Positions 1 through 64,000 of a DNA stretch of 64,000 nt are shown here, in pieces (the stretch's first letter is position 1; each line of letters starts with the position of its first letter). Source of the stretch: the human T2T-CHM13v2.0 reference genome, Homo sapiens; the NCBI RefSeq assembly GCF_009914755.1, contig NC_060930.1; one strand, 5' to 3'. The notes beneath the pieces were generated by a model, which had not been told where the DNA came from, searched no databases, and saw only the letters and a list, made by a program, of their open reading frames with translations. The position numbers and the translations under genes are program-made.

Positions 1-1304
1 AATTTACCTATAAACACTGTTTTAGCTGTGTCCCAGAGATTCTGGGACATTGTCTCTTTGTTCTCATTGGTTTCAAATAACTTGTTTATTTCTACCTTAA
101 TTTCATTAGTTACCCAGTAGCCATTCAGGAGCAGGTTGTTCAATTTCCAAGTAGTTGTGTGGTTGTGAGTGAGTTTCTTAATCCTGAGTTCTAATTTGTT
201 TGCACTGTGGTCTGAGAGACTGTTATGATTTCTGTTCTTTTGCATTTGCTGAGGATTGTTTTACTATTAATTACGTGGTCAATTTTAGAAGAAGTTCTAT
301 GTGGTGCTGAGAAGAATATATATTCTGTTGATTTGGGGTGGAGACTTCTACAGATGTCTATTAGGTCCGCTTGGTCCAGAGCTGATTTCAAGTCCTGAAT
401 ATCTTTGTTAATTTTCTGTCTTGTTGATCTGTCTAATATTGACAGTGGGGTGTTAAAGTATCCCACTATTTTGTGTGGGAGTCTAAGTCTCTTTGTAGGT
501 CTCTAAGAACTTGCTTTATGAATCTGAGTGCTCCTGTATTGGATGCATGTATATTTAGGATAGTTACCTCCTCTTGCTGCATTGATCCCTTTACAAATAC
601 GTAATGACCCTCTTTGTCTTTTTGACTTTTGTTGGTTTAAAGTGTGTTTTATCAGAGACTAGGATTGCAACCCTTCCTTTTTTTGCCTTCCTTTGCTTGG
701 TAAATCTTCCCCTATCCCTTTATTTTGAGCCCATGTGTGTCTTTTTACATGGGATGGGTTTCCTGGATACAGCACACTAATGGGTCTTGAATCTTTATCC
801 AGTTTGCCAGTCTGTGTCTTTTAATTGGGACATTTAGCCCATTTATATTTAAGGTTAATATTGTTATGTGTTAATTTGATCCTGTCATTATTATGCTAGC
901 TGGTTATTTTGCCCATTAGTTGATACAGTTTCTTCATAGTGTCAATGATCTTTACATTTTGGTATGTTTTTGCAGTGGCTGGTACTAGCTTTTCCTTTCT
1001 GTAATTAGTGCTTCCTTCAGGAGCTCTTGTAAGGCAGGTCTGGTGGTGAGAAAATCCCTCACATTTGCTTGTCTGTAAAGGATTTTATTTCTCTGCTTAT
1101 GAAGCTTAGCTTGGCTGGATATGAAATTCTGGGTTGAAAATTCTTTTAAGATGTTGAATATTGGCTCCCACTCTCTTCTGGCTTGTAGGATTTCTGCAGA
1201 GACAGATCCACTGTTAGCCTGATGGGCTTCCCTTTGTGGGTAACCTGACCTTTCTCTCTGGCTGCCTTAAATTTTTTCCTTCATTTCATCCTTGGTGAAT
1301 CTGA
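1..1304 (-). mobile_element. L1PA (about L1PA7/8 age) fragment: ORF1 3' part and ORF2 endonuclease region, continuing past the window start
   Basis: The minus-strand ORF 191-466 is L1 ORF2 endonuclease (FNTPLSILDRSTRQKINKDIQDL), and ORF1 sequence runs to 1304. Confidence 0.92.
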
Positions 1305-1391
1305 AAGTCATGGTTTTTGATAGGGATTGCATTGAATCTATAGATCACTTTGGGTAGCATGAACATTTTAACAATATTCTTTCAATCCATG

Positions 1392-2542
<1,151 letters not shown>

Positions 2543-5143
2543 CATGAACACAGGATATCTTTCCATTGATTTGTGTTTTCTTCCATTTTTTCCTCATTGT
2601 TTTATGGTTTTCAGTGTACAGGCTTCTAAGTCCTTCTTTAAATTTATCTCTAAATATTCTTTATGCTATTATAAATGGGATTTTTTATTTCGTTTACATA
2701 TAGTTTGTTAATGCATAGAAATGCCACTGATTTTTATGTGTTCATTTTTATCTTGCAAAATTACTGAATTTGTTCATCAGGGTTCTAGTAGTTTTTTCTA
2801 CTTATAAGATCACATCATTTGCAAACAAAGACAATTTTACTTCTGACTTTCCAATTTGGATGCCTTTTATTTCTTTTTCTTGCCTAATTGCTCTAGCCAG
2901 GACTTCCAGTACTATGTTGAATAGAAGTGGGGAGAGTAAGCATCCTTATTTCTAATCTTAGAAAAAAATTTTCAGTTTTTCACCATTGAGTATGGTGTTA
3001 CCTGTGAGCTTGTCTTATGTGCTCTTTATTATGTTGAGATACACTCCTACTATATCCAATTTGTTGAGAGGTTTTATCATGAAAGAATCTTGAATTTTGT
3101 CAAATGCTTTTTTTGCAACTATTACAATAAGCATATGATTTTATCTTTTCTTCTGCTAATGTGGTGTATCATATTTATGGATTTCATATGACATGTTTTT
3201 TGAAAATAATCAATGTTATAAGATGTCACATATTTTCACCACTTTGCAAAGCAAACATCATATTTTATCTTGATAACTATTAGCCAAATTTCATCACAAT
3301 TAATTCTTTCCTAAGCATATTTATGACAAGTTAATTAAGAAAAATGGGAAATGCTGACTATCCCACCTAAAATAAAAAGAAAAAAATCGTTTGTTTTCTT
3401 CAGTCAAGAAAATATAAGCTTCTCTAAGTGACAGAAAAAAATTAAGTGTTATCCAGTGTTCAGCAACAATATTCTTTATACATAGGAAAAGTTATCCTTG
3501 AGTAAGAAATACATTCATCGATAGCAGAACTGAACATGCGTCACGAAAGTTTGCATGCCTAGAGCCTATAATATCTGAGCCAACTAGACCCCTGGCCACA
3601 ATGGTGCTCACATCTTCCTAAACAAGGTGGAAATCACCTCCTATATGGCATGCTTCTAGATATGTGGCAGGAAACACTTTAAAGTGGTTACAAGAATTTG
3701 CACTAGATGATTCTTTATTTAGAATGTCATTAGGAGAAACAGTTTTGACCTTCAAATAGTAACAGACCTTCAAATTTTCCTTTGGAATTGAAGTATGCAG
3801 CAGCTTTATACTTTGAACATTAAGGATTTTTAATATCCAAAACCTAACCAATTTGTAGCTGGAGCTCAAGTCAGCCTCACCATACAAAATAGATATTTCC
3901 AGAAAAGACTCCAAAAAATAATTGCTTTATTACACTAAAATTCAGTTAGGTACTTTTTATAACCACAAATATTAATGTAACCTCAACTCTTCTAAGGCTC
4001 TTACTGCAAGTGTATACTAATCGCATTTCACTGTCCCTTGTATCTAGCATAACGTCTTTTAGGGAGAAAGATTACTGTTTCCAACTCCACCGAAGCAGTT
4101 CTTGGAGAATATATTAGCAAAATATATTATGTGATAAAAGATTTGTATTCAAAATATGCAATGAACTCATAAAACTCAACAAAAAGATAATAAACAACCC
4201 AATTCATAAGGACAGAAGATCTGAAAACCTCCCCAAAGAAAACCCAAACTCTTTATGGATTGTACATAAGCATATGAAAGATGCTCAACATTACATGTTA
4301 TTAAGGAATTGCAAATTAAAATAACAACGGGCTATCACTATATCACTATTAGAATGGCTAAAATACAAAAACAATACTAGCAATACCAAATGCTGGTGAG
4401 GGTGCAGAACAGTAGAAACTCTCATTCATTTATTGCTGGTGGACATGCAAAATGGTGCAGCCACTTTGGAAGACAGTTCAAAAGTTTCTTACAAAGCTAA
4501 GCATGCTCTTACCGTAAGATTTGGCAATAGTTCCTCTAGGTATTTACTTGATTGAGCTGAAAACTTATGTCCACACAAAACTAAATGTAGTCTCACCATA
4601 GGATCTAGCCATTATGCTCATTGGTATTTACCCAAATAAGTTGAAGAAGTTATGTCCACACACACAAAAAAAACTGCATATGAATGTTTTAGCAGCTCTA
4701 TTCATAATTGCCAAAATTTGGAAGCAACACAGATGTCCTCCAATAGGCCAATAGATAAACTGTGGTATGTTCTTACAGTGGAATACTACTCAATGATAAA
4801 AAGAAATGAGCTATCAAGCCATACAAAGGCATAGAGGAACCTTAAATGCAAATTGCTAAGTAAAAGAGGTCAGTCTGAAAAGGCTACATACTGTCTGATT
4901 TCAACTATATAGCATTCTAGAAAAGGCAAAACTATAGAGACAATAAAAAAGGTCAGCTGTTGCCAAGAGTTTGGAAGGAGTGGAGATGAATAGTGAGCAC
5001 AGGGGATATGTAGGGCAGTGAAAGCATTCTGTATGATACTTTAATGATGGGTTCATGAGATTACATGTTTGAGAAAATTCATAAAACAATGCAAAACAAA
5101 GATTATAATTTCATGTAAACTATGGACTTTAGGTAATAGTAAT

Positions 5144-6284
5144 TGATATGGTTTGGCTCTGTGTCCCTAACCAAATCTCACGTCAAATTGTAATCCCTAG
5201 TGTCAGAGGAGGGGTCTGGTGGGAGGTCACTGAATTATGGGGACAGACTTCCCCATTTTTGTTCTTGTGATAGACTTCTCATAAGATGTGGTTGTTTGAA
5301 CAATGAGATACCATCTCACACCAGTTAGAATGGCAATCATTAAAAAGTCAGGAAACAATAGGTGCTGGAGAGGATGTGGAGAAATAGGAACACTTTTACA
5401 CTGTTGGTGGGACTGTAAACTAGTTCAACCATTGTGGAAGTCAGTGTGGCGATTCCTCAGGGATCTAGAACTAGAAATACCATTTGATCCAGCCATCCCA
5501 TTACTGGGTATATACCCAAAGGACTATAAATCATGCTGCTATAAAGACACATGCACACGTATGTTTATTGCGGCACTATTTACAATAGCAAAGACTTGGA
5601 ACCAAGCCAAATGTCCAACAATGATAGACTGGATTAAGAAAATGTGGCACATATACACCATGGAATACTATGCAGCCATAAAAAATGATGAGTTCATGTC
5701 CTTTGTAGAGACATGGATGAAATTGGAAATCATCATTCTCAGTAAACTATCGCAAGGACAAAAAACCAAACACCACATGTTCTCACTCATAGATGGGAAT
5801 TGAACAATGAGAACACATGGACACAGGAAGGGGAACATCACACTCTGGGGCCTGTTGTGGGGTGGGGGGAGGGGGGAGGGATAGCATTAGGAGATATACC
5901 TAATGCTAAATGATGAGTTAATGGGTGCAGCACACCAGCATGGCACATGTATACATATGTAACTAACCTGCACATTGTGCACATGTACCCTAAAACTTAA
6001 AGTATAATAATAATAAAAAATAAAATAAAATAAAATAAAATAAAAAGATGTGGTTGTTTGAAAGTGTGTAGCATCTCACCCTTTGCTCTCTCTCTCTCCT
6101 GCCAGCCATGTGAAGACGTGTTTGCTTCCCCTTCACCTTCCTCCGTGATTGTAAGTTTCCTGAGGCATCCCCAGCCATGCCTCCTAAACAGCCTGCAGAC
6201 CTGTGAGTCAATTAAATCTCTTTTCTTTTTAAATTACCCAGATTCAGGTAGTTCTTCACATCAGTATGAGAATGGACTAATACA
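5144..6284 (+). mobile_element. MSTA-like (ERVL-MaLR) solo LTR, split by an L1PA
   Basis: TGATATGGTTTGGCT...ggactaataca with a 5-bp TSD gtaat (5139-5143 / 6285-6289). Confidence 0.85.
5301..6044 (+). mobile_element. Young 5'-truncated L1 (L1PA2/3-like)
   Basis: Open ORF2 C-terminus (5303-5803), 3'UTR, (TAAAA)n tail and a perfect 18-bp TSD aagatgtggttgtttgaa (5283-5300 / 6045-6062). Confidence 0.95.
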
Positions 6285-6818
6285 GTAATATGCCAATATT
6301 AATCATTCATTAGTTGGAATACAGGTACCACAAGAGTGCAAAATATTGTTGGTGTGCAGGGGAAGATAGCATATGGGAACTCTGTACTATCTACTCAGTT
6401 TTTATGTCCAAAAAATAAAGTCTAAGAATTAAGGAGGAAAAGCAAGTCAAGTAGTCTGTATTTTAATTTAGCTGATTATTCTCTGATGAGATGCTTTACA
6501 CTTGGTCTGACCCTTTGCTCTATGAAGAAAAAAGTTTATTCTGTACAATGCCTGGGATTGGGTGTTAAGGCAATTGGAAGCCATTCATTGATATGTATCA
6601 TGTTAGCTTAACAATCTACACATCGATTCTGCTTGATCAACCTGCATGCCTGAGCACACAGATCAGGAACAAAGGGCGGGAGAAGAGAGTGAAGAGTTGG
6701 TATTTGCATTACCCAGGGCCTTCAGGAACACTTGTGCAGAATCAATTGCAGCAACTGTTAGTCATCACAGGTTACCCTGGAGGACTGATCTGCTTTATAG
6801 AGTAGGGTGTCAGTGAAG

Positions 6819-7070
6819 ATGTTCACAGCAGTAAGCACAATGGCGGACGTTTTCGTAGCTAGCTCTAGTCACCTAGGCAGGGAACAACTAGGCCTGGAGA
6901 GTCAGGGAAGGGATTTACAGGTGCCTCTGTATTTCAGGAAGCTCTCCCATGATCTGCAAATGACTTTCCCTTACACTAAGAAAGTTGGGGCTTATTTGGT
7001 TGGCAAAATGATCAACAAGGGTCCTTTTGCCAAAGTCATAGAAGGGCTGGGTCTCCCCATGGGTGAAAAG
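6819..7070 (+). pseudogene. HUNK-like pseudogene exon 1, coding part (N-terminus and Gly-rich loop)
   Basis: ATG at 6819 (A at -3) opens 84 codons ending ...FPYTKKVGAYLVGKMINKGPFAKVIEGLGLPMGEK. AAG|GCAAGT at 7070/7071 is a GC-type donor, phase 0. Confidence 0.88.
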
Positions 7071-7932
7071 GCAAGTACACATTGACAAATAGATCCAACT
7101 CTCATGCCTATCCATTATCTGATATGATATTAAGTAGAAAATGATAATTTTTCTATTTCATAGCTTGGTCTACAACCTAGATTTTCTGAGAAGGCTCAAA
7201 TCATTTTAAATCAATAAAAATCTTGAAGTTTTGATTATCTGTTTGTTAGTTCAGAAACATGTGTGTTCCAGCTAAGTGTGTTTACATATATTATTTTCAC
7301 AACAGATAAAAATAAATTCAAAGAAATAAGATTTTAAAAATCACATTGTGACTTGTTTTATTTTCTTATCCAAATAAAATGCTTCTTTATCTGTTTTTGC
7401 TGAAAACAAAGGGAAAAAGTCTTGCTTTAAACTAACAACTATCAAAAGAAAAATTAATAGAAAATTCTAATGAGTTTTCCTAGAATCCATTAAAGCTAAT
7501 TTTATTGGCATATATAACTTCTTTCCTATTATTTTTATTTCTGATCCAACTACTTTTTTTGGCTGTGGTTGAAATATGTTCCAAGACGTAATATGTTATT
7601 TTTATTAATAAATACGTTCTTTATAATTAAAAAGACAATCATATCAGCTTTGCTGAGAGCTATGTCAGAAAAGTTGACAAAAAGACCAAATAGATTGCTG
7701 AAATATAATTACATTTTAGTATAGTTAGTATCAATTCTTAATTATTAAAATGTTAGCTTTAGATATTTATTAAGGCATGATACTTTATTCACATCCTAAT
7801 TTTACAAAATTACATTATAAAATTTCTGTTACTACTTATTCTCCTGGTTTTGTGCTTAAAGAAAAAAAGCCAACTTTGGCTGTTTTTATTAGTAACCTTC
7901 ACTGAGCATCATTTACATCCTCAATTATTTAG

Positions 7933-8222
7933 GTAGCCATCAAAGGCATTAGCAAGAAGAAAGCCAAGCAAGACTCCTATGTTCTAAAGAATATAAAGTG
8001 TGAATCTTGGATCCAGTAAATTGTCAAATACCCTAATGCTTCCCAGCTACAAACCCTGGAGACTAAGAACTCTTATTATGTGATGATGGAGCTATGCCTC
8101 AGTGGCAACCTCATGAACAGGATCTGGGATCAAAAGAAACTAAGTGAAAGGGAAGTGAAGATGATCTTCAGGCAGATGTTGTCCGCAATGGAGCATGTGC
8201 ACTGGCATGGAATGGTACACAA
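7933..8222 (+). pseudogene. HUNK-like pseudogene exon 2 (VAIK to the His of HRD)
   Basis: Acceptor tatttag|GTAGCCATCAAA. Translation: VAIKGISKKKAKQDSYVLKNIKCESWIQ*IVKYPNASQLQTLETKNSYYVMMELCLSGNLMNRIWDQKKLSEREVKMIFRQMLSAMEHVHWHGMVH. TAA at 8017-8019. The expected donor after 8222 reads ggatta, with no GT. Confidence 0.92.
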
Positions 8223-10212
8223 GGATTATGCATTTTTTTTCTTCTCAGGCAGGAAAAGCCACCAAAGCCCCCAAGTTTATGAAACCCTTGACATGTCAAT
8301 CACTGACAGTAAGCCCAGCATAGGCTCTATAGCTAAATGCAAACTAAGGGAAGATCGGTGTTCTTGAGAAGTTTCTCACTGAGTATGCCATCCAGGGGAA
8401 AGCAGGCACCAGCTCACAGGGCTCACAGAGCTGACCCAAGAGTAACCAATTCTTCCTCTCCTTACAGTGTTTAGGTAGAAACTTACATTTTGTGAAAACT
8501 ATGATTGTAGTTTAGAGGAAAACTTTAATTTTCTTATAAACAAAATATATAAAAGTCATAAAATGTGGCACTGATATTTGTGGGAGGGATTTCTGCAAAT
8601 TTTTGTGGGCATAATGATTTGGAGGAAACTCTAATTGAGGCCAGCTTACGGTATTAGCTGGTTTACAATGTGGTCTGTTCTTCCCATCCATCCAGATTGT
8701 TTAAATGCCTTATAAAATGTGTTATGATTTGGGAAAGAGCATAGATACTAATTCCCAAGATCCCTCATACACTAAACTATACATAACTCATTCCACAGCG
8801 TTGTTTTGTGTCTCCCTTTTCACTTCAGTAGAACTCCAGAGGCCAGAAAAGGATTTCAAGTCATTCTGTAACTTAGTGCTAGAGTTTTTCTTCCCTAGTC
8901 ATCCTTGCATTCTTATCATATGTGACCCCTTTCCATAGCACACAAAAATACTTATATGTTTCCTTGAATGGGAGAAACTCCAGAAAAGGAGAATAGTGAA
9001 TTTAATATCAGAGACACACTAAAGATACATACCCAAACGAGTCTTGTAAGGGAAATGGTTTCTGACAAACTTCTGATTATTGTTTAAACAAATGACTTGT
9101 TCACATATTCAATTGCTTAATGATGTCAAGCTTATAATCACTACACATGGGTGTGTATGTAACACATCCATGGCTAGAGAAGGTGAAAGTCCCTGCTGCT
9201 TTTCACAGTGAGGTCCAAGAATAAGAAGGCAGAAAACTCCACTCAGGGGGCCTCCCATGCATTGCTTCACACAGTTCAGAAGGCCCCACTCTCTGCCTAC
9301 CTTCTGTATAACCATGCCTTCTCCTCCTTGGAAAAGCCTACACGCCAAAGGACAGAAGAGACAGACAGAACAAACAACTTCCATAAAATGCTCGGTGGAG
9401 GCAAGGACTAAACTCCATCTGAAAACATAATCTTGTTTCTAGTGTTTATGCTTTAATTCTCTGTTTTAAGCCCACCCTAACTGCTTCTTCTGCTTATGGT
9501 TAAAATATACAGAGATCACTTACTGCATACATTATCTTTGTATGTAGTGATGCATATGCAAATATATTATGTTATTTAATGCTCTTGAGTCTCCAGTGAA
9601 GTGTTGGTAATCTCCATTCCCACAGATATTTGGATGCCATCATTAACGCCTCTGAGGCCTCACAAATTAGGGGTCCTTCTCAGGGACCATGCTTACGGGA
9701 CTCTGCCCCACTCCCACTGTGAGACTCACACAAGTGGATGACTGAGAGAAAAACCTAGAAGACTATCATTTTATTTTTTTTCAATTAGTTCATTCTTTAA
9801 AAGACAACAAAAAATATAATGGCTTATATTCACATAATATTTGATGATAATACTCCAATCTTCTTCCACACAGTCTCCTGAGGAGGTCCTTCTCAGATAT
9901 TTAGGGTATTGGTTCAGTTAAGCCAAGTTTTATCTGCCTAAAATGCTGGACAGGAGAAAAGTGCTCGGCATGATTTATCCTGAGTCCCATGTTCCTGACA
10001 GACAATCCTGAAAATGATGCTATCTTTATACAAGATTCTGCCCGGTTGCCTAGGAGTTATTTAGTGATTTTAAGTGCGTTCGTTCCAACTATGGCTTGAT
10101 TAGAAAAAGAGAAACTCCATTTGTTTGATTAATTTCCTAATGATTCACATAAAGACTCTTTATCATTTATTTCTCCTACTAAGAAATGAATGGTAAGGAA
10201 CTTTATATGAAT

Positions 10213-10432
10213 AATTTTATTTTATAAATAAATATATTTTAAAATTTTATTTTATAAATAAATATATTTTAAAATTTTATTTTATAAATAAATATATTTT
10301 AAAATTTTATTTTATAAATAAATATATTTTAAAATTTTATTTTATAAATAAATATATTTTAAAATTTTATTTTATAAATATATTTTAAAATTTTATTTTA
10401 TAAATAAATATATTTTAATATTTTATTTTATT
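10213..10432. repeat. Pure-AT minisatellite, 30-bp unit, about 7 copies
   Basis: Repeating unit aattttattttataaataaatatattttaa; lines 10261 and 10321 are identical. Confidence 0.95.
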
Positions 10433-10439
10433 TAGTTTT

Positions 10440-10780
10440 AGTTTTAAATGTTTTATTTTTTACTTCTGTAGGTACATAGTAGGTATATATATTGATGGGG
10501 TACATAAGATGTTTTGATATAAGCATGCAATGTGAAATAATCACATCATGGAAAATGGGGTATCCTTTCCCGTTTATCCTTTGTGCTACAAACAATCCAG
10601 TTATACTCTTTTCATTATTTTTAAATGTACAATTAAATTATTGGCTATAGTCACCCTGTTGTACTATCAAATAGTAGGTCTTATTAACTCTTTATATATT
10701 TTTTGAATCCATTAATCATTCCCACCTTCTCTCTAAACCACACCTCCCCACTCAGTCCCCACTACTCTTCCCAGCCTCTG
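10440..10780 (-). mobile_element. L1MA (L1MA1-3-like) 3' end
   Basis: gtacatagtaggtatatatattgatggggtacat...gcatgcaatgtgaaataatcacatcatgg is the antisense L1MA 3'UTR. Confidence 0.82.
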
Positions 10781-10985
10781 TGGTCTCATATTTTTAATAC
10801 AAGATGATTCCCAAATGAGTGGTCTGCCCTTGTCAAGTCAAAACTATGAACAGAAAGCTGAAAGAATATTGTCTCCTCTGCTGGTGCTTTTTTTTTCTGG
10901 AAACTTGAGGAATTTAATCCATTATCAATTTTAAGGCTGAAGCCAAGAAAGGATCCACTTTAGCATAAAGTGCAATATTCTAAAA

Positions 10986-11275
10986 TAGCAGTCCCCAACC
11001 TGTTTGGCACCAGGGACCAGTTTTATGGAAGGCATGGACCAGAAGTGAGGGGGCGGGTGGTTTCAGGATGATTCAAGCATGTTACATTTATCATTAGATT
11101 ACCATAAGAAGCACACAACCTAGATCCCTCACATGCATAGTTCACAATAGGGTTTGTGCTCCTTTGAGAATCTAATGCCACCACCGATCTGACAGGAGAC
11201 AGAGCTCAGCTTTGGTCACTCACTGCTCACCTCCTGCTATACGGCCCGGTTCCTAATAGGGGATAGGGACTCCTG
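10986..11275. mobile_element. MER1B-like hAT-Charlie DNA transposon
   Basis: gcagtccccaacctgtttggcaccagggacc ... gggactcctg, with an 8-bp TSD ttctaaaa (10978-10985 / 11276-11283). Confidence 0.88.
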
Positions 11276-11334
11276 TTCTAAAACACAAAACACTAATATT
11301 GGTATATAAGGTTTACTTTTCTTGATGTCTTTAG

Positions 11335-11387
11335 GGGCTTGAAGATTGAAAATTTTCTTGTGGATGTACACAATATCAAAATTGTTC
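11335..11387 (+). pseudogene. HUNK-like pseudogene exon 3 (catalytic loop)
   Basis: Acceptor tgtctttag|G GGC TTG AAG ATT GAA AAT TTT CTT GTG GAT GTA CAC AAT ATC AAA ATT GTT C = GLKIENFLVDVHNIKIV (cf. DLKIENLLLDEDNNIKLI). The donor is degraded to ataagt. Confidence 0.88.
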
Positions 11388-12384
11388 ATAAGTATAAATG
11401 TCTTTGTCTATTTCATTAATTCAGCAGATTAATGAAATAATTGATTAGTTAATTATTTAATTAATGAAATTTTAAATTCTTTGAAACACAGGCCTAAAGC
11501 ATCTCAGAAGGCAGCATTAAGAGTCATATTATTTTATCCAGGTGGAGTGATACTATTTCAAAAAGTGGTGGAAACATACCTTCACCCAGTTGAAGCATAG
11601 ATAAAAATGTACGATGCACACATAGTCTATTATCATGTTAAGCTATCAAGAAACAAATTACTTAAAGTGATGTTTCATTTAAAATATTGTATGATTAAGT
11701 AAAAATCTAAATTTGGCATTTTATAAGTGTAGTTATATATGACATAAATACATATTCTGTTGTCTGTAAAATCATTCCATCGTTTTTTTCAAAATGTTAT
11801 TCTATTCCAAATAATCTTGGCAAAAATAATCTTAAGAAGTTCTTATACCTAAACATTTCTGTTGCTTTTCAAGAATTGCTAAGTGAAGTCTGAGCAATTC
11901 TCACTGAAGTAATAAAATTCTGAAAATAACCTGCATCCTTGAAGCTTAGAGGTCTGCAGTGAGGCTTTCAGAGGAGCCTGGAGACTGCCTGTCAGTCTTG
12001 CTGTGTGAATCCTTGAGAATTTACAGCTTTCAGGACATGGACCCAGCTTTGAGTCCTTCCAGGCCAGTCATGCTCACTAGGGGTAATTTTATATAGTCCA
12101 AGATCCAAGACCCCAGATACTGACGCTCTGTTTTTTCTGGTTACCATTGTCACTCGGGAAGCTTTGCAGGCCCTCAGTTGAGGACCAAAGGGCCTCTCAC
12201 TTCCGCTTCCTTCCCTGGACCCTTGGCTATCCAGGTGGACCGGCAGACAGCTTTTTCCTACTGAACCATGATTGCATAAAGCAGGGGCTGTCCTCTCCCC
12301 TTACATGTAACGATCAGCAAAGGCTGTTCTACTTACTGACTTTGTATAAATAGACAAATTGTGCAAGAAAAATAACAAGAACAA

Positions 12385-12560
12385 TAATAATAACTGATAT
12401 CTAATGGAGCACTTATGATGTGTTCCAAACCTTTAACCTCTATTAGCATTTTAATCCATATAAAAACCTATGAGGTAGATACTAATATTTCCCCATTTTG
12501 CAGATGAGGAAATTGAGTCATGCAGCAGTGTAACTGTGATTCCAACCCTAAAAGAGTCAG
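12385..12560. mobile_element. MIR SINE remnant
   Basis: MIR core: aacctatgaggtagatactaatatttccccattttgcagatgaggaaattgag. Confidence 0.7.
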
Positions 12561-13026
12561 GCAAAAAGCAAAAATGAGTAGAGTAAACCCAAGTTCCCGA
12601 GGTAATAGAGAGTGGTGAGTGGTAACCCAAGAGCAAAGTCTGGACTAACAGGCCAGACATTAAGTGCACTCATCAAGATCTACAGACAGGTAAACTTTGC
12701 AACATAGTGGAATGCAAATGGCAAGTTATGTTATACCACACATAACCTAAAGAAAACATTTCTAGAGAGCTGGCAAAAAATAAAAATAAATAAAAATAAA
12801 AGCCCAAGAATTTGAAGCAATAAACTAAATGATTTTAAATAAGAACAGTGCCTCACCCTGTTTTCTTGCATCCTTATTCTCATGAGAATTGCTGCTATAA
12901 AATATTTTCTACTGAATTATTTTATCAAGTTATTCATAGACCCTCTTTATCCAAGTGCTGCTCAGAAGTATTCAATTTCTCGGCCAGAGGCGAGATTCTT
13001 GGTCTGTCCATTTGTAAATCTTTCAG

Positions 13027-13165
13027 GCTTTTGATTGAGTAATACTGAGAAGTTGGAGGGTCTTTCTCAGGAGCAGTTAAGTACTCAGGGTGGAAGTCCT
13101 GCCTATGCGGCCCCTGAACTGCTTGCTCATCAGAAATATGGCCCCAAAGTGGATGTCTGGTTCAT
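13027..13165 (+). pseudogene. HUNK-like pseudogene exon 4 (DFG, activation loop, APE, subdomain IX)
   Basis: Acceptor tctttcag|GC TTT TGA..., translating as F*LSNTEKLEGLSQEQLSTQGGSPAYAAPELLAHQKYGPKVDVWF. The donor AT|gtaagt at 13165/13166 is intact. TGA at 13032-13034. Confidence 0.94.
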
Positions 13166-13479
13166 GTAAGTAAATCACCAACCTCCTGTGTTAGGTTAGG
13201 AACTCTTCGTGATAATCCCTTCGGCTTTAGAGCTGCGTGAAACCTGGCAGTGAGGGGGAGAGAGTGTTACGGAAAGCATTTTTCCTCACTCTAAGTTTAA
13301 GAAATTACACATACACATCAACTACATCTTAGCAAAACTGCTGCACAGTTATAGTGCTGAAAATGTGGGGGATCTGTAAAGATGTGAAGATTCTGTGACC
13401 TGGTGGTCAACATTTTATTTCACTTTCAAATTCAAAGCAACACAAGCATTTGAAAGGAACACATTTTGGGCTTCCCCTG

Positions 13480-13745
13480 ATCAATTCTTCAAGACCCAGC
13501 CTGATATCACCTCCATGAAACCATCTCAGACACTTCTGAGCCCCAACACCAAGCTGGTTGGGTGGTGTGCTCAATAACTCCAGTGTGTTTTGTTTTTCTC
13601 TGTGGTGGAACCACCCTGTCACATCATTATCCTTTGGCTATGGGTCTCCCTGATTAGACATCACTCTGTCATCATCTCTGCAGAGCTAGCACCCAGCACA
13701 CTGTTGGGGGCTTAACAGGGCTTACTGATTGTTTACTGGATGAAC
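13480..13745 (+). mobile_element. L2 3' remnant
   Basis: cacctccatgaaaccatctc...cagagctagcacccagcac...tgtttactggatga resembles an L2 3' end. Confidence 0.5.
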
Positions 13746-16094
13746 TTTCAAATTATCTATGAATATTAACGAACCATTCATTCTCCATCTGCCATTAGGT
13801 ATTTAAGCAGAACACTGTAATGACAGAGCTCAGGTTTAACATGTGCCAAACTTGTGCTAAAATATACTAATGCTAACAAATGGTGTCCAAGAAGTCAAAT
13901 GGGATCACTTTAAGAAAGAAGAGCATGTGATAATTAATGTGCCAATGTTCTACAAGCATTTTATCATTTTATTGTCCAGTAAGATTCAATTGTCCATAGA
14001 AGCATAGAGTTAATGAAGAAAAATCTGCAAAAGGATTTTATCTTAATGAATTTTAAGACTCCCCTTGGAAATCATATTTGCACTCTTTATTCTTGTAACA
14101 AACCTTTTCCTTCATAAATACTGCAAATAACATGTCAGAATTACTGTGTCCAAAATACCACAATGTCTAATCTAGAAAAGTCTAAATTGATATTTTATTA
14201 TATGAAGAAAGATAATGGGATGAAATATTATTTTAATGTAAATTAGTAAGGAAAGGAGAAAAAAAGGAAAAGCTAATAGATGTGGCCTAAAGACTTTTTC
14301 CTCCCACCTCTTCTTCAGCCATATTTAGATTCCGCTACATTTTAGCCTTACACTAGAAGAGTTTGTTAAAGGATACATTTTTAACCCTAAATTCTCACAT
14401 TTAAAAAAAGGCTAAGTTAGCAGCCCTCCTCATTCTTTCGTCTTTGATTAAGTACCTTTTCTCTCTAACTTCTGAGGATAAACACAATCAAAATATAGTG
14501 AGGTTTGGGTTTGTTGCTTTGTTTGTTTTGTAGAAACCAAACTGTGCATTAGCTCTAACTTCCATTCAACACATTCAACACAAAATCTTTTAAGGATACA
14601 CCAACAGTCACTATACTTGGTTTTTATTTTTGAGCATCTAGTCCCAAGATTCTTCGGAGGGCTGAGACATGATTACACTTGACATAAGTTCACTAAATTA
14701 ACAAACCAGCTGTTGCCTTTAAAGCATGTCAGAGATTTCAGTGGAGTGTTAAGAGTTGCATTCTGTTACAGCTAATAAATTTTCAAGTTCACGTATTGCC
14801 GGGTTTCAGTTAAAATTAAATATCAAATTCACAATTGTTGGACTAAACACAGTTTGTATATCACCTTTTGAACCACTGCCTGTATAAGTCTAACCCAGCT
14901 GCTTTTTTGTCTCTAGTATTTGTTCTTTGTAACATTCATATTCTGGTAAGTGCGTGGGAAGCACAAGAGACCTGTGTTCCACTCACCACGACATGATTTG
15001 TGTTATCCAGCAGATAACAGCATGGATGGCCAAGGCAGCACCTAAACCACTGAAATGAACACTTTGTTTTCCCAGCACAGATTTCCCAGACATCCCCCAC
15101 CATGCAGGATCTCCCTGCCTGATTGCTTAAACCCCAACACCAACCAAAAAACATGACCTCAGGCTTATGCAGGCAATCTGCTCCAAAACACTGCTTCGCT
15201 CAAATAGTAACACCCACTACCTCCACCTAAAAACAGCTTTTTGGCACAACCTGGCTGGAAAAACAGCTGAAAAATATTTAAATCCAGTATTTAAGTAGCT
15301 TAGAGGATTACTAGTAGGATAAAGAGTTTTTCTACTCTAGGTGTCTGATTCAGTGACAAATTTGGTTGATAGTGAGTGGAAATCCTGGTTGATGGTGAGT
15401 GTGAAAGTCATTATTACTTCCTTACGGGTCTTCTCTGGCCTGATCATTCCCCTTGGCTTCTGGCTCCTTCCCTGGGTCCCTTTACAAGAAGTCTCACAAC
15501 TATGAGATAATAAAAATATCTCTAAAGAACATTTGAATGTTGGTCACAAATTCCACATGAATTTTATTCTGCTTTCTCGTTAGTCTCTGTAGTTTTCGTA
15601 CATTTCTAAACTCTCTGGCCCAGCCAGGTTTAAATGCTTGAAATCCCAAGATTCCTATCAAAGGAATGGCTTCTCCATTTATTTTGTGGCCTGGACACAT
15701 AAAGGCCACTCACAGTCAAAGACATACATTTAGTGGTTAAAAGCTTGGAGGCTGAAATCAGACTCTGAGTTCAAACCCAATCTTAGCTGTTTCCTGTGTG
15801 CCCTTGACAACCTGCTTCATCCACTTTCTAAGAGGCAGGGCACGTACCTTCTGACAGTGTTCCAAGGGGACAGCAATGTTTATTGAGAAACACCTCTAGT
15901 GGAGAAACAACAGGCCCTGTCCATCCCCCTTCATTCTGCTATAGATAATTGTCAGGGATAAACAGAGCTAAAACATTGTGACGTAGCCTACATTTATCTT
16001 TTATACCTACCCACCTCTCCTATTCCCTCCACTCTTCAAAAATCTCTTTCCTTTTCCTCCCTTCAAATCTCCAACTTGAAAATATCAGATTCTA

Positions 16095-16380
16095 GGCTGG
16101 GCACAATGGCTCACGCCTGTAATCCCAGTACTTTGGGAGGCAGAGGCAAGCAGATCGCTTGAGCCTAGGAATTCAAGACCAGCCTGGGCAACATGGCAAA
16201 ACCCCTGTCTCTACAAAAAATTAGCCAAGCATTGTGGCACATGCGTGTCATCTTGGCATCTCAGGAGGCTGAGGCAAGAGAATCGCTCGAGCCCAGGAGG
16301 CAAAGGTTGTAGCGAGCCGAGATTGCACTACTGCATTCCCACCTGAGCCACAGAGTGAGACCCTGTCACAAGAAAAAAAG
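16095..16380 (+). mobile_element. AluJ-like element
   Basis: Alu dimer with J-type cgcttgagcctagga...cctgggcaac. Confidence 0.9.
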
Positions 16381-16587
16381 AAAAGAAAAAAGAAAGAAAA
16401 GAAACGAGAAAAGAAAGGTGGGGAAGGGAGGGGAGGGGAGGGGAAAAGAGGAGAGGAGAGGAGGGGAGGGGAGGGGAGGGGAGGGGAGGGGAGAGGAGAG
16501 GAGAGGAGAGGAGAGGAGAGGAGAGGAGAGGAGAGGAGAGGGACAGAAAGGAAAAGAGAAGGGAAGGGAAGGGGAGGGGAGGGGAGA
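16370..16587. repeat. Polypurine microsatellite (AAAAG)n/(GGGGA)n/(GGAGA)n grown from the Alu tail
   Basis: About 215 bp almost entirely A/G. Confidence 0.93.
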
Positions 16588-16721
16588 CCAGATTCCTAAA
16601 AACCTGATTTGTCATTCATAGTTTAGTATAAATACAGGCTTAACCTTTCCAGGATGTATTTGATTTGTAAATGAGGAGCTTCTTAACCAATAAGTAACTT
16701 AACTAATAAGTTCAAACTCTG

Positions 16722-17213
16722 ATTATATTAGCCAGGATCCTAACAGACAGCAGCAAATATGTTCAAATTAAGATAATTCAAGGAGAGATCATTTACAAAG
16801 GGACTGATTACAAAGTCATGAGTGGACAAAAGGGAATCACAGGAATAATGCAGAGGCCTGGAGCTAACAGCAGCAGATCTGCCCCTCTCCTAGGCCCAAA
16901 GGGACAAAGGAGGGAAGAAGTTACTAGAACCTAGAAGTCAAGTTACTTAGCATTGGCTTTCTTGAAAGGAAATATAACCTTAGTCAAGGTGAACAACCAG
17001 TCCAAGACATCTTGAAAAGGCCAAGGAACAGAAACCTTGACCTCACTGTCTGCATTCCTTCCAATCTCCTGCCAGGGATCCCCATTGGCTGAGCCCAAAG
17101 GTAGCCAGAAGGCAGCAAAGCCCATCACTGCAGTCCGTGCAGGTGGCCCTGGGGTAGAAAACAGTCTGCAGAAATATGGAGAGTAGAAGCAGAAGATAAA
17201 ATGGAATATCTAA
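16722..17213 (-). mobile_element. Old MaLR LTR (MLT1K-like)
   Basis: ccaatctcctgccagggatccccattggctgagcccaa...gccagaaggcagcaaagccc is MLT1K-like. Confidence 0.6.
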
Positions 17214-18536
17214 CAGAAGGGCTAGGAGACATTGTGGGCAAGATAGTTTCCTTCATCTGCTCCCATTGCAATCGCCTCTGCTCTTATCATCGCCTCCAAT
17301 AGATTCCAAAGTCAGCAACTTGGCACAGAATTTCTGAAGTTTTTATGTTTGCAAAGAAGTAAAACACTATATATCCTCTTCACCCCACTCCCCCACCCTA
17401 CCCCCACCGCCTTCCTCAAAGTTTAAAAACAAAAAATCTGGTTTCGACCATCAGGTGAGTAAAGTAACTGAGAAAGGCACTACTCCTTTGACACACACAC
17501 GCAGCTTAAAACCAGCATCTCTCCTGGAAAGGCATTTCTTGAGTAGTCATATAACTCCAGGCTTTGGGTGGAAGCAAGGAAACAAGCAGAACATAAATTT
17601 AACAGAGAAAATGAACCTGAGAGTCCAATTCAAATCTCAGGAAAAGGACGCTTTGTATGGAATCGGAGACTGTGACTCACACTTCAGGCAGGATATGGAA
17701 GCAGAGAAAGAGACCCAACCTAAGCACACACACCATGTAAATCCTACTTTACTGTCAGTTCACATCTGAAGGTCAGTTCCAAATGCATTTTGCAAATAGC
17801 ATAAAGTGGAAAAAAAAAAGAAGGCAAAAAATAAAAAGAGTTGGCAGTGTGTTTATTGGAGTGGTCAATGTTATCTGTAAGCAAATGGGTCAGCAGGGTG
17901 TCCAAGAATTACCAATGCATTAAGGCAGATATAAGCAGCTGGCTCACCCTTGTACTGGGTGAAGGTAATTTTCTAGAACATGGGCAATACACCCTTAGTT
18001 CTGCTCTTAGCTGAACATGTAGGGGGGTGAGGCTGGGTTTGGAAAAAATGTACTAAATTGGTTCTTTTATGGCTTCAAGACTGGCCATCTATGAGACACA
18101 ATGAAAATTAATTTGTAACCCTGGAGAACTGTTTTTTTAGGATGTATTTTTGGATTGCAGCTTGTCTAGCTCTGAATGGAAAACACAAAATTACATTAAG
18201 ATAACATAAATGTACAGGATATAGAACCACCCCTGTTAGGAATTTGTGATCAACATTCAGATTTTCCTCTGAGACATTTTAAACATCTTTATGCTGCAAG
18301 ACATAGTTCTACAAAGGGACATGCGTAGTCAGAGATACAAGTCCCACAGAGTCTTTCACTGAAGGAACTAAAACTCCATCGTTCTTTTCAAGAAATTTGA
18401 CCTTGGTTCTTCTTTTTGCTGAGGCAGAGTAGGACACTAACTTGAAAAGAATCACATGTCTTACGCTGCTGTTGATAGCCTCTCTGTCCAAGAGCAAAAT
18501 TTCTTTTCAGATGGTTCCTCTTCTTCCCCTTGATAG

Positions 18537-18660
18537 AGGGGTAAGTTTCTGATGCTGACTGGCACCTTACCGTTCACATTGGAGATATTCAGTATTGAGC
18601 AACTCTATCAGAAGATGGTGATTGGTGCAATCAGCAATGTCCTACCTGAAATCTCCTTTG
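18537..18660 (+). pseudogene. HUNK-like pseudogene exon 5
   Basis: Acceptor cttcttccccttgatag|A GGG GTA AGT, then a 4-nt deletion, then MLTGTLPFTLEIFSIEQLYQKMVIGAISNVLPEISF G|gtaatt (cf. GVNMYAMLTGTLPFTVEPFSLRALYQKMV). Confidence 0.92.
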
Positions 18661-19663
18661 GTAATTTACTGTGGTCTCTAAGTTTGGTAGCGAAGCTCAA
18701 GAACAACAAAATGGCCAGCTTCCAAGAGCACACAGCATCTTGGGTTACTTTGGGGACTTCTCCATTTTTTTTTTAAGAACCCAATATGAATCTTATCCAG
18801 GAAAATCTGTATCCCAATATGGCAGCAATAGCAACCCACAATATTCATTTGAGATATTTTGAGGTAACAGCACCAAGGGTTTTATAAGAACACGAGTGCT
18901 ATTGAGATAACCAGTGGCTTCAAATACCAGTCTTATTGGTGTACAAACTGAAGATAACTGTGTTACAGTCAGGAAGCATTGCTGATATTGCTGTTGCTGT
19001 TGTTTTTCATTAGGATTTATTCAGACAATGCAAACTGAGAATGAGGCAATCCTGATCACCACTATCCATACTATCTCTGAAAGGCTGCCATTTTTACTTA
19101 AAGGTCTTCATGTTGAACTTTCTGACGAAAAAAGAATGTACAAGACAGGTGACAAAAATTACCTAAGAATTCACTAGCTCAAATTCTCTCTCAAAGAAGA
19201 ATGAGCAAATGAAATGGAAAATTGAGAGGCACATGAACAGTGGAATAAGTAATCTGTGGAGCTCTTTTATGATTGCTCTTGTGTGAGAGCTTTATAATAT
19301 CAGCCAAAACTATTCTGTCTTTCTCCCTCCCTTCATCTCCTCACTCATTCATATATGATCTTTCCAGAACAAAGTCTTTCAAAATTTAAGTGTCTAAAAT
19401 AGACACTCACCCTTTCACAAGACATGCTTAAGTTTGTTTAAATATAAGTGGTCAACAAAGTGCCAAAGATAGAAATTGTATAATGGGCAAAGTTTTGTTT
19501 CAACAGGAAAAAAAATGCCCTTGAGGGAATCTAAGATCAATGTTCTAAAAAAGTGACAAAACCTCAGTGTTTCTTTCCTCAAATTTTTAGTCTGGATTTC
19601 CCTAGAGAATGCACAAAACCTGAGGGTTTTTTCCTGAAATTTTTAACCTGGATTTCCCTTTAG

Positions 19664-19794
19664 AAACTGAGTTTCACGCATTCCTTACCGGAGCCTGACC
19701 TGCACAGCCTGCTACAGAGGAAGCAATGAGAGACAAATGGCTAAACAAAGGTAGTAATGGGAAACAACTGAGTTCTTTTATGTTACAAAAACAG
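19664..19794 (+). pseudogene. HUNK-like pseudogene exon 6 (subdomain XI and linker)
   Basis: Acceptor ttccctttag|. With three frameshifts it reads SFTHSLPEPD..PATEEAMRDKWLNKG..YKN AG|gtaatt (cf. SFLRSLLEPDPVKRP..NRWLN..YPNR). Confidence 0.82.
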
Positions 19795-22700
19795 GTAATT
19801 AATTCTCTCCTTTTCTATCTCTTATTAACCATGACTTGTGCACTCACTTTGTTTTAGTTTCTCAGTACCACAGGGATAGGTTTTAGCCAAACTGGAAATA
19901 TCTGTCTTAATAAAGGTCTACCATAGGCTTATTGAGAGCTGGTCTGTTTTTAATATTGAAAATACAAGCTGTATTTTCATAGAATGTCCACATGGACAAA
20001 TTTCCTGTTCTTGATTACACCGTGTGGTTTGGGTTCTACACTAAGCCTAGATTAAGAGATTTAATCATTTTTGTTTTTAGAAGAAGAGAAGAAAGGAACC
20101 AAATTCCACTTCTTTTCCTACCTAGATTTAAGATCATGGTATACTTAAGACATTTACAATCCAGCCCTGTATTCCATAAACTTTAGTCAAAGGTCAATAC
20201 TTTAATAATCCACACTATTGTCCAGAAAAAAATTTATCCTTGGAATTTTCTTACATTTATAAAAGATTATTGATTTTATCTTAGGTCTTGGGTTAAAAAA
20301 ATGAGACGAAAAAAACTTTATGAGATACCTCTCTCTTGCACAGGTGTGTGCATTTTTAAATCTGCCAAAAAAACTTCCAATGTATTACCAACAATAACAT
20401 CATTTGCTTATTATAATGACATTCCTTTCAAGAAAAGCCCTGAAATGACTTGACTAAAATTTTGAAAATGCTGGAGGGTAAAGAAGACCCTTTTACTTTT
20501 GTTTCAGACATTTTCAACTATAATAGGCTAAAACTTTGAAGATTTTAAAGTACAATTAGTCTCCAACTTGCAAACACTAGGTGAAGAGTGATCCACCTCC
20601 CACCCCTCTCCTTGCCACCCGTTTTGGAAATCTTGAAACTTTTAGAGAAACTCTGGGGTCATACAAAAAAGAAACCATGCAGTGCAGAAGGAGTTCTGCC
20701 TAGGGTTTCTCAGATGCTGCCTCTGCAGGATCCAGAAGAGCAGAGGCTGCAGACTGGTCCCCAGTGGAGTCTGCTGGCATAACCTGGAGTGACCCACAGC
20801 AAGCAGGAAATGTCATTGAACTCCAGTGGTCTATTAAACGAGTACACACTCTATAACTTATACTTCTGTAATTGTCTTAATATTTAAATATTTTAAATTG
20901 CCATAAAGAAAATTGACACTCCAGGAAGATAAACCACATCTTCTATCCAGGTTGATGAATAGGTGCCCTGTTTTAGAAGCAAGACCTCTATGCCTGCTCT
21001 GAAGAACAGGCTGCTATTTCTTACGAAGTACTTCTCCTTTCCAAACGGTACTAACTTCCTCCTCAGTTTCCCTTAAATATATCATTTCACTTCCTTAAAC
21101 TGTCTAGAATTCTGCTAATTAAACATTTATTTGACCCCCTTTTCAATTCTACCACTGGAAAAATTAAGGACTACTAATCATTGATATGGTCATGTGTAGA
21201 AATTCCATCAAATTGTTTGCCTGCTAATATCTAGAGGGAAACAGCTGCTGGTAGGATACTCAATGCTAAACTTGCAGTTTCAGGGAAAGGAAAACTATAT
21301 AATTGTTGTAGTCCAAAAGCCCCAAGGATAACAGAGCTGCGGAATAAGCAAGGGTGCACAAAAGGTGGTAGGGAAGTGACGGCTCCAGAAAGCACATCCA
21401 TTTGGAAGTTCCAGTGGAGTTAATCTTGTACCCTGCAAAGGATGAAGAAATCTTCTATCTCCTTCACTTCCTCCTGCACCATACGTCCCCCATTTCCACA
21501 ACCTAGAACACATGGTAGTATAATAGGCATTTTGAGTCTACTAATAGCTAGCATTAAGTATATTTGATTGGGTTTGTCTAAAAACTGCTATGGCATTTAT
21601 AGCATTATATGGAGAAATTAGCAAAAGTTCCAGACAACTAATTTATACATGAACTTTTGGAACACAATTTATTTCACGAGGTAGATTCTGTCCAAGTAAA
21701 TCAAACTGTTCTACAACCATTTATGAAAGCCTATAAACAGCTAACAAATGTCTGAGCTGACTGGATTCTGGAAAGAAAAAAGAATTAAATTGAGGAGCTA
21801 TATACTTCCTTCAAATTCCAGTACTTTTCCTCCGTGGAAAATAACCAGTGAATGGCAAGGTTCACAAGAGAGGAGTGGGAGTATCAGGCAGATGTAGAAG
21901 TCATCAACTAAGTGAACTTCAAGAAAACCCAAAGGGTCTTATAAACCCCCACTCCCAACGCCAGTGTTAGGTCCAATAGGACCTTAAACTATCAAAGAAT
22001 AATAGGAAGGCTAGCTCATTTATAAAGCTTGTCAGTGGAGATTTCATCATCTTCACCAATTCATGCAACTATCAAGATATGCATTTCCAAGCTCATCAAC
22101 TTTAGCTGGAAAAAAATAATATCTAATAATTATGGAGTGTTGCCCATGTACCGGGCACTGTGCTAAAGTATCATCCATATACAACAGTGCTGTAGATGCT
22201 CATTCATCAGTTAGATTAATCCCAGAATCCTCTGGAATTCTGACAAAGCAGTAATTAAGAGTGAAAAATTAAGTAAAATAGTCACACAATTAGTAAACTG
22301 AGATAGAATTCCAGTCTCAAACAATCTGAGCCCAGATTTTGTGTTCTTAAGCACTCATTTGTGCTGCCCAGAACCAAAACGAGAAACCAGATTGCTGGCT
22401 CCCAGAGTGTTCCTCCCTTCCCACATGTCATGGGTGACCATCATCCTGTGAAACTCCACAGCCTGGTCCCAAGACTCTTAATGTTCCATGAGTTATGGCT
22501 ACAGGTATATTGCCTCAGATTAGTGGTGCAGAGGGCTTATGGGGCTGACTGGATTCTACTCAGGGCAACAGGTCAGGATCAAATAGCCCAAGAGGACAGT
22601 TTTGGGCACATTACTGTCCCTTACCTCTCTACACATGCAGGTGCATCTCCAAATATGATGCCTTTGCAAATACACTTTATATTCCCAGTATACTGCAAAA

Positions 22701-23343
22701 GTTAAAAGATATAACTTGCCACAGTAACCAGCTACAATTAATATCAAGAATGTTTATATTTAACTTAAGCCCTCTTTCTTCATTACAAGTCCTAACTATA
22801 GACACCTCTACTCAGTAGAGATGAACCAGCGATGCATAATTTTCTATTACTTCTCAATACAGATCCTTTACATTCAAGGATTTTATTTTCAAATACATTT
22901 AAAAGTTGCCATACATTAAAAAGACTTAAAGAAAAGATACACTGAGAGTACCTTCAGCATATTGTGGGAACACGGTGATGAACCACTGTTTCCAAGTGAT
23001 GAACTTCTCTAGTGCATGCCCAGTAACCCAACATAAGAATCACCAAGGAGCTTGAGGCCATTCAGATGGCCCCAGTAAACACTGCAACTCTGATGGTAAC
23101 TTATTTTACAATATGTTTCCGGGTTGTCATTTTCTTTTCAGTGTCAATAATCATATTGCTAAAAGTCCTTTATTCTAGGAATCATCTATCTCAGTAAGTT
23201 TTTTAAAAAAAATGTAAAACTTTTTGCAGAAAAATTTTACACCATACTGAACAACTTTAAAAGGAAGCATAGAAAACTAGTTTATTTGAATCATAAGTTT
23301 ACTTTCATGTGCTCAGATAAAGTTATTTTCCTTGGCATTTCAG

Positions 23344-23496
23344 ACTCCAGCCTTTGAACTTCATTGCAAACACCATGGAATTTGGCCTTTCAGAAATTGC
23401 CAGTGTCCTGGTGAATAACAAGCCTTCTCCTATCACGGATTTGTACAGCTATATTAAAAATTAGTCAAATATCAAAAGGAACACCAAAGCTTGTAG
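23344..23496 (+). pseudogene. HUNK-like pseudogene exon 7 (UBA-like domain)
   Basis: Acceptor ggcatttcag|A CTC CAG CCT..., translating as LQP-LNFIANTMEFGLSEIASVLVNNKPSPITDLYSYIK/LVKYQKEHQSL*|gtaaaa. It aligns to the HUNK UBA region with a deletion of about 7 codons and a frameshift. Confidence 0.75.
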
Positions 23497-24374
23497 GTAA
23501 AATGTCATCTTAGAATTGCATTTTGAACTTTGGGAGCAGTAAAAGGCTTGACAATTAAAATGTCAGAGCGGTCTTATCAAAAAATATCTTCAGATATTAT
23601 TTCTTTCCTTTTTTTGTTTTTCATAGAATCAAATGGAGACCTAGCCACATACACAGACAGGCAGGCACACACCCACACATGTGTAGTTCATTAAATGAAA
23701 TGCAATAATATGGAAATTGGGTGTAGTTTCATTTAGCTCATATCCATATTTAGATTTATAAATGTGAAATTTGGACTAGGACTTTCCCAGACTAGGAGGT
23801 TTTAACATGGTTTATTCTGCCAGTATTGGAAGGTTTACTACGAGTGGTATGTTTGGTGAATGTAAAGACATTCAGCAACATATATGATGAGGAAATTGTA
23901 ATATTTAGAATCAGAAGATTTAGTTAGGAACTCAGCTCTACCATAGAAGTGACACATAAAAAAATTATTTCTTTTTTTGAGACTCAATTGCTCATCTGTT
24001 AAATGAGAATTAGAGTCAAAGTATAGTTGATTCTCATTATTCATCATCGTTTCTTATAAAGACTCCATGAGCACTGAATTAATAAATACTAAAATATTGT
24101 TCCTTGGGGAAATACAAGGTTAGGTTCCAACAAATCTCTGGTCACATTTTTATCAACTAATCAGTGCATAACCTTATTTGGTGTGTGTTTCTGCTTAAAA
24201 ATACATTATCTAATATTCATTGTTGATTTGTTAACATTGAACTCATGACAACAGCACTATAACTCAGGCTTGAATGAAGCTATCTAGCACACATATTTTC
24301 TCCATGAGGCACATCACTGTTTTCTTGCCCTTAGGAACATCAGACAGCACTTCAGCACTACTCCTGGGGGCCAT

Positions 24375-30350
<5,976 letters not shown>

Positions 30351-32063
30351 GTACTGTTCCATCTTTATGTCCATGTGTACCTTATGCTTAGCTCCCACCT
30401 ATAAGTGACACTCAAAATTTTCACTGCTCTGTGCATTCGCATGTCCATGAATGACCATGAAAGCACCACAAGCATTGATTTGAGTGTTACAAATAAATTT
30501 TAGCAAACGGGAAAATTTTCTAATATGGGATCCACAAATAATAAGCACCAATTGTATATCAATTAGTTCATTACTGGTTAAGTTAGCTAATGGTTAATGT
30601 ATAAGAAAATTCCTTGATAAACAATAAAACATTAGAAAATTGTCTAAGCTCCTTGACTGTGCTAGTCATCTTTGATTCTTTCAACATTAGCAAAATGACC
30701 ACAATATCATAGACTCTCAATAAGCAATTGTTGAGTGAATAATGCATGTGACTTATGCCTCAAGTTTCTGACAATCTCCATAGGGAAGCATCGCAAAAAC
30801 ACACGGGAAGTCACACAGAGTTAGGGGATAATACAAGGCAGCGGTTGAAGATATTCTGAGCCCAATTTCTCATTTCAGATACTAAATTCTGAATTACTTG
30901 ATTCTTTCCATTCTTGGATCATGGTTGTACAGTCTGTGGTACCTAAAAGGAAGTATTGGCACCTGATTTGCCTAGGTGGCATGGATACTTGAGTAAGCTA
31001 AAAGCGAAGGCCACATCTTCACCTCTGGCAGGAACCAGAGAAAAGCATATTCACAAGAAAGACCCCAAGCCCCTTTAGCACCATACTCACTTTGTAGCCC
31101 TCCCCACACATCACTTCCTCTGTCTCAAAAATTTTCCCAATTCTTTTACCAGCTGTAAACTGCCAAAAACCGAAATGTCAGGGTTCTTTTCTATAGCCTC
31201 TTAGGTTAAAATAACTTTCCCTTCCTGACTCCCTCTTTGCTTAGCAAATCTTCTTATTGGTTTTCAATCTTTTCTTTCAAAACCATCATAACTGGAGCTT
31301 CTCTACAGCTTGATAGTTAAAATCAGGCAGGCAGCAAATTGCCAGACAAAGAAAGGGTTTTATAACATCCAAGGCACATATGCAACAAGAACTTCTCAAA
31401 TTGGGAAAGAACAGAAACTAAAATTTGGCCCACAGCTGATTTGTTCCCTAGAGAATTTTCTTATTCTTTTATCCAGAACTGCTTTTCCAACTATAGAATT
31501 TACTCTCCTTCCACCCTAACCTCGCCCCTAAATTGAAATTCTGCAGGTTTTATTTCTTTGACTCTTGGGACACTCCTTTAAAATTTGAAAACTGAAAAAT
31601 TGATACCATTCTTTGTACTAAATGTCTAAGGTAGAATCTTTGTCTCATTTGTTTAATGTGTCCTTGTTAAAAATTACATTGTGCAGAACAGTAACTTTTA
31701 ATTTTACTTATTTATAAGATTCAGATTAATTATAGATTTATTTATTCCTCCTCCTCTTTTTTGCCTTTTCTGGTCAGTATCATCAAAAGTAAAGGAACAA
31801 AATCACCAGCTACCATGTTAACTATCATCATTTGATCCTTTAAATTCAGAACTCCAGAGCAATAAGAGACTATGTGTTCTTAAGTTTAGCATGGACAAAT
31901 TCCAATGCTCACCTATTCCTCTCCATGAAACCTCCTCTATAAGAATTATTTTGTCATTACTTAAGAAAGAAGGAGGAGAAGGAGGAGGAAAAGTAGAAGA
32001 AAGAAGAAGAGTTCGAGAAGCAGCAGGAGGAAGAGGTGGAATAAGACAAACAAAAATATGGAA

Positions 32064-32357
32064 GGCCAGGTATAGTGACTCATACCTGTAAGCACAACAC
32101 TTTGGGAGGCCAAGGCAGGAGGTTGTCTTGAGGCCAGGAGTTCAAGATCAGCCTTGGCAACATAAAAAGACTCCATGTCTACAAAAAATAAAAAATATAT
32201 ATAAATTAGCCATTCATGGTGGCACATGCCTATAATCCTAGCTACTCAGGAGACTGAGACAGGAAGATCACTTAAACCTAGAGGTTTGAGGCTACAGTGA
32301 ACTATGATTGAGCCACTGCACTCCAGCCTGGGTGACAGAGTGAGGCCTGAATCTCTA
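32064..32357 (+). mobile_element. AluJ-like element
   Basis: Diverged Alu dimer (gaggtttgaggctacagtgaactatgatt). Confidence 0.88.
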
Positions 32358-32374
32358 TTCAGAACATGATTAAC

Positions 32375-34090
32375 ACCCTTCTCCTTCCTCAGCAATAGAC
32401 TGGAGCTTTATTTTCTGAAGAAGGTAAAACAGAAGTTTCTGCACCAGGAACACCAGATACAATTAAGAGCAGGAAATGCTGAAAGCAAACAGGGAGATTA
32501 AGAAAAACCTTATATACTGATGGCTGAAACTCCCAACTCTCTGTCCCTATTTGGCTCTCATGATACTGGCAGCCAGGTATATAAACTCTAGACTGAAGAC
32601 TGATACACACTTCCTTGGGAAATGAAACCATCTCAAGAGAAATGACTTCAAGATACTAATATCAGGGTTTCCCAAGCAAACAATCCAGATAGTCACTCTG
32701 CAGTAGAACCTTCGACAAGATCCCTCAAAACTTGAAGTTTCCATTGAGCCTTTCAGGGCCCCACTCTTATATATGACTAGGTAGACCGATCAGCCAACAA
32801 CTGGAGAACGCCTCTAGCTTTAGAGCTCAAAACAAACATACAGGATAAAAGCAACTAGGAGGAAATAAACACTTGGTACAGGTAAGGAAAAATACCATAA
32901 CCATTATCATCAAAAAGATAAGAAATTGCAACTGTAAAACAAAAACAAGGACTTATTATTTTTAATTTAAAAAGAAACATTCAGAGAATAAGAAAAGAGC
33001 TCTTGGAAATTAACAGTATAGTGGTATAAATGAAAAACTCAATAAAAGGCTTGGTAGGAAAATTTGATAAAAATATCTCAGAAAGTATATCAAAAAAATC
33101 AAAAGATGGAAAATAGCAACTAAAAGATAAAACAATTTGAAGGCTTTCCTAGGAAATCCTACATCCAAGTAATAGCAGTTTCAGGAGAAAACAGGAGTGA
33201 AATCATTGAAGAAAGTTTTCCAGAACAGAAAGACAGGAGTTTCCACATTCCAAGTGCCCATCACAATGGATGAAAAAGTCTACCAAGACACATCATAAAA
33301 TGTCAGAACCCTGTGATAAATGGGAATAGCTGATAAACTTCCAGTTAATACAGGTTTCCTACAAAAGATAAAGAAAGGAATTGTATCAGAATTCTATGTT
33401 ACATCACCAGCAACTTGAAGGCATTTGAGCAATGCCTTCAAAATCTGAGAAAAAAGTATTTCCAACCTAAAATTCTATACCCAGTCAAATAGAATCAGGT
33501 ATGAGAGTAAATAACAGCTTTGGACATGCAAAGTGTCAGCATACTTACCTACCATGTACCCTTTCTCAGGAAAACTTCTTAAAGAGAGAAATTATAAATA
33601 AATTATGGTATATTTCTATAGAGAAATATTATATGTGAATGAAAGTGAATAAATTTTAGCTATAAGCAACAGCATGGAAAAATCAAAGGAACATGATATG
33701 GCTAGAAAATACAAGTCACAGTACAAAATTGCAGTTACGTTTGCTTCACTGTGGTAATCATTTCACTGTCTATACGTATCTCAAAACGTCATGTTGTACA
33801 TCTTAAATGTATAACATTTTATAAAAATAAAGAAAATAAAATTAAAACCAAGAAACAGAAGAATATATACAATATGATTCCTTTATATAACATTCTAGAA
33901 TAAGAAAAAATAAATATATTGTTCAGGAACACAGAATGTGGCAAAACTATAAAGAAAAGCAAAGACTGAAAAACTCACAATTTAAATCATGTTCACCATG
34001 GACGTGGAAGGGAAAGCAATAAGATGAGAAAGCAGCATACAGAAAACTTCAAAGGCAAGAGCAATGTGCTTATATATAAACTGGGTAGAC
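32375..34090 (+). mobile_element. Very old L1M/HAL1-like fragments
   Basis: ORF1-like stretch (gagcaatgccttcaaaatctga...ccaacctaaaattctatacccagtcaa) plus L1M 3'-end-like pieces. Confidence 0.55.
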
Positions 34091-34252
34091 AAGTGCTCCT
34101 ATTTCAGCTCAGATAAACACATACAACTCTCCTGAATTCTTATAGTGCAACCTGCCAATGCTCTCTTCTTTTTATAGAACAAGAGTAGAGGGCTTGGGTG
34201 GACAAAGAATTATGGCAAAGTTAAGTATATGTAGGAGGTTTTCTTCTGTTAG

Positions 34253-34479
34253 GGCAAACGTAATCTTCATGACACCTGGCACAAGCGGTTCAGTGTTGAA
34301 GCTGTAATGAATTCAAGAAACAGTTCAAAAGCCAAAAATAATTTAAAAGGAATTCCACATTTCATTGTATTCCTAGAAAACCATAAGAAGGATCCCAATT
34401 CATAGTCCTCAATAACACTCACTAAATCTCCATGTCTCTCAGGTCTTCTTCCTGTAGCCACTCCCACACAAACTGTTGG
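34253..34479 (+). pseudogene. Candidate downstream exon of the HUNK-like pseudogene
   Basis: Acceptor ttttcttctgttag|, then about 75 codons in phase 0 (matching the end of exon 7) with a single stop (TAG 34403-34405), then GG|gtaaca. No recognisable motif. Confidence 0.3.
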
Positions 34480-34754
34480 GTAACAATGAGACTTCTTTTG
34501 TCAGATTGGGGCTAGTCTGCTCAAAAAATACAATGTTATCATTTTTTTCCCATCATAAATTAATACAGAGATTGTATGCAATGTGACAACAACATTTAAG
34601 GTGTTAAGAAACATAGGTATGAAATTAGTCATGGGTGTCCTTACTTAATCTCATCTTCTCATTTCTAATTTAACAACTTGAGAGAATTAGAGAAAGACAA
34701 AGGTTAAGACATCGAGGCCCACTCTTAACTAACGGTATGAAATAATACATTTAG

Positions 34755-35145
<391 letters not shown>

Positions 35146-35308
35146 GAGTAACAGATATGTTTTAAGTGAGAATAAAAAATTTAGACCCACAACTCAGTAA
35201 GAGATGTGCACTTTTAATGCCAAATTATAACCAATAAACTGTTTTATTCCAAATGAGTGCACTGCAATTTCTTCAGCCAACACATTAGTATTCTTGTCTT
35301 CTCCATAG

Positions 35309-35453
35309 TGAAAAAAGAAGTGCCTGATTACAATTCACTCTCCAAAATTTTACAGCTAGAACTTGAAGAAAACAGAGTTTCTGCCAAAATAGCTTCCTGC
35401 CCAGGTGCTGAACCAATTAACTTTTAAGCAATCTGGCAGTAAAACCAGTAATG
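35309..35453 (+). pseudogene. Candidate downstream exon of the HUNK-like pseudogene
   Basis: Strong acceptor ttcttgtcttctccatag| and strong donor ATG|gtgagt in non-repeat sequence. The reading frame is ambiguous. Confidence 0.3.
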
Positions 35454-36360
35454 GTGAGTTTTCTGAAGTGCTATATGTAAGGAGACAGCTTGGGAAAATA
35501 AATATGAAAATTTGTTTTCATAAAAAGAAGTGCTTAAAATCCTGAGAGACTGTTTGAATTCCTTGCTGAAATATATGTGACACTGCAAATTCCCAAACGA
35601 TCAGATAAAGTTCTATGCAGTCAACATTGATGCTTTTTCTTAAATGTAGAAAAAACTATTTTATTATAATGTGCAATTTGTCCATCAAAAGTCCAGTGAA
35701 TAGATTCATTTTTGAGAGAAAAGTTATTTAAATGTAATGTTGGCTGTTAAAATATATCATCCAGAGCAAATAGACTTTTTGGAGAAAATGTTACAATCAA
35801 TTTTCTTAGATTAGAGGTCTTTTGTAAATGTAAAAGTTCTACAAAATGTGAAAATATGAATTTTCTAATCATATCATATAATGATAATTTCTTTAAAGAA
35901 ATTCATTTTGCAAGAATATTATTCAGTTGAAGAAAATTAAATAAGGAGTTGTTATGGACAAGTTTTGTTTGTTTGAGGATGGGGAGCAAAGAAATTCACA
36001 GCTTGGAAGGAAATACTAATGTGTAAGTGGTTTTCTCTCAGTGGTAGGGTTATGGGAGATATTTTATCTTCTTGTTTTGTACTTTTCAAACATTATAGAA
36101 TCAAGAAATGATGGGCATAATTGCATTCAAAAATAACAGACATAAGGAAATTTTCACAATATACTTTAAGGGGAAAAAAGCAGGGCACAAAATTGAATCT
36201 ATAGCATAATCTCAACTTGGTAAAAAAAGAAAAATTAGATGCAAGCACATAAAGCTGGAAGACAATAGTCAGCTAAGATAGTGTTATCTCTGCATGATGG
36301 GATTCACAGGGCTATTTTCTTCTTTGAACATTTCTGCAATCTCCAAATTGTTTTATGGGC

Positions 36361-36790
<430 letters not shown>

Positions 36791-37504
36791 ATGTTTACAT
36801 TTATTGTCATTGCCAACTGGAGGTCAAGTGGAAGTTAAAAAAAATCACCTCAAATTATAAATCAATAGAAAATATTAATATATCCAAATTCAAATTTATA
36901 AAATGTTCAGCCTTATGTCCATTAAGTTAGGTAAAGGTAACTCTCATATAACATTGAAAAAGACTTCAATAAATATTGCTGATAATCAAATCTTAGTATA
37001 AGAAATCATGTATTATTACATTTCCAATATCAAACTTAGGATTTCAGTTTCTAAATGTAAACAAAATATCTCTAAGATTACAAATAACACAAATGTAGAA
37101 AACAGGCCTGTGCATATGCATATATACACACACATGAGGATATGTGAAATTCAGTGGTGGTGGGATTTCCAGTAAACTATACTTTTTTATTTATAATTTT
37201 CTAGACTGTTTAATTTTCTATATTCAATACTGCTCTAGTCCCCATGAGATTGGGAATGCCTCACCTCTCCTTAATTAGTTTGTTTACAATAAAATAGAAA
37301 TTGCAGGATACCAAGAGAAAAAAAATATATATATATCATCCAACTATTTGTATCAAAATAAGCATTGCAGTTACAGCTTTCATTTACAGAATGACAAAGT
37401 AAGAAACTTGCAGTCAACTCATAGCATTTTTGTAAGTCAGCTACAAAATATAACATGTAACACTGTATTATTTTAATAACTTCACAATGACATCACATTT
37501 ACAG

Positions 37505-38000
37505 GAAAAAAAGTCATTGTGAAACATGATGGTATGAAGCATATGATTCTAGAATCAAGTTTCAAGTCTGCAAAAATGAAGCATCCAGATCTGCCAGTCT
37601 TAGGAAACATTGCAAAAACATCTTTCCCTCTGGACAAAGCCCGGGTTTGGTAGACAGGAAGATAAAATTGCTATTACTTTGGAAAACTCAGGTACTGAAT
37701 AAGAGTCTAGATTGGTTGTTTCTTCCTTAGTAGGTGTTTAATGATAAATAGGGGATATTTAAGGCCCCAGGTAACACACTAACCTGGGAATTGGAAAGTC
37801 AACTGGTTTTGTGGGCTTTGCTGGTAATTGGCTTCATAGCCTAAAGTAGCTACTTGCTCTGTTTAGGCATTGTGGCATCTATAATAAGGTGTTAAAAATC
37901 CATGTCTTTTTTCCCAGGGGACTCTAAAGATAGGTTTTGTCATTTACTGTGCTTGGTTCTTATTGGACAGAAAGTACAATGAAAATGTTGTTCCAATAAA
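37505..38000 (+). pseudogene. Candidate terminal exon of the HUNK-like pseudogene
   Basis: Acceptor catttacag|, then about 49 open codons (KKVIVKHDGMKHMILESSFKSAKMKHPDLPVLGNIAKTSFP...), later FKAPGNTLTW...ALLVIG, and AATAAA at 37995-38000. Confidence 0.25.
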
Positions 38001-38486
38001 CATTTAAAGCCCAAAAGAAAAAAGTCTGATGAATGATTAAGCAAAAAGAAAAATATCTGGAAACTTATGAGTCATCTCCCACTCTAATGTTGACATCTTC
38101 AAGGGAATAAAAGCAGTAGCATAAAAATCAGTAAGGGAAGCAATGTTTGCAAATAGTTGCTTTAATGGAAGAATTAAAATGACAGGCTTGTGGGATAGCA
38201 GGCAGCAAGGCAGCAGAAGGCTTGAAGAAGAGAAAACCAGAAAAGACACAAGGGAAGAGGATTTCTTTATGTGTGAGTGGACACTAACCAACTCCATTCA
38301 CAAAACATGTATGCAGCACTTCCTCAGGCTTGGGCTCTGTATTAGGGCTGGCTAAGACCCAGTTCCTGCTTTGAGAAGCTAAAAATGAGAGAGAGAACAA
38401 CACTCAGGAAAACAAGTTGCCCTAAAGTTTTTGATAAGTGATATTACAGAGATGGTTTTAAAAAAAAAAAGCCACAGGATTTTTTT

Positions 38487-41476
38487 AGAGGGGATCATGG
38501 TGGACAGGAGGCAGGACTAGATTGCGGCTCTGGACAGAGCAGCATATGGAGGCTTGCACTGTGAATTTTAGCTCCAGATTCACTGCAAGAATCCACAGAC
38601 CCTCTGAAGGAAGCAGACTGCTCCTGCAGGACCTGGGAGACATTCCAAATACTGTGAGTGCCCCATCTGCAGAAGTGGGAAAGGGAGACCCTCCTCTCCT
38701 GACCACACACCCACACTGGAGAAGCTGAAGGTCTTTTTGTGGGAGAAGTTCCCGACTTTACCTGGACCTGAGTCAAGTTAGAGAGCCAAGCAAAATACAG
38801 GAGTAGAGAAAGCAGCAGAAAGGCCCTAGGAGCTTGCTGGGTCCCCAAGGAGCCCGTTCCTGCCTGGTACCACATGGATCTACTGGGAGGGTGGCCAGAG
38901 GAGCAGGGAGTAAAACTTCACAGGGAGAAGGAATTCTCTAGCTGAACTTTGTAACAATTTTAACCAGGTGAGAAGGCTCCTGGCCAGAACTCTGAGAGGG
39001 CATGAATCAGGCATGCAGACTTTACAGGCAGGGGAAGAACTAAAGCACTTTTCTCTTGCATCTGGGAGGTGGACAGCCTTGGACAAGTTTTCAAGCCCAT
39101 CTCACCCTCCACCTGGAAACAGACTTGGGGCTGTTGGGGAAAGCATGGTGGGAGTGAGACCAGCCCTTCAGTTTGTGAGGGAGCTGGGTGAGGCCTGTGA
39201 CTGTCGGCTTTCCACCACTTTCCTGACAACCTACATGAATCAGCAGAGGCAGCCATAATCCTCCTAAATACACAACTCCAGTGACCTGGGAATCTCACCA
39301 CCATCCCCCACAGCAGCCACAGCAAGACCCATCCAAGGAGAGTCTGAGCTCAAACATGCCTAGCCCTGCCCCCACTTGATGGTCCTTCCCTATTCACCCC
39401 TATAGTGGAAGACAAAAGGCATATAATCTTGACAGTTCTAGGGTCCCACCCACTGCCGGTCCCCCTCCACATTGCTACAGCTGATGCCTTCTGGAAATCA
39501 CCACCTCCTGGCAGGAGTCCAACCAGCACAAAAATAGAGCATTAAACCACCAAAGCTAAGAACCCTCACAGAGTCCATTGCACCTTCCACCACCTCCACT
39601 GGAACAGGGACTGGTATCCATGGCTGAGAGACCCATGGATGGTTCATATCACAGGACTCTGTGCAGACGACCCCCAGTGCCAGCCCAGAGCTGGGTAGAG
39701 TCACTGGGGGCTAAACCCGGAAGAGAGACAACAATCATTGCAGTTGGGCTTACAGGAAGCTACGTCCATAGGAAAAGGGGGAGGGAACACAGCATGGGAC
39801 AAAAGAATCTGAACAATAGCCTTGAGCCTGCCCAAATGAGAAGGAACCAGAAAACTAACCCTGGTAATATGATAAAACAAGGCATTTCAACATACCCCCC
39901 TCAAATCACACTAGTTCACTAAGAAGAAATCACTTATTTACCTGAAAAAGAATTTAGCAGGGTAGGTATTCAGCTAATTAGGGAGTAACCAGAGAAAGGA
40001 GAAGCCCAATGCAAGGAAATCCAAAAAACTATACACATTGTGAAGGGAGAATTATTCATGGAAATAGCTTAAAGAAAAAAAAACAATAAAAAATTCAGGA
40101 AACTTTGGACACACCTTTAGAAATGCAAAATGCTCTGGAAAGTCTCAGCAATATAATTGAACAAGTTGAAGAAAGAAATTCAGAGCTCGAACACAAAGTC
40201 TTTGAATTAACCCAATTCAACAAAGATAAAGAAAAAATAATAAAAAAAAATATGAACAAAGCCTCCAAGAAGTCTGGGATTATGTTAAATGACCAAACCT
40301 AAGAATAATCAGTGTATCTTAGAAAGAAGAGAATTCTAAAAGCCTGGAAATCATATTTGGGGGAATAATCAATGAAAACTTCCTCAGCCAGCTTTGTGAG
40401 AGACCTAAACACCCAAATACAAGAAGCACAAAGAACACCTGGGAAATTTATCACAAAAAAATCTTCACCTAGGCACATTGTCATCAGGTTATCAAAAGTT
40501 AAGACAAAGGAAAGAATCTTATGAGCTGTGAGACAGAAGTATCAGGCAACCTATAAAGGAAAACCTATCAGATTAACAGCAGATTTCTCAGCAGAATCCC
40601 TACAAGCTAGAAGGGATTGGGGATCTATCTTCAGACTCCTCAAACAAAACAATTATCAGCCAAGAATTTTGTATCCAGTGAAACTAAGCATCATATATGA
40701 AGGAAAGATACACTCATTTTCAGACAGACAAATGCTGAGAGAATTCGCCATTACCAAGCCACCACTATGAGAACTGCTAAAACGAGCTCTAAATCTTGAA
40801 ACAAATCCTGGAAACACATCAAAATAGAACCTCCTTAAAACATAAATCACACAGGACCTATAAAACAAAACACAAGGTAAAAAGCAAAAACAAAAAACAA
40901 AACCAAAAAAGTATATAGGCAACAAAGAGCACGATGAAAGCAACAGTACCTCACATTTCAATACTAACAATAAATGTAAATGGACTAAATGCTCCACTTA
41001 AAATATACAGAACTGCAGAGTGGATCTGAACGCACCAACCAACTATCTGCTGCCTTCAGAAGACTCACCTAACACACAAGAACTCACATAAACTTAAAGT
41101 AAAGGGTATATATGTATGATGGAATGCTATGCAGCCATAAAAAGGGATGAATTAACAGCATTTGCAGTCCTGCCTGAGATTGGAGACTATTATTCTAAGT
41201 GAAGTAACTCAGGAATGGAAAACCAAACATCATATGTTGTCACTGATAGTTAGGAGCTAAGCTATGAGGATGCAAAGGCGTAAGAATGATACAATGGACT
41301 TTGGGGACTTGAGAACAAGAGTGGGAGGGGAGCAAGGGACAAAAGACTACAAATATGGTGCAATGTATACTGCTCGGGTGATGGGTGCACCAAAATCTCA
41401 CAAATTACCACTAAAGAACTTACTCATGTAACTAAATACGATCTGCACCCCAATAACTTATGGAAAATTTTTAAAA
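38487..41476 (+). mobile_element. L1PB-like element: 5'UTR, ORF1 and ORF2 start joined directly to the 3' end
   Basis: L1PBa-type 5'UTR, ORF1 remnants (40528-40770 YKGKPIRLTADFSAE), ORF2 start near 40933, a jump at ~41107 to the ORF2 end, and an L1PB 3'UTR (caccaaaatctcacaaattaccactaaagaac). Confidence 0.85.
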
Positions 41477-41839
41477 TGCCAAGGGAGCAAAGAGAAAAAA
41501 TTAATAATCTATTTTCAGTGGTTAGTAGAGGTCATGAGACTAAATTATGAATAGTCAAACCTACAATTTTGTTAGAACCAGAAGATTAAGTTTCAAACTC
41601 ATCATTATTTTCATATTTCTCACATTTTCTACATAATGCAGAAAGCTTCCCTAGACTCTAAGCTTGAGCTTCAGGTGATGCAAATTAATTCCTTCAGTCT
41701 ACCTGGCTAGCTATCAAAGAAGATTCTGCCTTTTCATTAGTTCATTACTCCTACTTTAGAAGCTGCTAATGAATTGATTTTTTTAATGAACCTGAAGATA
41801 TTGAACACATACAAGAAAACCTTCAATATTAATGCCAGC

Positions 41840-42018
41840 CCATTTGGTTTTTCATTCATAAGAAGGAGAAAATGGGGGCTGAACTCCCCCTTTTATAACA
41901 GCATTTATCCCACTCATGAGCACTCAACCACCTCTAATGTCCCACGTCTTAATATTGTCACAATGGTAATTAGATTTCGACATGAGTTTTGGAGGGAACA
42001 AACATTCAAACCATAGCA
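41840..42018 (-). mobile_element. MST-family MaLR LTR fragment
   Basis: catgagttttggagggaacaaacattcaaaccatagca is the reverse complement of an MST LTR start. Confidence 0.7.
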
Positions 42019-44041
42019 GACACAAAGCAGAATCAGGAACGTGATCTAGAAGTGACTTTTCTTTGTACTTTCTCCAAGGTTCCCTTGCAAGGCTAAGATA
42101 CATACACATAGTAAAGACTGTCACACACTCTTGGAATATTTGGGAAAATAAATAATCTTAGAATTCTCTGCTTTTTCTGCCTCACTTGGGCATCAGTCTG
42201 CCTCAACATGCTGTAGCCCAAACTCTCTTCAATTTCCCACTTACCTCCTTTCCAGTAGTGTCTACTCTCAGTGTGAAGTGTAACTCCAACATGCTAGGGT
42301 AAGGTGGGGGTGGGAGCAAAATCAAAGGGGTGAGAAAGAGGAATGAAAGGTGGCATGTGATGCACAATAGAAATTGTTTCTTCTGGGTAACTACATGGGC
42401 TTAAATTTGTAGATATAATTTTGATTATTATGAATAACAAAGAAAAATAAAAATACTTGCTTCATCTTTGCTGCATTTTGGACATATTTTAGGCATTGAT
42501 GCCTCAGCTTATAATGTAAAATGAATTTATAGACAATTTTTATACAACAATGATACAAATTTTATTTTTTGTCTACAAAGATGAGATTTTTTCAAGGGAA
42601 TAACCTTGGCATGTCCCAGGCTCAGATTGAATTTCCAAGTGGACTATCAGTAAGTCAACAACTTCCTCAGCATGTGCTGTGTATAGAGATGGGCCTGTAT
42701 CAGCAATATTTATGAAATTAAAAGAATAGATAAAGAGCTTGGGACCAAATAAAAAAGCAGATCAAAAGCAAATTTGCAGCATCTACAAAAGTAAAAACGA
42801 GCAAAACTTAAATGTATATATGATCAACATATTTGTTCATCTTTTATTATTTTCCACACATATACACATAACAGTCTCAGTTACACATAGAAATAAGTAA
42901 TAATTATAGTGGGGTGGGGGAGTAGTAATTCAAGTGGCCTCTAAGCATCTTCTTACCTAGTAATTCTCCCTTACCTCTGATATAAGAATCTAATAGAATA
43001 ACTCACTATTTAAATACTATGCATTGGCTAAGATCGTACTTTTCTAATGAAATGGCATATACTAAATGCTCAATAAATGTGAGATTCTCTACCACCAGTA
43101 TTTGTTGTAGATTCTTTCTGTTTTACTTGATATTACTGGATAGTATCCAGTATGCTTGGAATGTTGACACCACTCCTACATTCTAGACATGAAAAACAAA
43201 GGATCTCTGTTTCCAAGGATAGACATTACGGATGGAATTTTTTTCTTCCATGGAACAATAATCATTTTAGTACAGAAAAATAGTCTTCGGCCAGAGTTAC
43301 AAATGAATCCTGACCTAAATTTATTGGATTGAGAAATGAGCCTTCCTGGTTATTTTGCCCATGAAGAGAAAAACAATCAAAACAAAATAAGATGAAACTA
43401 CTTGGTGGAGGCAAGACTTCTGGAATAGCAGAGTCGGGACCTCCAGAAATCCATTCTTCTATGAAAGTCATGAAAATACTGGCAAAACTATCAAAACCAA
43501 CTTTTTTGATCTCTGGAAAGTGATCAAAGGCTTATAACATCTGAAGAACTGAAAAACTGCTGAAGTTGATAAGAAGACCAGGGACAATAAAGTTTTTACT
43601 TAGGTTACTCCCATCTACCCCCTCCTCAGTTCCATGGCAGGCCTTGAAATCCACAAGCCTAACAGTCACCAGAGAGGCAGACAGGGTTTGGAGCTCCTGA
43701 AAAAATCCTACTGCCAAACCACGGTTACTTTTTGACCTGACTCACAGTTCCCTAGAGTAGCCTCATCCACAGGGTATTGTCTATTTGACCAGACTCAGAG
43801 CTCAGCTAAACAGGAAAAGCTTTGACCCCAGGGCATTGAGGAAACTAATCAGCTTCAATTTTTTAAACTTCCATTTGGCAAAGGATGTTTTACCAGCTGG
43901 AGCAAATAAAAGCCTGGAAAAATATATATATGGAAGATCTAGAGAAAAAGGTTTCTATAGATGGCTTTGAAAAGTTCTGACATATTCCTAGGGATCTAGA
44001 AGACCATGCACATGTGCAGACCATGCTTATGTCCAAAGAAA

Positions 44042-44890
44042 TAACAGAGGCAGGAAACAGAGACATTCTAGGCAGAAAAGGTTGGGGTCCCTGGCAAGGG
44101 GCCCACCGTCAAGCCTGGAACCACAGCCTGAAGTGAGAACTTTACATCTCCACTTTTCCTGCCAGAATGTTGCCTTTTCCAAAACCACCTCTAGCCTGAC
44201 CCACCCCCATCCTGTACTCATAGAAACAGCAGGCTCCACTGATAGACAGCAGAGAAGGGGAGAAGAGAATAACAGCTGAATGTCAGAGAGAAGCAGTTTG
44301 GCTTCAGAGGGATGGCTTGACGGCAGGAATTTGGAGAAAAGTCCAGCGGGAGACAGCCAGACTTCAGGGGAAGAATACCTTCCCGCTCTATCCCCTTTCC
44401 AGCTCCCCTTCCTGCTGAAAGTTACTTCTGTTGGCAATAAAATCCCCTGCATTCACTATCCTTCAATTAGTTCGTGTGACCTGATTTTCCTGAACACTGA
44501 ACAAGAGCTTGGGTGCCACAGGTGCAGATGCTAAAGAATGTCACACAGACCCTCTGCCCTCACTGGTAGAGAGCAACCACCTCATATAAAAAGTCAGAGG
44601 GCTCACTGAGCTGTTTAACATTAACGCCATCCACAGATGGCAAAGCTAAAAGAGCACTGTAACATATGCCCTCTGGGGCTTCAGGAGTCGTGGGTACTCC
44701 CCCCTAGACGCTGCCATGGGGCCTGCACAGAGTTTTGCTTCTGCCAGCATCCAGAAGCATTCATCCTAGCTTCTGTACCTGCTCACCTGTGTGCTCCCCC
44801 TCCCACGAGGGATTGAGAGCTGTGGGCTGAGTGAGCGAAGCACCCCTGTCATAAGGCCTGTGAAGGGATCAGGGAAAATTTCCTGTTTCA
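44042..44890 (+). mobile_element. ERV1 solo LTR (LTR1/LTR27/LTR28 group)
   Basis: GC-richer 850-bp block with internal AATAAA (44436-44441), ending cctgtttca, and a 4-bp TSD gaaa (44038-44041 / 44891-44894). Confidence 0.75.
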
Positions 44891-45379
44891 GAAAGACCAG
44901 AAAGGGCTACCATCACTCACTCTAACAGGAAGTAAAGGCTAACACAGACTCATAAACTACTTGAGAGTTGAAGGTCTGCCCCCAACACACATACACACAC
45001 ACACACACCAGCTTCATCAAAAGTAGGAATACTTACTGGTTCAAGGCATTTAAGGAAATATTTCACCAATCAGTTGCTGAGCACTAAGCTGTGGTGATAA
45101 GCTGTGGTGACCCAGATTCAACCCCTAGGAAGCAAGGCTTAAAAATAAAATAAGAATTTTAAAAAATAAGTTAATAGAAAAACAAAACAAAAGAAAATAA
45201 GCAGAGATTTTAGTGGCTATATACTGCAAGAAATACAAATGCTAAAAAATTTGTCCAGAAAAGTCACTAAACAAACAGACAACAACAAAACAGCAACAAG
45301 GGCAAACCCAGAAAGCAGGGGTGTTAGATATCTTATTCCAGAGTCGCCACATTATAGCATCTAAAATCTCCAGTTTTCA

Positions 45380-47400
45380 CATCTAGTCTTTCTAGACGTT
45401 TAGAAGCATACAAAGTAGGTTAAAAGTACAGGTAGTAAATAACACATTTTGTAGATTTCCTTTGGTTAAGATTCATAGAAAAAATGTTTTCTGGAAATTG
45501 ATCACACCACTTCTCTGAGCAGTGCACGGTATTCTAATTGTGGTGGGTCATGGAGGAAGAAGAAAGTACAAACGGCTTTATACCAACGGTGAGGCACAAT
45601 TGACCATTGTCCCTTACATCTGTACATTTACTTTGCTAGTATATAGTGTATATAAAAGACAAACAAGTCCTAATTTGCAACATCTAGTCTTTCTACATGT
45701 TAAAGAGGTTGCCAGTGTATGACAAAAGTAGAGTTAGTAAACTAATATATTGAGTACACTTTGTGTTAAAATTCATAGGAAAGACTGTTCTTAAAAACAC
45801 CATCTTTCTTGTGGAAATGAAATTGTTAAAATCTCTAAGCATTACAGATGCTTACACCTGTTCACTGAGTTGATAGAGGTAGGAAGGGGAAGGGTTCTAG
45901 GTCAGACTGTTTCTTGTTTAGAAGACACTTTCAAATTATAGCTTTTGTCATATATGTGTAACATTTATTCAATGCTACTGTGTATATAGTGGAAAACTTG
46001 TGTCCTATTTGAAACATCTATTCTTTCTAGATGTTTAAAAGCATACAACATATGTTAAAAGTAAATGGCTAAAGCATTTTTTGTTATTTCATACAATCAG
46101 TTAGATTTGGGAATAACATTGTTAAACTTGATGTCTTAGAGAGTATGCTGACTGTTTACTAAGCAGTGGCAGGTAGGGGAAAGAGAAGGGTTCTGTGCCT
46201 ATGAGTTAGATTTGTTCAGATGGTCTAACCACTGTTCTGTGTGTGCATTTTAATTAATATTGTGTTTTAAAGGGTAAACAAGTCCTAAAGCTCAAAGTAT
46301 ATTAAAAGTAGAGATAGTAAAATAATTCCTTTATAAATATTCTTTTGTTAGTTTTTAGGAAGGGCTGTACTGTGGGAGTAGACCTTTGTTAATCCACCTC
46401 TTGTAGCTAGATGTAACTCTGTATTTAGTCACTGGAATGTTGGAAGAGGAAGAAGAAGAAGGGTAAAGGGAGGGCTGTTTGCTTGTATCTCCATATCTAG
46501 AAGATGGTTTTAGATTACAACTGTAGGTCTATATGTGCATTTCTACTAAAATTCCTGTGTTTATTATGGACAAAGTTCATTATTTTGCAACATTTAACCT
46601 TTATAGATGTCCTGAGGTGACAATGTATGATAAAAAAATAGAGCTAGTGAATTGACCAATTTATAACTATTTTTTGCTATACTTTATAGAAAAGATGAAT
46701 CTTGGACATGGAATTGTTAAACCACCTCTAACCAGTGTATGTCAGAACTTGTTAATTAGGTTAGCAGCAGAGGGGCAGGAGGAAGTATAAAGGCAGAGAC
46801 ATATGTAGATGTGTTTATATTTACATTTTGACAATAGCCATCCATGCATGCACATCTCTTTTGGCTGTACTGCAGGAATACATTAAGTAATTCAATGGAA
46901 ACATACCTTCTTGTTAATATTTTAATGTTATAGATCTGATCGTGAATTCTCTTAGAAACAATATACTTAGTGTACTCTGTTGCTTTCTGTTTAATTTTAA
47001 ATTGAGCATTAAGGGAAGGCTGGTTTGAGGTAACTCTGCCAATACTTTTATCTAGAGACCCGTTGTGATTTTTGTCTTCTGTGAAATTTTTGTCCCAGGA
47101 AAGGTGAGATTACATTTTTTTCTAACAAATTGAGTTGGTATAGTATATTTTTGATTATCAAAACACAGTAAACATTCACAATGTTTGAAAAAGTATGATA
47201 CATACTGTACAATCTCAATCTCATAAAATTTGGATGTTGTATCTATAAACACACACGACCTAGATGGATACATCAAACTGTAAACCGCTTGTGACTGTGA
47301 ATAATTTTGTTCTTTGATTCTGATGTCTTTCAGTTTCTTATACTGCACATATTAACTTTTAAAAAGTTAAGGATTTTTTAAATAAATAAATACATACAAG
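45380..47400 (+). pseudogene. Processed, 5'-truncated retrocopy of the lncRNA NORAD (LINC00657)
   Basis: ~300-nt repeat units start catctagtctttcta(g) at 45380, 45681, 46015 and 46591, with long stretches I recognise from NORAD (e.g. tttattcaatgctactgtgtatata, gagtacactttgtgttaaaattcatagg). PUMILIO elements TGTATATA at 45647 and 45981. AATAAA and an A-rich end at ~47380. Degenerate TSD aaaatctccagttttca (45363-45379) / aaaattccaattttca (47401-47416) inside an L1M. Confidence 0.88.
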
Positions 47401-47846
47401 AAAATTCCAATTTTCAGGGAAGAAAAAGAAAGATACATACAAAGAAACAGGGAAGTATAGTCCATACATGAAGGGAGATGGTAACAGAAATTAGCTTTGA
47501 GGGGTCCCAGATGTTGACTAACTAGACAAAAACTTTAAAGCAGTTATTATAAATATGTTTAAAGCATTAAAGAAAAAAACATGTTTTAGGAATTAGAGGA
47601 AAGTATCACAACTATGTCTTATCAAATAGATAATATCAATAAAGAGGTAGAAATTATAAAAATGTTAAACTCAAATGAAAATTTTGGAGTGAATAAATAA
47701 ATAACTGAAATGAAAATAGAAATCATTGCAGGGTGTCAACAACAGACTTGAGCTATTAGAGCAAATAATTTGTAAACTTGAAGATAGGTTAATAAAGATT
47801 ACCTAGACTAAGAAACAGAAGAAAAATGAATGAATAAAAGCAAACA

Positions 47847-48302
<456 letters not shown>

Positions 48303-49267
48303 TCATACATGCAAGAAGCCCAAGAAAATTTCAGTAGAATAAGTTCAAAGAGATTCTCACCTAGATAAATTATGGTTGAACTTTCAAAAGTCAAAAACAA
48401 AGAGAAAAACTTTCTCAGAATTCATTCAAACAATTTCTCCTCATTGGCCAGAACTAGACACATTCTAATAAGAGTAGCACCAAAATTGGCTTGGGCCACT
48501 TTTAGTTTACCTCTTGGGTTTGCCAATAAGCTTGACCTCCTCAGAAACTTATGCAAGAAGGAATGATACCTGAATAAGCCCAAGATTCTGCTAGGAAGGA
48601 ACAAAGTTGGGTGGCTCTGAGGTAGGTAGCCAATAGTGTCTGCCATTGAGAAGTTTATTGAATTTGATTTGGATTCTCATTAGATGGTTTTTATCTTCAA
48701 AGTCTTTATCTTTTCTCTTACTCTTTTCCCACATTCTGCTGTATCTCCTCATCCACCCACCACTACAGCCAAATAAACTATTTTTAGTTACAAATATCAG
48801 GCTGATGTCTCTTTGTGCAAAGGCCTGCTGCAGCTCTGAATTAATTTGTGTCACAACCATCACAAAACTGTGGACTTCAAAACTCTATTGGCTGCTTCTT
48901 AATGCTTTCCACCTACTTATTCTCTTTCTCAGTAACACAAGGTTTCAGACTGTATTTTAAGCCAAACTAAACTTACTGACCACTCTCTTTACACACAAAT
49001 TTCTGGCTACCATTTCTGAGATTTTATATAGCCAAGTCATTCTCCTCATGGCACCTTTCAAATCACAGATGCCTAATAAATGCATATGTGCAGAAAGAAT
49101 GGAAACTGAGGGAACTGGACTTACCAACTGCTCAAATTCAGTACTTCATGCATTTGAGTATGACAGGTCCTGGAGATAAAATAGTGAGAAAGCAGACCTG
49201 GCTCTTAGATTCCTGTGTCCTTCAGGCAGAGAGAGGAGGGGAGGGAGAGGCGTCAAAGCTGAATAAC

Positions 49268-49732
49268 TTTTGGGACAACATGGATCAATCTGGAGGATGT
49301 TATGCTAAGAGAAATAAGCCAGATACAGAAAGACAGGTACTGCATGACCTCACTCATATGTAAAAATCTTAAAAAGCTGGGCTCAAAGCAAAGAGTAAAA
49401 CGGTGGTTACCAGAGGCAAGTGGGGAGTCGGGGGTGAGGAAAGGGGAGAGGATGGTCAAATGGACACAAAGTTTCAGTTAGACAGAGGAAAAATTTTAGA
49501 GATCTATTGCATAGCATGGTAACCATAGTTAATAGTAATGTACTGAATATTTTAAAATTGCTAGAAGAATATATTTCAAATATTCTCATTATAAAAATTT
49601 ATAAGTAGGTGAGGTGATGTATATGTTAATTAGCTTGATTTACTCTTTATGAAGTGTACAGATATATCAAAATATCACATTGTATCCCACAATTATATAT
49701 AATTGTTTCTCAAGTAAAAATTTTTTAAAAAA
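49268..49732 (+). mobile_element. L1MA 3' end
   Basis: gtgaggtgatgtatatgttaattagcttgattt...atcaaaatatcacattgta. Confidence 0.8.
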
Positions 49733-50654
49733 GGTCTGATATCCAGAATCTGCAAGAAACTTAAACAAATTTACAAGAAAAAAAAACAAACCCATCAAAA
49801 GGTGGGTGAAGGATATGAACAGTAACTTCTCAAAATAAGACATTTCTGTAGCCAACAAACATATGAAAAAAAGCTCATCATCACCAGTCATTAGAGAAAT
49901 GCAAATCAAAACTACAATGAGGTACCATCTCACACCAGTTAGAATAGCAATCATTAAAAAGTCAGGAAACAACAGATGCTGGAGAGGATGTAGAGAAATA
50001 GGAACGCTTTTACACTGTTGGTGGGAGTGTAAATTAGTTCAACCATTGTAGAAGACAGTGTGGCGATTCTTCAAGAATCTAGAACTAGAAATACCATTTG
50101 ACCCAGTGATCCCATTACTGGGTATATACCCAAAGGATTATAAATCATTCTACTATAAAGACACATGCACACGTATGCTTATTGCAGCACTATGCACAGT
50201 AGCAAAGACTTGGAACCAACCCAAATGCCCATCAATGATAGACTGGATAAAGAAAATGTGGCACATATACACCATGGAATACTATGCATTCATAAAAAAG
50301 AATGAGTTCATGTCCTTTGCAGGGACATGGACAAAGCTGGAAACCATCAGTCTCAGCAAACTAACACAGGAACAGAAAACCAAACACCACATGTTCTCAC
50401 TCATAAGTGGGAGTTGAACGATGAGAACACATGGACACAGGGAAGGGAAATTCATATACTGGGGCCTGTCGGGATGTGGGAGGCTAGGGGAGAGAAAGAA
50501 TCAGAACAAATGCCTAATATATGTGGGGCTTAAAACTTAGATGATGGGTTGATAGGTGCAGCAAACTACCATGGCTCATGTATACCTATATAACAAACCT
50601 GCACATTCTGCACATATATCCTAGAACTTAAAGTGAAATAATAAAAAAAAAAAA
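49733..50654 (+). mobile_element. 5'-truncated L1PA (about L1PA8) inserted in the tail of the L1MA
   Basis: ORF2 C-terminal ORFs at 49863-50417, 3'UTR and A tail. Confidence 0.9.
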
Positions 50655-51247
50655 CTGAATGACTAACAGAACACTTATCCTGTATAAATAGGAAAGTGAA
50701 GAGCATATTATAAACTTAGTTTTGCCTTTGTTGCATCTGAAATGACAGGACACATATAGTTGGAACAATCCCTCCAGAAGGTTTCATTGTGTATATGTGT
50801 ACATGCATAAATATGTTACTCTGGACATCATTACAACCACCACCAGCATTCTTGTTATTATCATCATTAATAACATTTCTCCCAAGACTTCTAAGAGCCA
50901 GATTCTGGGCTAAAAGCTACATATGGATATATGCAATTGTTCATAGGTATCATCAATTCATTTTTTCGTAGATGATTATCCTGTGAGATTGTAACATCTC
51001 ATTCTATGATTATATTAATTAAAGTTCCTTTAAGGTAAACACCATATCTAAGCTTTCTTTTATGTGCAACAGCATATGTGTAAGAGAGTCCTGCTGAATA
51101 AAAAATTGTCACTGGCATGGAGTATGCACAGCCTCATTGCAGAGTGATGGTGAAATTAAAGGGGAAAGTAAGAAAGGTGAATGGAGTCTTCATCAAAGAG
51201 CAGAGAAGTCATTACAATATCACTAACATAAAATGAGAACTCTAAGG

Positions 51248-51511
51248 CAGAGTTCCCCAACCCTTTTGATACAAATGACTAGTTTCATGGAAAACAATTT
51301 TTTCATGGGCCAGGGGGTGGGGGATGATTTCTGGATGATGCAAGCAAATTACATTTACCATGTACTTTATTTCTATTATTATTACATTGGAATATATAAT
51401 GAAATAATTATACAACTCATCATAATCTAGAATCAGTTGGAGTCCTGAGCTTGTTTTCCTGCAACTAGAAGGTCCCATTTGGGAGTGATGGAACACAGTG
51501 ACAGATCATCT
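51248..51511. mobile_element. MER1A-like DNA transposon, truncated
   Basis: cagagttccccaaccc...actttatttctattattattacatt...gtgacagatcatc. Confidence 0.8.
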
Positions 51512-53350
51512 GGAAAGCCCATCGGGATGGAAAACCCATCAGACTAACAGCAGATTTCTCTCCAGAAACCCTACAAGCCAGAAGAGAGTGGGGACCAATA
51601 TTCAACATTAGAAGAAAAAAAAACACCTAAAATTAACAAAAAACTTTCCTTTAAAAATGATATCACAAAAATAATTACTATTTTAATTCTTTTGTCATCT
51701 TTTTGAATAGCTGTTATTGCGTATTCTGCATTAAAAATTATGTAATTATCATTTGTCTTTCCCCATACTTAATGTTAATTTTTTTATTATACTTAAAGTT
51801 GTGGGATACATGCGCAGAACATGCAGGTTTTTTACACGGGTATACACGTGCCATGGTGGTTTGCTGCACCCATCAATCTGTCATCTACATTAGGTATTTC
51901 TCCTAATGCTATCTCTCCTCTAGCTCCCCACCCCCCAATAGGCCCCAGTGTGGGATGTTCCTTTCCCTGTGTCCATGTGTTCACATTGTTCAACTCCCAT
52001 TTATGAGTGACAACATGCAGTGTTTGGTTTTCTGTTCTTGTGTTAGTTTGCTGAGAATGATGGTTTCCAGTTTCATCCATGTCCTTGCAAAGCACATGAA
52101 CTCATCCTTTTTTATGGCTGCATAGTATTCCCTGGTAGATACCTGCCACATTTTGTTTATCCTGTCTATCATTGATGGGCATTTGGGTTAGTTCCAAGTC
52201 TTTGCTATTGTGAATAGTGCCACAATCAACATACATGTGCATGTGACTTTATGGTAGCATGATTTATAATCCTTTGGGTATACACCCAGTAATGGGATTG
52301 CTGGGTCAAATGATATTTCTGGTTCTAGATTTTTGAGGAATCGCCACACTGTCTTCCACAATGGTTAAAGTAATTTACATTCCTACCAACAGTGTAAAAG
52401 CGTTCGTTTCTCTATGTCCTCACCAGCATCTGTTGTTTCCTGACTTTTTAGTGACTGCCATTCTAACTGGCGTGATATGGTGTTTCATTGTGGTTTTGAA
52501 TTACATTTTTCTAATGATGAGTGCTGACAGGCTTTTTTTCATATGGTTTTTGGCCACATAAATGTCTTGTTTTGAGAAGTGTCTTTACATAACCTTTGCC
52601 CACTTTTTAATGGGGTTGTTTGTTCTTTTTCTTGTAAATTTAAGTTTCTTGTAGATTCTGGATATTAGCCTTTTGGCAGATGGATAGACTGCAAAATTTT
52701 TCTCTTATTCTGTAGGTTGCCTGTTCACTCTGATGATAGTGTTTTGGTTTTTTGTTTGTTTGTATTTTGTTTTGTTTTTGCTGTGCAGAAGCTCTTTAGT
52801 TTAATTAGATTCCATTTGTCAATTTTGGCTTTTGTTGCCATTGCTTTTGGTGTTTTAGTCATAAAGTCTTTGCCTATGCCTATGTTCTAAATGTATTGCC
52901 TAGGTTTTCTTCTACAGATTTTATGGTTTTATGTTTTACATTTAAGTCTGTAATCCATCTTGAGTTTATTTTTGCATAAGGTGTAAGGAAGAAGTCCAGT
53001 TTCAGTTTTCTACATATGGCTAGCCAGTTTTCCCAACACCATTTATTAAATAGGGAATCCTTTTTCCCATTGCTTGTTTTTGTCAGGTTTGCCAAAGATC
53101 AGATGATTATAGATGTGTGGCATATTTCTGAGCCTCTGTTCTGTTCCATTGGTATATATATCTGTTTTGGTACCAGTACCATGCTGCTTTGGTTACTGTA
53201 GCCTTGTTGTATAGTTTGAAGTCAGGTAGCATAATGCCTCCAGCTTTGTTCTTTTTGCTAAAGATTGTATTGGCTGTACAGGCTCTTTCTTGGTTCCATA
53301 TGAAATTTAAAGTAGTTTTTTTATAATTCTGTGAAGAAAGTCAATGGTAG

Positions 53351-56300
53351 TCACTTCCAAGATGGCCAAATAGGGATAGCTCTGGTCTATGGCTCCGAGT
53401 GAGATTGATGCAGAAGACTGGTGATTTCTGCATTTCCACATGAGGTACCTGGTTCATCTAATTGAGACTGGTTGGCCAGTGGGTGCAACCCATGGAGGGT
53501 GAGCTGAAGCAGGGCAGGGTGTTGCCTCACCCAGGAAGTGCAAGGGGTTGTGGGATTTTCCTTTCCTAGCCAAGGGAAGCCATGAGTGACTGTACCTGGA
53601 ATAACAGTACACTTCTGCCCAAATACTGCACTTTTCCCATGGTCTTTGCAACTGGCAGACCAGGAGATTCCCTCTCGTGCCTGGCTTGGCAGGTCCCATG
53701 CCCACAGAGCCTTGCTTACTGCTAGGGAAGCAGTCTGAGATCAACCTGGGATGCTGCAGATTGGCAGAGGAGGGGCATCCACCACTGTTGAGGCTTGAGT
53801 AGGTGGTTCTATGCTCACAGTGTAAACAAAGCATCAAGGAAGCTCGAACTGGGCAGAGCCCACCACAGCTCAGCAAGGCCTACTGCCGCTCTAGATTCTG
53901 GGGGCAGGGCATATTTGAATAAAAGGCAGCAGACAGCTTCTGTGACCTAAACGTCCCTGCCTGACAGCTCTGAAGAGAGCAGTGGTTCTTCCAGCATGAT
54001 GTTTGAGCTCCAATAACAGACAGACTGCCTTCTCAAGTGGGTCTCTGACCCCCGTGTAGCCTGACTGGGAGACACCTCTGAGTAGGGTCCGACAGACACC
54101 TCATACAGGTGGGTGCCCTTCTGGGATGAGCCTTCCAGAGGATGGATCAGGCAGCAATATTTGCTGTTCTGCAGGCTCCGCAGGTGATACTCCGGCAAAC
54201 AGGGTCTGGAGTGGACCTCCAGCAAACTCCAACAGACCTACAGCTGAGGGGTCTGTCTGGTAGAAGGAAAACTAACAAACAGAAAGGAATAGCATCAACA
54301 TCAACAAAAAGGACATTCACATCAAAACCCCATCCATAGGTCACCAACATCAAAAACCAAAGGTTGTTAAAACCACAAACATGGGAAAAAACAGAGCAGA
54401 AAGCCTGAAAATTCCAAAAACCAAAATGCCTCTTCCCCTCCAAAGGGACACAACTCCTTGTCAGCAAGGGAACAAAACTGGACAGAGAATGATTTTGATG
54501 AGTTGACAGAAGTAGACTTCCGAAGGTCGGCAATAATAAACTTCTCCAAGCTAAAGGAGCATGTTCTAACCCATCACAAGGAAGCTAAAAGCCTTAAAAA
54601 AAGGTTAGATGAATGGTTAACTAGAATAACCAGTGTAGAGAAGAGCTTAAATGACCATATGGAGCTGAAAACCACAGCACAAGAACTTCGCAAAGCATAC
54701 ACAAGCTTTAATAGCCAATTCAATCAAGTGGAAGAAAGGATACCAGAAATTGAAGTTCAAATGAATAAAATAAAGTGAGAAGACAAGATTAGAGAAAAAA
54801 GAGTGAAAAAAAAATGAACAAAGCCTCCAAGAAATATGGGACTATGTGAAAAGACCAAATCTACATTTGATTGGTGTACCTGAAAGTGACAGGGAGAGTG
54901 GAACCAAGTTAGAAAACACTCTGCAGGATATTATCCAGGAGAACTTCCCCAATATAGCAAGGCAGGCCAACATTAAAATTCAGGAAATACAGAGAACACC
55001 ACAAAGATACTCCTAGAGAACTGCAACCCCAAGACACATAATTGTCAGATTCACCAAGGTCAAAATGAAGGAAAAAATGTTAAGGGCAGCCAGAGAGAAA
55101 GGTCAGGTTACCCACAAAGGGAAGCCCATCAGACTAAGAGGGGATCTCTCTGCAGAAACCCAATAAGCCAGAAGAGAGTGGGGGCCAATAGTCAACATTC
55201 TTATAGAGAAGAATTTTCAAACCAGAATTTCATACCCAGCCAAACTAAGCTTCATAAGTGAAGGAGAAATAAAACCCTTTACAGACAAGCAAAATATGAG
55301 GGATTTTGTCACCACCAGGCCTGTCTTCCAGGAGCTCCTGAAGGAAGAACTAAACATGGAAAGCAAAAACTGGTACCAGCCACTGCAAAAACATGCCAAA
55401 TTGTAAAGATCATCAACACCATGAAGAATCTTCATCAACTAATGGGCAAAATAACCAACTAGCATTATAATGACAGAATCAAATTCACACATAACAATAT
55501 TAAACTTAAATGTAAATGGGCTACATGTCCCAATTAAAAGACACAGACTGGCAGATTAGATAAAGAGTCAAGATGGATCAGTGTGCGGTATTCAGGAGAC
55601 CCATCTCATGTGCAAAGACACACATAGGCTCAAACTAAAGGGATCTATCAAGCAAATGGAAAGCAAAAAAAAAAGCAGGGGTTGCAATCCTGGTCTCTGA
55701 TAAAACAGATTTTAAACCAACACAGATCAAAAGAGACAAAGAAGGGCATTACATAATGGTAAAGGGATCAATTCAACAAGAAGAGCTAACTATCCTAAAT
55801 ATATATGCACCCAATCCAAGAGCACCCAGATTCATAAAGAAAGTTCTTGGACACCTACAAAGAGACTTAGACTCCCACACAATAATAATGGGAAATTTTA
55901 ACACCCCACTGTCAATATTAGACAGATCAAGAAAGCAAATTAACAAGGTTATCCAGGACTTGAGCTCAGCTCTGGACCAAGCGGACCTAATACACATCTA
56001 CAGAACTCTCCATCCCAAATCAACAGAATATACATTATTCTCAGCAACACACTGCATTTATTCTAAAATTGACCACATAATTGGAAGTAAAACACTCCTC
56101 AGCAAATGTAAAAGGACAGAAATCACAACAAAAACTGTCTCTCAGACCACAGTGCAATCAAATTAGAACTCAGGATTAAGAAACTCACCCATAACCACAC
56201 AACTACATGGAAACTGAATAACCTGCTCCTGAATGACTACTGGGTAGATAGCGAAATGAAGGCAGAAATAAAGATGTTCTTTGAAACCAGTGAGAACAAA

Positions 56301-59300
56301 GACACAATGTACCAGAATCTCTAGGACACAGCTAAAGCAGTGTTTAGAGGGAAATTTATAGCACTAAATGCTCACAAGAGAAAACAGGAAATATCAAAAA
56401 CTGACATGCTAACATCACAATTAAAAGAACTGGAGAAGCAAGAGCAAACACATTCAAAAGCTAGCAGAAGACACGAAATAACTAAGATCAGAGCAGAACT
56501 GAAGAAAATAGAGACACACAAAAAAACCCTTCAAAAATCAATGAATCCAGGAGCTGGTTTCTGAAAAGATCAACAAAATAGATAGACCACTATCAAGACT
56601 AATAAATAAGAGAGAGAGAAGAATCAAACAGATGCAATAAAAAAAAGATAAAGGGGATATCACCACTAATCCCACAGAAATACAAAATACCATGAGAGAA
56701 TGCAAAAAACACCTCTATGCAAATAAACTAGAAAATCTAGAAGAAATGAAAAAATTCTGGGACACATACACCCTCCCAAGACTAAACCAGGAAGAAGTTG
56801 AATCTCTGAATAGAGCAATAACAGTTTCTGAAATTGAGGCAATAATTAATAGCCTACCAAACAAAAAAAAAAGTCCAGGACCAGACAGATTCACAGCCAA
56901 ATTCTACCAGAGATACAAAGAGGAGCTGGTACCATTCCTTCTGAAACTATTTCAATCAACAGAAAAAGAGGGAATCCTCCCTAACTCATTTTATGAGGCC
57001 AGCATCATCCTGATATCAAAGCCTGGCAGAGACACACACACACACACACAAAAGAGAATTTTAGGCCAATATTCCTGATGAAATCAGTGTGAAAGTCCTC
57101 AATAAAATACTGGCAAACCAAACAAGCAGCACATCCAAAATCTTATTAATGATGATCAAATTGGCTTCATCCCTGGGATGCAAGCCTTGTTCAACATATG
57201 CAAATCAATAACATAATCCATCACATAAAGAGAACCAAATACAAAAATCACATGATTATCTCAACAGATGCAGAAAAGGCCTTAGACAAAATTCAAGTCT
57301 TTCATGCTAAAAACTCTCAATAAACTAGATATTGGTGGAACATATCTCAAAATAATAAAAGTTATTTATGACAAACCCGCAGCCAATATCATACTGAATA
57401 GGCAAAACCTGGAAGCATTGCCTTTGAAAACTGGCATGAGAAAAGGTTGCCCTCTCTCACCATTCCTATTCAACATAGTACTGGAAGTTCTGGCCAGGGC
57501 AATCAGGCAGGAGAAAGAAATAAAAGGTATTCAATTAGGAAAAGAGGAAGTCAAATTGTCTCTGCAGATGACATGATTGTATATTTAGAAAACCCCATTG
57601 TCTCAGCCCAAAATCTCCTTAAGCTGATAAGCAACTTCAGCAAAGTCTCAGGACACAAAATCAATGTGCAAAAATTACAGGCATTCCTATACACCAACAA
57701 GAGACAAACAGAGACCCAAATCATGAGTGAACTCCAATTCACAATTACTACAAAGAGAATAAAGTACCTAGGAATACAACTTACAAGGGATGTGAAGGAC
57801 CTCTTCAAGGAGAATGACAAACCACTGCTCAACGAAATAAGAGAGGACACAAACAAATGGAAGAATATTCCATGCTCATGGATAGGAAGAATCAATATCA
57901 TGAAAACGACCATACTGACAAAGGCAATTTATAGATTCAATGCTATCCCCATGAAGCTATCAATGACTTTCTTCACAGAATTGGAAAAAACTACTTTAAA
58001 GCTCATATGGAACCAAAAAAGAGCCCACTTAGACAAGACAATCCTAAACAAAAAGAACAAAGCAGGAGGCATCACACTACCTGACTTCAAATTATACTAC
58101 AATGCTACAGTAATCAAAACAGCATGGTAGGTACCAAAACAGATATATAGACCAATGGAACAGAACAGAGAGCTCAGAAATAACACCACACATCTACAAT
58201 CATCTGATCTTTTAAAACCTGGCTAAAACAACCAATGAGGAAAGGATTCTCTATTTAATAAATGGTGCTGGGAAAACTGGCTAGCCATATGTAGAAAGCT
58301 GAAACTGAATCCCTTCCTTACACTTTATACAAAAATTAACTTAAGATGGATTAAAGACTTAAATGTAAGACCTAAAACTATAAAAACCCTAGAAGAAAAC
58401 CTAGGCAATACCATTCAGGACATAGGCATAGGCAAAGACTTCATGATTAAAACACCAAAGCAATTGCAACAAAAGCCAAAATTGACAAATGGAATCTAAT
58501 TAAACTAAAGAGCTTCTGCAAAGCAAAAGAAACTATCATCAGAGTCAACAGGTAACCTACAGAATGGGAGAAAAAGTTTGCAATCTACCATCTGACAAAG
58601 GGCTAATAACCAGAATCTACAAAGAACTTAAACAAATTTACAAGAAAAAAAAAAAAAACCCATCAAAAAGTGGGCAAAGGATGTGCACAGACACTTCTCA
58701 GAAGAAGACATTTATGTAGCCAAAGACATATGAAAAAATGCTCATCATCACTGGTCATCAGAGAAATGCAAATCAAAACCACAATGAGATACCATCTCAT
58801 GCCAGTTAGAATGGCGATCATTAAAAAGTCAGGAAACGACAGACGCTGGAGAGGATGTACAGAAATAGGAACGCTTTTACACTGTCGGTGGGAGTTTAAA
58901 TTAGTTCAACCATTGTGGAAGACAGTGTGGTGATTCCTCAAGGATCTAAAACTAGAAATATCATTTGACCCAGCAATCCCATTACTGGGTATATATCCAA
59001 AAAATTATAAATCATGCTACTATAAAGACACATGCACACATGTTTATTGCGGCACTATTCACAATAGCAAAGACTTGGAGCCAACCCAAATGTCCATCAA
59101 TAACAAACTGGATAAAGATAATATGGCACGTATACATCATGTAATACCATGCATCCATAAAGAAGGATGAGTTCATGTCCTTTATAGGAACACGGATGAA
59201 GCTGGAAACCATCATTCTCAGCAAAATAACACAGGACAGAAAACCAAACACAGCATGTTCTCATTCATAAGTGGAAGTTGAACAATGAGAATACATGGAC

Positions 59301-59472
59301 ACAGGGAGGGAAATATCACACACTGGGGCCTGTTGCGGGGTGTAGGTTGGGTGAGGGGTAGCACTAGGAGAAATACCTAATGTAAATGATAAGTTGATGG
59401 GTGCAGCAAACCAACATTGCACATGTACACCTATGTAACAAACCTGCACGTTGTGCACATGTACCCTAGAAC
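53351..59472 (+). mobile_element. Full-length, inactivated L1PA (about L1PA7/8)
   Basis: 5'UTR cttccaagatggcc..., ORF1 from ~54381, ORF2 from ~55469 broken by stops and frameshifts, and a 3'UTR. TSD core gtcaatggta (53340-53349 / 60098-60107). Confidence 0.95.
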
Positions 59473-60090
59473 GGACTGTAAACTAGTTCAACCATTGTGG
59501 AAGTCAGTGTGGCGATTCCTCAGGGTTCTAGAACTAGAAATACCATTTGACCCAGCCATCCCATTACTGAGTATATACCCAAAGGACTATAAATCATGTT
59601 GCTATAAAGACACATGCACTCGTATGTTTATTGTGGCACTATTCACAATAGCAAAGACTTGGAACCAAACCAAATGTCCAACAATGATAGACTGGATTAA
59701 GAAAATGTGGCACCTGTACACCATGGAATACTATGCAGCCATAAAAAATGATGAGTTCATGTCCTTTGTAGGGACATGGATGAAATTGGAAATCATCATT
59801 CTCAGTAAACTATCGCAAGAACAAAAAACCAAACACCGCATGTTCTCACTCAGAGGTGGGAATTGAACAATGAGAACACATGGACACAGGAAGGGGAACA
59901 TCACACTCTGGGGACTGTTGTGGGGTGGGGGGAGGGGGAGGGATAGCATTAGGAGATATACCTAATGCTAAATGACGAGTTAATGGGTGCAGCACACCAG
60001 CATGGCATACGTATACATATGTAACTAACCTCCACATTGTGCACATGTACCCTAAAACTTAAAGTATAATAATAACAAAATTAAATTTTA
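59473..60090 (+). mobile_element. Young 5'-truncated L1 (L1PA2/3-like) fused to the 3' end of the preceding L1
   Basis: A second copy of the ORF2 C-terminus and 3'UTR, with ctaaatgacgagttaatg and gtaactaacc diagnostics; near-identical to 5411-6010. Confidence 0.92.
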
Positions 60091-60186
60091 AAAAAATGTC
60101 AATGGTATATTGATGGGAATAGCATTGAATCTATAAATTACTTTGGGCACTATGGCCATTTTCACGATATTGATTCTTCCTATTCA

Positions 60187-60492
<306 letters not shown>

Positions 60493-63400
60493 TCATCTGG
60501 AAACAGACAATTTGACTTCCTCTCATGCTATTTGAATACGCTTTATTTCTTTCTCTTGCCTGATTACCCTGGCCAGAAATTTCCATAGTATGTTGAATAG
60601 GAGTGATGAGAGACAGCATCCTTGTCTTGTGCTGGTTTTCAAAGGAAATGCTTCTATTATTTTGAGACACATTTCATCAATCCCTACTTTATTGAGAAAT
60701 TTTAGCATGAAGTGGTGTTGAATTTTATCAAAGGTTTTTTCTGCATCTATTGAGATAATCATGTGGTTTTTGTCATTGGTTCTGTTTATGTGATGTATTA
60801 TGTTTATTGATATGCATATGTTGAACCAGCTTTGCATCCCACAGATGAAGACGACTTGATCGTGGTGAATAAGCTGTTTGATGCTCTGCTGGATTCAGTT
60901 TTCCAGTATTCCATTGAGAATTTTTGCATCAATGTTCACCAGGGATATTGGCCTGAAATTTTCTTTTTTTGTTGTGTCTCTGCCAGGTTTTAGTATCAGG
61001 ATGAGACTGGACTCATAAAATGAGTTAGCGATGAGTTTCTCTTTTTCTATTTATTGGAATAGTTTCAGAAGGAATGGTACCAGCTCCTGTTTGTACCTCT
61101 GGTAGAATTTGGATGTGAATCCATCTGCTCCTAAGCTTTCTTTGTTGGTAGATTATTAATTACTGCCTCAATTTCAGAACTTATTATTCGTCTATTCAGA
61201 GATTGAACTTCTTCCTGGTTTAGCCTTGGGAGGGTGTATGCGTCCAGGAATTTATCCATTTCTTCTAGATTTTCTAGTTTATTTGCATAGAGGTGTTTAT
61301 AATATTCTCTGATGGTAGTTTGTATTTCTGTGTGATCAGTGGTGATATGTCCTTTATCACTTTTTATTGTGTCTATTTGATTCTTCTCTCTTTTCTTCTT
61401 TATTAGTCTGGCCAGTGGTCTATTTCATTAATCTTTTTTTAAAAAAAAAACAGCTCTTTGATTCATTGACTTTTTGAAGGGTTTTTCATGTCTTTAACTC
61501 CTTCAGTTCTGCTCTGATTTTAGTTATTTCATGTCATCTGCTAGCTTTTGAATGTGTTTGCTCTTGCTTCTCTAGTTCTTTTAATTGTGATGTTAGGGTG
61601 TCAATTTTAGATCTTTCCCACTTTCTTCTGTGGGCATTTAGTGCTATAAATTTCCCTCTAAACACTGCTTTAGCTGTGTCCCAGAGATTCTGGTACATTG
61701 TGTCTTTGTTCTCATTGGTTTCAGAGAACTTATTTATTTCTGCCTTCATTTTGTTATTTACCCAGTAGTCATTCAGAAGAAGGTTGTTCAGTTTCCATGT
61801 AGTTCTGCGGTTTTGAGTGAGTTTCTTAATTCTGAGTTCTAATTCTATTGCACTGTCGTCTGAGAGACTGTTTGTTATTATTTCGTTTCCTTTCCATTTG
61901 CTGAGGAGTGTTTTACTTCCAATTATGTGCTCAATTTTAGAATAAGTGCAATGTGGTTCTAAGAAGAATGTATATTCTGTTGATTTGGGGTGGAGAGTTC
62001 TTTAGATGACCATTAGTTTTGCTTGGTCCAGAGCTGCGTTCAAGTCCTGGATATCCTTGTTAATTTTCTGTCTCATTGATCTGTCTAATATTGACAGTAG
62101 GGTGTTAAAGTTTCCTACTATTATTGTTTGAGAGTCTAAGCCTCTTTGTAGGTCTCTAAGAACTTGCTTTATGAATTTTAGTGCTCCTATATTGGGTGCA
62201 TATATATTTAAGATACTTAGCTCTCCTTGTTGCATTGATCTTTTTACCATTATGTAATGCCCTTCTTCGTCTCTTTTGATCTTTGTTGATTTAAAGTCTG
62301 TTTTATCAGAGACCAGGATTTCAACCCCTGCCTTTTTTTTTTTTCTTTCCTTTTGCTTGGTAAATAGTCCTCCATTTCTTTATTTATAGCCTATGTATGT
62401 CTTTGCACGTGAGATGGATCTCCTGAATACAGCACACTGATGGGTGTTGGCTCCTTATCCAATTTGCCAGTCTTTGTGTTTTAATTGGGGCATTTAGCCC
62501 ATTTACATTTAAAGTTAATATTGTTATGTGTGAATTTGATCCTGTCACTATGATGCTAGCTGGTTATTTTGCCCACTAGTTGATGCAGTTTCTTTATAGT
62601 GCCGAATGTCTTTACTATTTGGTATGTTTTTGCAGTGGCTGGTACAACTTTTTCCTTTCCATATTTAGTGCTTCCTTCAGGAGCTCTTGTAAGGCAGGCC
62701 TAGTGGTGACAAAATCCCTCAGCATTTGCTTGTCTGGATTTTATTTCTCCTTCTCTTATGAAGCTTAGTTTGGCTGGATATGAAATTGTGGGTTGAAATT
62801 CTTTTCCTTAACAATGTTGAATATGGGCTGCCCCTATCTTCTGGCTTGTAGGGTTTCTGGAGAGAGATCCGCTGTTAGTCTGATGGGCTTTCCTTTGTGT
62901 GTAACCCGACCTTTCTCTCTGGCTGCCCTTAACATTTTTTCCTTCATTTCTACCTTGGTGAATCTGACAATTATGTATCTTGGCATTGCTCTTCTTAAGG
63001 AGTATCTTTGTGGTGTTCTCTGTATTTCTTGAATTTGAATGTGAGCTTTTCTTGCTAGACTGGGGAAGTTCTCCTGGATAATATCCTGAAAAGTGTTTTC
63101 CAACTTGGTTCTATTCTCCCCATCACTTTCAGGTACACCAATCAAACGTAGGTTTGGTCTTTTCACATAGTCCTACATTTCTTGGAGGCTGTTTGTTCCT
63201 TTTCATTTTTTTTCTCTAATCTTGTCTTCACACTTTATTTCATTAGGTTGATCTTCAATCCCTGATATCCTTTCTTCTCCTTGATCAATTCAGCTACAGA
63301 TACTTGTGTATGCTTCATGAAGTTCTCATGCTGTGTTTTTCAGCTCCATCAGGTCATTTATTTCTCTAAACTGGTTATTCTAGTTTGCAATTCCTCTAAC

Positions 63401-64000
63401 CTTTTGTCAGCGATCTTAGCTTCCTTGCATTGGGTTACAACATGCTCCTTTATCTTGGAGGAGATTGTTATTCCCACCTACTGAAGCCTGCTTCTGCCAA
63501 TTCATTAAATTCCTTCTCCCATCAGTTTTATTCCCTTGCTGGTGAGGAGTTTTGATCCTTTGGAGGAGAAAAGGCATTCTGGTATTTGGAATTTTCAGAC
63601 TTTTTGTGCTTGCTTTTCCTCATCTTCATGGATTTATCTACCTTTAGTCTTTGTTGTTGGTGACCTTCAAATGGGGTTTTTGTGTGGATGTCCTATTTGT
63701 TGATGTTGATGCTATTCCTTTCTGTTTGTTAGTTTTTGTTTTTGCTTTTGTTTTTTTCTAGCAGTCAGGCCCTTCTTCTGCAGGTCTGCTGGAGTTTGAT
63801 GCAGGTCCACTCCAGACTCTGCTTGCCTGGGTATCACTAGTGGAGGCTGCAGAACAGCAAAGAATGCTGCCTGTTCATTCCTCTGAAAAGTTCATCCCAG
63901 AGGGTCACCCGCCAGATGTCAGCCGGAGCTCTTCTGTATGAGGTGTCTGTCAACCCCTTCTGGAAGGTGCCTTCCAGTCAGGAGGCATGGGGGTCAGGGA

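What the first reader, a model, noticed from the sequence alone, without database searches (positions are those of the whole stretch)
45380..47400. Retrocopy of the lncRNA NORAD with its ~300-nt repeat architecture and PUMILIO sites
Seen in sequence: repeated units (catctagtctttctag...aaaagtagag.tagtaaa) at ~300-nt spacing, TGTATATA at 45647 and 45981, a 3' AATAAA/A-rich end and a degenerate 16-17-bp TSD interrupting an L1M. Established: NORAD consists of repeated domains that sequester PUM1/2 through UGUANAUA elements, and it has many processed copies in the human genome. It is invisible to ORF tracks and is a non-coding-RNA fossil made by L1 machinery.
Basis: partly seen in the sequence, partly recalled or inferred. 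Interest (0 to 1): 0.7.

Follow-up and report, generated by a model that had tools for sequence, protein, structure and literature searches.

The report
Ancient truncated NORAD retrocopy, likely dead
This stretch is a 2-kb, front-shortened copy of the well-known human RNA gene NORAD sitting inside an old LINE-1 repeat; it is likely a dead relic of a known kind, but it predates an Alu insertion in NORAD and indicates that one published "extra" NORAD repeat unit is likely just the cut-off half of its neighbour.

Summary
Confirmed. Window 45380-47382 is colinear with NORAD nt 3008-5331 (83% over 1897 columns). The chr20 match is NORAD: it holds a published repeat-9 oligo, 15 UGUANAUA sites and a 5' CpG island. 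The copy has a decayed A tail and a 16-17-bp target-site duplication that occurs once in 6 of 6 uninterrupted paralogues of the host L1. Corrections: the AATAAA at 47381 is tail decay, and NORAD's own signal is mutated. The two PUMILIO sites are what neutral decay predicts (2 of 4 kept, 1.8 expected). The promoter, 5' export region and unit 7 are missing. At least 49 other NORAD-like loci exist, and such pseudogenes are in print. The copy lacks NORAD's Alu and falls in the oldest group of copies (branch 0.113; roughly 65-100 My, inferred). By-product: the published unit NRU#10a starts at the Alu's second target-site duplication, and unit 10 is continuous in this and five other Alu-free copies, so 10a is likely the displaced half of unit 10. 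Expression was not testable.

The parts
45363..45379 (+). 5' target-site duplication (17 nt), beginning at a CT/AAAA site (TT/AAAA in 3 of 6 paralogues)
   Evidence: sequence; single in 6 of 6 paralogous host-repeat copies
45380..47382 (+). 5'-truncated NORAD retrocopy: NORAD nt 3008-5331 without the Alu
   Evidence: 83.3% over 1897 columns, K2P 0.19; alignment; span
45380..45494 (+). Repeat unit 8, 3' part only; the truncation removed its PUMILIO site (NORAD nt 2972)
   Evidence: profile hit 72.5 bits; site positions
45619..45792 (+). Repeat unit 9: first PUMILIO site lost, second kept at 45647; long hairpin still has the 9 nt later deleted from NORAD
45947..46064 (+). Repeat unit 10, continuous; PUMILIO site at 45981; empty site of NORAD's Alu at about 46037-46049
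46291..46366 (+). Degenerate unit matching published NRU#10b
   Evidence: profile hit 23 bits; NORAD 4176-4294 in the PMC8192489 supplement; the 10b label is inferred from hit order
46526..46712 (+). Repeat unit 11; its 3' PUMILIO site is lost
47365..47370 (+). Mutated remnant of NORAD's AATAAA poly(A) signal (AGTTAA)
47383..47400 (+).
   Evidence: no counterpart in NORAD's genomic 3' flank; A-rich tails at the same place in other copies
47401..47416 (+). 3' target-site duplication (16 nt)
45150..45362 (+). Host L1, part upstream of the insertion (left boundary approximate)
   Evidence: 41 other matches at 69-87%; contiguous with the right flank in paralogues
47417..48410 (+). Host L1, downstream part with ORF1 remnant, interrupted by a later Alu at about 47847-48146
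   Evidence: 39 other matches at 68-75%; Pfam PF02994 E 3.3e-9; Alu and its TSD

Best explanation
The stretch is a 5'-truncated copy of NORAD's 3' part with a decayed A tail and a target-site duplication inside an old L1; it was likely made by L1 reverse transcription of NORAD RNA in an early-primate or older germ line and has likely decayed without function since. Shown: colinearity with NORAD nt 3008-5331, the end at NORAD's poly(A) site, TSD, tail, interrupted host L1, absence of NORAD's Alu, and a long private branch (0.113 substitutions per site). Inferred from established L1 biology: ORF2p nicked an AT-rich target, primed on the poly(A) tail and stopped in unit 8 at a 1-nt microhomology. 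Inferred: age about 65-100 My, older than the New World monkey split. Inferred: no PUMILIO decoy role, because the copy has no NORAD promoter, no 5' export region, no unit 7, two sites, a mutated poly(A) signal and a pair-breaking change in each of three long hairpins.
For: Parent identity: the repeat-9 oligo of PMC4947167 is present letter for letter in L031 (compared by eye); 15 UGUANAUA sense versus 1 antisense and a 5' CpG island; the published first and last primers delimit 5339 nt. Alignment. TSD. L1 ORF1. Tree of 24 sequences: ladder from NORAD with the window copy in the deepest star-like group and no long branch shared with another copy. Neutral decay: 2 of 4 sites kept versus 1.8 expected (P>=2 is 0.61); all copies 33 of 66 versus 36.1+/-3.8. 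Of 317 mismatches to NORAD, 182 are private to this copy, 97 are shared with other old copies and 38 are ambiguous. PMC7617650 (passages): units 7+8 with three sites suffice for de-repression, single units with one or two sites do not, and loss of the 5' domain makes NORAD more nuclear.
Against: No expression or CLIP data could be examined. Four sites give little power to detect selection. An ~840-bp LTR-like repeat lies 490 nt upstream (about 44050-44890) and could supply a promoter, and HCG11 shows a NORAD copy can be expressed. NORAD is unspliced, so intron loss cannot be used as a test. The copy's exact place among old copies has weak support (49-73). The age rests on recalled divergence times and rates.
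Confidence: 0.92

Rival explanations
1. Same origin, but the copy is transcribed from the upstream LTR-like repeat or the host L1 and acts as a weak PUMILIO-binding RNA, like a small HCG11.
For: LTR-like element 490 nt upstream, with 39 relatives at 73-79% (the LTR label is recalled from its look); two intact sites; AATAAA at 47381 and further signals downstream; HCG11 precedent.
Against: No RefSeq transcript in the hub table; site survival is neutral; CpG o/e 0.16 in the kilobase upstream; the LTR-like element has its own AATAAA at 44438; one or two sites were insufficient in reporter tests.
Confidence: 0.05
2. The donor was an earlier transcribed NORAD copy rather than NORAD itself.
For: The best BLAST hits are other copies (79-80%) rather than NORAD (77-78%); the copy is sister to C8:26.82 with support 73.
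Against: The shared branch is only 0.004 against private branches of 0.113. NORAD's lower BLAST rank follows from its Alu and later changes.
Confidence: 0.02
3. DNA-level duplication of part of NORAD or of another copy with its flanks.
For: NORAD has no introns, so a DNA copy would look similar inside.
Against: The copy ends at the poly(A) site with a tail and TSD. The flanks match only old repeats at 68-87%, with no near-identical paralogue among 40 candidates scored per search. No similarity to NORAD's genomic flanks other than Alus.
Confidence: 0.01

Closest known systems
NORAD (LINC00657), chr20
   Same: Sequence of units 8 (part) to 12 and the 3' region, ~300-nt spacing, two PUMILIO sites in register, same 3' end.
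   Different: Lacks nt 1-3007 (promoter, 5' module, units 1-7, 11 of the 15 sites) and the Alu; two further sites lost; poly(A) signal mutated; keeps older states of units 9 and 10.
HCG11 and the near-full-length NORAD pseudogenes (PMC4947167, PMC7976429; passages read)
   Same: Copies of the same RNA. Four loci with at least 90% identity, three of them over 4 kb, appear; C6:26.39 fits HCG11 by place and 90% identity (label inferred).
   Different: Those are young (branches 0.017-0.038 for the three in the tree), near full length and carry the Alu. This one is 2 kb, about three times older than HCG11's branch, Alu-free and has no annotated transcript.
L1-mediated processed pseudogenes (target-primed reverse transcription; established knowledge)
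   Same: 5' truncation, poly(A) tail, 16-17-bp TSD, AT-rich target.
   Different: The parent is an unspliced non-coding RNA, so there is no intron loss or broken frame to see.

Membership tests
NORAD-derived sequence | Colinear alignment to NORAD | tested here: met
NORAD-derived sequence | The chr20 match is NORAD itself | tested here: met
   published oligo, primers and unit coordinates all fit L031
L1-mediated processed pseudogene | Ends at the parent's poly(A) site with an A-rich tail | tested here: met
   ends at nt 5331 of 5339; tail 47383-47400
L1-mediated processed pseudogene | Target-site duplication | tested here: met
   single in 6 of 6 paralogues
L1-mediated processed pseudogene | L1 endonuclease-type target (TT/AAAA) | tested here: met
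   CT/AAAA in the window, TT/AAAA in 3 of 6 paralogues; consensus recalled
L1-mediated processed pseudogene | Loss of introns | not testable with these tools
   NORAD is unspliced (PMC4947167)
L1-mediated processed pseudogene | Neutral decay | tested here: inconclusive
   consistent with neutrality (2 of 4 vs 1.8) but low power; no orthologues available
Functional PUMILIO-decoy lncRNA (NORAD, HCG11) | Many PUMILIO sites, including the unit 7+8 module | tested here: not met
   two UGUANAUA sites; unit 7 and the unit-8 site absent
Functional PUMILIO-decoy lncRNA (NORAD, HCG11) | CpG-island promoter and 5' export module | tested here: not met
   copy starts at nt 3008; upstream CpG o/e 0.16
Functional PUMILIO-decoy lncRNA (NORAD, HCG11) | Abundant cytoplasmic transcript bound by PUM1/2 | not testable with these tools
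   no RNA-seq or CLIP data available
Host element L1M | L1 ORF1 homology | tested here: met
   PF02994 E 3.3e-9
Host element L1M | Subfamily assignment | not testable with these tools
   no repeat library; about 70% identity to relatives fits an old family

The most novel reading that the evidence does not exclude
The 50 or so NORAD copies form a dated fossil series of the lncRNA inside one genome, and Alu-free copies such as this one revise NORAD's map. Published NRU#10a is not an independent, recently gained repeat but the 3' half of unit 10 pushed away by a catarrhine Alu. Older NORAD also had an intact unit-9 long hairpin and one more PUMILIO site in unit 8, both lost before the Alu arrived. 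These give natural pre-Alu controls for the proposed Alu-dependent STAT3 site.
Probability: 0.85. Interest if true: 0.45.

Novelty: new member of a known kind. Interest (0 to 1): 0.3.

Why it matters
The locus itself is ordinary: one of at least 49 NORAD-like copies, unannotated in the hub's RefSeq table, relevant mostly as a read-mapping caveat. Its use is as a record of NORAD before the Alu. It shows unit 10 whole, which argues that a published extra unit (NRU#10a) is an insertion artefact, and it helps order changes in a well-studied lncRNA (loss of the unit-9 hairpin, loss of a unit-8 site, Alu gain) using one genome.

Tried and rejected
Rfam gathering scan of the whole window: 0 matches. 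Tandem Repeats Finder did not report the 300-nt array. The inverted repeat 45204-45221/45353-45370 suggested a 5' inversion; rejected because no window stretch there aligns to NORAD on either strand and it lies in the host L1. PUMILIO-site excess against the pairwise background (33 of 66 vs 24) looked like selection on copies; rejected because that background includes changes on NORAD's own branch, and against copy branches alone the expectation is 36 (whole-gap cells were left out of the 66). My repeat profile does not detect unit 12 even in NORAD. The sigma-70 scan is irrelevant for human DNA. Four of six Pfam queries in the flanks gave no L1 match. STAT3-site comparison across copies: the region diverges faster than the rest in nearly all copies, but my placement rests on a recalled coordinate and the folding energies are uninformative; no conclusion. 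Lee et al. 2016 was not held, so any list of copies there was not seen. PMC5577775 and bioRxiv 2023.08.07.552337 had nothing relevant in the passages searched.

Full report
Observation. The repeats, the two TGTATATA sites, the A-rich end and the TSD are all in the sequence. Five units with cores at about 45374, 45673, 46007, 46291 and 46584 resemble one another far beyond chance: 10 of 10 pairs beat the best of 200 base shuffles, while 0 of 11 pairs with the last 520 nt did. The PUMILIO motif is not enriched window-wide (13 vs 10.2 expected).

Parent. A search of the window's own genome gave 114 matches (40 of 78 candidates scored), including C20:37.767-37.771 Mb on the minus strand. That locus (L031) is NORAD. 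It contains the repeat-9 oligo printed in PMC4947167 (compared by eye), has 15 UGUANAUA sites on the sense strand and 1 on the other and a 5' CpG island, and the first and last primers of PMC8192489 delimit 5339 nt. The window copy aligns colinearly with nt 3008-5331 at 83.3% over 1897 columns. It starts inside unit 8, just after that unit's PUMILIO site, and skips NORAD's Alu (nt 3662-3950) cleanly, with one copy of the Alu's TSD. together show 50 distinct loci, counting NORAD and this one; this is a lower bound, since 40 candidates were scored per search.

Insertion anatomy. Both flanks are old dispersed repeats. I fetched 6 of their relatives, three chosen from each search. In all six the two flanks are contiguous and overlap by 15-16 nt, so 45363-45379 and 47401-47416 are a true TSD; two left-flank scores were marginal. 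The right flank encodes an L1 ORF1 remnant (PF02994, E 3.3e-9; 2 of 6 queries matched). NORAD's AATAAA aligns to AGTTAA at 47365; the AATAAA at 47381 is at the start of the decayed tail. These are the marks of L1 target-primed reverse transcription (established knowledge; the event is inferred).

Age. I aligned NORAD, the window copy and 22 of the other copies, with their Alus removed; L036 and L049 were fetched but left out because they do not cover the region or are fragmentary. The tree is a ladder from NORAD. The window copy sits in the deepest star-like group with a terminal branch of 0.113; its exact neighbours are weakly supported (49-73), while the nodes separating young from old copies have 90-100. 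Three copies share NORAD's Alu site (L032, L034, L035) and 11 others plus the window are continuous across it. The Alu falls between copies with branches of 0.049 and 0.038. PMC11723954 (passages) reports the Alu in human and rhesus but not night monkey. With recalled split times of 30-43 My and recalled older rates this gives about 65-100 My for the window copy. This is an inference.

Function. Two of four homologous PUMILIO sites survive, against 1.8 expected from the branch length; over all copies 33 of 66 survive against 36.1+/-3.8. Each of the three long hairpins has one pair-breaking change. The promoter, 5' module and unit 7 are absent. PMC7617650 (passages) found that units 7+8 with three sites suffice, that single units with one or two sites do not, and that the 5' part aids export. 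I conclude the copy is most likely dead (0.92). The main caveat is an ~840-bp LTR-like repeat ending 490 nt upstream (label recalled) and the lack of expression data.

What the copy shows about NORAD. PMC8192489 (section 3.5, passages and supplement files 2 and 6 read; figures not seen) reported two new units and suggested 10a was recently acquired. Its cmsearch output has two hits between units 10 and 11: 3947-4009 (model 108-171, E 0.0027) and 4176-4294. I take these as 10a and 10b by order. Position 3947 is the first base of the Alu's second TSD copy, and the unit-10 hit (3546-3689) runs into Alu sequence after 3661. A profile built from ten other NORAD units finds unit 10 split in NORAD (model 10-105, then 93-134 at 3947). 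It finds one continuous hit in the window copy (model 5-120) and in 5 of 5 Alu-free copies scanned. So 10a is likely the displaced half of unit 10. The word Alu occurs only in the reference list of that paper and of PMC7617650, and not in PMC5828396 or the 2023 preprint. Searches listed no paper on this point, but I read only PMC11723954 and that preprint from those lists, and subscription papers are missing. Likewise, 12 of 13 older copies with data keep 9 nt of the unit-9 hairpin that NORAD and four young copies lack. Seven of 12 older copies have a PUMILIO site in the 3' part of unit 8 that NORAD and those four lack; the window copy differs from it by one base.

Known context. Many NORAD pseudogenes are mentioned in PMC4947167 and PMC6407921 (passages), and HCG11 is the expressed one. 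Searches listed no catalogue naming this locus; Lee et al. 2016 and its supplements could not be seen and may list it. Rfam has no match.

Verdict. New member of a known kind; interest 0.3, most of it from the fossil-series by-product.

Noticed in passing
window about 44050-44890: An ~840-bp dispersed repeat with sharp shared ends, 39 relatives at 73-79% and an internal AATAAA at 44438; looks like a solo LTR (label recalled) and is not in the hub's list of longest masked stretches.
   Followed up: partly
L031, NORAD nt 3662-4009: Published NRU#10a starts at the Alu's second TSD, and the published NRU#10 probing fragment ends in Alu sequence (reverse primer).
   Followed up: yes
L047 (C4:109.75 Mb): NORAD copy with pieces on both strands, resembling a twin-priming inversion.
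   Followed up: no
L033 (C9:116.17 Mb), about 4530-4670: Near-full-length Alu-free copy (88%) with a ~65-nt internal duplication; the youngest copy lacking the Alu and so the best pre-Alu reference.
   Followed up: partly
L008 (C14:46.34 Mb), about 1320: Young copy whose 5' end falls right at the Alu's second TSD, directly joined to other sequence.
   Followed up: no
L036 (C5:25.29 Mb): 97%-identical copy covering only NORAD's 5' half (query 51-2643), which suggests internal priming or a later deletion.
   Followed up: no
C6:26.39, 28.48 and 29.04 Mb: Three NORAD copies of different ages within 2.7 Mb of chromosome 6p.
   Followed up: no
window 46118-46229: Region roughly matching the reported STAT3-binding site; 74% identical to NORAD versus 83% overall, with a G-rich expansion seen only in NORAD and its youngest copies.
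   Followed up: partly
window 45085-45110: Perfect 13-nt tandem duplication upstream of the insertion.
   Followed up: no
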